Source of the DNA: an uncultured cyanobacterium
Lineage (GTDB): Bacteria > Cyanobacteriota > Cyanobacteriia > Cyanobacteriales > Cyanobacteriaceae
Length of the DNA stretch: 64,000 nucleotides
Direction: 5' to 3'
Assembly (NCBI GenBank): GCA_963710605.1
Contig: CAVQBA010000002.1
Span: 32,001 to 96,000, forward strand
Positions 1 through 64,000 of this stretch are shown piece by piece (position 1 is the stretch's first letter; every line of letters begins with the position of its first letter). The notes beneath the pieces were generated by a model that did not search any database, had not been told where the DNA came from, and saw only the letters and a program-made list of their open reading frames with translations. A program made the translations under genes and the position numbers.

Positions 1-2
1 CT

Positions 3-1640
3 TTAGCACCTTATTACCCCCAAACAGTTAAATACTTTCAAAAAATGCCCAAGGGTGAATACGATCTCAATCGTGTTTATTGGTGGGAAAAAAGATGGCG
101 TGAAAGTGTCAAAAATAAAGTGAATCCCGCTCCCAAACAAGTTTTATTTACTGACAAAACCACAGGGCAAGCTGATTATGATTTAGTTTATGTTGGTGGT
201 GCATTAGGGGCAATTCATGCGGCTTTAATGGCTAAATTAGGTTATTCTGTTTTACTGATTGAGAGGTTAAAGTTTGGCAGAATGAATCGAGAGTGGAATA
301 TTTCTCGTGGTGAATTTCAGGTTTTAATTGATTTGGGTTTATTTACTACTGAAGAATTTGAATCGATTATTGCCGCTGAATATGTTGATGGTTATAGTAA
401 GTTTTTTGATGCGAATAATCCGTCTAACCTCAAAGCGGATATCTTGCATACTCCTACTGTTTTAAATATAGCGATCGATACTAGCAAATTATTAACTTTA
501 TGTGGTGAAAAAATTCATCAATATAACGGTGAAATTTGTGATGAAACCGAATTTGTTAAAGCAACAATTAGTAAAGATTTAGTTACAATTAAGACTTGTG
601 ATTTAGCCACCGATGAAGAAAAAAGTATCACGGCTAGGCTTTTAATTGATGCTATGGGTACAGCTTCACCTATCGCTTGGCAAATAGCAGGAGATAAAAC
701 TTTTGATAGTGTTTGTCCAACTGTTGGGGCAATAGTAGAAGGTTTTTCACCTGAAGTATGGGATAAAGATTATGGTGATGTTTTATTTTCTCATGGTGAT
801 ATTTCTAGAGGCAGACAATTAATTTGGGAGTTGTTTCCCGGAGACGGTAATGAGTTGACTATTTATTTATTCCATTATCATCAGGTGCATGAAGATAATC
901 CCGGCTCATTATTAGAGATGTATGAAGATTTCTTTTCGATTTTACCTGAATATCGTCGTTGCGATATGGATAGTTTAGTTTGGAAAAAACCAACTTTTGG
1001 TTACATCCCCGGTCGATTTACTGTGGGTAAAAACGATCGTAAAATTGCCACTGATAGAGTGTTAGCCATAGGGGATGCGGCTTCGTTGCAATCACCTTTA
1101 ATCTTTACAGGTTTTGGCTCATTAGTACGTAATTTAGGGCGTTTAACTAATTTATTGGATATTGCCTTAAAACATCACTTATTAGATGCCGAATCTCTGA
1201 ATAGAATTCAAGCATATCAAAGTAATATAGCAGTAACTTGGTTGTTTTCTAAAGGAATGATGGTGCCAACTCATCAAACTTTACCTCCTGCTAGAGTAAA
1301 TTCAATGCTCAATACTTTTTTTGGTTTATTGGCAGATGAACCCGAAACAGCGGATACTTTTATTAAGGATAAAACAGACTGGTTAACTTTTAATCGTCTT
1401 GCACTTAAAGCGGCTAGAAAAAACCCTCCTCTATTGTTTTGGATTGTCGAAATGGCAGGGGTAAAAGATTTATTACGTTGGTTAACTTCTTATCAAACTT
1501 TTACAGTTGATGCTTTTAAAAATTTGATTTTTAGTGGTTGGTTTCCTAGTTGGTTAAAATCGCAAGAAGATTGGTTAATTAAAAGTAACCCAAAACTGTG
1601 GTTTAAATTACTAGTATTTAGTTCTAATTTATCCGATTGA
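3..1640 (+). CDS. cruA: CruA-type lycopene cyclase / FAD-dependent oxidoreductase (5' part outside window)
   Basis: Frame is open from the window start (LAPYYPQTVKYFQKM). Rossmann GGALG motif, FGRMNREWNISR and GDAASLQSPL motifs typical of CruA. Confidence 0.75.
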   Translation, partial: LAPYYPQTVKYFQKMPKGEYDLNRVYWWEKRWRESVKNKVNPAPKQVLFTDKTTGQADYDLVYVGGALGAIHAALMAKLGYSVLLIERLKFGRMNREWNISRGEFQVLIDLGLFTTEEFESIIAAEYVDGYSKFFDANNPSNLKADILHTPTVLNIAIDTSKLLTLCGEKIHQYNGEICDETEFVKATISKDLVTIKTCDLATDEEKSITARLLIDAMGTASPIAWQIAGDKTFDSVCPTVGAIVEGFSPEVWDKDYGDVLFSHGDISRGRQLIWELFPGDGNELTIYLFHYHQVHEDNPGSLLEMYEDFFSILPEYRRCDMDSLVWKKPTFGYIPGRFTVGKNDRKIATDRVLAIGDAASLQSPLIFTGFGSLVRNLGRLTNLLDIALKHHLLDAESLNRIQAYQSNIAVTWLFSKGMMVPTHQTLPPARVNSMLNTFFGLLADEPETADTFIKDKTDWLTFNRLALKAARKNPPLLFWIVEMAGVKDLLRWLTSYQTFTVDAFKNLIFSGWFPSWLKSQEDWLIKSNPKLWFKLLVFSSNLSD

Positions 1641-1794
1641 AAGTAATTATTAGTGATTATTTATTCAATAATTTGTTTAAGATAAAAAAATCTATGTGAG
1701 TCTATTATCATCTATCACCATTTAATCAGGATTTTAGGATTACAGGATTTACATGATTTTTTTCTTGAAGTTTTACTCTTTAAAGTAAAGTTGA

Positions 1795-1823
1795 TTGTCA
1801 ATTGTCAATTGTCAATTGTCAAT
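1795..1823. repeat. STRR heptamer tandem repeat (ATTGTCA)x4
   Basis: Directly visible between convergent genes. Similar heptamer tracts at 2860-2890, 9115-9138, 9186-9250, 36620-36647 and 37909-37932. Confidence 0.85.
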
Positions 1824-1834
1824 GATTTCACCAA

Positions 1835-2128
1835 CTATCTCTCGTCGATTGTTTCTGCTTCTGAGTTTTTAAGTAAAGTAAAACGAACTTCATCTATCGC
1901 ATGATTTAATTGATTAATTTTATCTTCTAAATCAACTTTTGTCTCTAAAATCTCATCTTCATCATTCTCATCTATTGTATATTTAATATTTTTTATTCCT
2001 ACACTATTATTAGGGGATAATAGCTCTTTATTTTTGTTAGCAATCAAAGTTCCTAATACACCTCCTACAATACCGCCGATAACAGTACCAAGGAAAAAAC
2101 CACCACTAAAACTACCTTTATTACTCAT
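1835..2128 (-). CDS. small membrane-anchored coiled-coil protein (YtxH-like)
   Basis: N-terminal GFFLGTVIGGIVGGVLG helix and C-terminal LEDKINQLN coiled coil. Confidence 0.7.
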   Translation of the reverse strand: MSNKGSFSGGFFLGTVIGGIVGGVLGTLIANKNKELLSPNNSVGIKNIKYTIDENDEDEILETKVDLEDKINQLNHAIDEVRFTLLKNSEAETIDER

Positions 2129-2204
2129 GATAAATTAACTAAGATTTGTTCTTTTAAAAGTTATTAATATTTTGATAATTAAAATTATTATCATCAGAAT
2201 TAAT

Positions 2205-2855
2205 TTAAGTTCCAAAAGATCGATCGCCAGCATCTCCTAACCCCGGAACAATCAAACCAGAATCATTAACCTGTTCATCAATCATAGCAGTATAGATGTA
2301 TAAACTAGGATATACCAGACTTAATTTTTGTAAAGCTGGTGATGAGGTAACGACAGAAATAATCCGAATAAAGTCGGGATTCCCCCCTCTACTGACAATT
2401 TCTTTTAATGCCGCCATTATTGTCCCACCAGTAGATAAAATAGGCTCTAATACCAAAATACGAGTATCTTCAGCAAACTTTTCTGGCAATTTATTTAGAT
2501 AACAAGTTGCAGTTAAAGTCTCCTCATTTCTTTCCATCCCCAAATGATAAGTTACAGCTAAAGGTAAAACTGTTTGGCTTCCTTCCCAAATAGTCAAACC
2601 TGCCCGAAGAATCGGAATCATAGCAATTACATTTTGAGGATCAATAAATGTCGCATCCGCAACTCCCAAAGGTGTTTCGACTTGAGTATCAATAGTTGGT
2701 AGCCATTGTTTTGTCGCCTCATAAGTAAGCCAACGCCCTAATTCTACCATGGCGGTTTTAAATAGACTTGGGGGAGTATTTTTGTCTCTAGCCACCCCTA
2801 GCCAATGTTTAATTAATGGATGAGGAGGTACGTATATTTTTAGCTGTAATGTCAT
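2205..2855 (-). CDS. upp: uracil phosphoribosyltransferase
   Basis: HPLIKHWL, PILRAG and IVPGLGDAGDRSFGT motifs. Confidence 0.95.
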   Translation of the reverse strand: MTLQLKIYVPPHPLIKHWLGVARDKNTPPSLFKTAMVELGRWLTYEATKQWLPTIDTQVETPLGVADATFIDPQNVIAMIPILRAGLTIWEGSQTVLPLAVTYHLGMERNEETLTATCYLNKLPEKFAEDTRILVLEPILSTGGTIMAALKEIVSRGGNPDFIRIISVVTSSPALQKLSLVYPSLYIYTAMIDEQVNDSGLIVPGLGDAGDRSFGT

Positions 2856-3057
2856 TATAGTTAAAAGTTAAGAGTTAAAAGTTAAGAGTTCAACCTCTCA
2901 ACAACCAATTTATCGACAAATCTTCTTAATAGATATTTAAAAATAACTAATTTTATTAAAGGTTAAAACCCTTATTATAAATAGTTCACAAAAATATTTG
3001 ATCACAAAAGCCTAATATTTACTTTTTAATAATTGATAATTTTCTCGTAATTATAAA

Positions 3058-4353
3058 TTATATACATTTTTGATATATTTCCAGAATTTTATTTGCTTTT
3101 TCATCCCAATCATATAAACTTACTGCTTTTTGATAGCCTCTTTCTCCCATTAATTTTACTAAATCGGGATTTGTCACTAATTTTTTCATTGCGATTGATA
3201 AGTTTTCAATAAAAGACTCTTTATTATCAGGATCGACTAAAATACCACAAGAGTCATCTAGATAATCAGCAGGACCGCCCCAATTAGTCGCAATAACAGG
3301 AACTTTCATCGCCATCGCTTCTAAAACAACAGCTCCACCACATTCGTATAAACTAGGTAGTACCATAATTTGTGCTTGTTCTAAATGCTTAGCACATTCT
3401 TGTTGAGGTAATTGTCCTCGAAAAACTATGTGAGAATTGTTTGTGTCTTTATTTTGTTCTAAACCTAAAGATTTCGCTTGTTGTTCTAAATTACTCCTTT
3501 GCTTTCCATCACCAATAATGTCTAAACAAATTGTATATTCTGGTAATGTTGTAACTAAATTAGCAAATGCTGTAATAAGTAAGTCAACCCCTTTCCAATC
3601 AACTAAACGTCCGATATAGATTATTTTTAAACATTTATCCTCGTTGTCATCATAGTTAGGCTTGTCTTCGTTATTATCTATTGGCGACGTATTCCAGATC
3701 GATAAATCAATACCATTTTCGACTAGTTCCATAATTTGAGATGAGCTATTTTTAACTGGTTTAGGAAGAGCATTTTTAGTTCTTTGGTTGGCAACGAGTA
3801 AAACAGCTGCTTTTCTTTTACCAGGAATCAAAATATTCATTATATTAGCTAAATATCTTGCTGATTTTTCTAAAAAATTAACCCCAATTGTCTCTCTTAC
3901 TTGAAATGCCTGAGGATAATTCATTCCACCATTCATAGGACCTATCACCACAGGTACTCCCATATTATAAATCATAGAAGGTAGTTTGGGTGAAACTGGT
4001 ATAGGTTGATGGATAATATCTATTTGGTATTTTTCAATCAAATATTTCGCCAGTTTAACTTGATTAATTTGTGTGATTGTCCGTGACAAACTACCAAAAG
4101 TAAAGTAATAAATTTTGGCGGGTAAGAATTTGTTGAAACTGAAAAGAAATTTGTACAGTATATTATCTTCAATATAAAAAATTTTGTCTAAATCATCAGG
4201 AAAAAGGGTTCTAAGTTCTTCTTTTCTTCTTCCATGTACTATCATCCAGACATTAATTTTTTTTTTCCTTAGAACTCGAAAATAATGTAATGGTAATGCC
4301 GCTTCACCTCCATATTTTAAGGAGGCATTTTCTGAGATAATAAGTATATTCAT
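3058..4353 (-). CDS. GT4 family glycosyltransferase
   Basis: GRLVDWKG and ECGGAVVLEAMA (EX7E) motifs; likely start MNILIIS at 4353. Confidence 0.9.
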   Translation of the reverse strand: MNILIISENASLKYGGEAALPLHYFRVLRKKKINVWMIVHGRRKEELRTLFPDDLDKIFYIEDNILYKFLFSFNKFLPAKIYYFTFGSLSRTITQINQVKLAKYLIEKYQIDIIHQPIPVSPKLPSMIYNMGVPVVIGPMNGGMNYPQAFQVRETIGVNFLEKSARYLANIMNILIPGKRKAAVLLVANQRTKNALPKPVKNSSSQIMELVENGIDLSIWNTSPIDNNEDKPNYDDNEDKCLKIIYIGRLVDWKGVDLLITAFANLVTTLPEYTICLDIIGDGKQRSNLEQQAKSLGLEQNKDTNNSHIVFRGQLPQQECAKHLEQAQIMVLPSLYECGGAVVLEAMAMKVPVIATNWGGPADYLDDSCGILVDPDNKESFIENLSIAMKKLVTNPDLVKLMGERGYQKAVSLYDWDEKANKILEIYQKCI

Positions 4354-4550
4354 TAGTACAAATATTTTTGATAAAAACAACCACAAACATTCAAGTTTTA
4401 ATTGTAGAACAGGAAGTAGTGAACAAATCAATAACTTTATTGTTGGAAAGATAAACTCAACCTAAGTATAACTTGTGTTTTTATTAATATTTGTTTTATT
4501 TCTTGCATTTTATCCTGTTTTTATTTCAAAAATGTTTGCTATTTAATTGT

Positions 4551-4850
4551 TTAAGTCTCGTCAAAATTACTATAACAAGTAGAATTTTTGTAAAAATCAA
4601 AACAATTAATAGCTGATTCAGAAAAAGCAGTCGAAGGATTAACCGTACATCTCAAATAATGATTATTAGTAGAGTAACGACAAGAATGACAAGGGATTTG
4701 GTGCATAGTGGCAGAGCGTTTACGTACATCAACAATAGAGGATACGATCGTCGAAATAAACATCGCCGAAAATAACCATGCAAACAAAAACAAAATTGGC
4801 TGTAAAAAAGCACTATAGCGAGCCAACAAACTAGTTACTAGAGGAATCAT
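4551..4850 (-). CDS. conserved cyanobacterial membrane protein with Cys-rich C-terminus
   Basis: TM helix followed by QIPCxxCxY...LRCTVNP...AINCxDF. Confidence 0.65.
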   Translation of the reverse strand: MIPLVTSLLARYSAFLQPILFLFAWLFSAMFISTIVSSIVDVRKRSATMHQIPCHSCRYSTNNHYLRCTVNPSTAFSESAINCFDFYKNSTCYSNFDET

Positions 4851-4946
4851 AGTTATCTCAAAAGTAAATGTGACCAATAATTAAAAATTGCTCAGCAGAT
4901 TAGAATAATAATTAATTATTAACTATATAACTATTACCTATGAATA

Positions 4947-5867
4947 TCAACTAGTTTGTAACAAAGATACGAATTTGCTTAATTGTTCTTGATTAAAAAC
5001 CTTATTCAGCATTTCCGCCGCCATTACAGGATCGACAGTAATCAAGACTTGTGGTAACTTAGAATGAGCAAGTTGTTCTAAACCTTGAGAAGGTGTAATT
5101 TCAGAACCTTTACCAACTTCTAAACAATCACCACCTAATTTAATTTCTTTGATTACTACAGGTGCTAACAACAGATAAGAATGTTTTGGATTGATGATTG
5201 CCGTTTTGGAGCATTTAAGCAAATTTTGCCAACCATTTTCATCAGGTGCAATTTGAGCTAACTTATCGCACATAGATTGTAACTGCTGACGATTATTCGG
5301 AGTTGGTTCTTGTTTGAAAATAGCCAACATTTGTTGTAAGATTTGTCTTACCTGCATGATGATTTCATCTTGAGGAATACGCACTAAAGAAGGAGAAACA
5401 GCCCTAACGTCTGCTGATGTCAATTTAGGTGCTTGAGGAATGTCTGATTGAGCTAGTTGTTCGATGTAGCTTAATAGTTCGACAAAATGAGGCTCAGCCG
5501 CTTCTAGAATTTCATCACCGTCTTCTTCTGTTAATCCTAATGGCCCTTGTAATCTTTGTAATAATTCTTGAATAATATCATATGTTTTTAAAAACAAACT
5601 TTCTAAGGTTTGATCCGGATTAATATTTTCATCTCGTAAAATTTTAAACGCATCTTCTAAACGGTGAGAGGTTTTTTGGATACTAGTAAAATTGAGCATC
5701 GCCGCACCACCTTTAATTGAATGGGCGGCACGAAATAACTCATTAACTGTCTCTTCGTCTTCTACGGCGGCGGATAAATCAAGAATTCCTTTTTCGATCG
5801 TTTCTAAATGTTCTTTTGCTTCTTCGATAAAATAACCGATAATTTTCTCATTGTTGGCATTATCCAT
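4947..5867 (-). CDS. Hpt domain-containing protein (CheA P1-like)
   Basis: FIEEAKEHL...LFRAAHSIKGGAAML phosphoacceptor motif; no kinase domain. Confidence 0.9.
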   Translation of the reverse strand: MDNANNEKIIGYFIEEAKEHLETIEKGILDLSAAVEDEETVNELFRAAHSIKGGAAMLNFTSIQKTSHRLEDAFKILRDENINPDQTLESLFLKTYDIIQELLQRLQGPLGLTEEDGDEILEAAEPHFVELLSYIEQLAQSDIPQAPKLTSADVRAVSPSLVRIPQDEIIMQVRQILQQMLAIFKQEPTPNNRQQLQSMCDKLAQIAPDENGWQNLLKCSKTAIINPKHSYLLLAPVVIKEIKLGGDCLEVGKGSEITPSQGLEQLAHSKLPQVLITVDPVMAAEMLNKVFNQEQLSKFVSLLQTS

Positions 5868-6044
5868 TTTTACTGCTCCTATATCAAGTGAACAATCATT
5901 TTTGTACTAAAATTATAAGCTATCTACTTTAATAAGCTAATAGCCTTAAGCTTACTTTGTGGCTGGAGCAAATACTCCTTTATTTGTCTATAATAATAAC
6001 CGATCCCTAGTATTAATCCACATTAAGTAAAGATAAGCAAAAAT

Positions 6045-7223
6045 ATGATTGCTCGTCCGATATATTTAGATGGTCATGCCACAACTCAAGTAGATTCTAG
6101 AGTAATCTCTGCTATGCTCCCTTATTTTAATGAATATTACGGTAATCCTTCTAGTAACGCACATATTTATGGCTGGGAAGCTCAAACGGCAGTTAAGCAA
6201 GCTAGAGAAGCAATTGCACTAGCAATCAATGCGAATGATAACGAAATAATTTTCACAAGTGGTGCGACTGAAGCTAATAATTTGGCGATTAAAGGAGTTG
6301 CGGAGGCTTATTTTAGTCAAGGAAAACACATAATTACTTGTCAAACAGAACATCGTGCGGTAATCGAGCCTTGTGAATATTTACAAACTTTAGGGTTTGA
6401 AGTAACCTATTTACCTGTACAAGCTAATGGTTTGATTGATTTAGCGCTACTTGAAAAAACTATTCGTGAGGATACAGTTTTAGTTTCGATTATGGTTGCT
6501 AACAACGAAATTGGTGTAATACAAAATATTGCCAAAATAGGTTCTCTTTGTCAGAATAAAAACGTACTATTTCATACAGATGCCGCTCAAGCGATCGGTA
6601 AAATAAATTTAGATGTGCAAGAAATGAAGATTAACTTAATGTCTTTAACTGCTCATAAAATACATGGAGTTAAGGGAATAGGTGCTTTATATATTAGTCG
6701 TAAAAATCCTCGTGTTAAATTAGCATCGCAAATACAAGGAGGAGGGCAAGAAAATGGCTTTCGCTCAGGCACATTACAGACACCACAAATAGTTGCTTTC
6801 GCTGAAGCTATCAAAATAGCCTTAAATGAATTAGAAAGCGAAAATCAACGACAAAAACAATTAAGAGATTATTTATGGCAACAATTAAAGCAATTAGATA
6901 ATGTTCATCTTAATGGAGATATCGATCGACGTTTAGCAGGTAACTTAAATATCAGTATTGAGGGAGTTAACGGCTCAGCTTTACTCTTAGCATTACAATC
7001 AAAAGTAGCTATCTCTTCTGGCTCAGCTTGCTCTTCGACAAATACCCAACCTTCCCATGTCTTAAAAGCATTAGGACATTCTGATAGCCTAGCTCGTGCT
7101 TCAATTCGTTTTGGAATAGGACGTTTTAATACCCAAGAGCAAATAGAGCAAGTTGCTGAATTTACCGTTAAAACAGTCAACAGTTTACGTCGAGCCAAAA
7201 GACAATTGACAGTTGACAATTAA
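6045..7223 (+). CDS. iscS: cysteine desulfurase
   Basis: YLDGHATT, FTSGATEANN, HTDAAQ, TAHKIHG (PLP Lys) and SSGSACSS motifs. Confidence 0.93.
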   Translation: MIARPIYLDGHATTQVDSRVISAMLPYFNEYYGNPSSNAHIYGWEAQTAVKQAREAIALAINANDNEIIFTSGATEANNLAIKGVAEAYFSQGKHIITCQTEHRAVIEPCEYLQTLGFEVTYLPVQANGLIDLALLEKTIREDTVLVSIMVANNEIGVIQNIAKIGSLCQNKNVLFHTDAAQAIGKINLDVQEMKINLMSLTAHKIHGVKGIGALYISRKNPRVKLASQIQGGGQENGFRSGTLQTPQIVAFAEAIKIALNELESENQRQKQLRDYLWQQLKQLDNVHLNGDIDRRLAGNLNISIEGVNGSALLLALQSKVAISSGSACSSTNTQPSHVLKALGHSDSLARASIRFGIGRFNTQEQIEQVAEFTVKTVNSLRRAKRQLTVDN

Positions 7224-7518
7224 GTGAAATATCATAATACTGCTAAAAAATTACATATTTAGATTTTGACTTTTAATTCTGATTGATTATCTAATTAACC
7301 TCAATTACAGTTAAGCTAAAAGTGCGAAGTAGTTCCACCTAAATAAAAGAAAGTTTGTACTTACCCCTTTGAGGGGCTACTAACAAGCTATTAAGATAAG
7401 GGCTAAAGCCCATACTACGAACTTAATCTTTCTGACGTTTAATTAATTGGGGCTACTTATTTGATAATCAATAGTTTAAAGGCTGAGAGTCTTAAATATT
7501 ATCATCGATAAAGTGCGA

Positions 7519-7681
7519 TATAGTTGTTTCAAATAAAAATGAGACACGAGTGATGAATCTAAATTTAAGTTTAATTTATTAAACGAACAGGATATTAGCC
7601 TTGCACGATAGTTCAAGGTGGGTTTAATACTTTGGTTTTAGTATTGTTCTTACTGTCTTAATCTTAATTGAAATGACTATA
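7519..7681 (+). mobile_element. MITE family A copy 1 (TATAGT...ACTATA ends)
   Basis: Terminal inverted repeats; core AGTTTAATTTATTAAAC..TTAGCCTTG..CAAGGTGGGTTTAATAC shared with 11476-11639, 19154-19220, 48608-48775 and 57108-57292. Confidence 0.75.
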
Positions 7682-7851
7682 ACTTGGAAACTACTATCTC
7701 TTACCACCGAACTTACGTTCGTTCGTTAAATTAAAGAGACACAATCATTACATGAAAAAATTTAACAATTTACACCAAAAAAAGGCAATATAGTCTATAA
7801 CTTATTCATTAACCAAAATTTACTGCTTAAACCAAATCAGGGGAATAAAAA

Positions 7852-9105
7852 GTGACCATCAAAATCTCGAATACTCATGGAGAAAATCCAAAAAATCCTA
7901 ACAAAATTAATCAAAAGAGTAAAGATAATCGCTTCACAATAGTTTCCCAAAATAAAGCTGATTCCAAAACAAATAAGACTAATCGTTTTGTTTATGACAA
8001 GCCGAAAATTGTACCGCCTCCTGCCAAACCAGTTAGTTTTGTTAATAAATTTATTAATACACTTTTTCGTTTAAGTATTATTGGTGTAGGAATAGGTACT
8101 ATATTTGGAACTTTTTTAGCTAATCGAGATTTGACTAAGCCTTTATTTCCTAAAGTAAATTTGCCTTTTATGGCTAAGATTTTTCCTGAGAGTCAAACTA
8201 GTGAAAATAAGACAGTTGCCGATTCGACAGCAGATAAAAAAGAAGAGACTAATAAATCAACAAATCTGGTTAATAATTTAGTTACTGAGATTAATTTTTC
8301 TAAGGAAGAAAGTGGGCTGAAGCAAAAATTAAATGAGTTAACAGCGAAATATCCTCAACTTGAAGCTAGTATTTTCTTTGTTGATTTAGATAATGGTGTT
8401 TATGTTAATGCAAATGGGATTAAACCTCTTCCTGCGGCAAGTACGATTAAAATACCTGTTTTGATTGCTTTTTTACAAGATGTTGATGAAGGTAAAATAT
8501 ATTTAGATGAAGAGTTAACCATGACCGAAGCTAATCGTGTTAGTGGTTCAGGTGGCATACAATATAAGGGTGTTGGTAAAAAGTATAGTGCGATCGATGT
8601 AGCGACGCAAATGATTATTAACAGTGATAATGCCGCTACAGAAATGATTATCGAACGTTTAGGAGGAAAAGATCAACTTAATGAACGTTTTTGGGAATGG
8701 GGTTTAGAAAGTACAATGATTAAAAATCTGTTACCTGATTTAGAAGGTACAAATACTACTAGTGCCAGAGATTTGGCTTTGTTATTAGCTAAAGTAAATC
8801 AAGGTCAACTTATCTCTTTGCGATCGCGCGATCGTTTAATGGATATTATGACGAGAACAAAAACCCGTACTTTGTTACCTCAAGGAATTGAAGACGGAGC
8901 GATGATTGCTCATAAAACAGGAGATATTGGTAAAGCCTTAGCTGATGCAGGAATTATTGATATGCCTACAGGTAAACGTTATGTTGGTGCTGTCATCGTT
9001 ACCCGCCCTCATAATGACCCCGCTGCACGTACTTTAATACAAGACATATCTGGTACGACTTATCAACATTTCAAATGGTATTTACCTCGTTCTAGCAACT
9101 ACTAG
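7852..9105 (+). CDS. membrane-anchored serine hydrolase, class A beta-lactamase/PBP-A-like
   Basis: ASTIK (SxxK), SDN and HKTG motifs; N-terminal TM helix. Confidence 0.88.
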   Translation: MTIKISNTHGENPKNPNKINQKSKDNRFTIVSQNKADSKTNKTNRFVYDKPKIVPPPAKPVSFVNKFINTLFRLSIIGVGIGTIFGTFLANRDLTKPLFPKVNLPFMAKIFPESQTSENKTVADSTADKKEETNKSTNLVNNLVTEINFSKEESGLKQKLNELTAKYPQLEASIFFVDLDNGVYVNANGIKPLPAASTIKIPVLIAFLQDVDEGKIYLDEELTMTEANRVSGSGGIQYKGVGKKYSAIDVATQMIINSDNAATEMIIERLGGKDQLNERFWEWGLESTMIKNLLPDLEGTNTTSARDLALLLAKVNQGQLISLRSRDRLMDIMTRTKTRTLLPQGIEDGAMIAHKTGDIGKALADAGIIDMPTGKRYVGAVIVTRPHNDPAARTLIQDISGTTYQHFKWYLPRSSNY

Positions 9106-9258
9106 GAGTGAAAAGTTAAGAATTAAGAGTTAAGAGTTGATAAATAAAAAAGAATTTGGAATTGTTAAACTAACACTTCTTACTTATTACTCCTTACTCC
9201 TTACTCCTTTCCAACTATCAACTATCAACTATCAACTATCAACTATCAACTAAATATC

Positions 9259-11415
9259 ATGACTATTGAGTCTATGAAAGAAGAAACGATCGATCTCAAC
9301 GATTATCAATATTATTTTAACCGAGAAGTTAGTTGGTTAGAATTTAACCGTCGAGTTTTACAAGAAGCTTTAAACGAAAAAACTCCATTACTAGAAAGAT
9401 TAAAATTTACGGCTATTTTTAGTGCTAATTTAGATGAATTTTTCATGGTAAGAGTTGCCGCTTTAAAAAGACAGATAGAGGCAGAAGTTACTAAAAGAAG
9501 TCTGGATGGGCGTAATGCGATCGAGCAAATAAAAGATATTAATACTCGATTGCGTCCGATGGTAAAGCTACAAACAGATAATTTTGAGACTAACCTTAAA
9601 AAAAATCTAACGCTTGAAGGTATTCATTTACTTGATTTTGTTGATCTTAATCAAGAACAAAGAGAATATATTAGTACTTATTTTAACGGTAATATTTTTC
9701 CCGTCTTAACACCTTTAGCAGTAGATACAAGTCATCCTTTTCCTCACGTTTCTAATCTAAGTCTTAATTTAGCTGTTGTGGTTAAAAATCCAGAAACAGG
9801 AGCAGAATTGTTTGCTCGGGTTAAAGTACCTAAAAGTTTACCTAGATTTGTTTGTTTTCCTGATGATTTAAAACAAGTAAGTTATAAGCATGATCAAACT
9901 CCTTTTTGGGTTGGTGTACCCTTAGAGCAAGTTATAGCACATCATTTAGCCGCTTTATTCCCCGGAATGGATGTACAAGAATGTTATAATTTTCGTCTAA
10001 CTCGTGATGCAGATTTAGGTGTACAAGAAGATGAAGCTGATGACTTATTATTAGCCATTCAACAAGAGTTACGTAAACGTCATTTTGCTGGCTCATCAGT
10101 ACGTTTAGAAATTAATTCGAGTATGCCTGAAAACATTAAAGAAACTCTAATGCACGGCTTATCTTTAACTGAAATGGATATTTATACCATTGATGGATTA
10201 ATCGGTTTGAAAGATTTATTTGTTTTAGCTAGTTTACCCTTACCTGAATTAAAAGATATTCCTTGGAGTGGCGTTGTGCCTAAAGCTTTTGAAAAATTGC
10301 AAGTAACGCCGGCAAATGAAGAAGAAGAACAAAATATTAGTAACGAATTTTTTGCTAAGATTCGTAAGGCTGATTTGATGGTACACCATCCTTATCATTC
10401 TTTTTCTGGTACAGTTCAACAGTTTATCACTCAATCTGCTCATGATCCTAATGTGATGGCGATCAAAATGACTCTTTATCGTACCTCTGGTAATTCACCG
10501 ATCGTTAAAGCCTTAATTGAAGCTGTTGAGAATGGTAAACAAGTCGTTGTCTTAGTAGAATTAAAAGCCCGTTTTGATGAAGAAAATAATATCATTTGGG
10601 CAAGAAAATTAGAAAAAATGGGTGTTCATGTTGTCTATGGTATCGTTGGTTTAAAAACACACACCAAAATTGTTTTAGTTGTACGTAAAGAGAAAGAAAA
10701 AATACGTCGTTATGTTCATATTGGTACTGGCAATTATAATCCGAAAACATCCAAACTTTATACCGATATCGGTTTGATTAGTGCGAATGAAGATTTGGGT
10801 GCTGATTTAACTGATTTGTTTAATTTTTTAACTGGCTACTCCAAACAAAAGTCTTTTCGTAAATTACTTGTCGCTCCGACAACGATGCGTACACGTATAA
10901 TTGAAATGATCGATCGAGAAGCTCAACATTGCCTTGAAGGTAACAGTGGCAGAATTGTAGCTAAAATGAATTCCTTAGTTGATTTAGAAATGATTAAAGC
11001 TTTATATAAAGCCTCTCAAGCAGGAGTAAAAATCGACTTAATTATCCGAGGTATTTGTTGTTTACGCCCTGGTGTTGAAAACATAAGTGAAAACATAAAC
11101 GTGATTAGTATAATTGGGCGTTTTTTAGAACATTCACGAGTTTTTTATTTTCATAACAATTCTGAAGAAGAAATTTATATAGGTAGTGCTGATTGGATGA
11201 CTCGGAATTTATCTCGCAGAGTAGAAGCAGTAACCCCAATAGAAAGCCCTAAACTTTTAGCCCAATTACAAGAAATACTTGGTATCATGTTGGCTGATAA
11301 TGTTCAAGCGTGGGATTTACAACCTGATGGTAGTTATATTCAACGTCAACCAAATTCAAAAGAAAAAGAATTAGGCACTCATCAAAAACTAATGGAAATG
11401 GCAAGTTTAGAATAA
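9259..11415 (+). CDS. ppk1: polyphosphate kinase 1
   Basis: FNREVSWLEFN, ELKARFDEENN, LKTHTK, GRFLEHSR motifs. Confidence 0.97.
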   Translation: MTIESMKEETIDLNDYQYYFNREVSWLEFNRRVLQEALNEKTPLLERLKFTAIFSANLDEFFMVRVAALKRQIEAEVTKRSLDGRNAIEQIKDINTRLRPMVKLQTDNFETNLKKNLTLEGIHLLDFVDLNQEQREYISTYFNGNIFPVLTPLAVDTSHPFPHVSNLSLNLAVVVKNPETGAELFARVKVPKSLPRFVCFPDDLKQVSYKHDQTPFWVGVPLEQVIAHHLAALFPGMDVQECYNFRLTRDADLGVQEDEADDLLLAIQQELRKRHFAGSSVRLEINSSMPENIKETLMHGLSLTEMDIYTIDGLIGLKDLFVLASLPLPELKDIPWSGVVPKAFEKLQVTPANEEEEQNISNEFFAKIRKADLMVHHPYHSFSGTVQQFITQSAHDPNVMAIKMTLYRTSGNSPIVKALIEAVENGKQVVVLVELKARFDEENNIIWARKLEKMGVHVVYGIVGLKTHTKIVLVVRKEKEKIRRYVHIGTGNYNPKTSKLYTDIGLISANEDLGADLTDLFNFLTGYSKQKSFRKLLVAPTTMRTRIIEMIDREAQHCLEGNSGRIVAKMNSLVDLEMIKALYKASQAGVKIDLIIRGICCLRPGVENISENINVISIIGRFLEHSRVFYFHNNSEEEIYIGSADWMTRNLSRRVEAVTPIESPKLLAQLQEILGIMLADNVQAWDLQPDGSYIQRQPNSKEKELGTHQKLMEMASLE

Positions 11416-11475
11416 TGGAGAATTGCTTTTCTAACATGATTATTGTATATCCATATTCGATCGTAAACATATATG

Positions 11476-11639
11476 TATAGTCGTCTAAAAAAAGAATTGA
11501 GACAGTTTTAATAATCGTAAAAATGTGAGTAGCAAATCCGATGAGCAATTATCATTACAAGGCTAACAAAATCCGTTTAATAAATTAAACTCTAATTTAC
11601 CAGCACCAAGTTGTCTCATTTTTATCTGAAATAACTATA
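11476..11639 (-). mobile_element. MITE family A copy 2 (reverse orientation)
   Basis: TATAGT...ACTATA ends; contains CAAGGCTAA..CCGTTTAATAAATTAAACT, the reverse complement of the family core. Confidence 0.75.
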
Positions 11640-11699
11640 ATTGTAATCAAGAATCTATACTTCTAAATTTACTTCAAGAAAAACTAAGTTTAATCTCTG

Positions 11700-13289
11700 A
11701 TGACTGATAAATTATCGCTCCGAGAAAAAATAGGACAATTAATAGTTGTTCGTACTACAGGTTATCTTTTTGATCATCAAATTCGTTATCCTGCATGGGA
11801 AGCAAATCAAACTCAATTACAAAGATGGCTGAGTGAGTTAAATATTGGTGGTGTGATACTTTTAGGTGGTAGTTGTGCGGAGATTGCTTATCGCACTCAG
11901 CAGTTACAATCATGGGCGAAAACACCTTTATTTGTTTCGGCGGATATCGAGGAAGGTGTTGGGCAGAGATTTACAGGGGCAAGTTGGTTTCCTCCTCCAA
12001 TGGCTTTATCACAAATTGCACAGAATAATTATAGCCTCGCAATTGAATATGCCTATCAAATGGGAAAAATAACCGCCGAGGAAGCTAGTGCGATCGGGAT
12101 TAATTGGATTTTAGCACCTGTAACTGATGTCAACAATAATCCTGATAACCCTGTAATTAATGTCCGTGCTTTTGGTGATAATCCTCAAATTGTTGCTGAT
12201 TTGGCGACTGCTTTTATTCAAGGTTGTCAATCCTTACCGATTCTAACTACAGCTAAACATTTTCCCGGGCATGGCGATACGGCGACAGATTCTCATTTAG
12301 ATTTACCTCGCCTTAGTCATAGTTTGGCTAGATTAAATGAAGTTGAATTACAACCTTTTCAAAAAGTTATTGATGAAGGTGTTGATACTGTCATGACTGC
12401 TCATTTGTTAGTCGAAAGTTTTGATAAGAATAATCCTGCTACTTTATCTTCGGCGATTTTGACTACTCAGTTAAGGGAGAAAATGGGTTTTGATGGCTTG
12501 ATTGTTACTGATGCTTTAATTATGGGTGGTGTGGCTAAATACGCTTCTACTGAAGAAATTGCGGTTAAAGCGATTCTTGCTGGGGCTGATATTTTATTAA
12601 TGCCTGAAAATCCTGAAGTTGCGATCGATTCATTAATTAAAGCGATCGATGATGGTATTATTTCCTCAAGCAGAATTGATCGTAGTTTAGCCCGTATTCA
12701 AACTGCTAAAGAAAAATTATTTACGCATAAAAACGATCGTTCACAACCATTAGCTATTGATGCTATTAGCTCCATATCTTCACAAAAGACTGTTAAAGAA
12801 ATTTTAAACCAAAGTACTATAATTGATGGTAATATACCTCTAAAAACGCAGTCTGAGGGGATAAATTTAGTGGTAGTGGATGATTTACTAGGTTGCGATT
12901 TTCTCGATCGACAAACAGCGGCGATTACTATTCCGACAACTTTTAATTACCAAACGCAAATTATTGAACAAAAAAATCTCTATTTCGCCTCTCAACAGCA
13001 ATCTATTTTATTACAAATCTTTATTCGTGGTAATCCGTTTAAAGGTAGTGCGGGTTTGACACAAAAATTACAATCTTTTTATCAACAACTGGTAAAAGAC
13101 AATACCATTGAGGCATTAGTAATCTATGGTAGTCCTTACGTTCAATCTTGGTTTCGATCGTTTTTACCCGTTGAGACACCTTGGGTATTTAGCTACGGGC
13201 AAATGCCTGAGGCACAAACTATAGTTCATCAAAAGCTATTTGGTTTAGACTCAGATGTACCAGAATTAAACAAAGGAGACTTTTTGTAA
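11700..13289 (+). CDS. nagZ: GH3 beta-N-acetylhexosaminidase / beta-glucosidase
   Basis: KHFPGHGDTATDSH and VTDALIM motifs. Confidence 0.85.
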   Translation: MTDKLSLREKIGQLIVVRTTGYLFDHQIRYPAWEANQTQLQRWLSELNIGGVILLGGSCAEIAYRTQQLQSWAKTPLFVSADIEEGVGQRFTGASWFPPPMALSQIAQNNYSLAIEYAYQMGKITAEEASAIGINWILAPVTDVNNNPDNPVINVRAFGDNPQIVADLATAFIQGCQSLPILTTAKHFPGHGDTATDSHLDLPRLSHSLARLNEVELQPFQKVIDEGVDTVMTAHLLVESFDKNNPATLSSAILTTQLREKMGFDGLIVTDALIMGGVAKYASTEEIAVKAILAGADILLMPENPEVAIDSLIKAIDDGIISSSRIDRSLARIQTAKEKLFTHKNDRSQPLAIDAISSISSQKTVKEILNQSTIIDGNIPLKTQSEGINLVVVDDLLGCDFLDRQTAAITIPTTFNYQTQIIEQKNLYFASQQQSILLQIFIRGNPFKGSAGLTQKLQSFYQQLVKDNTIEALVIYGSPYVQSWFRSFLPVETPWVFSYGQMPEAQTIVHQKLFGLDSDVPELNKGDFL

Positions 13290-13349
13290 TCAATTCTCAA
13301 TTGAGGAATTAGTAACAACCAATCATAACCAAAATTTAACCAGCAAAAA

Positions 13350-13365
13350 TGTATTTTAAGATACA
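13350..13365 (+). promoter_or_regulatory. NtcA-binding site (TGTA-N8-TACA)
   Basis: TGTATTTTAAGATACA is a perfect GTA-N8-TAC, about 80 bp upstream of the DUF4327 gene. Confidence 0.6.
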
Positions 13366-13446
13366 TTAAGTAACTATAAACAAAATTAATAAGTTAGACT
13401 ATAGTAGAAAACTAAGACTCTAAATAATCAATACGGGGTAAAAATA

Positions 13447-13680
13447 ATGGCAACCTTGAATAGAATTGCAACAAATTACTCGATCGATACAATTAAAGAC
13501 GAAGCACGTCACTTAGTAGAAAAAGGCTCTATAAGTCGTCATCAACCAATATACATACTTTGTCAATATATTCCTGCTAGGGAATGGGTTTGTGTTGAAT
13601 GTGAATTAGAAAAATGTGATTTCTTATTAAGAGATCAAATCGGTGATTTAGTTGCCTGTGAAAGTTGGGACAACGATTAA
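13447..13680 (+). CDS. DUF4327 family protein
   Basis: YSIDTIKDEARHLV...RHQPIY.LCQYIPAREW...FLLRD.IGDL...WDND. Confidence 0.88.
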   Translation: MATLNRIATNYSIDTIKDEARHLVEKGSISRHQPIYILCQYIPAREWVCVECELEKCDFLLRDQIGDLVACESWDND

Positions 13681-13772
13681 ACAATGTCAACAGTGAACAG
13701 TGCCAAGAGTGAACAACCATTAACTATATAACGCTTTTCACTGAATAATCTTTAATTATCAATTGTTAATGC

Positions 13773-14837
13773 TCAACTGTCAATGATAATTCGATCGATA
13801 CTTTGAGCTAACCTTTCATTTTGCTCTTCGTGTTTAATTGCTACTCGAAAGTATTTTTCTCCTAACTCAGGAAAACTTAAACAGTCACGAATAAATATCT
13901 GCTCTTGTTGGAGTAGTTTTAATTGTAATTCGGGTACTTTCATCTTACCCTTACTTTCAACTAATAAAAAATTAGTTTGACTAGGAAAAACGTTTAGTTG
14001 TTTGATACTGCTTAGTTGCTCAACTAACTTTTGTTTTGCTTTAGGTAGCCATTGCCAAGTTAATTTTTCAAATTCTGTATCTTGTATAACAGCACTTCCT
14101 GCTATAGAAGCTAAAGTATTAACAGACCAAGGATCTCGCCACTTTTGCCATCGATCGATTCTAGTTTGATGACTCACTCCATAACCAATTCTCAAGCCGG
14201 GTAAACTATAAAACTTAGTTAATGACCTTAAAATAACTAAATTATCATAATCACTAACCATAGCCAACAAACTCTGTTGCTGATTCGGTGGTAAAAAATC
14301 CATAAACGCTTCATCAATTATCACCAAAGCAAATAAACGCAGATAAGGTAATAAAGTCTCTCTATTCCATAACTTACCCGTAGGATTATGAGGATTATTA
14401 ATCAATAAAGCCCATTGATGAGGATGTACGATATCAAAACCTGTTTCTATTGCATTAAGAGGATAAGAAACACTATGGAGATTAAAAGTTGCTAATGCTC
14501 TTTTATAATCAGCAAAACAAGGGGCGGGTAATAAAACACCCTTAAGACTTTTAACTTCCCAAGCCATCCAAGTCAACAATTCAGCCGCACCATTAGCCGG
14601 CAAAATCGATCGAGGATTAAGATTATATTTATCCGCAATTACCTCACGAAATAGAGGATAATTAGGGTTAGGATAATCTTTTAATTGGGATAAACCTTGA
14701 TTAAGGATAGCATCGATCGCACTTTGGGGAGGACCTAAAGGATTGATACTTGCCGAAAAATCGACAATCGCACAAAGAGGGCAGTTGGCAATACTGACTG
14801 CCCAATCTAAATTACCGCCATGAGTTGGTCTTGTCAA
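13773..14837 (-). CDS. cobD: threonine-phosphate decarboxylase
   Basis: HGGN, DFSASINPLG, NPHNPTG, DEAFMDF and SLTKFYSLPGLRIG motifs; probable TTG start at 14837. Confidence 0.9.
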   Translation of the reverse strand: MTRPTHGGNLDWAVSIANCPLCAIVDFSASINPLGPPQSAIDAILNQGLSQLKDYPNPNYPLFREVIADKYNLNPRSILPANGAAELLTWMAWEVKSLKGVLLPAPCFADYKRALATFNLHSVSYPLNAIETGFDIVHPHQWALLINNPHNPTGKLWNRETLLPYLRLFALVIIDEAFMDFLPPNQQQSLLAMVSDYDNLVILRSLTKFYSLPGLRIGYGVSHQTRIDRWQKWRDPWSVNTLASIAGSAVIQDTEFEKLTWQWLPKAKQKLVEQLSSIKQLNVFPSQTNFLLVESKGKMKVPELQLKLLQQEQIFIRDCLSFPELGEKYFRVAIKHEEQNERLAQSIDRIIIDS

Positions 14838-14915
14838 AATAGTTAAAATAGTAACAATTAGGAGCAAAAATCTTCCATTAAAGGAATAATTGATTTCTGC
14901 TCTTTATGGTAATCC

Positions 14916-15200
14916 TTAAGATTTAGGTGGTGCAACTTTTTCTTTGAACAATTTACCCGCTGAAAAAGCAGGTACTTCTGTTGCTGGAATTTGCATTTTT
15001 TCTGCTGTTTTAGGGTTACGCCCCTCTCTAGCTTTTCTATGACGGCGTTCAAATGAACCAAAACCGACCAAAGTTACTTTATCTCCAGATGCAACCGCTT
15101 CCATAATTGATTCAATAGTTGCACTGATTACGGTATCAGCTTGTTTTTTTGTGACTTCAGCTTTAGACGCTACTGCATCTACTAATTCACCCTTATTCAT
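14916..15200 (-). CDS. hup: histone-like DNA-binding protein HU
   Basis: MNKGELV...GFGSF...REGRNPKT...VPAFSAGK. Confidence 0.97.
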   Translation of the reverse strand: MNKGELVDAVASKAEVTKKQADTVISATIESIMEAVASGDKVTLVGFGSFERRHRKAREGRNPKTAEKMQIPATEVPAFSAGKLFKEKVAPPKS

Positions 15201-15621
15201 AAATCGACTTTCCTCTTATTTGATATTTATCGTACCCAAAATAGTATTAATTATTTTAATAGCTGAAATAACCATAAAATAAGTGTTCCACTCTTTTCGG
15301 CACTAGATCTGATATTACATGATTAAACGCTGAAATGTTGAAATATGATAGTTTTTCTCAATTTTTTTACATTTTTTCGTATATTTGTAAAGATGTGTAA
15401 AAAATAAACATCAAAATGTGATCAGAACGAGAGTCTATGTTTACAATTCATAATTAGACTATTTTGTTAGGCAGTTCAAAGTGAGTGTAACAATGTGCGA
15501 TTAATTCTCACTCTAAGCAATTATTACTTTTTTCTCGTTAAAAGGTTAAGGTTACCTATAACAAAATTAAATAATGGTGGAACTCTTTAAAAATAGAATA
15601 GAGTAGTTTCGAGATACGTAA

Positions 15622-15810
15622 ATGAATTTAGAAGCTTGGCAAAAGCAATATTTTAAAAATTAACCAGCTCATATTAGCAAAAGTCTTTGTGCTATTAAAT
15701 ATCTTGGAGAAAGCACAAATCGATAACAGATTCAAAATACTCTCGAACATATTTGTTATTTAGTTACTCAATCATAAAAAAATGGAAAAAGAGTAATCAA
15801 GTTTTTTTAT
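15622..15810 (+). pseudogene. decayed short ORF interrupted by the tnpB element
   Basis: ATG 15622 frame has three in-frame TAA and runs up to the IS left junction; a possible tail (ERIN*) follows 17172. Confidence 0.3.
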
Positions 15811-17172
15811 CAAAAGTGGAGTTTGAGGAGCAATAAAACCCCGCACCTTCAGGTCGGGGATACATGGACTCCTCAAGGTAATTTTAAAGCCCTCGGCGGG
15901 CGGTAAAAAATACTATTACCATTCTGTTAATAGTATGCTATACTTTGACATAAGATTCAAGAAATTAAGAAATGCTCAAAGCGATAAAGTACCGAATTTA
16001 CCCTGATGACTCTCAGAAGACTTTGTTGAATAAGTCTTTCGGATGTTGTCGTTGGTACTTTAACTACGCATTGGGGAGAACGAATGAAACGTACAAGGAG
16101 ACTGGAAAAGGTTTAAGTAGAAATACAATCATCAAGCTATTGCCAGTTTTAAAGAAAGAACATGAATGGTTAACAGAACCTCCTTCTCAAGCCTTGCAAC
16201 AAGTCGCTTTAGACCTCTCTAGTGCATTTTTGAACTTCTTTGAAGGTAGAGCAAAGTTCCCTCGTTTTAAGAAAAAAGGTAATCGTCAATCTATGCGTTT
16301 GCCTCAAGGATGCAAACTATTAGAAGATACAATCAAACTCCCAAAAATAGGAGAAGTATATTGTAAAATATCTAAACGATTAGAAGGGGAACTTAAATCT
16401 GTCACTGTGAGTAAAGCTCCATCAGACAAATACTATGTTAGTTGTTTGTATGATGATGGTAAATGTTTACCTGAAAAGTCTTCACAAGGCAAGGCGATAG
16501 GTATAGATATGGGTTTAACTCACTATGCAATTACCTCAGAAGGCTCAAAGCATGGTAATCCAAAATACTACCGTAAGTATGAAAATAAGTTGGGTAAACA
16601 ACAAAGACGGTTAAGTAAAAAGGTAAAAGGTTCTAAAAACCGTTACAAAGCAAGAGTCAAGGTTGCTAAGGTTCAAGAAAAAATATCAAGATGTAGAGAA
16701 GATTTCCTCCATAAACTAAGTCGTAAATTAGTGGACGAAAACCAAGTCATTTGTGTGGAGAATCTAGCCGTAAAAAACATGGTGAAAAACCACAAACTAG
16801 CTAAGTCTATTAGTGATGCTAGTTGGGGAATGTTTTGTACTATGTTGAAATACAAGGCAGAATGGGCAGGGAAAACCTACATAGAGGTAGGTAGATTTTA
16901 CCCTAGCTCAAAAACTTGTAATAATTGCTTACATCAAGTGGATAAATTACCTTTAGATATTCGGCAGTGGCAATGTCCTAGTTGTAAAGCAGTTCAGGAC
17001 AGAGATATTAACGCCAGTCGAAACATCAGGGATGAAGGATTACGAATTTTAGGGGTAGGACGTATCCCGATAGCTTCTGGAGAACGAGTAAGACCAAGTA
17101 AAGGCACTGCTTTTGTAAGGCATCATTCTACGAAGGAAGAATCCACTCGCCTTTAGGCAGTGGAGAAGTCAA
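15811..17172 (+). mobile_element. IS200/IS605-family (IS1341-type, tnpB only) element
   Basis: Left: TTTAT|CAAAAG...AAAA-CCCCG..CGGGG-ATAC, IS608-like geometry. Right: AAGAATCCACT..AGTGGAGAAGTCAA ending in TCAA at 17172. No tnpA. Confidence 0.85.
15972..17156 (+). CDS. tnpB: RNA-guided endonuclease TnpB
   Basis: N-terminal HTH (KYRIYP), RuvC D/E/D (GIDMG, VENL, DRDINA) and Zn finger CNNC...CPSC. Confidence 0.95.
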   Translation: MLKAIKYRIYPDDSQKTLLNKSFGCCRWYFNYALGRTNETYKETGKGLSRNTIIKLLPVLKKEHEWLTEPPSQALQQVALDLSSAFLNFFEGRAKFPRFKKKGNRQSMRLPQGCKLLEDTIKLPKIGEVYCKISKRLEGELKSVTVSKAPSDKYYVSCLYDDGKCLPEKSSQGKAIGIDMGLTHYAITSEGSKHGNPKYYRKYENKLGKQQRRLSKKVKGSKNRYKARVKVAKVQEKISRCREDFLHKLSRKLVDENQVICVENLAVKNMVKNHKLAKSISDASWGMFCTMLKYKAEWAGKTYIEVGRFYPSSKTCNNCLHQVDKLPLDIRQWQCPSCKAVQDRDINASRNIRDEGLRILGVGRIPIASGERVRPSKGTAFVRHHSTKEESTRL

Positions 17173-17192
17173 TGAACGTATCAACTAAACAA
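17045..17192 (+). ncRNA. putative TnpB omegaRNA overlapping the tnpB 3' end; guide about 17173-17192
   Basis: Hairpin-rich right end terminating at TCAA; position inferred from established TnpB biology. The 5' boundary is approximate. Confidence 0.65.
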
Positions 17193-18019
17193 TGTCAAAC
17201 ATAGAGTTACCTGAAAATCTAGAAATTTATCGAGAAAAAATAGAAGCAACCATTAAACCTTATCTTCAAATCGAATTAACTCAACAAGATAAGCCCGATT
17301 GGTGGGATAGTAAATTTGGTGGTTTACCTTATTTACCAAAAAATTACGAATATCCTAAAAATAGTCAAGGTGAATATCTTTATCTGTTAGCACAAATTAA
17401 TTTTGCTCAAACACCTGAATTAAAAGATTTTCCCGATCGAGGAATTTTACAGTTTTATATTCTTGCCGATGAGACTTATGGAATGAAATTTCCTGATACT
17501 TTTGAAGAAATGGTTTTACTCAATACTCAACAAGATAATTTTCGAGTAATATACTTTCCTGAAATAAGTTTAAATACAGATGATATATTAACTGATTTTA
17601 GCTTCTTACCAGCAATTAAAGATGATTATTATTATCTTCCCATGAGTGGTTGTTGTGCGATCGATTTTTCCTATCAAACATCTCCTATCAGTATTGTTGA
17701 TTATAACTTTGACTTTTTTCCTAATAATGATTTTTCTAATGAATTTTACAACTCTCTTTACGATTTATATTACGATCGTTTTCCCTGCAACGGTCATAAA
17801 ATAGGAGGCTATCCTAATTTCGTCCAACAAGATCCGCGTTATTCTCTTAAAGAAGATGAAGAAGAACCTTATATTTTACTTTTTCAGATGGATTCTGACT
17901 GGAATGAGATGATTAATATTTTCTGGGGAGATGGTGGTGTTGGTAACTTTTTTATTAAGAAATCTGCTTTGCAAAAATTAGATTTCAGTCAAGTTTTATA
18001 TAACTGGGATTGCGGTTAA
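17192..18019 (+). CDS. YwqG/DUF1963 family protein, copy 1
   Basis: SKFGGLPYLP, LLAQINF, HKIGGYP.F.Q.DPR, WGD.GV.NFFI and YNWDC motifs. Confidence 0.9.
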   Translation: MSNIELPENLEIYREKIEATIKPYLQIELTQQDKPDWWDSKFGGLPYLPKNYEYPKNSQGEYLYLLAQINFAQTPELKDFPDRGILQFYILADETYGMKFPDTFEEMVLLNTQQDNFRVIYFPEISLNTDDILTDFSFLPAIKDDYYYLPMSGCCAIDFSYQTSPISIVDYNFDFFPNNDFSNEFYNSLYDLYYDRFPCNGHKIGGYPNFVQQDPRYSLKEDEEEPYILLFQMDSDWNEMINIFWGDGGVGNFFIKKSALQKLDFSQVLYNWDCG

Positions 18020-18086
18020 AATTTGAAGTTTAATAAAGATAGCGATCGTCATTATCTAAAATTATTTATATTTAACTTGCCAAAAA

Positions 18087-18998
18087 ATGAATCATAAATT
18101 GAATTTAGAGTTACCTGAAAATCTAGAAATTTATCGAGAAAAAATAGAAGCGACTATTAAACCTTATCTTCAAATCGAATTAACTCAACAAGATAAGCCC
18201 GATTGGTGGGATAGTAAATTTGGTGGTTTACCTTATCTACCAAAAAGCTATGAATATCCTAAAAATAGTCAAGGTGAATATCTTTATCTGTTAGCACAAA
18301 TTAATTTTGCTCAAACACCTGAATTAAAAGATTTTCCCGATCGAGGAATTTTACAGTTTTATATTCTTGCCGATGAGACTTATGGGAAAAAATTTCCTAG
18401 TTTAGAATCATTTGAAAATGTCCAACAGAATATTTTACTCATGACTCAACAAGATAAACTTCAGGAATTTTTAGAAAGTTTTGCAAAGGATAATTTGTTT
18501 CGTAATACTCAACAAGATAATTTTCGAGTAATCTATTTTCCTGAAATTAGTTTTAACCTTGATGATATCCTAACTGATTTCAGCTTTTTACCTCCTATAA
18601 AAGACTATTATTTCCCTATCGAAAAAGGATGCTGTGCGATCGACTTTTCCTATCAAATATCTCCAATCGGTTTTCGTGATTATCAATTTAATATTTTTGA
18701 TTCGGATAAACAGGATGAAAATATTGATCAACAGCCTGATGAAGAAACATATAGTAAGTTTTTTCCTTGCAATGGTCATAAAATAGGAGGCTATCCTCAT
18801 TTTACCCAAGACGATCCACGTTATCTCTTAGAAGAAGATGAAGACCCTTATATTTTACTTTTTCAGATGGTTTCTCAGGATAATAAATCGATCTATATAA
18901 TGTGGGGAGATTGCGGTGTTGCTAACTTTTTTATTAAGAAATCTGCTTTAAAACGATTAGATTTTAGTCAAGTTTTATATAACTGGGATTGCGGTTAA
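18087..18998 (+). CDS. YwqG/DUF1963 family protein, copy 2
   Basis: Same motifs; first ~90 aa almost identical to copy 1. Confidence 0.9.
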   Translation: MNHKLNLELPENLEIYREKIEATIKPYLQIELTQQDKPDWWDSKFGGLPYLPKSYEYPKNSQGEYLYLLAQINFAQTPELKDFPDRGILQFYILADETYGKKFPSLESFENVQQNILLMTQQDKLQEFLESFAKDNLFRNTQQDNFRVIYFPEISFNLDDILTDFSFLPPIKDYYFPIEKGCCAIDFSYQISPIGFRDYQFNIFDSDKQDENIDQQPDEETYSKFFPCNGHKIGGYPHFTQDDPRYLLEEDEDPYILLFQMVSQDNKSIYIMWGDCGVANFFIKKSALKRLDFSQVLYNWDCG

Positions 18999-19153
18999 AA
19001 TTTGAAGTTTAATAAAGATAGCGATCGATATTACTACAAAACACATTGTTATTTTTTTTAGGTTTCAACTTTGTAATGTTACTGTTGTTGTTTTAAAAAA
19101 CTGTATTTATTTATTGACGAAATATTATTGATGCTTTTAAGAAAAAAAGTTGA

Positions 19154-19220
19154 AGTTTAATTTATTAAACGGATTCTATTAGCGTAATGGAGATTTATTG
19201 CAAGGTGGGTTAAAAGCTCA
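19154..19220 (+). repeat. degenerate MITE family A core
   Basis: AGTTTAATTTATTAAACGGA..TTAGC..TTGCAAGGTGGGTT; termini not recognisable. Confidence 0.6.
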
Positions 19221-19266
19221 CATTTTTTTGACTATTGTTAAGCATTAGCTCAAAATTCCCAGTTAT

Positions 19267-19647
19267 CTAGCTGACTTGCTCAAAATCTTGACAGTCTTCG
19301 CATGGCCCGGATGGATTAATCGCACATCGTAAAAAAGGCGAACGAGCATTATGAATACAAAGAGGATTACCAAGCATTTTGTCAGGAGGCAGAATAATAC
19401 GATCTAACCTTGCCAGACGAAAGCTACAAGTGCGTCGAGAGCGAATTCTAAAATCTGCTTCTATCAAACAGGCTTTGTCAAAATTACAAGTAACCAAAGT
19501 GGCATTAGCGAAATTCGCACCATGAAGATTTGCACCACTAAAGTCACAACAAAAGAGAATAGTATCTTGAAAATCTGCACCAGTAAGATCTCGATCGCTA
19601 AAGTTATTGAGAATCAAGCGTTCACCACGATAGTTTTTTGAAGACAT
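19267..19647 (-). CDS. pentapeptide repeat protein with C-terminal DUF6464-like Cys motif
   Basis: A(D/N)(F/L) repeats, then GNPLCIHNARSPFLRCAINPSGPCEDC. Confidence 0.75.
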   Translation of the reverse strand: MSSKNYRGERLILNNFSDRDLTGADFQDTILFCCDFSGANLHGANFANATLVTCNFDKACLIEADFRIRSRRTCSFRLARLDRIILPPDKMLGNPLCIHNARSPFLRCAINPSGPCEDCQDFEQVS

Positions 19648-19807
19648 GATTAATCAAATAGTGAATTTGAATCGATCGTAGCATATTTAGTTATAGTTGA
19701 TGTTAGACACAATTGTTGTCTTTTAGTCACAATCTAATTAAGTAAACAGATAGATAAAATATAGATATTTTCATTGCTCATTATTGATTAATTAATTAAA
19801 AAATATC

Positions 19808-20023
19808 ATGAAAACATTTACAGCTATTATCGAAAAAGATTTAGATACACATCTTTATGTTGGATATGTACCAGGTTTTTCAGGAGCACATTCTCAAGGA
19901 GAAACATTAGAAGAATTACAAGAAAATTTAGCTGAAGTAATTGAGATGCTTTTAGAAGATGAAAAATTAGTATTAAAGACACAATTCGTTGGCACTCAGC
20001 AAATTACAATTCCATCATCATGA
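19808..20023 (+). CDS. hicB: HicB family antitoxin
   Basis: YVGYVPGFSGAHSQGETLEELQENLAEVI. Confidence 0.9.
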   Translation: MKTFTAIIEKDLDTHLYVGYVPGFSGAHSQGETLEELQENLAEVIEMLLEDEKLVLKTQFVGTQQITIPSS

Positions 20024-20244
20024 GTAATATTCCTATATTAAAACCAAGAGAAGTCGTCAGGATATTAGAAAATCTCGGATTTGTAGAAGTACGACAAAAA
20101 GGTTCACATAAACAGTTTCGCCATGAAGATGGAAGGGGAACTACAATTCCATTTCACAAAGGGCGTGACATATCACCTCGACTACTGAAGCAGATTGCTA
20201 GTGATATTGGTTTAAGCGTTGAAGAATTGTTGGAATGGCGATAA
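20020..20244 (+). CDS. hicA: HicA family mRNA interferase toxin
   Basis: LENLGFVEVRQKGSHKQF...TTIPFH; ATGA overlap with hicB. Confidence 0.92.
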   Translation: MSNIPILKPREVVRILENLGFVEVRQKGSHKQFRHEDGRGTTIPFHKGRDISPRLLKQIASDIGLSVEELLEWR

Positions 20245-20380
20245 AATCAGAAAGATACGATTAGTTAAATTTAAATATTTGTATTCAAGCAATCGACAAT
20301 TTATATCTTCGATAATCTCTCCTCTCCGATCGTGATAAAATACCTCTGAGAGATTACGCACTTTGCAGAAAAAAAAATAA

Positions 20381-22651
20381 ATGAGCAACGCACCTTTTAG
20401 CCCCGAAGAAATCGCCGCAGAAGGAATTAAACCAGAAGAATACGAAGATATTGTCCAAAGATTAGGCAGACACCCGAACAAAGCTGAGTTAGGGATGTTT
20501 GGGGTAATGTGGTCGGAGCATTGTTGTTATAAAAATTCTCGTCCTTTGCTCTCGCAGTTTCCTACTAAAGGCGATCGAGTATTAGTAGGGCCGGGAGAAA
20601 ATGCAGGGGTAGTCGATTTTGGTGATGGGTTACGGGTAGCGTTCAAAATTGAGTCTCATAATCATCCTAGTGCGATCGAACCATTTCAGGGAGCGGCTAC
20701 AGGAGTTGGCGGTATCTTAAGAGATATTTTTACTATGGGTGCAAGACCGATCGCAATCCTTAATTCTCTGCGTTTTGGTAATTTAGATAATCCTCATACA
20801 AAACGTATATTTAAAGGTGTAGTAGAAGGTATAAGTCATTATGGTAATTGCGTCGGGGTCGCCACAGTAGGCGGTGAAGTTTATTTTAATTCGGCTTATA
20901 AAGGTAATCCTTTAGTTAACGCAATGGCGATCGGTTTGATGGAAACTGATGATATTGTAAAATCGGGGGCAGTAGGTATCGGTAATCCCGTTTTATATGT
21001 TGGTTCGACTACAGGTCGTGATGGTATGGGTGGTGCAAGTTTCGCTAGTGCGGAGTTAACTGAAGCATCTATGGACGATCGACCTGCGGTACAAGTAGGA
21101 GATCCTTTCCTTGAGAAATCCTTAATTGAAGCCTGTTTAGAAGCATTTAAAACAGGGGCTGTTGTCGCCGCTCAAGATATGGGTGCGGCAGGTATTACTT
21201 GTTCTACTTCCGAGATGGCGGCTAATGGTGGTGTGGGAGTTGAGTTAGATTTAGATAAAATACCCGCACGGGAAACAGGGATGATACCTTACGAGTATCT
21301 CCTTTCTGAATCTCAAGAAAGAATGCTTTTTGTTGCCGACAAAGGTAGAGAGCAAGAATTAATTGATATTTTTGAAAAATGGGGACTCCATGCTGTAGTT
21401 GCAGGGCAAGTAGTCAAAGAGCCGATCGTTCGTATCTTTCATCAAGGAAAAATAGCCGCCGAAGTACCTTCTACCGCCTTAGCTGATAATACCCCTATTT
21501 ATCATCACGAATTAATGTCAGAACCTCCTGAATATGCTACAACTGCATGGGCGTGGAAAGAAGAAGATTTACCTACTTGTAACGATGATAATATTTTAGG
21601 ACAAAAATGGTCTGATATTCTCTTAACTCTCCTTGATACGCCAACAATAGGTTCTAAAAGATGGATTTATCGTCAATACGACCACCAAGTCCAAAATAAT
21701 ACGGTTGTAATGCCGGGGGGAGCAGATGCGGCGATCGTTAGAGTTCGCCCTGTTAATGGTAAACCAGCTTTGGCAACGACAGGAATTGCGGCAACAACTG
21801 ATTGCAATCCTCGTTATGTTTATTTAGAACCTAAGTTAGGGGCAAAACTAGCTGTAGCCGAAGCGGCTCGTAACTTAAGTTGTGTCGGGGCTGAGCCGAT
21901 CGCAATTACCGATAATTTGAATTTTGGTAGTCCTGAAAAACCTGTGGGTTATTGGCAGTTACATAATGCTTGTGAAGGTATCTCTGAGGCTTGTCGAGAG
22001 TTTAATACTCCTGTGACGGGTGGTAATGTTTCTCTTTACAACGAGACTGTTGATAGTGATGGTAATCCGCAACCTATTTATCCTACTCCTGTAATTGGTA
22101 TGGTGGGTATTGTTCCCGATATTAGTCAAGTTGTGGGGCAAGGTTGGCAAGATGAAGGGGATTTAATTTATATTTTGGGTAAGTTTACTCCTTCTCTTGG
22201 TGCGTCGGAGTATTTAGTAACTATTCATGATACGATCGCAGGGAAACCTCCTGAGTTAGATTACGAGCTAGAAAAATCAGTACAAAATGCTTGTCGTCAG
22301 GGTATTCGTGACGGGTTAGTCAAATCGGCTCATGATTGTGCAGAAGGTGGTGTTGCTGTTGCCTTAGCTGAGTCTTGTATTGGTGGTAAGTTAGGCTGTG
22401 AGGTTAGTTTACCTGTTGGCGATATGCGTTTGGATACGGCTTTATTCGGTGAGTTGGCGAGTTTAATTGTGGTTTCTGTATCTGCTGAAAATCGATCGAA
22501 GTGGGAGAGTTTTCTAGATGAGAATTTAGCTGGTAGTTATCAACAAATTGGTGTTGTTAAAAATGATTGTTTGGTAATTGATGATGTTGTTAATGTATCG
22601 GTTGCACAGATGACTGATAATTGGGAAAATGCGATCGATCGAAGATTATAA
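20381..22651 (+). CDS. purL: phosphoribosylformylglycinamidine synthase subunit PurL
   Basis: [22 protein letters not shown] and LLSESQERM motifs. Confidence 0.97.
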
Positions 22652-22813
22652 ACCCCTTGTCTATATCAGGATTAAGAGGATTAAAGGATTGCAGGATTTT
22701 TGATTAAAAGTTAATTATTAATGTATTTCTAACTTTTATAAGATTAAACTTACGATCGTGTTAGTGTTACAATCTATCATTTTTATGAGATATATAAATT
22801 CCAATAGCTGTTC

Positions 22814-23086
22814 CTAGATTGATAATAGCTGATAAAGTAATACTGAAAGAGGTACTAATATAATAAAACCTAAAGCAAATACAGCAGGTCCACCATCTAT
22901 TGTACTTAAGATAAAGCCAACCAAGCAAAAAACAACAAATAATATCAGGATAGACGAGATTATTTGAATTAGAAACATTCGGAAAATTCCTCGTTTACCC
23001 TTTTTTTTAAAAGCTTTAAGTTGTGCTTCTCGAAAAAAAATTGAAATGAGAATAGATGAAAATATAAAAAAAAGCAAGTATTCCAT
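22814..23086 (-). CDS. hypothetical 3-TM membrane protein
   Basis: 90-aa hydrophobic ORF with ATG start; no family recognised. Confidence 0.5.
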   Translation of the reverse strand: MEYLLFFIFSSILISIFFREAQLKAFKKKGKRGIFRMFLIQIISSILILFVVFCLVGFILSTIDGGPAVFALGFIILVPLSVLLYQLLSI

Positions 23087-23146
23087 TTAATTATATTTAA
23101 ACTAATAAAATTTGTATATTAAACATGATAGTGTTGGGTATTAAAA

Positions 23147-23322
23147 ATGCCAACCAATGAATAATTAAAGGGGCTTTATCAAATTTGTTATTATTTAACT
23201 TATAAAGTTTTCAACCTATTCGTCTTGTCTGTATTGATGAGAGAACAAATAATCTTTTCGTTTTAGCAGGTGATGATGATGAAATTGAACTAGAGATTAC
23301 AGCAATAGAAGAAGTTATCTAA
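23147..23322 (+). pseudogene. DUF6888-like small gene, inactivated
   Basis: MPTNE*LKGLYQICYYLTYK / frameshift / FQPIRLVCIDERTNNLFVLAGDDDEIELEI; internal TAA at codon 6. Confidence 0.6.
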
Positions 23323-23492
23323 TGAGACAGACTAATTATTCTAGTATGTCAGATCAAGAACTAAGAGAATACTTTTTAGTAAATAAATACGATCAATCGG
23401 CTTTACAAGCTTATTTAGCAAGACGAAATAGTAAGCCAAGAAAAGTTATTACTAGAATTGATGATATTGATTTTGATTTAAAAATAGAATAG
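23322..23492 (+). CDS. DUF6887-like small protein (possibly prematurely stopped)
   Basis: MRQTNYSSMSDQELREYFL..DQSALQAYLAR; TAATG coupling to the upstream pseudogene. Too short for the ORF track. Confidence 0.6.
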   Translation: MRQTNYSSMSDQELREYFLVNKYDQSALQAYLARRNSKPRKVITRIDDIDFDLKIE

Positions 23493-23534
23493 GCAATATC
23501 AGCAAAGTTAAAAAAATTCATTAAAATACGAAAA

Positions 23535-23783
23535 ATGAAGAAAAAGCAAGAAATTATTTTAGAAGAACAAGAATGGCTTAAAATTCAGGCAATAGCGAAT
23601 AACTTTGGACTATCAATCTCAGAATTTTTAACTCAATTAAGCTCACAAAAGTTATTAGTAGTCAATGCTGATTTAGAAGAAGATAAGTTAGATTTAGAAG
23701 AAGCCTTAACTGTCTTAAAACAAGCACAAGAAGAAGGAGAAGAAGCTATGTTGTGGTCAGATTTTGAAAAAGAACTTGTTTGA
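23535..23783 (+). CDS. putative antitoxin (partner of RelE/ParE toxin)
   Basis: Acidic 82 aa ending WSDFEKEL; overlaps the toxin gene. Confidence 0.75.
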   Translation: MKKKQEIILEEQEWLKIQAIANNFGLSISEFLTQLSSQKLLVVNADLEEDKLDLEEALTVLKQAQEEGEEAMLWSDFEKELV

Positions 23784-24049
23784 GAATGAAATATGAAATT
23801 AGAATTTTAAGTAAAGCTCGTCGTCAAATTAAAAAATTGCCAAAATTAGTGCAAAGCGATCTTAAAAATACTATTCGTAACTTAGCACAAAATCCTCGCT
23901 CCTCAGGAGTTAAAAAGTTATCAGGTAATTACGATTTATATCGAGCTAGAATGGGTAATTACCGTATTATTTATGAAATTAAAGACGATGTTTTGATTAT
24001 CGTAATCGTCTTAGTCGGACATCGTAAACAAATTTACCGAGATTTATAA
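23780..24049 (+). CDS. relE: RelE/ParE family toxin
   Basis: ARRQIKKL...LAQNPR..GVKKL..YRARMGNYRIIYEI...VGHRKQIY. Confidence 0.88.
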   Translation: MRMKYEIRILSKARRQIKKLPKLVQSDLKNTIRNLAQNPRSSGVKKLSGNYDLYRARMGNYRIIYEIKDDVLIIVIVLVGHRKQIYRDL

Positions 24050-24176
24050 TATTAATAATATTAAGGAAGTTATTCCTATGTCAAGAATGTTAATTTGATT
24101 AAAGAAAAAACGATCAACCGTAGGCTGGTGCTGCGCGATCGCCATCGTACCATAAATTGTATTTATTTTATTTTTG

Positions 24177-24207
24177 TTAACCGTAGGGGTTGAACATTGT
24201 TCAACCC
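24177..24207 (+). repeat. GTAG-family REP, left member of a 31-bp inverted pair
   Basis: TTAACCGTAGGGGTTGAACATTGTTCAACCC; exact reverse complement at 25463-25493. Confidence 0.85.
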
Positions 24208-24243
24208 ACAAGAATGGTTCAAGATTATCGAATCAATCACATC

Positions 24244-25065
24244 TCATCGACGCTTATCTCGATATTTGTATATTTCATACAACATTAAACTACCCGCTAC
24301 AGCTAAATTCAAAGAATCGCTATTTCCTACCATCGGAATCCGAATTAAACGATTGCACAAGGCTTTTTGTCGATCGCTTAAACCTTTACGCTCTTCTCCT
24401 AGAAAAAGAATGGTAGAACGAGGATATTTAAAATGATGAAAGTCAACCTCAGCCTCTGGTGAAGCCGCTATTACTTCCATATTACGACGACGTATCCAAT
24501 GAGCTAAAGAAGAATAACTCGTACGAATCAGTTGTTGATGAAATAAAGCTCCCATTGTGGCTCGAATTACATCATAATGATAGGGATCGATCGTTTTACC
24601 GATTAAAATAAAACCATTACCACCGATCGCTTCTGAAGTACGTATTAATGTACCGAGATTCCCACTATTACGAACTTTTTCTAAAGCAACCCAACATAAT
24701 CCTGAGTTACCTGCAAGATGATGTAATTTAGTCCACTTTTGTTTGACGATAGCGGCAATACCAGACGCTTTTTCTTTAAGAGAAATACGACGAAATTGTT
24801 CTGGTGTTAGTTTAACTGTATCAATACCACTACGTCTTAATTTACGAACTACTTGACGTGCGGGTGGTACGATTAAGAGTTTTTCACTGTATAGAATAGT
24901 GACAATTTCAAAATCGTTTTGAGCGACTTGAAGAAAGTTACGGACACCTTCAAGATAAAAGAGGTTTTGTTCGTCACGATAGACACGACTTTTTTGGAGT
25001 TTACAGACTTGGGTTAACACCTCTTCAATTGTTAACCGATGACGATCGATTTTAGCATCGACCAT
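24244..25065 (-). CDS. TrmH/SpoU family RNA 2'-O-methyltransferase
   Basis: GNLGTLIRT, LGEERKGL and IPMVG..DSLNLAVA SPOUT motifs, plus an N-terminal substrate-binding domain. Confidence 0.9.
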   Translation of the reverse strand: MVDAKIDRHRLTIEEVLTQVCKLQKSRVYRDEQNLFYLEGVRNFLQVAQNDFEIVTILYSEKLLIVPPARQVVRKLRRSGIDTVKLTPEQFRRISLKEKASGIAAIVKQKWTKLHHLAGNSGLCWVALEKVRNSGNLGTLIRTSEAIGGNGFILIGKTIDPYHYDVIRATMGALFHQQLIRTSYSSLAHWIRRRNMEVIAASPEAEVDFHHFKYPRSTILFLGEERKGLSDRQKALCNRLIRIPMVGNSDSLNLAVAGSLMLYEIYKYRDKRR

Positions 25066-25242
25066 CCTCCCTAAGAGTTAATTCACTCTTTACGAATTGT
25101 TTAAACATGAATATAAATGACTTAACGCATTGGTTTGTTTATATCTAGTTAATTGTAGCTTAAATAACGATCGACTGTATAACATGAGGAAGTACTGATT
25201 TTGTAGCGATAAAATTAATATATTAGCAGGAGTATTTAAGTC

Positions 25243-25428
25243 ATGAATAAATATAGAACATTAGAAGAAATAACGGAAGAATATTTAATAAATCATCCCG
25301 AAGAAATCGATGACTTTTTAACTGAAAGTTTTGCTGAATATGCTAATGATGGAGACAGTGCAGTTTTACTTTCTCAATTACGAATCATTGTTCGTGTTAA
25401 AGGTATCTCTTCGTTTCTAAAATATTAG
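25243..25428 (+). pseudogene. truncated addiction-module antidote / DNA-binding protein
   Basis: EYLINHPEEIDDFL...DGDSAVLLSQLRIIVRVKGIS stops just before the expected HTH. Confidence 0.55.
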
Positions 25429-25462
25429 CTTGAAAATTAATTTTATCGCCATCAAAGAAGAA

Positions 25463-25493
25463 GGGTTGAACAATGTTCAACCCCTACGGTTAA
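25463..25493 (-). repeat. GTAG-family REP, right member of the 31-bp inverted pair
   Basis: GGGTTGAACAATGTTCAACCCCTACGGTTAA. Confidence 0.85.
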
Positions 25494-25587
25494 AATATTA
25501 TAATTAACGATCGTTATTCAATGTCTGTTGGTATTTGCTCATCGTCTATATACGATCGAATTTTTGGCTTAAAAATAATCAAATCAA

Positions 25588-26043
25588 TTACGAATTACTA
25601 CTATCAAATCGAGGAAAAACAGGGCTAGTATAACCTGTCGCTTTAAATTGTTTTAACTTTAAAGGAGTAGGCTGATTTGAAGGTACACTAATTCTTAATT
25701 CAAACCCATTAACTCCCGGAGGTACTTCGGCGATCGAACCTAATCTGCTACGATTTTGTAAAGCTGGTTCGTTATTTGCATCAAGTACACGACCAAAAAC
25801 GTCTGCATCATATACTGTTTTACTTGAAGTATTATTCGTGTTTCCTGTCACTAAAAAACAACTTGCAGGTAATGCACTACCGCCACTAGTTACACTGTTT
25901 TCACCCATACCAGCAGGGCATTCTTTATAATCCACATCGGTAATCTTTATCTGTACAGCCGCCTCGGCAGACGGTGGTAAAATTAAGCTACTTAAAAACA
26001 TGAGAATGGTAACAAAACCGATCGTCAAAATACGTTTGAACAT
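25588..26043 (-). CDS. conserved cyanobacterial secreted/lumenal protein
   Basis: Signal peptide ending AEA; YDADVFGRVLDANNEPALQNRSRLG; start MFKRIL at 26043. Confidence 0.75.
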   Translation of the reverse strand: MFKRILTIGFVTILMFLSSLILPPSAEAAVQIKITDVDYKECPAGMGENSVTSGGSALPASCFLVTGNTNNTSSKTVYDADVFGRVLDANNEPALQNRSRLGSIAEVPPGVNGFELRISVPSNQPTPLKLKQFKATGYTSPVFPRFDSSNS

Positions 26044-26196
26044 AGATAATAAATTCCTATAGTATCGATATTCTAATTTTATCTGTAAAGGGAAGTTAAA
26101 CAATTAATAATTGATAATTATCTCTACATTAAGCAAATAAAGCTTTTGATTTCTTTTTTCAATGAGTTTTATGGTTGTATGTGCTATTGTCTTTAG

Positions 26197-26733
26197 TTAT
26201 TTTAAATCGAGTAAACCTTCTTCTTTTAATTTAGGATTAAAACGCATATTCATTGTAACTCCTCGATCGTGTAATTTTTGTTTGATTGTTTCTTCTACTC
26301 TTCTGGCTGATTTTTTGAGGATTTTACTTTGATGTAATTCGTCTTCTTGCTCATATTTTTCTTTTTCTTCCTCCGTCATTTGCCCTCTAGTATCGATCGG
26401 TTGTGTCCATTCTTTTTGCTCTAATTCGCTAGGTAATAAACCTTCATTTTCGGCTAACCAATCGTTACGAATTCCTTCTAAAAGCGATCGACTAGGGCGT
26501 TCAATAATATGTGCTTTAAACCAATAACATTGATCTACTTTTCTCATTAAATGTTGTTGCAAACTTTTAAATAAATTACGAGTATAGCCGATATACTGTA
26601 TTTTTTTATCTTGATCGTAAATTGCATAAATAGCTATTTTTCCTTCTAAATCAGAATCTATTTCTCCTTCATTATTAAGGTAAGAATTATAATCTATATC
26701 TTTTAAATAAATTTTTTCTTCGGTAGTTATCAT
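26197..26733 (-). CDS. GIY-YIG nuclease family protein
   Basis: AIYAIYD...QYIGYTR motif; C-terminal FNPKLKEEGLLDLK. Confidence 0.85.
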   Translation of the reverse strand: MITTEEKIYLKDIDYNSYLNNEGEIDSDLEGKIAIYAIYDQDKKIQYIGYTRNLFKSLQQHLMRKVDQCYWFKAHIIERPSRSLLEGIRNDWLAENEGLLPSELEQKEWTQPIDTRGQMTEEEKEKYEQEDELHQSKILKKSARRVEETIKQKLHDRGVTMNMRFNPKLKEEGLLDLK

Positions 26734-27130
26734 CTGTGTCTATGGTATAGATAATTTAAGCGTGGATAATTAATCATCAAAAAACGATCGTCAATAGTAT
26801 AGTATTTGTTAGATTGATTAGCTAATTTAATTAAAGATTGGCTATCACTACGATTTCTTTTTTAACTACTTATCGATCGTCTATTTATGAAATTTGGGCA
26901 TAACCAAAAATTATTGACCACGATTCAAATTACCATTAATTCTATACCTAACCCACTAGTTTTCAATAAAAATTAACAGAAGTAACGCCTATTATTAATT
27001 AAGTAATAGAAAGTAAGTAAATCATCGTGTTAATGAAAAATTATCAGAAGAAAGAGTATTTATTTAAGACAATCGTCTTGTAATAAATAATGAAGGTGCA
27101 AGCAGACAAACTCCGACGATGGAATATTTT

Positions 27131-27505
27131 TTAATCAACAATCCCGACTTGAATTCTCTCATCTACAATTTGGATTGGATAAGTCGGAATTGTTACCTCA
27201 GCGTTATCTAAACATTCTCCTGTAGCTAAATTAAAATTTTGTTTATAGATAGGAGAAGCTACTTTAACAATACCTTGTCGATCGCCTAAAATACCTCTAG
27301 ACAAGACATTTGCCTTACTAAAGGGGTCATAATTACTTAAAGCATAAATTTTATCTTCATTATTTATTTGTACCCGAAAAATAGCTACTTGTTCGCCTTT
27401 GACTAAAGCACATACTCCTGTATTAGGGAAAATGTCTGCTACTGCACAAATGTCAATCCACTCGCTGACTTCATTTTGATTTGTAATCGGTAATGTTTGA
27501 ACCAT
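27131..27505 (-). CDS. nirD: NAD(P)H nitrite reductase small subunit
   Basis: NYDPFSKANVLSRG...VASPIYKQNF (Rieske-like fold lacking ligands). Confidence 0.93.
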   Translation of the reverse strand: MVQTLPITNQNEVSEWIDICAVADIFPNTGVCALVKGEQVAIFRVQINNEDKIYALSNYDPFSKANVLSRGILGDRQGIVKVASPIYKQNFNLATGECLDNAEVTIPTYPIQIVDERIQVGIVD

Positions 27506-27650
27506 GATAATAGTTGATAGTTGATAGTTAAATTCCCCTCCTTCGCAAGGAGGGGTTAGGGGTGGTTTTTCTCTTAATAGAGGGGCTAGAGGAGGTTATT
27601 TATTGGTGGGTTGAATTATATTAAACCCCTACGTTGTTGGGTGCGATCGG

Positions 27651-30203
27651 TTATTGGTTACTTGTTAAAAGCACTTTTTCCGCTTCCGTTGCAGGGCGTT
27701 TTTGGTCACGCTCTTGTACGTATGCTAAATTAGAATCAACTCCGTCGGTGTTAATAAAGCTACGGAATAATTTTAATTTTTCAGGATTTTCGATCGCCGC
27801 TTTCCATTCACATTCATAGGTATTGACTAAATGCTCCATCTGTGCTTCTAGTTCATCACAAATACCTAAAGAATCTTCGATAATTACTTCTTTTAGATAA
27901 TCCATACCACCTTCTAATTTATTGAACCATGTAGCTGTTCTTTCTAGTTTGTCGGCGGTGCGGATATAGAAAATTAAAAATCGATCGATATATTTAATTA
28001 CAGTTTCTTTATCGATATCCGATGCAAATAACATAGCGTGTTGTGGTCTCGTCCCACCATTACCACATAGATACAAATTCCAACCGTTTTCGGTGGCAAT
28101 GATACCAAAGTCTTTACTTTGAGCTTCCGCACATTCACGGGTACAACCAGATACCGCTGATTTTAATTTGTGAGGGGCACGAATACCACGATAACGTAAC
28201 TCAACTTCGATCGCAAAAGCAACCGAATCTTGTACGCCATAACGACACCAAGTACTACCAACACATGATTTTACCGTTCTAAGGGCTTTACCGTAAGCAT
28301 GACCCGACTCAAAACCTGCTTCGATTAATTTTTTCCAAATATGTGGTAATTGGTCTAATCTTGCCCCAAAAAGGTCAACTCGTTGAGCCCCTGTAATTTT
28401 AGTATAAAGATCGAATTCTTGAGCAATTTGTCCTAAAACGATTAATTTATCAGGAGTAATTTCGCCACCTGGTACGCGAGGAATAACTGAATAAGTACCG
28501 TCTTTTTGGGTGTTAGCTAAAAATCGATCGTTAGTATCTTGCAATCCCGCATGAGTTGGTTCTAAAATATGCTCATTCCATGTTGCCGCTAACATTGAAG
28601 TAACAGCAGGTTTACAAACTTCACAACCCAAACCAGTACCAAATTGAGCGATTAAATCGCCGAAGGTTTTGATTTTGTGGAAACGAACTAAATGATATAA
28701 TTCTTGACGAGAATAGGCAAAATGTTCGCAAAGGTGGTTTTTCACCGTTAAGCCCATTTTCTTCATCTCAGATTTCATGATATCAGTGACAAGAGGCACA
28801 CAACCGCCACAACCCGTGCCTGCTGAAGTACATTGTTTGATGCTACCAATATCAGTTAATTCTTGCTCGTGAATGGCGGTAACTAAATCTTGTTTGGCGA
28901 CGCTGTTACAAGAACAAATTTGAGCGGTATCGGGTAAACTATCTACACCCATACCTGCGGATGCACTCTTGGTTTCGCCTTCTCTTGGTGGCAGTAATAA
29001 GTCTTCAGGATGAGGAGGTAAAGCGATATTGTTTTGCACAAATTGTAGAAGTGTACCGTAATCATCGGCATCTCCTACTAAAATACCACCTAATAAACGA
29101 GTACCATCTTCATTAAGCACTAATTTCTTGTAAATACCTTTAACCGAATCATTAACAGCAATTTCTTTTGCACCTTCAGTCACACCAAAGTTATCGCCAA
29201 AACTAGCAACGTCAACACCTAAAAGTTTTAACTTGGTTGACATATCCGCACCAGCAAAGCTACTTTCTCCCGATTTAGTTAAAGCATCTACTGCCACACT
29301 AGCCATGTTATAACCAGGGGCAACCAAACCATAAATACGATTGTCATATAAAGCACATTCACCGATCGCATAAATGTCTTCATCGCTAGTTTGACAATAT
29401 TCGTTAATAACTATACCGCCTCTTTGCCCGATCGCTAAACCACTACTTCTAGCTAACTCATCGCGAGGGCGAATACCCGCAGAAAAGACGATCGTATCTG
29501 TCTGTAATTCTGTACCATCAGCAAAAGTCATTTTGACAACTTTACCGTCTTCGCTGACAATTTCGGTGGTGTTTTTACTAGTATGTACTGTTACGCCTAA
29601 TTCTGCGATTTTATTTTTGAGAATATTACCACCAGCATCATCTATTTGTACGGGCATCAAACGAGGAGCAAATTCGACGACATGAGTTTCTAAACCCATA
29701 TTTTTTAAAGCATTAGCACATTCTAAACCGAGTAAACCACCACCGATGACAACTCCTGTTTTACATTCTTTGGCGTAACTTTCCATCGCTTCTAAATCGT
29801 CAATGGTACGATAAACAAATGTACCTTCTGCATCTTTACCCTTGATTGGAGGGACAAAAGGATAAGAGCCTGTAGCGAGTACTAGTTTATCATATTTAAT
29901 TTCTTTTCCTTGCTCGGAGACGATCGTCTTGGAGTCTCTATTGATGGTGGTTGCTTTATCACCAATATGTACTGTAATATTATTTTCTTCGTAAAAATTA
30001 GGCTCAACTAAGGATAAATCGTCGGCACTTTTACCTGAAAAGTATTCACTTAAATGAACTCTATCGTAGGCTAAACGTGATTCTTCGCAAAATGTAATTA
30101 GATTGTATTGTGAGGAGGTGGCTTGTTTTTTGACCATAAGCTCTAAAAACTTATGACCTACCATTCCATTACCAATTACAACTAGATTTTCTTTATATGT
30201 CAT
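27651..30203 (-). CDS. nirB: NAD(P)H nitrite reductase large subunit
   Basis: FAD and NAD Rossmann motifs (GNGMVG, GGGLLG), BFD-like Cys clusters, siroheme motifs CVGSTWC and SGCTRECAE. Confidence 0.96.
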   Translation of the reverse strand: MTYKENLVVIGNGMVGHKFLELMVKKQATSSQYNLITFCEESRLAYDRVHLSEYFSGKSADDLSLVEPNFYEENNITVHIGDKATTINRDSKTIVSEQGKEIKYDKLVLATGSYPFVPPIKGKDAEGTFVYRTIDDLEAMESYAKECKTGVVIGGGLLGLECANALKNMGLETHVVEFAPRLMPVQIDDAGGNILKNKIAELGVTVHTSKNTTEIVSEDGKVVKMTFADGTELQTDTIVFSAGIRPRDELARSSGLAIGQRGGIVINEYCQTSDEDIYAIGECALYDNRIYGLVAPGYNMASVAVDALTKSGESSFAGADMSTKLKLLGVDVASFGDNFGVTEGAKEIAVNDSVKGIYKKLVLNEDGTRLLGGILVGDADDYGTLLQFVQNNIALPPHPEDLLLPPREGETKSASAGMGVDSLPDTAQICSCNSVAKQDLVTAIHEQELTDIGSIKQCTSAGTGCGGCVPLVTDIMKSEMKKMGLTVKNHLCEHFAYSRQELYHLVRFHKIKTFGDLIAQFGTGLGCEVCKPAVTSMLAATWNEHILEPTHAGLQDTNDRFLANTQKDGTYSVIPRVPGGEITPDKLIVLGQIAQEFDLYTKITGAQRVDLFGARLDQLPHIWKKLIEAGFESGHAYGKALRTVKSCVGSTWCRYGVQDSVAFAIEVELRYRGIRAPHKLKSAVSGCTRECAEAQSKDFGIIATENGWNLYLCGNGGTRPQHAMLFASDIDKETVIKYIDRFLIFYIRTADKLERTATWFNKLEGGMDYLKEVIIEDSLGICDELEAQMEHLVNTYECEWKAAIENPEKLKLFRSFINTDGVDSNLAYVQERDQKRPATEAEKVLLTSNQ

Positions 30204-30261
30204 AAGAGCAAATATAATGTATCTAGATTCATTCTATTCATCTTGACTGAAAATGAACCAT

Positions 30262-30275
30262 GTATCTGTCACCAC
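30262..30275 (-). promoter_or_regulatory. possible NtcA site (GTG-N8-TAC) upstream of nirB
   Basis: Minus strand reads GTGGTGACAGATAC, about 60 bp before the nirB ATG; one mismatch to consensus. Confidence 0.4.
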
Positions 30276-30482
30276 TTATTGATGTAAAACATCGTCTTGA
30301 TGCGATCGTTGCATATATTAGCGATCGCTAACAAAATAATTACCTGTTCTAAATCTATACAATCTATACGCTGTAAAGAGAATAGTGGTAATTACATTAA
30401 AAATAAAAAGTGAGATAATAAGCCGTAAAAGTGTAACGAAATATTAATAGACTTTTGTTATTTAATATTTTTGAATTAGTTT

Positions 30483-30800
30483 GTAGTGAGGGTTTTAACC
30501 CTCAAGCCTAAGTGATTATTTTCCCCTAAATTTTTATCCCCCTAAATCCCCCGCATGTTCGGGGGACTTACCAACTGTAAGTGTAGTTTTAATTATTGAA
30601 AATGGTACAAGCAAAAAAAAATAAGTATTTTTTATATAAAATAGTTTGGATGTTTTTCTGTAGGGGTGCAAGGTTTGCACCCTTATTTTAGTAATTATTA
30701 GAGATAGCTACTTAAATAAGACCAAATTCAAAATACAAAAAGACAGATAGATCCCCCCAACCCCCACGACGTAGCAATGCTACGTCTCTACAAAGGGAGG
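30483..30800. repeat. cluster of REPs and CCCCTAAATCCCC-type small dispersed repeats
   Basis: GTAGTGAGGGTTTTAACCCTC, CCCCTAAATCCCCC..GGGGGACTT, GTAGGGGTGCAAGGTTTGCACCC and GACGTAGCAATGCTACGTCTCTAC within 320 bp. Confidence 0.75.
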
Positions 30801-30842
30801 CTTACCATTTTGAGGCGGGTACTTTTTTTGATGGGAAATATT

Positions 30843-32039
30843 CTAACGCAAACGAGACTTAAGGAAAGTGAATAACAAAGCAATTAAAAATAATATTCCG
30901 CCAAAAACAGCATAGGTAAAACTGAGACTTGTATTGATTACCAAAGGTTGAGACAAAATCGGCGAGAGAAATTGACCTAAAAATAAAGCTGTAGATAATC
31001 CACCTAAGGCTCGACCACGTAAATTGTCGGGTACGATGCTACTTAACCACACATTCATATTCGGCATCAAAAGTCCTAAACTTACTCCAGTAAGACTCAA
31101 ACCTACTAAAATTTGTAACCAGATAGTACCTTGTCCGATTAAAAGATAACCGATACCCATACAAGCAAAGATGATGGGTAAAAAAGTAGCAAAATCAATT
31201 TTTTGTTTGAGTTTACCATAACTTACAGAAGCGATCGAGCTAAATAATGTACAAAGAGCAATTGCTAAACCACTTTGAGTTGGTGGGGCTTGGAAAAGAG
31301 TTTCTAATAAAAACGGTAATTGTACGGGAATCAGATAAAAAGCAACTTGACTGATAACTGTTAAACCATAAATAATAGCTAAAATAACGATCGGTAATGA
31401 ATTTGTTCGATCGACTGTAGTCGTCTGCTTTACTGGTGCATTATTACGTTCGGGTTCGACAATAAACATTAAAATCAAAGGTATAAATAACCAAGCAAAA
31501 AGATAGATACCGAAAGGAAAACGCCAATTTTGTTCGGCTAACAATCCACCCAAACTAAGAAATAATACGCCTCCTAAACCCATAAATCCAGCTTGTAAAC
31601 CCATGAAGTTGGCTCGATCGTTACCTGTATAATAGTCAGCAATCAAAGTCGTGGCACTTACCATCACCCCCGCTACAGCTAAGCCTAACAAAGCACGTCC
31701 GAGTAAAATATCCGTCAAACTATCTAAATATAAACCCGTACTACCTGCCGCACCGTAGATTATCGTGGTAATTAATAATAAAGGTTTACGTCCAAAACGA
31801 TCGACAATTAACCCTGCGATAGGAGAAGCGATGACAATAAATAATGCAGGAGTTGTAATGACTAACTTGACTAAAGTGTTGACTGTTTCTGGATTATCCA
31901 TTTGAGTTGCGAAGTATTTATTCATCGCAGGTAAAGCAGGTGAAATAGTTGCCCCCGACATCACTGTTAAACTACTAGCTAATAAAAGCGTAATTTTTGT
32001 TTTCCAAGAATTGATATCGATCGTATTAGTAGATTGCAT
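30843..32039 (-). CDS. MFS transporter
   Basis: About 12 TM segments; GLIVDRFGRK motif A. Confidence 0.93.
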   Translation of the reverse strand: MQSTNTIDINSWKTKITLLLASSLTVMSGATISPALPAMNKYFATQMDNPETVNTLVKLVITTPALFIVIASPIAGLIVDRFGRKPLLLITTIIYGAAGSTGLYLDSLTDILLGRALLGLAVAGVMVSATTLIADYYTGNDRANFMGLQAGFMGLGGVLFLSLGGLLAEQNWRFPFGIYLFAWLFIPLILMFIVEPERNNAPVKQTTTVDRTNSLPIVILAIIYGLTVISQVAFYLIPVQLPFLLETLFQAPPTQSGLAIALCTLFSSIASVSYGKLKQKIDFATFLPIIFACMGIGYLLIGQGTIWLQILVGLSLTGVSLGLLMPNMNVWLSSIVPDNLRGRALGGLSTALFLGQFLSPILSQPLVINTSLSFTYAVFGGILFLIALLFTFLKSRLR

Positions 32040-32249
32040 ATTCGCAGAGATAATTTATTCTAATACTAAGTTCAAAAAAGAAAAAGACAGACTAATCCCC
32101 CTAAATCCCCCTTCGTAAGGGGGACTTAACAGTAACAAAGTAACAACTGTTGTAAATTTTATTTTAATTAGTATAAGTTGGTAGATGTTGTTAAAAAAAA
32201 TCGCTCGTAATAGAAAGATATATTAGTCTATGAAAGTAAACATGTCACC

Positions 32250-32391
32250 TTCGTAGGTTGGGTTGAAGTACCGAAAATCTTCAGATAGAAACTATAAATA
32301 AAATAAAAACGAAACCCAACATTTAATACGAATCGAGATACTTCTCAAATGATAAAGTGATTAGTTGATTAATCGTTTGAATACTTGGATT
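32250..32391 (+). repeat. ~140-bp REP-headed leader repeat, copy 1
   Basis: TTCGTAGGTTGGGTTGAAGTACCGAAAA...CGAAACCCAACATT...ATCGAGATACTTC..GATAAAGT, repeated at 33073-33211. Confidence 0.85.
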
Positions 32392-33036
32392 ATGAACAAA
32401 GAAGAATTCACTAGAAGACTTAATTGGAAAGATTTTGTAGGAGTCAATTTGAGTCATGCTAATTTGAAAGGAGTCCACTTCTGTGAGTGCGATTTGAGTG
32501 AAGCCAATTTGACAGGGGCTGATTTGACAGATGCTGATTTTACTGAAGCCATCTTAGTTGAGACTAATTTTGGTGGGGCTGATTTGACTAATACTGTTTT
32601 CCAAGATGCTCTGTTTTGTCAAACTATTATGCCCTATGGTGAAATCAAAAATAGTACCGATCGAATTATTATGATTAGTCAAGAATTACTCGATCGTTAT
32701 GCTTCTGGAGAAAGAAATTTTCAATCTATTATTATTCCTCATGCTGACTTGAGAGAGGCTAATTTATGTGAGATAGATCTGTGGGGTGCTTATTTAAGAG
32801 GAGCGAATCTTCGTGGTACAAATTTATCTAGGTCGTGTCTCAATGGTGTTAATTTTGCCGATGCGGACTTTAGAAATGCTAATTTATTAGATTGTCAGAC
32901 TGAAGATGCTAATTTTTTCAGAGCTAATTTTACTGGTGCTAAAATAAGTGGTCATAGTCTTTATTGGATGACTTTTATGCACAACACTATTTTACCCGAT
33001 GGAGAAGTTTTCATTGGACCTAGCGACGGAGATTAA
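32392..33036 (+). CDS. pentapeptide repeat protein (two tandem modules)
   Basis: A(N/D)L repeats; module 1 ends FCQTIMPYG, module 2 runs ELLDRYASGERNF...NTILPDG. Confidence 0.88.
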   Translation: MNKEEFTRRLNWKDFVGVNLSHANLKGVHFCECDLSEANLTGADLTDADFTEAILVETNFGGADLTNTVFQDALFCQTIMPYGEIKNSTDRIIMISQELLDRYASGERNFQSIIIPHADLREANLCEIDLWGAYLRGANLRGTNLSRSCLNGVNFADADFRNANLLDCQTEDANFFRANFTGAKISGHSLYWMTFMHNTILPDGEVFIGPSDGD

Positions 33037-33072
33037 TCTTGAATTGAATTCATTTTGAATACGATCGTTACT

Positions 33073-33211
33073 TTCGTAGGTTGGGTTGAAGTACCGAAAA
33101 CCTTCAGATATAAATGATAAATAAAATAAAAACGAAACCCAACATTCTTTTACGATCGAGATACTTCCCAAAGGATAAAGTTATTAATTGATTAATTGTT
33201 TAGAGATTTGA
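33073..33211 (+). repeat. ~140-bp REP-headed leader repeat, copy 2
   Basis: Near-identical to 32250-32391 and ends at the ATG of the next gene. Confidence 0.85.
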
Positions 33212-33787
33212 ATGATGTATATTACTACTGAAGAAGTACTTAGAAGATACGCTAGTGGAGAAAGAGATTTTACTTGGATTAAAGTTCGCATCGTTGGTGA
33301 ATTTCTTAATGTCGATCTTAGTGAAATAAATTTGAGTGGTGTTGATGTTGGTGATTCTATTCTGGAAGGATGCAATTTTACTCACGCCAATCTTAGTTAT
33401 GCTGGGTTGGCTGAAACTGGTTTGTATAATAGTAATTTTAGATTTGCCAAATTGATCGAAACTCGTTTTGAATGTTCTGATTTGACAGAGGTTGACTTGA
33501 CAGGGGCTAACTTGACAAATGCTAGCTTCCAAATGGCAGATTTGACAGATGCTAATTTGACTGATACCAATTTGACTGGTACTGATTTTGATGGTGCTAG
33601 TTTGACTGGTACTAATTTGACTAATGCCAATCTGACGGGTGCTAATCTTGATTGTGCTAGTTTGACTGGTGCTAATTTGACTAATGCCAATTTGACTAGT
33701 GCTAATTTGATTGATGCCGATTTTGGTGGGGCTATTTTCTGTAACACTTTGATGCCCGATGGAACTTATCACAATGATCGTGGTTGA
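33212..33787 (+). CDS. pentapeptide repeat protein
   Basis: EEVLRRYASGERDF N-cap, ANLT repeats, FCNTLMPDG C-cap. Confidence 0.92.
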   Translation: MMYITTEEVLRRYASGERDFTWIKVRIVGEFLNVDLSEINLSGVDVGDSILEGCNFTHANLSYAGLAETGLYNSNFRFAKLIETRFECSDLTEVDLTGANLTNASFQMADLTDANLTDTNLTGTDFDGASLTGTNLTNANLTGANLDCASLTGANLTNANLTSANLIDADFGGAIFCNTLMPDGTYHNDRG

Positions 33788-33993
33788 TACTCAATAGTTT
33801 TAATTAGTACGATAGTGTAGGAAATTCGATCGTAATATAGCTTTTATCATTTTCACACGGTATAAGAAAAAATGGTAAGTCCCACTTTCAAAGGGGGATG
33901 AGTGGGGGATTTATCTCTATTTACAGTTAATGATGACTCATACGATCGATTTATTAAGCTAAAATATGGTCAAGTTGTAACTGATAAAAACAG

Positions 33994-34575
33994 ATGGTTA
34001 GTGAAATAACACCACCAAAAACTAAACTCTCTCCTGAAGAATATCTAAAAACGGAAAAAACAAGAGATATTAAACATGAATATATAAAAGGAGAGATATA
34101 CGAAATGGCAGGTGCAAGTGATTCTCATGTAACAATAGCAGGTAATCTATTTTCTTTATTAAAAAGTTTTTTGCGAGGAAAAAATTGCCGAGTTTATATT
34201 GCGGATATGAAAGTACAAATTGAAAGAACTAATGTTTTTTATTATCCTGATGTGATAGTTACTTGCGATTCTAGAGATCGAGAATATTCTTATTATAAAA
34301 AGTATCCTAAATTAATTATTGAAGTTTTATCTCAAAGCACCGAAGCAAAAGATAGAGGTAATAAATTTGCTAATTATCGTCAACTAGATACCCTTGAAGA
34401 ATATGTCTTAGTTTCTCAAAATCAAATGGAAGTAGAATGTTTTCGACGTAACCAAGATAATTTATGGGTATTGCATCCTTATCAGAATCCCGATCAATTA
34501 GTTACTTTTTCTAGTCTTGATTTTAGTTTTTCTTTGACTGATTTATACGAAGATGTTGTTTTTGAAGCACAATAA
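33994..34575 (+). CDS. Uma2 family endonuclease
   Basis: KHEYIKGEIYEMAGAS, YPDVIVTC, IEVLSQST...DRGNKF motifs. Confidence 0.92.
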   Translation: MVSEITPPKTKLSPEEYLKTEKTRDIKHEYIKGEIYEMAGASDSHVTIAGNLFSLLKSFLRGKNCRVYIADMKVQIERTNVFYYPDVIVTCDSRDREYSYYKKYPKLIIEVLSQSTEAKDRGNKFANYRQLDTLEEYVLVSQNQMEVECFRRNQDNLWVLHPYQNPDQLVTFSSLDFSFSLTDLYEDVVFEAQ

Positions 34576-34673
34576 GTCTAAAGTATTTCAAGCAGTAGAG
34601 AATTAATCTGTCTTTGGTATTTTAAATAGCTAGAATATGTTGTAACTAAGTTTAAATAAAAATAAAATCCGTT

Positions 34674-35789
34674 ATGAATTGGTGGTCTAAACTGAAAAAA
34701 AATCCTTTAGCCAGACTAGGAGCGATTATCTTAATTTGTTTTTATCTACTGGTGATTTTCGCTGATTTTATTGCTCCTTATAATCCTTACTCGGCTCAAG
34801 ATAACGGCTCTTTGTTACCACCGACTACTATTTATTGGCGTACTATTGACAAACAATTTATTGGTCCTCATGTTTACCCCACTATACAAGGTAAAACCGA
34901 TCTGGATACAGGCGATCGATTTTTAGAATCAGATTACAGCAAACCATCACCAATTCGTCTTTTTGTCAAGGGAGATCCCTATCAATTTTTAGAAATCAGA
35001 TTACCGTTACCGCCAAAATTTGCAGAAGTAGAAATCTTTTCAGGTATAAAGCTCGATCGACATTTATTTGGCACTAAAGGGGAAGGAAAAATCAATCTTT
35101 TAGGTACAGACGAACAAGGAAGAGATCAACTCAGTCGTTTACTCTATGGCGGTAGAATCAGTCTTTTTATCGGTTTAATTGGTATTTTGATCTCTTTTCC
35201 GATCGGCTTACTAGTAGGAGGAATTTCAGGCTATTTTGGCGGAATTGTTGATAGTATTTTGATGAGATTTATTGAAGTATTGATGAGTATTCCGGGGCTT
35301 TATTTACTGATCGCTTTAGCGGCGGTTTTACCAGCAAGTTTGAGTAGCGCACAACGATTTTTCCTGATTATTTTAATCACATCTTTTATTAGTTGGTCAG
35401 GACTTGCTAGAGTAGTTAGAGGGCAAGTTTTAGGGCTTAAGCAACAAGAATTTGTCTCCTCAGCAAAAGCGATCGGTGCTAATCCTTTTTACATTATTAT
35501 CAAGCATATACTACCGCAAACCGCAACTTATGTTGTCATTTCAGCTACTTTAGCTATTCCCAGTTTTATCGTCGCCGAGGCTGTTTTAAGTTTAATTGGT
35601 TTGGGTATCCAGCAACCCGATCCAAGTTGGGGTAATATGTTATCTTTAGCCACGAATGCTTCTATTTTAGTATTACAACCTTGGTTGGTTTTTACCCCTG
35701 CTATTTTGATTGTTTTAACTGTGCTTTCTTTTAATTTATTAGGCGATGGTTTACGTGATGCGTTAGATCCTAAAAATAGTCAAAATTAA
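34674..35789 (+). CDS. peptide/nickel ABC transporter permease (OppC/DppC-like)
   Basis: LGTDEQGRD, EAA loop (FVSSAKAIGA) and GDGLRDALDP. Confidence 0.92.
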   Translation: MNWWSKLKKNPLARLGAIILICFYLLVIFADFIAPYNPYSAQDNGSLLPPTTIYWRTIDKQFIGPHVYPTIQGKTDLDTGDRFLESDYSKPSPIRLFVKGDPYQFLEIRLPLPPKFAEVEIFSGIKLDRHLFGTKGEGKINLLGTDEQGRDQLSRLLYGGRISLFIGLIGILISFPIGLLVGGISGYFGGIVDSILMRFIEVLMSIPGLYLLIALAAVLPASLSSAQRFFLIILITSFISWSGLARVVRGQVLGLKQQEFVSSAKAIGANPFYIIIKHILPQTATYVVISATLAIPSFIVAEAVLSLIGLGIQQPDPSWGNMLSLATNASILVLQPWLVFTPAILIVLTVLSFNLLGDGLRDALDPKNSQN

Positions 35790-35922
35790 TGATAAGTGCT
35801 TATATAAATTAAGTTATCAATTTTTTGTAGGGGTGCAAGGTTTGCACCCTCTATTCAGCGGAGGTTCAACATTATCAAAGCAAAATCATACCAAATTCAA
35901 AAAATAAAAATATAGATTAAAT

Positions 35923-36498
35923 TTAGAAAAAATATCGAAGATAAAAACGGAGATAAAAAACTAGATAAATGGTAGCGTTAAATAAAACTAAACCTTTTGC
36001 CCACCAAGAATTAAACTGATTATATAAGAAAAAAGTACTAATATTTACTAATAATAATTCAACTAAAGATACCCATTTAGCATAATGACGAGAATCCCAA
36101 TAAGAAAGAGGGCTAATGAAGCGGTAATTAGTTAAAGGGACAAAATGTCGATGAGCATCATCATGATGGACAGGTAGATCGAATAGGCAATGAACAATCA
36201 TACTAATCAACATAATCTTTACCCAATTCCAATGATAAAAATGACAAATCCCGACTCCTACTAAACATAAAACGATCGAGTTAGGAATTGCAAATATATT
36301 TTGCCAATAATCAGTAAAATATACCTCAGACCAAATTTTATTAGCTGGTATCTTACCAATAAATTTAGCCCAAAAATAAAACCAAAAAATTGCAATATCG
36401 GGTAAAATACTACCAATTATAATCGGTAAATAAAACTTATTTGTGTCTTCTTTACTAAGTAAAAAAAGATTGATAACTACATGACTAGGAGTATTCAT
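35923..36498 (-). CDS. membrane-bound metal-dependent hydrolase-like protein
   Basis: MNTPSH, GSILPD and HCLFDLPVHHDDAHRHF motifs. Confidence 0.75.
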   Translation of the reverse strand: MNTPSHVVINLFLLSKEDTNKFYLPIIIGSILPDIAIFWFYFWAKFIGKIPANKIWSEVYFTDYWQNIFAIPNSIVLCLVGVGICHFYHWNWVKIMLISMIVHCLFDLPVHHDDAHRHFVPLTNYRFISPLSYWDSRHYAKWVSLVELLLVNISTFFLYNQFNSWWAKGLVLFNATIYLVFYLRFYLRYFF

Positions 36499-36508
36499 AA
36501 ACAGTTGA

Positions 36509-36615
36509 TATAGCAGTAAACAAGTACGTTATGACATCTATATCTTCTTTCCCCTCTTTTCAAAGGAGGGGTTAGGGGTGGTTGAATGTCAAGAGTAAAA
36601 TCATTATTTGCTATA
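36509..36615 (+). mobile_element. MITE family B (TATAGCA...TGCTATA) carrying a GGGGTTAGGGG repeat
   Basis: Terminal inverted repeats; homologous in reverse to 48776-48855. Confidence 0.65.
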
Positions 36616-36649
36616 ACCGATAACTATTAACTATTAACTATTAACTACT

Positions 36650-37267
36650 TTAAGAAGATATTCTTTGAGCAAACATTTGTCTTAAAACATGAGCGGGGTC
36701 AACATGATTGCCATTATATTTAAGTACCCAATGTAAATGAGGGCCTGTTGTTCTACCCGTCATGCCAATTCTACCAATTCTTGCACCAGAAGGAATTTTT
36801 TGTCCTTTAAACAAAACAATACCACCGCTTCGATCGACTAAAGCTATACCTTTAGAAGTATTCTCTACACTACCCATCAAATGACAATAAGTATGAGTCC
36901 AGCTACCAGACTGGATTTTGATCATCGTACCACAATTAGTATTATCTGATAAATGAACAATCTGCCCACTCCACCAGTTACGAACATAACTACCTAAAGG
37001 AGCGGCTAAATCTAGTCCATTATGAAAACTTCTTCTTCCTGTCACAGGATGAATACGATAACCAAAACCCGATGTATAAGCCTGAAAATTCTCGACAGGA
37101 AAAGAGGCGTTTCGCCAAGAAGTTGAATTTTTAACGTTTACAGCCTGTGCTTGTACAGATTTTGTCTGAAGTGGATTAACAATATCCGTGGTAACAACTG
37201 TTGTAAGACTTAACAATAAACCTAATAGAAATAGGTATTTATTCCTGAACTTGATCAATTTAGACAT
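36650..37267 (-). CDS. M23 family metallopeptidase
   Basis: Signal peptide; HNGLD, YCHL and TGPHLH motifs. Confidence 0.92.
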   Translation of the reverse strand: MSKLIKFRNKYLFLLGLLLSLTTVVTTDIVNPLQTKSVQAQAVNVKNSTSWRNASFPVENFQAYTSGFGYRIHPVTGRRSFHNGLDLAAPLGSYVRNWWSGQIVHLSDNTNCGTMIKIQSGSWTHTYCHLMGSVENTSKGIALVDRSGGIVLFKGQKIPSGARIGRIGMTGRTTGPHLHWVLKYNGNHVDPAHVLRQMFAQRISS

Positions 37268-37408
37268 TCACCCTCACTAGGAAAAAATAGTAATTTATAC
37301 TTATGTCTTTATGCATATTTTACGTTTTTAATTCTAGCTTAATTTTGTGGAGTTTCTAAATAAATGAATATAATTATAGTTAATGATTTATTATCTTATT
37401 AATCGTCT

Positions 37409-37849
37409 ATGACTATAACTGTAGATTTACGTGCGGCTAAAATTCCTTTAATTGGCAATATAGCGGTTCATTATTGGTTTGTTATCAACGAGGAAGAAGA
37501 GATTCAAAGATGGGAAATTTGGCAATCACAAAATAGAGGGCAAACTTGTTGGAAACATTTACATTGTAATTTAATGCATCACGATCGAGGTGTCGGTAAT
37601 GGAGATAGTTGGTTAGAAAAAAGATGGCATGGTATCGAAGCTCAAAATTTGGCGAAGATAATTAGAAAAACTCCGATCGAATATCCTTATAATTCTTGTT
37701 ACCGTTATTATCCTGGTCCTAATAGTAATACTTATGTACAATGGATTTTAAACCAAGCTCAAATTAATCATCGTTTAAGTCGTCGTGGTTTAGGTAAATA
37801 TTATCTAAAATTAGAGCAGTTTTTCTCTCGATTTTGGCTACAAAAGTAA
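37409..37849 (+). CDS. DUF3750 domain protein
   Basis: AVHYWF, RWEI, YPY..YRYYPGPNSNTYVQW motifs. Confidence 0.8.
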   Translation: MTITVDLRAAKIPLIGNIAVHYWFVINEEEEIQRWEIWQSQNRGQTCWKHLHCNLMHHDRGVGNGDSWLEKRWHGIEAQNLAKIIRKTPIEYPYNSCYRYYPGPNSNTYVQWILNQAQINHRLSRRGLGKYYLKLEQFFSRFWLQK

Positions 37850-37940
37850 TTAAAAAATTGTTAACAACTGATACTAAACATTACTTTTATTTTTTATAAA
37901 AGAGGTTGAATTATTAATTATTAATTATTAATTAACTATA

Positions 37941-38594
37941 CTAATCATAAGAATGTAATTTATTTTTAAGACTATTTAAAGTTTGACATAATTGCTCGAT
38001 TTTTAAAATATCTTTATTCCCTGCATTAATTTCAACGCCACTAGAAAGATCTAAACCATCACAGGGTACAGTATTAAGAGCTTTTGCTACATTATCAGGT
38101 TTCAAGCCTCCTGCTAGTAACCATGGACGTTGAGGACGAAAATCAGTTAAATCCTGCCAATTTAATTGTTTGCCCGTACCACCATAAACACCAACTTGAT
38201 AAGCATCTAATAAGATAGTATCAATTACGGGTAAGTAGCTATTTAGTTGTTGTAAAGATTCTCGGTTTTGGTAACGAAAAGCTTTAATAATTTCGGTTTT
38301 AGGAAGTAAAGTTGTTAATTGCTGACAATAATCAACTGTTTCATCTCCATGTAATTGAATTGCAGTTAAGTTTGTTTGAGTCACAATTTCGACAATTTTA
38401 TCTATCTCTTCATTAACAAAAACCCCAACTGTACTAATTTCTTCAGGTAATTGTTGAATAATTGTTTTAATCTGAATCGGCGAAATGTAACGAGGAGATT
38501 CCAAAACACAAATAAAACCGAGAGTATCTACTCCTAAATTAACAATATCGATCGCTTGTTCGATTTTAGTGATACCACATATTTTGAGTCGCAT
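37941..38594 (-). CDS. trpF: phosphoribosylanthranilate isomerase
   Basis: KICGIT, QLHGDE, GGTG, LAGGL and DLSSGVE motifs. Confidence 0.96.
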   Translation of the reverse strand: MRLKICGITKIEQAIDIVNLGVDTLGFICVLESPRYISPIQIKTIIQQLPEEISTVGVFVNEEIDKIVEIVTQTNLTAIQLHGDETVDYCQQLTTLLPKTEIIKAFRYQNRESLQQLNSYLPVIDTILLDAYQVGVYGGTGKQLNWQDLTDFRPQRPWLLAGGLKPDNVAKALNTVPCDGLDLSSGVEINAGNKDILKIEQLCQTLNSLKNKLHSYD

Positions 38595-38691
38595 AAAGAA
38601 AAATAAACTTTTTTTAAGAAAATTGTTTCCGGTAGTAATGAGACTTTAACATAACACTCACTAGTTAAAATCATCAAATTAAAATAAACCT

Positions 38692-38964
38692 ATGAATTTT
38701 TTATCTTTATCACTCTTAGCCAGTATGCCACAGACGGTATCTTGGAATTACAAAGTTGCGATCGTGATGATTACAGCTAATTTATTAGCCGTTTTTATCG
38801 GACGTTTTGCCATTCAAAGAGTAGGAATTGGACCTAGTTTGGTTAATAACAAACCAGCTTTATGGAAAAACTTTGGATTACCAGAACTATTAGCCACCTT
38901 CAGTTTTGGACATATTCTTGGTGCGGGATTCATCTTAGCATTTGCTAACGCTGGATTATTATAA
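38692..38964 (+). CDS. psaK: photosystem I subunit PsaK
   Basis: FGLPELLATFSFGHILGAGFIL; two TM helices. Confidence 0.93.
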   Translation: MNFLSLSLLASMPQTVSWNYKVAIVMITANLLAVFIGRFAIQRVGIGPSLVNNKPALWKNFGLPELLATFSFGHILGAGFILAFANAGLL

Positions 38965-39540
38965 ATCATTATCAAAAAATATTAATTCCCCACTTTCTTC
39001 GTGGGGAGAATCAGGCTTTTAACTTTACTTAATTAATCTATTAAAGTGTGATTTTTACTATAGTTTTATTAATATTCTCTTTAATAGTACAAATATCGGC
39101 AAGTACAACTATTTTTTTGATTTTAAAATCTTAACTAGATACTGTACTTAAGTTATAACTTGAACCAATTGTCTTAAAAATATTCACGCAGTATTATTAA
39201 ATCGACTAACTAAAAAAATATTTTAATCGGATAATTCTAAACTAAATTTTTCTTTTTGATCAAGTTAATTTTCCAATTTATCATTATTTAGTTTTGTAAA
39301 CAAATATTAATTATTGTATCGAAATGACAGCTTTTATTTTTAATCTATAAATCTTGAATAGTTGATTAATAGGTTATTAGCAAAAGTTTAATCGCTGATT
39401 AGATATTAACTGACACAATTTTGAGTTACTTAACTTTTGTCTGCTTAAACTATATGATAAGCAAAGGCTATGTAAAGTATTAAAAAGAGCAATATTAACT
39501 TTCTTTTCATTTGCCTTTTTTATAGTTTGTTCTTTTAGGT

Positions 39541-39556
39541 ATAGATAAAAACCTAT
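39541..39556 (+). promoter_or_regulatory. NdhR/CcmR (LysR-type) operator ATAG-N8-CTAT
   Basis: ATAGATAAAAACCTAT, 64 bp upstream of bicA; exact match to the NdhR consensus. Confidence 0.65.
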
Positions 39557-39619
39557 ATACAGAAAAGTCAATCATTTAAAAAAATCTATATATGATGCGT
39601 AGGGAAAATAAAAAAAACA

Positions 39620-41320
39620 ATGGCAATAACGAATAATATACATTTTCGTAATGTACAAGGAGATCTATTTGGTGGTCTCACAGCCGCTGTTATCGCCTTG
39701 CCAATGGCATTAGCATTTGGTATTGCTTCTGGTGCTGGTGCGTCAGCAGGTTTGTGGGGAGCTGTATTAGTCGGTTTTTTTGCGGCTTTGTTTGGCGGTA
39801 CACCAAGTTTGATTTCTGAACCAACAGGGCCGATGACTGTAATTTTTACAGCCGTCATTGCTCACTTGATCGATTTTAGTCCAGACAATGGTTTAGCAAT
39901 GGCTTTTACCGTTGTTATGATGGCAGGACTATTCCAAATATTGTTTGGAATATTAAAGTTAGGTAAATATGTCACAATGATGCCTTATACTGTCATTTCT
40001 GGTTTTATGACAGGTATTGGTTTAATTCTGATTATTTTACAAATTGCTCCTTTTTTAGGGCAGGCTAGTCCTAAAGGTGGGGTATTAGGTACGATTCAAA
40101 ATATACCAACTTTGTTTGCTAATATTAATCCGATCGAAACTATTCTGGCGGTATTAACTGTAGTAATACTTTATTCTGTCCCTAATCGTATCAAGCGTTT
40201 TTGTCCCCCACCACTACTGGCTTTGATTGTTGGTACTGCTGTTTCTCTACTCTTTTTTAGTAACGCTGATATCCGTGTTATTGGTGAAATTCCTACTGGT
40301 TTTCCTGCTTTACAATATCCGATATTTGAAGCTAGCGAAATTAGAGTCATGATTGTTGATGCGATGGTTTTAGCAATGCTAGGTTGTATTGATGCACTTC
40401 TAACTTCAGTTGTCGCCGATAGCCTAACTCGTACTGAACATAATTCAAATAAAGAATTAATCGGACAAGGTTTGGGAAATCTAGTTTCTGGTTTATTTGG
40501 CGGTTTACCCGGTGCTGGTGCAACTATGGGTACTGTCGTTAATATCGAAACTGGTGGACGTACTGCTTTATCTGGTTTAACTCGTGCTTTGATTTTATTT
40601 ATCGTTGTGGTTTGGGCTGCACCTTTAGCCGCAAATATTCCTCTAGCTGTTTTAGCTGGTATCGCTTTAAAAGTTGGTATCAATATCATGGATTGGGTTT
40701 TCTTGAAAAGAGTTCACAAAATTTCTTGGAAAGCGGCGGCAATTGTTTATGGTGTAATCGCTTTAACTGTCTTTGTTGATTTGATGGTAGCTGTTGGTGT
40801 TGGTATCTTTATTGCTAATATTTTGACTATTGACAAATTATCTGAATTACGTTCTAAATCAGTTAAAGTTGTTAGTGATACTGACGATCAAATGATTCTT
40901 TCTGCTGAAGAAAAACAGGTTTTAGATTTAGCGGGTGGTCGTGTTTTACTTTTCCATCTTAGTGGCCCAATGATTTTTGGCGTTGCTAAAGCTATTTCTC
41001 GCGAACATAATGCTATCCAAAATTATGATGTTTTAGTTGTTGATTTAACTGAAGTACCAATTCTGGGTGTTACTTCTTCATTAGCGATCGAAAATGCCAT
41101 CACCGAAGCGATCGATAACAGGCATGAAGTATTTATTGTTGGTGCAACAGGTAAAGTCAGATCTCGTCTAGAAAAACTAGGAATTAGAGGTTTAATTCCT
41201 GAATCTCATTGGACAGACGATCGTACTTTAGCATTACAAAATAGTTTAAATATTGTTCGTCAAAAACAAAGTATTATTTATCCACAACAAGTAGATGATA
41301 ATATTTCTCCATTTGCTTAA
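39620..41320 (+). CDS. bicA: SulP-family Na+-dependent bicarbonate transporter BicA
   Basis: GDLFGGLTAAVIALPMALAFG, SEPTGPMT, GAGATMGT and C-terminal STAS domain. Confidence 0.95.
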   Translation: MAITNNIHFRNVQGDLFGGLTAAVIALPMALAFGIASGAGASAGLWGAVLVGFFAALFGGTPSLISEPTGPMTVIFTAVIAHLIDFSPDNGLAMAFTVVMMAGLFQILFGILKLGKYVTMMPYTVISGFMTGIGLILIILQIAPFLGQASPKGGVLGTIQNIPTLFANINPIETILAVLTVVILYSVPNRIKRFCPPPLLALIVGTAVSLLFFSNADIRVIGEIPTGFPALQYPIFEASEIRVMIVDAMVLAMLGCIDALLTSVVADSLTRTEHNSNKELIGQGLGNLVSGLFGGLPGAGATMGTVVNIETGGRTALSGLTRALILFIVVVWAAPLAANIPLAVLAGIALKVGINIMDWVFLKRVHKISWKAAAIVYGVIALTVFVDLMVAVGVGIFIANILTIDKLSELRSKSVKVVSDTDDQMILSAEEKQVLDLAGGRVLLFHLSGPMIFGVAKAISREHNAIQNYDVLVVDLTEVPILGVTSSLAIENAITEAIDNRHEVFIVGATGKVRSRLEKLGIRGLIPESHWTDDRTLALQNSLNIVRQKQSIIYPQQVDDNISPFA

Positions 41321-41667
41321 TTGAATTTATTTATTTTTCATCAAAAATATACCCTAAAAACTACGCTCATTTATTTGGCTATAAATTAAAAGTGAATGAC
41401 TTGAAATAACCAAATTTTATTGCTCACCTTATGTTTCTATTTAAGATTAGTTTTTTTTGTCAGCGTAATCTTAATCAAACACAACAAACTTTGTTCCTGA
41501 GTGAATGTTTTTATCCGAAAATTTTCATTCATAAGCCTTAGCTACAAATCAATTTAATACAGTTAGACTTATATTTGTCACTTTATAGATAAGTTGAAAT
41601 TATCTATAAAATAAATAATCTGTTTTAAATTTTGATAGCTTAAATAATTTTTAGATACATAATAATG

Positions 41668-41715
41668 ATAGAGTTATATCAATGACAAACAAAATATTGA
41701 TTGATTTAGATCTAT
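41668..41715 (+). promoter_or_regulatory. paired NdhR/CcmR-like boxes upstream of sbtA
   Basis: ATAG-N8-CAAT (41668-41683) and ATTG-N8-CTAT (41700-41715), one mismatch each. Confidence 0.5.
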
Positions 41716-41761
41716 TTATAAACTTTTGACCCCTAATATATAATTAAGGAGAAATTACAAC

Positions 41762-42889
41762 ATGGATTTTTTATCCGATTTCATAGCGGGCTTTTTAAAG
41801 CAATTACAATCTCCGACACTTGGTTTTCTCATTGGTGGTATGGTTGTTGCCGCCGTCAATAGCCGACTTTCAATTCCAGATGCGATTTATAAGTTTATCG
41901 TTTTTATGTTGCTTATAAAAGTTGGTCTAAGCGGTGGTATTGCCATCCGTAATTCTAATTTATTAGAGATACTGTTACCTGCGTTTTTCGCTATGGTAAT
42001 AGGTATCCTTATTGTGTTCATTGGGCGTTTTACCTTAGGGAAGTTGCCGAACGTCAAAACGGTGGATGCTATTGCAACTGCCGGTTTATTCGGTGCAGTA
42101 AGTGGCTCTACCCTAGCTGCGGCTTTGACACTTTTAGAAAATGAAGGAATTGAATACGAAGCTTGGGCTGGTGCCTTGTATCCCTTTATGGATATTCCTG
42201 CTCTAGTGACTGCGATCGTTTTGGCTAGTATTTATACTAGTAAAAAACGTGATACAACAGACGATTATCTTAGTAAGCAAGAATATCAAAGTAAACAATC
42301 TGTTACCACAGGTGGTTATTCTTCAGGCGACGAAAGCATTACGGCAAGTGGGTATCCTAACCAAAGTAGTGGTAACGCAAGCAAGAAAGTTAAAATATGG
42401 CCAATCATCAAAGAAAGTTTACAGGGCTCAGCTTTATCAGCATTACTACTAGGTCTCGCTTTAGGAATAATAACCCGACCCGAAAGCGTTTATGAGAGCT
42501 TCTTCAATCCTCTGTTTCGTGGTTTACTTTCGATATTGATGCTAGTAATGGGAATGGAAGCAACCGCAAGACTTGGCGAGCTACGTAAAGTCGGTCAATG
42601 GTACGCTATATATGCTTTCCTCGCACCGTTATTACACGGGTTTATAGCCTTCGGTTTTGGTATGATTGCTCACATTCTTACAGGATTTAGTCCTGGTGGT
42701 GTAGTAATTTTAGCTGTCATTGCCGCCTCTAGTTCAGATATTTCAGGACCACCTACTTTACGAGCGGGTATTCCATCAGCTAACCCTTCTGCCTATATAG
42801 GAGCTTCAACAGCCGTAGGTACACCTGTTGCTCTTGCTTTAGGAATACCTTTGTTCATCGGACTTGCCCAAGCACTAATGGGCAGTTAA
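41762..42889 (+). CDS. sbtA: sodium-dependent bicarbonate transporter SbtA
   Basis: QLQSPTLGFLIGG, FGAVSGST and SSSDISGPPTLRAGIPSANPS motifs. Confidence 0.96.
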   Translation: MDFLSDFIAGFLKQLQSPTLGFLIGGMVVAAVNSRLSIPDAIYKFIVFMLLIKVGLSGGIAIRNSNLLEILLPAFFAMVIGILIVFIGRFTLGKLPNVKTVDAIATAGLFGAVSGSTLAAALTLLENEGIEYEAWAGALYPFMDIPALVTAIVLASIYTSKKRDTTDDYLSKQEYQSKQSVTTGGYSSGDESITASGYPNQSSGNASKKVKIWPIIKESLQGSALSALLLGLALGIITRPESVYESFFNPLFRGLLSILMLVMGMEATARLGELRKVGQWYAIYAFLAPLLHGFIAFGFGMIAHILTGFSPGGVVILAVIAASSSDISGPPTLRAGIPSANPSAYIGASTAVGTPVALALGIPLFIGLAQALMGS

Positions 42890-42904
42890 CTCCAAACAAA
42901 TAAT

Positions 42905-42976
42905 AGCGGTCTGTCGATGCTTTTCTTAGCCGGACAACTAAATCGGTATGAAAGCAAGGTTTCGCCGCTTTTTTTT
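42905..42976 (+). terminator. long stem-loop with U-tail between sbtA and sbtB
   Basis: AGCGG..TGCTTT..CCG / CGG..AAAGCA..CCGCT followed by a T-run. Confidence 0.6.
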
Positions 42977-43005
42977 AATTTTATTTTCTATCTATATACA
43001 ATTAA

Positions 43006-43344
<339 letters not shown>

Positions 43345-43368
43345 CTTCAAATTCGGCAGATTAAACTT

Positions 43369-43400
43369 AAAAAGTCAGGGTTATGCTCTGGCTTTTTTTT
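43369..43400 (+). terminator. intrinsic terminator after sbtB
   Basis: AAAAAGTCAGGG-TTATG-CTCTGGCTTTTTTTT. Confidence 0.75.
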
Positions 43401-43581
43401 CTTATATGACAACTTTTATCTACATTTTCTATCCGTTTGATCATTGATCAATCTACTTATCTACTATTATTTGAGTAGAATTCTCAATTATATCTATCTC
43501 TTACCTTTTAATTAGCTAGAACGACGATTACAATAAAAAAATAAAGACAAAATCGATCGACTTTCATCGTCATTATTAGTT

Positions 43582-44307
43582 ATGATTTCTATTCCTCAAA
43601 CAAAAGTTTACACCAATGATAATTTAGATAGTAATAATGTCATCAAAATAGAAAACTTAGATTTCTTTTATGGTAGCGGTACTATGAAAAAGCAAACTCT
43701 TTTTGATATTAATTTAACCTTAAGTAAAGGAGAAGTTGTAATCATGAAAGGTCCATCTGGTTCTGGTAAAACAACGCTTTTGACATTAATCGGTGCATTG
43801 AGAAGTGCAAATTATGGTAGTTTAAAAGTATTTAATCAAGAACTAGTTAATTGTCATAATAATTTATTGATTCAAACAAGAAGAAATATCGGTTATATTT
43901 TTCAGGCTCATAACTTATTAAATTCTTTAACCGCTCGGCAAAATGTGCAAATGTCATTAGAATTGCATCCTCAATATTCTAGTCAGCAAGTAGTGCAAAT
44001 GTCAGAAGAAATGTTAACCGCCGTCGGTTTAGCCGATCGAATGAATTACTATCCTGAAAATCTTTCTGGGGGGCAAAAACAAAGAGTTGCGATCGCACGG
44101 GCTTTAGCTTCTCATCCTAAAATGGTGTTAGCAGACGAACCAACAGCGGCATTAGATAGCAAATCAGGTAGGGATGTAGTGGAAATTATGCAAAAATTAG
44201 CGATCGAACAAGGTTGTACTATTCTCATTGTGACTCATGACGATCGTATTTTGGACGTAGCTGAACGTATTATAGAATTAGAAGATGGTAGATTGATCAA
44301 AAGTTAA
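43582..44307 (+). CDS. DevA-family ABC transporter ATP-binding protein
   Basis: GPSGSGKT, GYIFQAHNL, LSGGQKQRVAIARAL and ADEPTAALD motifs. Confidence 0.9.
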   Translation: MISIPQTKVYTNDNLDSNNVIKIENLDFFYGSGTMKKQTLFDINLTLSKGEVVIMKGPSGSGKTTLLTLIGALRSANYGSLKVFNQELVNCHNNLLIQTRRNIGYIFQAHNLLNSLTARQNVQMSLELHPQYSSQQVVQMSEEMLTAVGLADRMNYYPENLSGGQKQRVAIARALASHPKMVLADEPTAALDSKSGRDVVEIMQKLAIEQGCTILIVTHDDRILDVAERIIELEDGRLIKS

Positions 44308-44323
44308 CAGTTAAAAAAATTAT

Positions 44324-45172
44324 ATGTGGCGTAAATTTAGTCAAGATAAAATGGCGGTAGCAGGTTTAGTTACTTTGACAATTATTATTCTCGCCATTAT
44401 TTTTTTGCCATTTATATATGATGTTGATTTAGAATTGATTGATTTTAGTATCTCCACTTTACCCCCTAGTTGGGACCATCCTTTTGGTACAAACGACCTA
44501 GGACAAGATCAATTAGCAAGGGTTTTGTTTGGTGGTAGAATTTCTTTAACTGTGGGAATTACTTCGATGATAGTAGCGATCACGATCGGTACACTAGTTG
44601 GTGCGATCGCAGGTTATTATGGTGGAATATTAGATACCCTATTGATGCGTCTAACTGATATCTGTTTATCTTTACCTCAATTACCCGTTTTGTTATTAGT
44701 TGTTTATTTATTCCGTGATGCTGTCAAATCATTGTTGGGGGCAGAATTAGGTATTTTTGTCTTAGTTGTCGTTATTATCGGTTTACTCAATTGGATGTCT
44801 GTCGCCAGGTTGGTTAGAGGTGCTTTTTTACAAATAAAGGAAAGAGAATTTATTTTAGCTGTACGTAGTTTAGGAGCAAATTCACTCAGAATTATCTTGG
44901 TTCATATTTTGCCTAACGTTTTTGGTATCATTATTGTCGCCGCTACTTTATCCGTTGGTAATGCCATCATTGTCGAATCTACCTTAAGTTTTTTAGGTTT
45001 GGGTTTTCCTCCTGATATACCTACATGGGGCAGAATGTTATACGAAGCCCAAAATTACCTCACCCAAGCACCTTATATGGCTATCTTTCCCGGGTTAGCT
45101 ATTTTTCTCACGGTTTTGAGTATTAACTATATCGGTGATGGTTTGAAAGATGCTCTTAATCCACGTAACTAA
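44324..45172 (+). CDS. peptide/nickel ABC transporter permease (DppC-like)
   Basis: HPFGTNDLGQD, EAA loop and GDGLKDALNP. Confidence 0.9.
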   Translation: MWRKFSQDKMAVAGLVTLTIIILAIIFLPFIYDVDLELIDFSISTLPPSWDHPFGTNDLGQDQLARVLFGGRISLTVGITSMIVAITIGTLVGAIAGYYGGILDTLLMRLTDICLSLPQLPVLLLVVYLFRDAVKSLLGAELGIFVLVVVIIGLLNWMSVARLVRGAFLQIKEREFILAVRSLGANSLRIILVHILPNVFGIIIVAATLSVGNAIIVESTLSFLGLGFPPDIPTWGRMLYEAQNYLTQAPYMAIFPGLAIFLTVLSINYIGDGLKDALNPRN

Positions 45173-45402
45173 TAAGCGATTGATAATTGATAGTTATACC
45201 AAATTAAAAAAATAAAAAATGGGACGTTTTATTTTAGCTTATAAGTTGAAAGCGATCGTATTTTAAAATTGTGTAAATAAACAACAATATCTAATTTTTC
45301 TTTAACTGTCGAATTGTTATATTTTTCTTTTGTATTTTCTTGAACCAAGAAGTGAAAGTTTTTTATGCGACATCTAAATCAATTTTAGAAACATTACTCA
45401 AT

Positions 45403-45657
45403 TCAACTTGCTTGTTTTACTTGCCAAAGATCGTATGCATTTTGCATTGTTAGCCAACTCTCAGCACTTCTTCCTAAAGCTTTAGAAAGCCTTAATGCCA
45501 TTTCTGGACTAATTCTACCTTGTTGTCTCAAAATACGATTTAAAGTTGAAGGAGAAACTCCTAATTTAGACGCAACGAAACGACAACTTAAGCCAAATGG
45601 CTCTATATAAGTGAAGTATAGAAATTCCCCTGGATGTGGTGGGTTATACATATTCAT
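45403..45657 (-). CDS. higA: HigA antitoxin (C-terminus probably frameshifted)
   Basis: NPPHPGE...ISPEMALRLSKALG.SAESWL.MQ..YDLW; an alternative frame continues VELSNVSKIDLDVA* to about 45363. Confidence 0.88.
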   Translation of the reverse strand: MNMYNPPHPGEFLYFTYIEPFGLSCRFVASKLGVSPSTLNRILRQQGRISPEMALRLSKALGRSAESWLTMQNAYDLWQVKQAS

Positions 45658-45935
45658 TAGTGATAATCCTCATAATTAAGTACATATACATTACCTTCAG
45701 CAAATTTAAAAGTTAAACGCCAATTTTTATTAACTGTAATAGACCATAAATTGTTACGATCGCCTTTTAATGAATGAAGTCGATAACCTGGAATGTTTAA
45801 GTCGTCAATATTTTGAGCCGAATCTAATGCGGCAAGTTGCATTCTGAGTTTTTTGGCATGATTTGCCTGAATTCCTTTTATTTTGCCCGTTTTATAAAAA
45901 AGATCTAATCCTTTGTGGGCAAAGCTTTTAATCAT
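45657..45935 (-). CDS. higB: HigB toxin (RelE/ParE superfamily)
   Basis: MIKSFAHKGL...LHSLKGDR..WSITVNKNWRLTF...EDYH. Confidence 0.92.
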   Translation of the reverse strand: MIKSFAHKGLDLFYKTGKIKGIQANHAKKLRMQLAALDSAQNIDDLNIPGYRLHSLKGDRNNLWSITVNKNWRLTFKFAEGNVYVLNYEDYH

Positions 45936-46119
45936 AATTAGTTATTGTATCATGTTGCGCAACACAAGTCAGTCTATTACGAGTGAACTGGACTTGTTTT
46001 CCTTATTTGAACTACCAACAATAATAGGCATATACAAAAACTTTGAAATTTTTATAAATGAGTAAGAATTTGAAGATAAAAGTAAAATTAATACTCAGAA
46101 TTTGTGTGATGTCACTACT

Positions 46120-46250
46120 TATAGCAATGAGCAAATTAGTCAAGATATTTATCAATTGAAATATGATAAACCGCAGAGAGATTAGTTGGTATATAAATTA
46201 AATGTAAAAAAAGAGAGAATCTGTCCTAACTACAGAAGTTTTCTGCTATA
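46120..46250. mobile_element. TATAGCA...TGCTATA-ended MITE-like element
   Basis: 7-bp terminal inverted repeat as in family B; abuts the stop codon of the FdhF/YdeP gene. Confidence 0.45.
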
Positions 46251-48492
46251 TCAATAAACGAAAATAGGAACTCTTTTATAAGCAGGTGTACCACATCGAT
46301 CGTCTATACGGGCTTTAAATAAAATATTAGCTTCAGGATAAAACATGAAAGCAACACCTTCTAAGATTGCTCCAGAAATAATTTCTACCTCCGGTAATTC
46401 TCCAGCATCGCCTTTGACTCTTACTTTTTGATGAGGTTGAAACCCTGCTTTTTTAATATCGTTCAAATTCATCAAAATACAATAACGATGAGGCATTCCT
46501 CGATATTTATCACTTTCGTTATAAACTACTGTATTGTGTTGCCCGTAACCTCTACCACTACCTAAAATCAAAACAATACCTTGAGTATCTTCACTGACAC
46601 CAAAAAACTTTTTATCAGGAATCGTTAAAGAAGGTAAAGGTGTCGCGCTCATATTCGCTTTACCTGTAGGAGTCGCAAAATGAGGCTCATTAAATATTCT
46701 ACCTTCGATCGTAAATTCTTCTTCAGTTTCGTCGATACTACCTATTTTTTGATAACCAGGAATAGTTTTAGCAATTAACTCTCTGATATATACTGTATCT
46801 TGTAATCTACGCCAATCGATCGTTTTATCTCCATGAAGACGATGAGCAATTTCGGTGATTAGTTCGATTTCGGTAACTAAATCACTATCTTTTTTTTCTA
46901 AATGACTCGAACCAGTTTCGTTTAACCTAACAAAGTTATTTCCCGACTCTGTGGTAGTACGATGAGGATTCTCAAAGCGATTGAATACAGGTAATATTAG
47001 CGTGTTTTCCTTAGCTAAACCGTGAAAATGACCTAAATTCGGTTTAGTCGCCACATAAAAGACCGTTTCGATATTTCCTAAAGCTCTTTTTGCTTGAGTC
47101 AAATCTGGGTTAGCCGCATAAAGATTACCGCCCAAACAAAAGAGGGTATCTACTTTTTGCTTATCTGCCATCTCAATCAAACGACGAGCGTCATAACCTT
47201 TGGTGTCGCTGATTGGTTTGCCGAGTAATTCGGTTAGGGCTTTTTTAACAGTATCGCTGAGGTTAGTTGTTACACCCATCGAGCCAAAACCTTGAACGTT
47301 GGAATGTCCCCTAATCGGCATTGTGCCTGTTCCTAATTTACCTGCATTACCTGTAATTAAGGCTGTATTGGCAATACTTTTGACGTTATCGACTCCATTA
47401 GTATGGTGAGTGATACCCATCGCCCAAGCGAAAGACGACTTTACTTGATTTACCGATGACATAAGCAACTTCACTAATTTCTTCGACAGATATACCACAG
47501 GTATTAGTAATCGTTTCCCAACTTGTTTCGTTGGCTCGATCGACTACTTCTTGCCAACCTGCTGTATATTTTTTAAGATAGTCAAAATCGACTAAGTTTT
47601 GTTCGAGTAAAGATTTTTGGATACCGACAAAAACAGCTACATCGCTACCTGGTATGGGTTGTAAGTATAAAGTGGCAATTTCTGAACCACCTTTAAGCAT
47701 CGATCGAATTGGGAATGAAGGGGAAGAAAATTTAACTAAACCAACTTCAATTTGTGGATTAATGATGATAATTTTACCGCCATTGCGTTGAATTTTAATC
47801 AATTCGTTCATCAACCGAGGATGATTTGCCGGGGCGTTTGAGCCAACTAAGACGACGCAATCTGTTTGTTTGAGGCTTTCTAAACTCACCATTGATGTAC
47901 CTGTACCAAATACTTGTTTTAAACCCGTTGTGGAGGGGGCATGACACAAGTCTGAGCAATCGGCAAGGTTGTTACTACCTAAGGCTCTCATCATCAATTG
48001 TAATATGTAGGCGGCTTCATTTGACGATCGACCTGAGCTATAAGAGGCAACTGTTTCTGGTGATTTTTGAAATGCTTCTTCTGCTATATTATATACTTCT
48101 TGCCAACTGATACGTTGATAATGTTGACTACCTTTTCTTAAAATTAAAGGATAAGTTAATCTACCTAAACGATCGCATTCCCTTGAATCTAATTCTTGTA
48201 ATTCCTCGATACTATATTGCTCAAAAAAATCCAGACTAATACCTGATAATAACTCAGCGGAGATTGATTCGACGCTTTTTGCACACCTTTGTAAATATTC
48301 GCCTTCTTCATTAACAAAACCTCCTTTTTGCCCTCCCGTACCCCAAGCACAAGATAGACAAGCACTTTTGTGATTAAGTTTTTCCCAAATTTTTAATCCC
48401 TGAGGAGAAAGAGTTTTTTTTGCCCAATATCCGATTACAGGCATACCACCACCTGTATCGACTGGTAGTTCAGAATTTTGCTCGTTCGTCAT
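46251..48492 (-). pseudogene. FdhF/YdeP family molybdopterin oxidoreductase, split by a single-base frameshift at about 47431-47433
   Basis: ORFs 47398-48492 (CLSCAW, SSGRSSNEAAY, DCSDLCH) and 46251-47498 (FAWAMGITHH, PIRGHSNVQG, PAYK) join as ...SKVVF/AWAMG if one A is removed. Confidence 0.85.
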
Positions 48493-48607
48493 AAGCCTAA
48501 TAATTAATGATTGCCGTTATTAACTATTTTACTGTAACGACTTGATAGTTAGTCGATCTTTAATTGTTATATTCATAATGACTCTTTTCGTAGCACTTTA
48601 TTACAAA

Positions 48608-48775
48608 TATAGTAATTTAAAATAACAATGAGACAATTTTGACGAATTAAATCTTAGTTTAATTTATTAAACGGATGAGTATTAGCCTTGTCAATTCATT
48701 GCAAGGCGGGTTTAATACTTAAGTTTTTTCTCTCAATATTAATCAATGTCTCAGTAAAACATTGAAATAACTATA
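48608..48775 (+). mobile_element. MITE family A copy 3, abutting or nested in a family B element (to 48855)
   Basis: TATAGT...ACTATA with the family core; immediately followed by the reverse homolog of 36509-36615. Confidence 0.75.
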
Positions 48776-48895
48776 AGATTCAACCACCCCTAACCCCTCC
48801 TTCTGAAGGAAGGGAAAAAATACTAGATGTCTTAACTTACTCTTCTACTGCTATATACTAAATTAAGACAATTCATTATTCATTACTCATTAATT

Positions 48896-49201
48896 ATGCA
48901 CACATTATCAATACCTACATGGATGGTACACGTTTCTAGTGTCGTTGAATGGATAGCGGCTATTTGGTTTGTCTGGCGTTATGGAGAAGTAACCAAAGAT
49001 AGTAGTTGGTATTGGTTGGCTTATGGTATGTTACCCTCTTTAATCAGTGCGATGTGTGCTTGCACTTGGCATTTGTTTGATAATGCTGAGTCTTGGGAAT
49101 GGTTGGTTACGCTACAGGCTTTGACTACTGTTATCGGTAATATCGGTTTGTGTATTGGTGCTTGGAAAGTATGGGATTCAAGGGAAAAGAAAACTACTTA
49201 A
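48896..49201 (+). CDS. DUF2499 / Ycf49-like membrane protein
   Basis: MHTLSIPTWMVHVSSVVEW...SAMCACTWHLFDN. Confidence 0.88.
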   Translation: MHTLSIPTWMVHVSSVVEWIAAIWFVWRYGEVTKDSSWYWLAYGMLPSLISAMCACTWHLFDNAESWEWLVTLQALTTVIGNIGLCIGAWKVWDSREKKTT

Positions 49202-49260
49202 ACTAATACGTATCGATCGAATCGCAAATAACTTTTAACTTTTAACTATCAACTATATTC

Positions 49261-50214
49261 ATGTCAAAACAAATACAACCAAAATTAATCATCCATGGCG
49301 GTGCGGGAAGTTCGTTAAAAAGTAAAGATGGATTAGAATCCCTTCGTCAAATTTTACACTCGATCGTTGCTGAGGTTTATCAACTATTATTAGAAGGTAA
49401 AACTGCCAATGAAGCAGTAATTGCAGGTTGTACGTTATTAGAAAATAACCCTCGTTTTAATTCTGGTACAGGTTCGGTATTACAATCTGATGGTAATATC
49501 CGTATGAGTGCATCTTTGATGGATGGAGAAAAACAACGATTTAGTGGTGTGATAAATGTTTTTCGCGTACAAAATCCGATCGAATTAGCAAACTATTTAC
49601 AAAATGAAGAAGATAGAGTTTTATCTGATTATGGTAGTGCAGAATTATCACGAGAGTTAAATGTACCTATTTACGATCCTTTAACCGATTTACGTTTAAA
49701 TGAATGGATAGAGGAAAGAAAGGGAAATTTTGACAGTAAGATGGCTGGTGTTGTCGCTGAAAACCAAAACGCTAGACGTGGTACGATCGGTGTAGTAGCT
49801 TTAGATAAATATGGTAATGTTAGTGCTGGTACATCAACTGGTGGTAAGGGTTTAGAACGAATCGGACGAGTAAGTGATTCGGCTATGCCTGCGGGGAATT
49901 ATGCAAATCATAATGCAGGGGTTAGTTGTACGGGTATTGGTGAAGATATTATTGATGAATGTTTAGCGGCTAAAGTAGTAATTCGAGTTACAGATGGCTT
50001 GTCTTTAGCTGAGGCGATGCAAAAATCAATGGCAGAAGCCAAAAATAACGATCGTGACTTTGGTGCGATCGCTTTAGATAGTCAAGGTAATATTGTTTGG
50101 GGTAAAACTAGTCAAATGTTATTATCTGCTTATCATAATGGTGAGTCTATTGGTGATTGTTTGGAGTGGAATGACGATCGTCTCGTTGGTAATCAATCTA
50201 GTAGGTTGGGTTGA
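49261..50214 (+). CDS. iaaA: isoaspartyl peptidase / L-asparaginase (Ntn hydrolase)
   Basis: IIHGGAG, GTIGVVA (nucleophile Thr), TSTGG, GRVSDS and SCTGIGE motifs. Confidence 0.92.
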   Translation: MSKQIQPKLIIHGGAGSSLKSKDGLESLRQILHSIVAEVYQLLLEGKTANEAVIAGCTLLENNPRFNSGTGSVLQSDGNIRMSASLMDGEKQRFSGVINVFRVQNPIELANYLQNEEDRVLSDYGSAELSRELNVPIYDPLTDLRLNEWIEERKGNFDSKMAGVVAENQNARRGTIGVVALDKYGNVSAGTSTGGKGLERIGRVSDSAMPAGNYANHNAGVSCTGIGEDIIDECLAAKVVIRVTDGLSLAEAMQKSMAEAKNNDRDFGAIALDSQGNIVWGKTSQMLLSAYHNGESIGDCLEWNDDRLVGNQSSRLG

Positions 50215-50266
50215 ACCAAAAAAATTTAACACACAAACGATACATCATCCAGAGCGAAACCCAACA
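50201..50266 (+). repeat. GTAGGTTGGGTTGA...CGAAACCCAACA REP-like element
   Basis: Same ends as the repeats at 32253 and 33076; supplies the iaaA stop codon. Confidence 0.8.
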
Positions 50267-50461
50267 ACCAATTCAAAATAAAGTAGAAATTGTTTTAATA
50301 GACATCTTTTAATAGTTACTCCAATGCGAGGGTTAAAACCCTCACTACAAGCCTAAAAAATTTTTTTGGTCAGAAACTTATTATGCAATGAGTGCTTAAA
50401 AGTCGATCGGCTCTTGTTTTAGATTACTATTTAACTAATTAAAAGTTAGGAAATTTAGATT

Positions 50462-51001
50462 ATGATTTGGGAAATTACTACTCACGAACTCTTGACTAGA
50501 TATAACTCTGGGGAGCGTAATTTTGTGGGTGTCGAATTTATTAAAGATCCCGAAAGACACCCTGAAGACTTAGGTATTGGGGAAGAAATTCATGGTCTGC
50601 AAAATACTAACTTGACTGGTATTAACTTGCGTGGTGCTAACTTGACGGGCATTCAATTGCAAAAGGCTAATTTGAGAGGGGGTAATTTTTTTGGTGCTGC
50701 CATTGTTGGAGCTAATTTGAGTTACGCCAATTTTACGGGTGCTATTCTTGATGGTGCTAACTTGACTCATTCCTCTTTTTATCGGGCTGATTTGGGAAAT
50801 ACTAGTTTGATATATACGAATGCTCATGGCACTAGGTTTGTTGAAGCATCTGTTGATACTTTTGAGAATAGTATTTTGATTGATGCTAATTTTATGGGGG
50901 CTAACACTTCTAAATCTCAAATATGTAGGTTCGGTAATTTTATTTACAGAACTACTATGCCCGATGGAACGGTTGAAAATGGTCCTTCTTGGGGAATCTA
51001 G
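50462..51001 (+). CDS. pentapeptide repeat protein
   Basis: ELLTRYNSGERNF N-cap, ANL repeats, RTTMPDG C-cap. Confidence 0.9.
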   Translation: MIWEITTHELLTRYNSGERNFVGVEFIKDPERHPEDLGIGEEIHGLQNTNLTGINLRGANLTGIQLQKANLRGGNFFGAAIVGANLSYANFTGAILDGANLTHSSFYRADLGNTSLIYTNAHGTRFVEASVDTFENSILIDANFMGANTSKSQICRFGNFIYRTTMPDGTVENGPSWGI

Positions 51002-51166
51002 CTGGCTGTTGGGTTTTGCTTTGATAATGTATCGTTTATATCTCAAACTTTTTTTTTCCCGCTTAACCTTTACCTACAAAGCGATAAAACGATCGTACTG
51101 TCGATTTAAAATACAAGCCAAAGCATTATCAATTTATTGTGTCTCAAACTTAATTAATTACTTTTA

Positions 51167-51229
51167 GATGGTAAAACGATCGCTGATTGTTTAGAATGGA
51201 ATGACGATCGTCTGATTGGCTATATTTAA
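51167..51229 (+). pseudogene. second copy of the iaaA 3' end
   Basis: Translates DGKTIADCLEWNDDRLIGYI* versus iaaA NGESIGDCLEWNDDRLVG; TGGAATGACGATCGTCT is identical in both. Confidence 0.8.
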
Positions 51230-51386
51230 AGATGTATTTATAGTCATTTTAATCACCAGACGAAACATTAATATCCATAGAAGTAACTTGAGTATCTTTG
51301 CTCATACGTTTTTAGTTTTTCCTGTTTACTTCAAGGGTGAGATTATAATTGAATAGTAAGAAATACTAATTAATCTTTTTATTTTC

Positions 51387-51662
51387 ATGACAGAAACTAT
51401 CACCACCCTAGTCAGCGATCGAATTTGTAATCATATGAATAAAGATCATAGTGAGACATTAGTTACTTATGCCGAGTTTTTTGGGCAAGTATCAAACATT
51501 AAAAATGCTAAGATGCTCTCGATCGATAACCAAGCAATGTATTTAAGTATTAATGATGAAAGCGAAAAAATAAAAATTGATTTTCCTCATCAACTCAAAG
51601 ATGCTAAAGATGCTCATCATACTTTAGTTGAAATGCTTCAACAAGCCAAACCAACAAGCTAA
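51387..51662 (+). CDS. DUF2470 domain protein
   Basis: SDRICNHMNKDH...DAHHTLVEM. Confidence 0.85.
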   Translation: MTETITTLVSDRICNHMNKDHSETLVTYAEFFGQVSNIKNAKMLSIDNQAMYLSINDESEKIKIDFPHQLKDAKDAHHTLVEMLQQAKPTS

Positions 51663-51749
51663 AAAAATTTGATAATTGCGGACAGAAGCGGTAAAATCTT
51701 GCTTACCGAAGGCTGACCACTTCCGTTACCAATTATCAATTGTCAATTA

Positions 51750-52898
51750 TTAAGTGCGTTCTTCGATCGAAATATAAGATACTTCTCTTTGACCTACATA
51801 ATCCTGAGTCGGACGAAAAATACGATTAACACCGATTTGTTCTCTCCAATGAGCTAACCAACCCGCAACACGGGAAATAGCAAACATAGGCGTAAATAAA
51901 TCAGGCTTAATACCTAACTTGCGATAAACTAATCCAGAATAAAAATCAACATTAGGATAAATACCTTTTGCACCTAATCTTTCACTAACTACTTTTTCTA
52001 CTTCCAAAGCAATTTCGTAATATTGATCGTAGCCTTTTAATTCAAATAATCTTTCTGCTAACTCCTGTAATATAGTAGCACGAGGATCTTTGACTTTATA
52101 AACTCGATGACCAAAACCCATAATTTTTTGCTTATTGTCAATCAAGTTATTAATATAAGGGCGGACATTTTCTACCGTCCCAATTTTGTCAAACATGATT
52201 AATACTTCTTCATTCGCACCACCATGTAACGGTCCAGCTAGAGTACCTACAGCCGATGCTACGACTCCGTAAGGATCAGTTAAAGTAGAAGCAGTTACCA
52301 TCGCCGAAAAAGTAGAAGCATTCATTGTATGTTCAGCATGAAGCATCAAACAAACATCAAAAATTCTCGCCTCTAAAGGTTCAGGTACAGTTTCTGTTAA
52401 CATATACAAGAAGTTTCTTGAGTAATTCAATTGATCATCAGGCTTAATCGGATCGTTTCCTTCACGCATTTGAGCGAATGCCGCTACCATTGTCGGAATT
52501 TTAGCCAGTAAACGGACTACCGCATCTCTTATATAGTCTTCATTTGTGAGAGTACGACGAGAATAAAATAAACCCAATGCCGCCGCCGAAGTTTGTAAAG
52601 CATCCATCGGATGACCACTTTCAGGGAAACATTTCATCATATCCCGAATATGATATTTGATTCGACGATGACGAGTAATTTCGCTTTCAAAACTATCTAG
52701 TTCATTTTTAGTTGGTAATTTACCCCAAATTAGTAGATATGCAGTTTCTAAAAAAGTACTATGTTGAGCCAGTTCGATTATATTAATACCTCTATACTCT
52801 AAAATACCGTTTTTGCCATCTACATGACTAATACTTGATTGAGCGACAGGTATTCCCTCTAAGCCTGGTTTGTACTCACAAGCAATTGTAGTTGCCAT
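51750..52898 (-). CDS. gltA: citrate synthase
   Basis: HAEHTMNAST, GPLHGGA, GFGHRVYK and YPNVDFYSG motifs. Confidence 0.97.
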   Translation of the reverse strand: MATTIACEYKPGLEGIPVAQSSISHVDGKNGILEYRGINIIELAQHSTFLETAYLLIWGKLPTKNELDSFESEITRHRRIKYHIRDMMKCFPESGHPMDALQTSAAALGLFYSRRTLTNEDYIRDAVVRLLAKIPTMVAAFAQMREGNDPIKPDDQLNYSRNFLYMLTETVPEPLEARIFDVCLMLHAEHTMNASTFSAMVTASTLTDPYGVVASAVGTLAGPLHGGANEEVLIMFDKIGTVENVRPYINNLIDNKQKIMGFGHRVYKVKDPRATILQELAERLFELKGYDQYYEIALEVEKVVSERLGAKGIYPNVDFYSGLVYRKLGIKPDLFTPMFAISRVAGWLAHWREQIGVNRIFRPTQDYVGQREVSYISIEERT

Positions 52899-53560
52899 AT
52901 AATTAATTCCTCGATAATAAACTTAAAATAGTTGTAAATAAAGTTATTTGTCCGATCGCATTTTTTTAGTGATCATTAAAAAATAACTATCAAATAATTA
53001 GATTGAAATACTTGTTGTTTAGACAAAAACAATTTAATTAATTTTTGAGTATTTTGACCTCTAGTTTGAAATTAGAGATTGATGTAAATTGTCAATTTAT
53101 TGAGCAACATTCTATTATAGTCATCACTAAACTTAATCTATCTGTGATCAAATTATCAGTTTGAGTAAAAATATATCTAGACTTACTAATTTTACCAACA
53201 CTTAAACTAATAGTCGTAACGCTTTATTTTTTAGTTTCCCATCTGTTGTCGTAAAATGTAAAAATATTTTGCTTAATTATTTTGTGTTTGTCTGATTATT
53301 TTGCGATTGCAATTAAAACGAGGCTCAAAATATATATTCTTGTAGTACAAATAAACAGTTGAGAAGCGAAAACTTACTAATTATGGTTGGATTTAACTAT
53401 CATTAATTAAATTTTATTTTTTCTTCCTGACGAATTAAGCTGATAGGCTCATTTTTCGCAGAGTAAAATTTTGACTGTTTTTTTGTGTAATTATTAAAAT
53501 GTACAATCGATAAATTATTCAACACTAATCTATATTTGTCATTAAAAATTAGCTGAATAA

Positions 53561-54058
53561 TTAACTAGTCATCCACTTAGGGGAAGTTAGTAAAAATAAT
53601 TCACATTCGCCTAACGGATTGTCAAAATTAATTAATTCTAGACCAATGATACCAGCTTTTTTCAGTTTTAATCTGTTTTGTGTTTTTCCCCAAATTAATA
53701 ATTCTGCCCATCTTGTCAAATCTGGCTGATGTCCAACTAAGGCTATCGAAGAATTGTCTGGCGAAAAATTAGCTTGTTGTAACCAATTAATCCATTCTAA
53801 AATATTCCCTTGAGGTTGTAGAGTTGGATATTCAACTAGTTTTTTAGTTAACTCGGCTTGTTTAAGAATGATAGCTGTTTCTTTTGCTCTTCGGTAAGGG
53901 CTTGTCAAAATTAAATCAAAATTGAGATTCAGACTAACTAATTTTCTGGCTATTTTTTGTACTCTGACTATTCCTTTAGTCGTCAACATTCTGTCTGAGT
54001 CTTCTTTATCTACTTGTTTTAATTCTGCAATCCCATGGCGAATCAAATAAATTTTCAT
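53561..54058 (-). CDS. sixA: phosphohistidine phosphatase SixA
   Basis: LIRHGIA, SPYRRAKETA and VGHQPD motifs. Confidence 0.93.
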   Translation of the reverse strand: MKIYLIRHGIAELKQVDKEDSDRMLTTKGIVRVQKIARKLVSLNLNFDLILTSPYRRAKETAIILKQAELTKKLVEYPTLQPQGNILEWINWLQQANFSPDNSSIALVGHQPDLTRWAELLIWGKTQNRLKLKKAGIIGLELINFDNPLGECELFLLTSPKWMTS

Positions 54059-54276
54059 GTTTTGATAATAAACAATAAATACTATATTAATGGAGAACGC
54101 TTCAAAAGAGTACGAAGGTTTCTAGAGCAACAGAATGCCTACTAATACGAATACAGAATACAGTGAAGATGATAGATAGATAGATAAAAACACAACCCGT
54201 GATAGATTCTTGCACTGTCCGCAATTATTCGAGAAGAATTAAGACGACACCTAATCCCTAATCCTCATGTTCACTG

Positions 54277-55722
54277 TTAACCTAAATTATTTTGAACCGC
54301 CTTAACCAAATAATTAGTCCAATGGTTGACTAAATCTACATTTTGTGCCTCTACCATTACCCGAATTAAAGGCTCTGTACCCGATGCCCTAACCAAAATT
54401 CGACCTTGATCACTCATATCTTTTTGAGCTAAGGAAATTGCTTCTTGAATAGCAGTTGATTCTTGCCAATGTAAACGTTTTTCACGATCGTTAACTGTAA
54501 TATTATGTAAAATTTGTGGGTAAGGCTCAAAGCTATCATCAACTAAAGAAGCCAAATCTTGTCCTTGTTGAGTAACTAAAGCAGTTAATTGTAAAGCAGT
54601 CTGCAAACCATCTCCTGAAAAATGATGATGGTGACAAAGAATATGCCCTGATTGTTCGCCTCCTAACATTGCTCCTGTTTCCCACATCGAAGCTTGTACA
54701 TTTTGATCACCAACGGAGGTACGAATTAATTCACCGCCGAGTTTTTTCCAAGCTAATTCAAAACCTAAATTAGCCATAACAGTACCGATGAGTAAATTAT
54801 TAGGCAGTAATTGCTGTTGTTTTAATGCTTTGCCCCACAGATAAAGAATATAATCACCACAGACTACTCTTCCTTTTGTATCTACTGCCATAACTCGATC
54901 GGCATCTCCATCAAAAGCATAACCCATATCGGCATTATGTTCTGCTACTGCTTTATTTAAAGTTTCTAGGTGAGTTGAACCACAATTGACGTTAATACGA
55001 TCGCCATCTGCTCGATCATGTAAACAAATTACCTCAGCACCTAAAGCCCGAAAGACTTTTGGGGCAAGCTCAACACTAGCACCCCATGCTAAATCAAGAA
55101 CAACTTTCAGACCTTTAAAAGTCGTATTTTCCTGAAAAGCAGACTGTAAAAAATCAGCATAAAACCGAGTTAAGCTATGTTGATTATAAACTTGACCACA
55201 TTTTTGTTCTTGTAAACTAATCTCTCCTGCTACGTATTGACGTAAGGTAGTTTCAATCGCATTTGTGATTGATTTATCTAATTTAGTACCATTACCACTA
55301 AAAAACTTAATTCCGTTGTCTTGCGGTGGATTATGACTAGCTGAAATCATAATAGCACCTAATGCTTCTGTCGTTTTCGCTAGATAAGCTACACAAGGAG
55401 TAGGGCATAAACCCACATTCCAAACTTCAAAACCCATCGAAGTTAACCCAGAAGCGATCGCCATTGCTAACATATCACTGGAATTACGAGAATCTTGACC
55501 GATGATAATAACCTTAGAATCAACAACTAATTTTTGCCAAACCTCTCCTGCGGCTAAACCAACATTTAAAGCTAAATGGGGAGTTAGTAATTCACCTACT
55601 TTTCCTCGAATACCATCAGTACCAAATAGTTGTTTTGGTAAAGTGTATTGACTACTATTAGAATTACCTTCAGTAGAAGCAAAAGAGCTATTTTGTTGAT
55701 TTTCACTCATAAAAGCGACCAT
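54277..55722 (-). CDS. glmM: phosphoglucosamine mutase
   Basis: [29 protein letters not shown] and RASGTEP motifs. Confidence 0.95.
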
Positions 55723-56204
55723 ATTTGTTATTCCTCACACAATAAATTATTTATTTTAAAATCGATAGCTAAAAATTGTGAATTAATTCACAAATTCTGA
55801 ATTTAAATGCCGAATCAATTAATCCACACAGAAAAATTATTTTTATTATCTATATTTGTTTGAACTAGATAACTTTTAGCTATCAAAAGTTATACTTTGA
55901 TCGTTAATATTTAATCAACTTCTCAAAAATCGTTTTGATGTTATACTATAAAATAGCCTGTAATTTAGCATTTTATGAGCGATTAACCAAAAAATTATGA
56001 AGCTATCATAGCCTATAATTTACACAATTGCGAAAGTGACACAAGAAAAACATAAAATGCCTTAATAATTATCGGTGAAAACAACAGTAACTATTGTTTA
56101 GAATAAAAGCTAAGCTAGTCAATCGTACTCTAGATATTAGCTTTGTAAGCGTAGGTGGATGTGGATACTTAGCCCAGAAACAAGTTGCTAACTTCTTGAT
56201 TTAT

Positions 56205-56554
56205 CTTAATGTGTAAAGAAGACTCTCACTATAAAGTGAGTTCGAGTAGAGTTACCGAAGGTAAAGGCGGACGTGCCTTCTAGTGGAGAGATGAATTTAC
56301 ACCAACAAAAAAACATTGCTATAGCAATTCCTTCATGCTAGACTAAATAAATACCGTCAACAGGTATCTACGGGGAGTCCCCCCGAAAGTCACGGTTAAC
56401 CATGAACTGGCATGGTGCTTGGGAACAAGTGGATGTATGACTGTCGTTGGATGGTCAGCAAGTGCAAACCTCGCAAGAGAGTAGGGAGGTAAAGGCAACT
56501 CTACCTAAGAATCCCCCGTTATAGCCCGTAGGGTTTAGTGGCGGGAGTCGTCAA
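56205..56554 (+). mobile_element. ORF-less IS200/IS605 mini-element (left end + promoter + omegaRNA/right end)
   Basis: Preceded by TTTAT; left hairpin GTGTAAA..CTCTCACTA / TAGTGGAGAG..TTTACAC; right end AAGAATCCCCCG..CGGGAGTCGTCAA; no tnpA or tnpB. Confidence 0.7.
56316..56344 (+). promoter_or_regulatory. sigma70-type promoter inside the mini-element
   Basis: TTGCTA-N17-TAGACT with extended TG; the tnpB element has an analogous TGcTATACT at 15936-15944. Confidence 0.6.
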
Positions 56555-56574
56555 TAAAATAAAAAATATAGTCG
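56351..56574 (+). ncRNA. putative stand-alone TnpB-type omegaRNA with 3' guide
   Basis: GC-rich run of hairpins (CGGGG/CCCCG, ACCATG/CATGGT, TGACTGTC/GATGGTCA, CTC-GCAA-GAG) ending at TCAA. Confidence 0.6.
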
Positions 56575-56575
56575 A

Positions 56576-56601
56576 AGAAGTGGGGAAACCCCGCTTTTTT
56601 T
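56576..56601 (+). promoter_or_regulatory. rimP leader hairpin (terminator-like)
   Basis: AAGTGGGG-AAA-CCCCGCTT followed by a T-run, 30 bp before rimP; resembles the widespread rimP-leader GTGGG/CCCRC stem. Confidence 0.7.
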
Positions 56602-56630
56602 ATTGCTTATTATTTATCATCTTATTAAAA

Positions 56631-57095
56631 ATGACCAATCCTGTAACAGTATCAATTAAAAAAATAGCCGAGCCAATAGCCAAGCAACTTGAATTAGAAA
56701 TAGTTGATTTAATTTTTCAAACCAATAACAATCCTGCTAACTTGAGAATCGATATTCAAAGTTTTTCAGGAGAGACTAGTCTAGAAAATTGTGAAAAAAT
56801 GAGCCGTTTACTAGAAGAAGCGTTAGATCAAGAAAATGTTATTCCCTGTGCCTACAATCTAGAAGTCTCTAGCCCTGGAATTGGAAATAACCTCACGACA
56901 AACCAAGAATTTGTAAGTTTTAAAGGTTTTCCGATCGTAGTTGAGACTAATACCGTTTTCAAAAAAAAGACTCAATGGCGAGGAACTTTACACGGTAGAG
57001 ATGAAGAATCAGTCTTAGTTAATTCTAAAGGAAAAATAATCAAGATTCCTCGAGAGATTGTTACTAAAGTAGAATTAGAAAACGCCAGTGCTTAA
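56631..57095 (+). CDS. rimP: ribosome maturation factor RimP
   Basis: LENCEKMSR..EEALD, YNLEVSSPG; start corrected to ATG 56631; operon context. Confidence 0.93.
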   Translation: MTNPVTVSIKKIAEPIAKQLELEIVDLIFQTNNNPANLRIDIQSFSGETSLENCEKMSRLLEEALDQENVIPCAYNLEVSSPGIGNNLTTNQEFVSFKGFPIVVETNTVFKKKTQWRGTLHGRDEESVLVNSKGKIIKIPREIVTKVELENASA

Positions 57096-57107
57096 CTTAA
57101 TTTAATA

Positions 57108-57451
57108 ACTGTCATTTCAATCACTAGGTAAGAAATTAATATTCATCGAAAAATTTGAGTAATAAACCCACCTCGAATTACTATTTTAGGCTAAGACTCA
57201 TCCGCTACACATAAAGCGACTTGTACTACGATGCCCTCAGTGGTAGTCGAAGTAGGTAAAAAGTAGGCTCAAGTGTTCAATAAATTAAACTATAGCTAAA
57301 TGAATTTATAATTACACTTTTTGCGTTAATGAAAGTCTCCTCTTTGAAGGGGAAAAGCTGTCACCTGAATTCATTTGGCTGTGCTTGTAAGCTTTGTGAG
57401 AAACACGAGGAGTTGGCGAGAGTCTAAGTAATCACAAATTTATTCGGCTAT
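57108..57451 (-). mobile_element. nested repeat stack: MITE family A with inserted small repeats
   Basis: Minus strand matches family A (CGGATGAGT.TTAGCCT..GGTGGGTTTA..ATTGAAATGAC), interrupted by ACTTGTACT..GTAGTCGAAGT and a TATAGCTAAATGAAT / ATTCATTTGGCTGTG inverted-repeat unit. Confidence 0.6.
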
Positions 57452-57597
57452 AATACTTTACCCGACCAAAAAAATTAACTCACTTTTATTTGAAATAACC
57501 ATTACTGTCAAATGTAGTTTTTTTTATGAGCGTATGAGTTAATCTACGCTATTTTTACACCGTTCAATTATCAACTATTAATTATCAACTATCAATT

Positions 57598-58776
57598 ATG
57601 AGTATTGCTAAATTACCGGGCTTGAAAATATTAATCGAAGAAATTTGTCGAAGTCATAACTTACCACAACCTACGGTAGAAGACGCTTTGAGAGAAGCTC
57701 TTTTTAAAGGATACGAACGTTACCGTCGATCGAAAAGAGCGAGTTTTAGTGAAGAATTTACCCCTGAATATTTTGAGAATGTTAACGTTAAATTAGATTT
57801 GAAAGAAGAAGGATTTCAAATAATCGCAGTTAAAACTGTCAGTGAAAACGTCACCGATGAAGATCATCAAATTGCCCTAGAACAAGTACAAGAAAACGAT
57901 AGCGATATTCCTGTAGGAACAGAATTACTAATCGATGTTACACCAGAAAAAGATGACTTTGGTAGAATGGCGGCAGTACAAACTAAGCAAGTACTGCAAC
58001 AGAAACTTAAAGAACAACAACGGTTGATGATTCAGCAGGAGTTTAACGAATTAGAAGATACAGTACTTTCGGCTAAAGTTCTTCGTTTTGAAAGACAATC
58101 AGTAATTATGACCTTACAGAGTGCTTATGGCAGACCAGAGGTAGAAGCCGAATTACCACGCTATGAACAAATGAATAGTGATAATTACCGTGCTAACGCA
58201 ACTTTTAAAGTTTATCTCAAAAAAGTTAGAGACGGGGCGTACAGAGGACCTCAATTGATTGTCTCCCGTGCTGATGCAGGATTAGTTGTCTATTTATTTG
58301 CGAATGAAGTTCCTGAGATTGAAGAAGAAATAATTGATATTGTAGCGATTTCACGTGAAGCAAACCCTAATATTTCTAAAGATGGCAACAATAAAAGTAA
58401 CTCTAAAATCACGGCTAGAACTAAAATAGCGGTTGATACCACCGAAGAAGAAGTCGATCCTGTAGGAGCTTGTATTGGTGCTAGAGGTTCTCGGATTCAA
58501 GCAGTCGTGAATGAATTAAAAGGCGAAAAAATTGACGTTATTCGTTACGCCGAAGATCCAGCCTCCTATATTGCTAATGCTCTAAGCCCTGCTAAAATTG
58601 ATACCGTAGAATTAATTGATGAAGAAAATAGAGAGTCTTTAGTTATTGTACCTGATAATCAATTTAGTTTAGCGATCGGCACTAAAGGGCAAAATGTTCG
58701 TTTAGCCGCACGTTTGACTGGTTGGAAAATAGACATTAAAACTAAGTCTCAATATTATGATGACCAAGAGGAATAA
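57598..58776 (+). CDS. nusA: transcription termination/antitermination factor NusA
   Basis: FGRMAA, S1 and KH domains (DPVGACIGARGSRI, SLAIGTKGQNVRLAARLTGWKIDI). Confidence 0.97.
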   Translation: MSIAKLPGLKILIEEICRSHNLPQPTVEDALREALFKGYERYRRSKRASFSEEFTPEYFENVNVKLDLKEEGFQIIAVKTVSENVTDEDHQIALEQVQENDSDIPVGTELLIDVTPEKDDFGRMAAVQTKQVLQQKLKEQQRLMIQQEFNELEDTVLSAKVLRFERQSVIMTLQSAYGRPEVEAELPRYEQMNSDNYRANATFKVYLKKVRDGAYRGPQLIVSRADAGLVVYLFANEVPEIEEEIIDIVAISREANPNISKDGNNKSNSKITARTKIAVDTTEEEVDPVGACIGARGSRIQAVVNELKGEKIDVIRYAEDPASYIANALSPAKIDTVELIDEENRESLVIVPDNQFSLAIGTKGQNVRLAARLTGWKIDIKTKSQYYDDQEE

Positions 58777-59014
58777 AATAAAAAACGATCGTCGTTGTCT
58801 TAGTTGTCATAAAATTAAACAAAAAAAAGATTTATTAAGAATTGTGAGAGTGTATCCTGATCATACAATCAATATCGGACAAGGAATGGGACGTTCAGCT
58901 TATATTTGTCCTGAAGAAAACTGTGTTTTGAATGCTCAAAAAAAATTATCACGAGCTTTAAAAACTAAAATACCTGATTGTATATATCAACAACTTTGGC
59001 AAGAATTATCTTGA
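58757..59014 (+). CDS. ylxR: YlxR/DUF448 family RNA-binding protein
   Basis: RRCLSC...LLRIVR...GMGRSAYIC. Confidence 0.9.
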   Translation: MMTKRNKIKNDRRCLSCHKIKQKKDLLRIVRVYPDHTINIGQGMGRSAYICPEENCVLNAQKKLSRALKTKIPDCIYQQLWQELS

Positions 59015-59137
59015 TCTTAATCAGGATAAATGATCCTAGACTAATAAGAGTGTAAACTATAAAAATAGACAATTATTAATCTGATCAAACCTGAACTTAA
59101 AAGTTATAATATTTAGTAGAAGTAGAGCAATTTGTGA

Positions 59138-62100
59138 ATGAAAAAAGTCAGAATATACGATTTATCAAGGGAACTAAAACGAGAAAACAAAGACATATTA
59201 CAGATATGTTCAGAGTTAAATATTGAGGTAAAAAGCCATAGTAGTAGCGTGACAGAGTCTCAAGCAAAAGAAATTAAACAAGCTGTACAAAAAGATAGTC
59301 CAACAACATCATCTTTGAAAAAACAGCCTCAAAGTAACGGCAGTACAAAAGAAGTAAAAAACAAATCTACATCGAATTTGAAATCTAAAAGTATTAAAAA
59401 ACCAGAAATCCTCGGGGTGTACAAAAATAATTCATCGACTAATAGCGACAGTGCCAATAGTTCTTCTTCGGTCCTGTTTTACTAACACCACCTCGTCCTA
59501 ACTCAGCTAAAATCTCAAGCAATTCTAGCTCTCAAGTTGATAATGGAGAACAAAAACAGACAACAACTGCGAGTATCTCCAGTAACACTCTTCAACAACC
59601 TCCTGCTCGAGATGATTCTAATTCCAATGACAATGACAGCAAAACACAGTCTAGTAGCCTAATCTCAGGGTTAGTCAAACCACAAAGACCGAAAATTAGC
59701 GATCGAAAGTCGAGTAATGGTGATGAATCAGGAGATTCTAGTTCGACAACCGACGCAGTTAAACCTAAAATAAAAATTAACAAAAATAAAGGTAACCAAC
59801 GTCGCCAAAACAATAACCGTCGTTCAGACGATCGAGGTGAAACAACTGATGTAGGTGTAAAAGACACAACTTTGACCACCGAATCTTCTAGTGTAGCAAC
59901 ACCAGATAAACTAACCACCAAAGAAGACAAAGCTGAAGCAGAACCAAAGAAATCAACTCCTAAACTTAAATTACAAAGTCCTCCTCAACGTCCAGTTAAT
60001 AAAAGTAAACAAAATCTAGATATTGATGATGACGATTTAGACGATAAAAATGAACTAAACGACGATGATGATGACGTCGATACCGAAGTTCTTTTACTAG
60101 ACAAACCAACAATTAGAAAACCGAAACAAAAAAAATCCAACGAGGACGGTAAAAGTACTTGGGATGACGAAGAAGAAGAACGTCGTTCAGGAGTTAAAAA
60201 AGATACTAAAAAAGCGAAAAAACGTCGCTCTACTTTAATTGATGAAGATGATGATTTTGAAGATTATGGTGAAAATAATGGACAGGATAATGATGTTGTT
60301 AATTTAGCCTTAGTTCGTCCTTCTCAACCTGTATCTCAAAAACCGAAAAATACCGACAAGAGTCGCCCAGCTAGAAAACCAAAATCTAAACCGACTAAAT
60401 CTGAAGCTAAAACAGAAAGAAAAGTCAAGCCAGAAAAAGAACAATTACCAGAATTTATTGTACTTAAGAAAAATCCAACTATTCGGGAGTTGGCTGATTT
60501 ACTCAATGTGCCTGATACTGATTTAATTAAAACTCTCTTCTTTAAAGGAATTGCAGTTAATATCACCGAAACATTGGATATCGAAATTGCCAAAATCGTT
60601 GCTCAAGAATTAGAAGTGGAAGTAATCACTGAAGAAGAAAAAGCTTCAGCGGCGAAAACACAAATGCTAACAGATAATGATTTAGAAAATCTTGAACATC
60701 GTCCTCCTGTGGTTACTATTATGGGACACGTTGACCATGGTAAAACAACTTTACTTGACTCAATCCGTAATACTAAAGTCGTTCAAGGTGAAGCAGGTGG
60801 TATTACTCAGCATATTGGTGCGTATCATGTTGATGTAGAACATGAAGGTAAAACTCAACAAGTTGTTTTCCTTGATACTCCAGGTCACGAAGCGTTTACC
60901 GCAATGAGAGCAAGAGGAACTAAAGTAACTGATATTGCTATTTTGGTTGTTGCGGCTGATGATGGTGTCAGACCACAAACTAAAGAAGCGATTAGTCATG
61001 CTCGAGCGGCTAAAGTACCGATCGTGGTTGCTATCAACAAAACTGATAAAGCAGGGGCTAACCCAGATAGAGTTATGCAGGAATTATCAGAACTAGAATT
61101 AGTTCCTGAAGACTGGGGTGGTGATACAGTTATGGTTCCAGTTAGTGCTTTAACAGGAGACAATATCCGTACTTTACTCGAAATGATTGTTATTGTTTCT
61201 GAAGTAGAAGAATTATCGGCGAATCCTAATCGTACTGCTAAAGGTACTGTTATTGAAGCTCACTTAGATCGTACCAGAGGTCCAGTAGCGACTTTACTCG
61301 TTCAAAATGGTACATTAAGAGTCGGTGATATGATTGTGGCAGGTTCAGTCTTAGGTCGTATTCGAGCGATGATTGATGATCAAGCCCAAAAAGTAGAAGT
61401 TGCTAGCCCTTCTTTTGCAGTGGAAATACTTGGTTTAAGTGATACTCCTTTAGCCGGTGACGAATTTGAAGTCTATCTCAATGAAAGAGAAGCTAAAACG
61501 ATCGCTCAAAGTCGGACTGAAGTGAAACGAGACACCAGATTAGAACAAGCTATGTCGTCTCGTCGTGTTACCTTAAGTACACTCTCAGCTCAAGCAGAAC
61601 AAGGAGAGTTAAAAGAACTTAACTTGATTATTAAAGGTGATGTTCAAGGTTCAGTCGAAGCTATTTTAGGCTCACTCAAGCAACTACCTCAAAATGAAGT
61701 ACAAATAAGAGTACTACTTGCAGGAGCGGGTGAAGTGACTGAAACAGATGTCGATTTAGCCGCCGCTAGTGGTGCTGTCATTATCGGTTTTAACACAACT
61801 CTAGCATCTGGTTCAAGACAAGCCGCCGAACAAGAAGGTGTAGATATTCGTGAATATAACGTGATTTACAAACTACTTGATGAGATTGAAGGGGCGATGG
61901 AAGGTTTACTCGACCCAGAAGAAATAGAAGAAAGTCTCGGTCAAGCCGAAGTCAGAGCTGTATTCGCTGTGGGTAAAAATGCTGTGGCAGGTTGTTATGT
62001 ACAATCAGGTAAGGTTGTCCGTAATCGCTTTATCAGAGTATTACGCAGAGGAAAAGAAGTTTACAGCGGTAATTTGGACTCTCTACGTCGTGTTAAAGAT

Positions 62101-62226
62101 GATGTTAAAGAAGTTGCCTCAGGTTTTGAGTGCGGTATTGGTGTTAACAAATTTAACAATTGGGAAGAAGGTGATCTTATTGAAGCCTACGAAATGGTAT
62201 TCAAGCGTCGTACTCTTTCAGCATAG
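59138..62226 (+). CDS. infB: translation initiation factor IF-2, with an apparent one-base deletion near 59465-59470
   Basis: IF2-N domain ([11 protein letters not shown]) at 59138; the downstream frame is open from 59470 to 62226 and contains [13 protein letters not shown] and NKTD. Confidence 0.93.
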
Positions 62227-62270
62227 TTGATTAACTTTGCTTTTACTCAAGACAAAAACGATCGTTATTC

Positions 62271-62300
62271 AAGCTCCCCTAAATTCGTGGGGAGTTTTTT
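62271..62300 (+). terminator. intrinsic terminator after infB
   Basis: AAGCTCCCC-loop-GGGGAGTTTTTT. Confidence 0.8.
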
Positions 62301-62400
62301 TATTTAATGTTGGCTGTAAGCTAATACACTGTTACATAAAAAATATAGCAACTAGCAGGTGTAGTGTGAACATTATGGTGTCAAAAGCCCTTTGTAAGGG

Positions 62401-62567
62401 CAGGGCTGTTTCATTCAAAGGAAGAAGAAAATAGCTAGAAGCTATTACTACATACTCGATCGAGTGATTTGATCACATTGTCTTTTTACTATTAGAAAAA
62501 AACGGCTAAATTTACTGGTATTTCTTGCGTTGTAGAAATTACAAAAATAAGACATAAAACAGCCCTG
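62401..62567. mobile_element. ISAs1-like MITE with 11-bp target duplication
   Basis: CAGGGCTGTTT...AAACAGCCCTG ends; CTTTGTAAGGG at 62390-62400 and 62568-62578. Confidence 0.85.
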
Positions 62568-63248
62568 CTTTGTAAGGGGGGAGATTCGGGGCGTAATTAC
62601 CCTTGATTTTTTGGTAACTGTCTTCCTTAATTGAAGGGTAAGGCACACGACAAAAATCCACAATGTCTTAACCTATTAATTTTCTGCCATATTCAATTAA
62701 TTTGATGATCGTTCATCGCTATAAATAATGAACGATAACTGAGTTGTTAATAAAAATTAACAGCAAAATTAGCGATTCGTAATTCGATTCAATCAGCAAC
62801 TAAAATAAAAGCTTTTATTTTAGTTATCGTCAACTCAGGACTAGATTTTTATCTTTCAAACTGATTAACAATATATTTTATAATCATTGATTTGGATTGA
62901 AGCTCACACACACCAATGTTACTTTTATGAGGAAGTCTAAATCGAGAAAATTAATAATTATCATCAAGCAACAGACTAATTTGCTTTTTATCTTCACATA
63001 ATCGGTATAGCAGTTAATAATCTTGTTTCAACAACTAAATATCAAATTGAAAAGTTGAAAATAATCTATTAGATTAATAAAGGCATTAGTAACTCGAAAT
63101 ACCAAATTTAATACTTGAAAGGTAAAACGTAACCAATTAATTAACTAGCTTACTGAAAAAAATAGCAACAGAAAAAAGAAGAAAAACTACAATCTAGATT
63201 TCAATCCTGATTACTCAACGATGAAGATAATTGTCAATTGTTGATTGT

Positions 63249-63440
63249 TTAAACTTTTTCTAACCATTCGTAGATTTTATCTAATTGTTCTAAAGTAACT
63301 AATCCATATTGCCATAATGCCATCGGCATTAAACTAAAATTTTGCTCAACAGAACGTTGTGCCATTGCGATCGAATTAGCTGGTAAATCAATTTCTTCTT
63401 GTAAGAATTCAATAAAACGAGTATAGGTAATAGTAGGCAT
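63249..63440 (-). CDS. DUF2949 family protein
   Basis: FLQEEI...MPMALWQYGLVTLEQLDKIYEWL. Confidence 0.88.
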   Translation of the reverse strand: MPTITYTRFIEFLQEEIDLPANSIAMAQRSVEQNFSLMPMALWQYGLVTLEQLDKIYEWLEKV

Positions 63441-64000
63441 AATTTTTTAGAAAACTAATAGATTATCAAGGAAATAGCTGAGCGAAATTTGAAATAACAT
63501 CAGAAGTTAGAGTTGTTTTAAATTCGATATTTATAGTTGTAAATTATTTTCAGGAAAAAAATATCTATCTTTAGTTTGATATTGTAATTCCAACTAATCA
63601 ATATCATCAAGACTTTATTGTAGCCTTGGTTTTTTAGATGAAAGATAAATCAATACTATTTGATTAAGTATTCCTCACTAAGCTTAATTTACTAAATCAT
63701 TTATCGTTAGCGAGCATTTAAAATAGCTAACTTTGTTTATTTTTTGTAGTACTTATTAATATTACTAATAAAAAAATTATAAAAGTGATTTAAAAATTAT
63801 AAAAAGTAAATTTTATTTACTGATCTGAAAAAAGTATTTAATTTAAACTAGCTTTTTTATTAATAGTTATAATTAATAATATATTTATTAAAACTAAATA
63901 TATTGTTTTGATGATCAATAATGATGTGATCATACCAGTTATAATTAAGATAGTAATTATTTACTATCTATTGAGCAAATATCTATAATCTTCAGAAATC

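Follow-up and report, generated by a model that had tools for sequence, protein, structure and literature searches.

Gene-less PATE-like elements "often encode omegaRNAs" that have to be used in trans, according to passages of Meers et al. 2023 (10.1101/2023.03.14.532601). The same passages describe the guide of a TnpB omegaRNA as the flank that is transcribed past the scaffold. They also give a homing model, in which excision by TnpA leaves a resealed donor site, TnpB with its omegaRNA cuts the TAM plus guide sequence there, and recombination with the sister copy restores the element. Passages of another paper (PMC10705468) describe TldR proteins, nuclease-dead TnpB-like repressors that work with guide RNAs.

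The locus described here lies upstream of rimP in the window, i.e., the whole stretch of 64,000 nucleotides that was analysed, which comes from an uncultured cyanobacterium. Positions 56205–56554, hereafter called the island, are probably a non-autonomous, protein-less PATE-like element of the IS200/IS605 type, in which a left end is followed by a short promoter region and then by the complete omegaRNA scaffold. The features of the island and its flanks are collected in Table 1.

Table 1 Features of the island and its flanks, with positions in the window
Feature	Positions	Strand	Basis
5′ arm (ACTTCTT) of the rimP leader hairpin, split by the insertion	56191–56197	+	Pairs with AAGAAGT at 56575–56581
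TTTAT target pentanucleotide; insertion-site motif of the transposase and presumed TnpB TAM; flank, outside the element	56200–56204	+	Read in the sequence
Whole ORF-less IS200/IS605-type (PATE-like) element, 350 bp (probable)	56205–56554	+	Without counterpart at the orthologous G001 site; one copy in its own genome
Left end with subterminal hairpins, including CTCACT-ATAA-AGTGAG at 56225–56240	56205–56300	+	Homology; DNA fold z = −3.19
Candidate promoter: TTGCTA, 17-nt spacer, TG-extended −10 box TGCTAGACT	56316–56344	+	Box position common to 12 of 16 copies
Putative omegaRNA scaffold, 204 nt, 10 helices	56351–56554	+	R1 180.5 bits; 44 of 48 consensus pairs kept
TCAA, right-end cleavage motif, final bases of the element	56551–56554	+	14 of 16 ORF-less copies and TnpB-linked copies end alike
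Presumed guide, 20-nt flank after the scaffold (TAAAATAAAAAATATAGTCG)	56555–56574	+	Inferred from position
3′ arm of the leader hairpin (GAAGAAGT) and intrinsic terminator (GTGGGG-AAA-CCCCGC, T run)	56574–56601	+	Terminator scan, 56574–56600

Boundaries of the island and its empty site

The island occupies the spacer between the divergent genes glmM (54277–55722, − strand) and rimP (ATG at 56631), and its orientation is that of rimP. The spacer is AT-rich with a GC content of 0.2–0.3, whereas the value is 0.51–0.53 across 56350–56549. The original prediction called the island a 350-bp GC-rich one. The extent of 350 bp is retained, but the high GC content is confined to 56350–56549, so that about 200 nt and not the entire island are GC-rich. 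The boundaries were placed correctly, since TTTAT at 56200–56204 immediately precedes the first base and GTCAA at 56550–56554 closes the island. The left-end hairpin is also present as described, with CTCACT and AGTGAG enclosing ATAA. The flanks, TTGATTTAT and TAAAATAAA, are no repeats of each other, and there is no target-site duplication. The ORF list contains no + strand ORF of at least 40 aa wholly within 56205–56554, and one 51-aa frame lies on the − strand inside the island. The z value of the left end folded as DNA is −3.19; that of the right-end hairpin is −0.50, which is no better than shuffles.

An empty site in a close relative had been predicted and was found in a genome of the same genus (G001). 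The orthologous glmM–rimP spacer in G001 aligns with the window on both sides and lacks 56205–56554. At the site in G001, the arms CTTCTTC and GAAGAAG enclose an A-rich loop of 23 nt, and the terminator hairpin with its T run comes next, so that the leader hairpin and the terminator are both intact without the island. When the island is removed from the window, the sequence reads ACTTCTT-G-ATTTAT/TAAAATAAAAAATATAGTC-GAAGAAGT (the slash marks the insertion point), followed by the same terminator as in G001. The terminator, located 30 nt upstream of the rimP ATG in the window, is conserved in sequence in G001, G006, G013, and G047. It is situated approximately 30–45 nt before rimP in G006, G013, and G047 (the last from another family), and these three genomes keep the terminator and lack the island. 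In G013, TCCGT/ACGGA is found at the position of the leader stem, again without the island. Since the stem is CTTCTTC/GAAGAAG in G001 and TCCGT/ACGGA in G013, both arms have changed, i.e., they covary. From the empty site in G001 and the conservation of stem and terminator, the island is placed in a hairpin loop, and this conserved hairpin borders directly on the conserved terminator. The two arms in the window (56191–56197 and 56575–56581) flank the island, as had been proposed. A search for RimP in genome contigs yielded one locus, in a Cyanobacteria MAG with 44% identity, and no additional empty sites.

The consequences for the leader should be noted. The insertion adds 350 nt to the loop of the leader hairpin and possibly a second promoter before the terminator. 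The likely leader promoter at 55920–55947, which is TG-extended and conserved with G001, is intact alongside the terminator. The terminator is likely to be the 3′ end of transcripts that would start in the island. The absence of the island in G001 argues against a conserved regulatory role.

Kinship with tnpB elements and a conserved RNA core

A DNA search with the island region covered 61 genomes, including the own genome of the island (G000), of which 24 contain matches. These correspond to four segments, namely the left end (56200–56293), the middle (56302–56441), the right end (56507–56559), and the rimP leader flank. The flank segment is single-copy. The right-end 50 nt are multi-copy, often at contig ends, in G007, G012, G015, and G016. 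At the left end, 56201–56293 and the corresponding end of a tnpB element in G009 (L038) share 88% identity over 93 nt, and the right end of the island is 90% identical over 41 nt to the same element. The left end also shows 80% identity over 134 nt with a locus in G017 (L044). G009 contains two full-length elements, L038 and L039, in which both island ends surround a TnpB gene. The L038 protein (485 aa) has OrfB_IS605, TNB, and HTH domains, and the L039 protein (407 aa) has OrfB_IS605 and TNB domains. The island was originally taken for an ORF-less IS200/IS605 derivative, and the possession of both ends in common with full-length tnpB elements bears this out. When the island is translated in the frame of the C-terminal end of tnpB, the first ten codons give LRGVPPKVTV, compared with LWGVTPKVTA in the TnpB encoded on contig C4 of the same genome (C4 TnpB, described below), and a stop follows. 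This residual frame fits descent from a tnpB-bearing element, as a resemblance that is not independent of the conservation of the RNA.

As RNA, 56345–56606 folds with −84.4 kcal/mol (z = −3.0). We built a covariance model, R1, from the 204-nt core of nine ORF-less copies (the window copy, five from G009, and one each from G018, G020, and G041). RNAalifold on the MAFFT alignment of the nine copies gave 48 pairs, 23 of which have compensatory changes. R1 found matches in 10 of 20 genomes of the family at E ≤ 0.01 and in 17 of 131 genomes of the order at E ≤ 1e-5. The 55 R1 loci that were fetched (L081–L136 without L111) were checked by tblastn with C4 TnpB. A TnpB homologue (38–64% identity) whose C-terminal coding end overlaps the R1 match is present at 23 of the 55 loci, with scores of 28.6–98.6 bits. 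All 15 loci at 118.9 bits or more, from seven genomes, have no adjoining TnpB homologue. The other 17 loci, which are lower-scoring and several of which are cut by contig ends, were assigned to neither class. At L107, the sole match in the neighbourhood is an unrelated gene with 27% identity on the opposite strand. A locus in G029 (L030) was initially listed as ORF-less, with an aminotransferase as its + strand neighbour, but is tnpB-linked, since tblastn found an opposite-strand TnpB homologue ending at the match (L120).

In an alignment of 32 copies from both classes, 93.6% of the cells are paired and 37 of the 48 pairs are compensatory. This level of pairing was reached by none of 500 shuffles, and slid registers gave 33–43%. 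The alignment is fitted to the model structure, which inflates the paired fraction, and the unfitted MAFFT result described above agrees with it. The window copy leaves four of the 48 consensus pairs unpaired. At its 3′ side, R1 ends on the TCAA at 56554, which is also where the comparison with G001 puts the insertion boundary. R1 was derived from ORF-less copies and also matches tnpB 3′ ends (23 of 55 loci), which indicates that the core is a TnpB omegaRNA scaffold, as had been suggested for this island. The sequence comparison thus supports the assignment of 56351–56554 as the putative omegaRNA scaffold of a TnpB clade of 470–485 aa.

No RNA family in Rfam accounts for the core. No match was obtained at the gathering score when the whole window was searched with Rfam release 15 (4227 models). 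At E ≤ 10, only sub-threshold chance matches (sroD, SAM-II, and L20 leader) were found in 56000–56750, and the best one, sroD, with a score of 23.1 bits (threshold 50), is positioned on the terminator. A group II intron fragment was also considered and rejected. The RF00029 matches in G009 stop exactly where the homology with the island begins, which indicates that the element is the target of the intron and not a part of it.

The hexamers TTGCTA (56316–56321) and TAGACT (56339–56344), whose positions had been given correctly to within 1 nt, form a candidate promoter with TG at 56336–56337, giving an extended box at 56336–56344. Transcription would start near 56350–56353. A box of the form TGnTAnnnT is located directly upstream of the model start in 12 of the 16 ORF-less copies inspected, as exemplified by TGCTATAAT, TGGTAAAAT, TGCTACAAT, and TGTTAGAAT. 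The box in the window (TAGACT) is the weakest of the ORF-less set, and a simple sigma-70 scan did not call the candidate promoter at 56316–56344, because 8 of 12 positions are matched and the threshold is 9. The case for a promoter is therefore based on the conserved position of the box and not on the strength of its consensus.

ORF-less copies are found six times in G009, five times in G041, three times in G063, and once each in G018, G020, G043, and G127. The extra copies with different flanks that had been predicted thus occur in relatives, but not in the own genome, where the island is single-copy by R1 and by BLAST, which otherwise gave short weak matches. In 9 of the 11 ORF-less copies whose left end could be placed, this end comes immediately after TTTAT (ATTAT and GTTAT in the others), and TCAA is present at the 3′ end of the model in 14 of 16. 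The target and end motifs proposed from the island are therefore seen across the ORF-less copies. The 3′ flanks of these copies are all different, as expected for flank-derived guides copied from the insertion sites. The copies lie at unrelated loci, with genes for PspA, a trypsin-like peptidase, DUF3226, and LptC among their neighbours. In G020, G041, G043, and G063, there is a short form of approximately 265 nt in total, in which a left end of approximately 55 nt is joined directly to the −10 box. Although they come from several host families, the ORF-less copies have higher scores with one another (119–251 bits) than with the tnpB-linked copies (29–99 bits).

Partner proteins, guide, and alternative readings

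The own genome contains 24 OrfB_IS605 matches, and 7 strong and 5 weak matches to Y1 transposase. R1 gives 180.5 bits for the island and 57.1 bits (E = 4e-15) for G000:C4:1257223-1257382, which is the 3′ end of a 476-aa TnpB ORF, C4 TnpB. A third match (C6:922920–923042, 13.9 bits) resembles a left-end fragment. C4 TnpB keeps D222, E308, D405/D407, and four zinc-finger Cys residues, all in invariant alignment columns, and the C4 tnpB element is also preceded by TTTAT. Judging from these searches, C4 TnpB appears to be the only member of the cognate clade in the genome. R1 gave no tnpB-linked match in the own genome besides C4, and the next best tblastn match elsewhere has 34% identity, in a search showing one HSP per contig, by which further copies on C4 could be hidden. 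The omegaRNA of the C4 tnpB itself is interrupted by a group II intron.

The original prediction had pointed to an intact tnpB element in the window, and the 394-aa TnpB encoded there (15972–17156) was considered as the partner of the island. The element carrying it (15811–17172) does share the TTTAT and GTCAA code with the island, with TTTAT at 15806–15810 and GTCAA at 17168–17172. The protein, however, is 26% identical to C4 TnpB, and R1 does not match the element at E ≤ 10. It is accordingly rejected as the cognate protein, which is C4 TnpB. For TnpA, a short-word BLAST of the left and right ends of the island against the own genome, intended to connect them with a tnpA locus, returned only the island itself. 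By this search, none of the 7 strong Y1 genes of the genome is tied to the island ends.

The proposed course of events is as follows. The element was inserted 3′ of TTTAT, in the loop of the conserved hairpin directly before the rimP leader terminator. Transcription from the island promoter would run through the scaffold into the flank and probably stop at the leader terminator, approximately 47 nt past TCAA, and C4 TnpB may bind the resulting RNA in trans. The target, TTTAT plus TAAAATAAAAAATATAGTCG, would exist only after excision, and the own genome has no second TTTAT-adjacent site with fewer than three mismatches in the first 16 nt of the guide. Upon excision by TnpA, the restored target would be cut. 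Since repair in the published homing model uses the sister copy that still carries the element, this cut would lead to retention of the element. The sequence data show the insertion, the common ends, the RNA family and its connection with tnpB, as well as TnpA genes and a cognate TnpB that looks catalytically intact. The transcription of the island, the binding of TnpB, the cleavage, and the mobility are inferred.

Some observations count against this explanation, namely the weak −10 box, the single copy, the four unpaired consensus pairs, the lack of a link to TnpA, and the intron in the C4 omegaRNA. The first four of them also speak for an inert relic, i.e., a dead internal-deletion remnant of a tnpB element that persists because it is harmless in the leader loop, with no useful transcription, use by TnpB, or mobility. 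Not only is the box the weakest of the family, but it also fails the simple scan. We consider such a relic unlikely, since both ends, the TTTAT and TCAA junctions, the position of the promoter, and 44 of the 48 pairs are intact. The score of 180.5 bits is inside the range of the multi-copy ORF-less relatives (165–251 bits), and the genome encodes a cognate TnpB that keeps its catalytic residues.

The location of the island might alternatively suggest that its promoter or RNA has been co-opted for rimP-nusA-infB, either as a second promoter, by disruption of the hairpin, or through a TnpB–RNA complex near the leader. The island is co-oriented with rimP, the promoter is located approximately 250 nt upstream of the conserved leader terminator, and the hairpin split by the insertion covaries between relatives. 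Such a role is improbable, however. The island is absent in G001 of the same genus and hence is no conserved part of the leader, and the intact terminator downstream would stop most transcripts. At the occupied site, TCAA and not the TTTAT TAM stands beside the guide match, so that TnpB should not bind there. C4 TnpB also keeps its nuclease residues, unlike the nuclease-dead TldR described in passages of PMC10705468. That the island is not derived from a transposon at all, but is a native leader element of the rimP operon, a riboswitch, an sRNA, or a fragment of a known family such as a group II intron, is hardly credible, since its leader location, its strong structure, and the homologous sequence directly adjoining group II intron ends in G009 are outweighed by the lack of any Rfam family at the gathering score or of anything meaningful at E ≤ 10, by the copies at unrelated loci beside different genes with the site empty in relatives, and by the R1 matches to tnpB 3′ ends.

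The preferred reading remains that of a PATE-like element whose guide RNA is used by C4 TnpB in trans. A joint reading of all copies goes further, and we regard it as conceivable but doubtful. The ORF-less copies would then be a transposon lineage of approximately 265–350 bp that carries only an omegaRNA with its own promoter, occurs in several host families, and parasitises both TnpA and TnpB, instead of being sporadic deletion products. The copy in the rimP leader would be the sole uninterrupted guide for C4 TnpB. If this is true, an insertion in the leader of an essential operon would in effect be protected by the nuclease, and the chromosome would be broken there once the element was lost.

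Comparison with known systems

The island provides a clear natural case of a guide RNA separated from its nuclease gene and travelling on its own. Its position in the leader, its own candidate promoter, and the intron-split cognate guide lead to predictions on the use of TnpB in trans and on the retention of the element. R1, with 10 helices and strong covariation, and the TnpB clade would help with annotation and could be considered as a candidate pair for a compact editor. In the literature covered, which consists of titles and the beginnings of abstracts outside subscription papers, no description was found of these cyanobacterial elements or of group II introns inside omegaRNAs.

The canonical tnpB-linked omegaRNA (reRNA) resembles that of the island in several respects. 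In both, the scaffold extends up to the cleavage motif of the right end, the guide corresponds to the 3′ flank, the TAM is the target motif of the transposase at the left flank, and the fold is common to copies overlapping tnpB 3′ ends. The scaffold of the island, in contrast, is detached from any tnpB ORF and lies downstream of a candidate promoter. MITEs are, like the island, short, non-coding, and non-autonomous elements that depend on a transposase supplied in trans and occur in several copies in some genomes. The island differs from them in that it has neither terminal inverted repeats nor a target-site duplication, and in its strand-specific insertion 3′ of TTTAT. It also carries what looks, from its sequence, like a functional RNA gene. 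TldR systems, as far as the passages of PMC10705468 describe them, share with the island a TnpB-type guide RNA that is aimed at a chromosomal site near a host gene. In the case of the island, however, the cognate TnpB has all its catalytic residues, the RNA is inside a mobile element with intact ends, and the guide matches only the insertion site of the element itself.

The PATE-like elements of Geobacillus stearothermophilus, as described in the passages of 10.1101/2023.03.14.532601, have no protein gene and share their ends with tnpB-bearing relatives, as the island does. Both have a right-end omegaRNA for a TnpB encoded elsewhere, and mobilisation by TnpA would be in trans. The island differs from the elements in those passages in its host lineage and in an omegaRNA family that is absent from Rfam. 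In the family of the island, the scaffold is also immediately preceded by a TG-extended −10 box that is conserved, a difference that refers to the text passages of that paper. ORF-less IS200/IS605 or PATE-like elements with omegaRNAs are, on the evidence of those passages, already published. Because the principle is known, the island refines the existing picture and does not change it. What appears to be new, judging from the comparisons made here, is an RNA family absent from Rfam and linked to a TnpB clade of 470–485 aa with a TTTAT TAM, together with a conserved candidate promoter belonging to the ORF-less copies themselves and their spread over several host families.

Group II introns in omegaRNA-bearing elements

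The cognate tnpB element, the only one of its kind in the genome under study (G000), should be noted. Its omegaRNA, which lies outside the window on contig C4, is interrupted after ...AACCCTCTACAAC by a group II intron that measures about 2.75 kb and begins with GTGCG. The intron encodes a 629-aa protein with RVT_N, RVT_1, GIIM, and HNH domains, and matches the domain V/VI model RF00029 at its 3' end. If this intron were spliced out, the guide scaffold and the C-terminus of TnpB would both become complete again.

Group II introns are also found beside ORF-less copies in G009, a relative's genome. The ends of two of them coincide exactly with the start of homology to window position 56302, and therefore the G009 intron has been inserted into ORF-less omegaRNA elements. 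It is located just upstream of their promoter, at an insertion site that differs from that in the C4 omegaRNA.

Coordinates of the features in the window and in the fetched loci
Feature	Location	Strand	Remarks
Paralogous ORF, 275 aa	window 17192-18019	+	
Paralogous ORF, 303 aa	window 18087-18998	+	
Promoter-like site	window 55920-55947	+	TG-extended -10 box (TTCTCA, 16-nt spacer, TATACT)
Terminator hairpin	window 56574-56601		AGTGGGnAAACCCCGC, then T run
Group II intron, C4	L111 (G000:C4:1255700-1260700), about 1656-4402	same as tnpB	inside omegaRNA
RF00029 domain V/VI match	L111 4324-4402		C4 intron
Last third of C4 omegaRNA and right end	L111 4403-4492		...TTCTTCAA, 3' of intron
Group II intron, G009	L017 1424-1500		
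Group II intron, G009	L040 1029-953		
Left-end-like fragment	G000:C6:922920-923042	-	outside window, GTGAGAGTCTTCTTTA...

Variation among ORF-less copies and neighboring sequences

Very compact ORF-less omegaRNA elements of approximately 265 nt were observed in four relatives (L112, L113, L114, L115, and L127 in G041, G063, G020, and G043), with five copies in G041 and three in G063. In this form, the left end is about 55 nt long, contains one hairpin, and leads directly into the -10 box and the omegaRNA. In two G009 loci (L036 and L041), the left end is separated from the -10 box by an additional short palindrome, GGGTCAACGGCCGTTGACCC, which is absent from other copies. In a third G009 locus (L040), an 80-nt insert separates the -10 box from the RNA.

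A short fragment on contig C6 resembles the left end of the island. It scores 13.9 bits with R1, the covariance model of the omegaRNA core, and may represent a left end that remains on its own. Two tandem paralogous ORFs, the N-terminal halves of which are near-identical, immediately follow the window's own tnpB element.

Leader region upstream of rimP

The terminator hairpin 5' of rimP is near-identical at the orthologous sites in four other genomes (L028, L026, L031, and L034), one of which belongs to a different family, and is directly preceded by a covarying stem. No Rfam match was found for this region upstream of rimP. Together, the terminator and the stem look like a conserved leader or attenuator of rimP-nusA-infB. 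The promoter-like site further upstream falls within the stretch best conserved with G001, a genome of the same genus. This site is a candidate for the promoter of the rimP leader, which would be about 330 nt long without the island.
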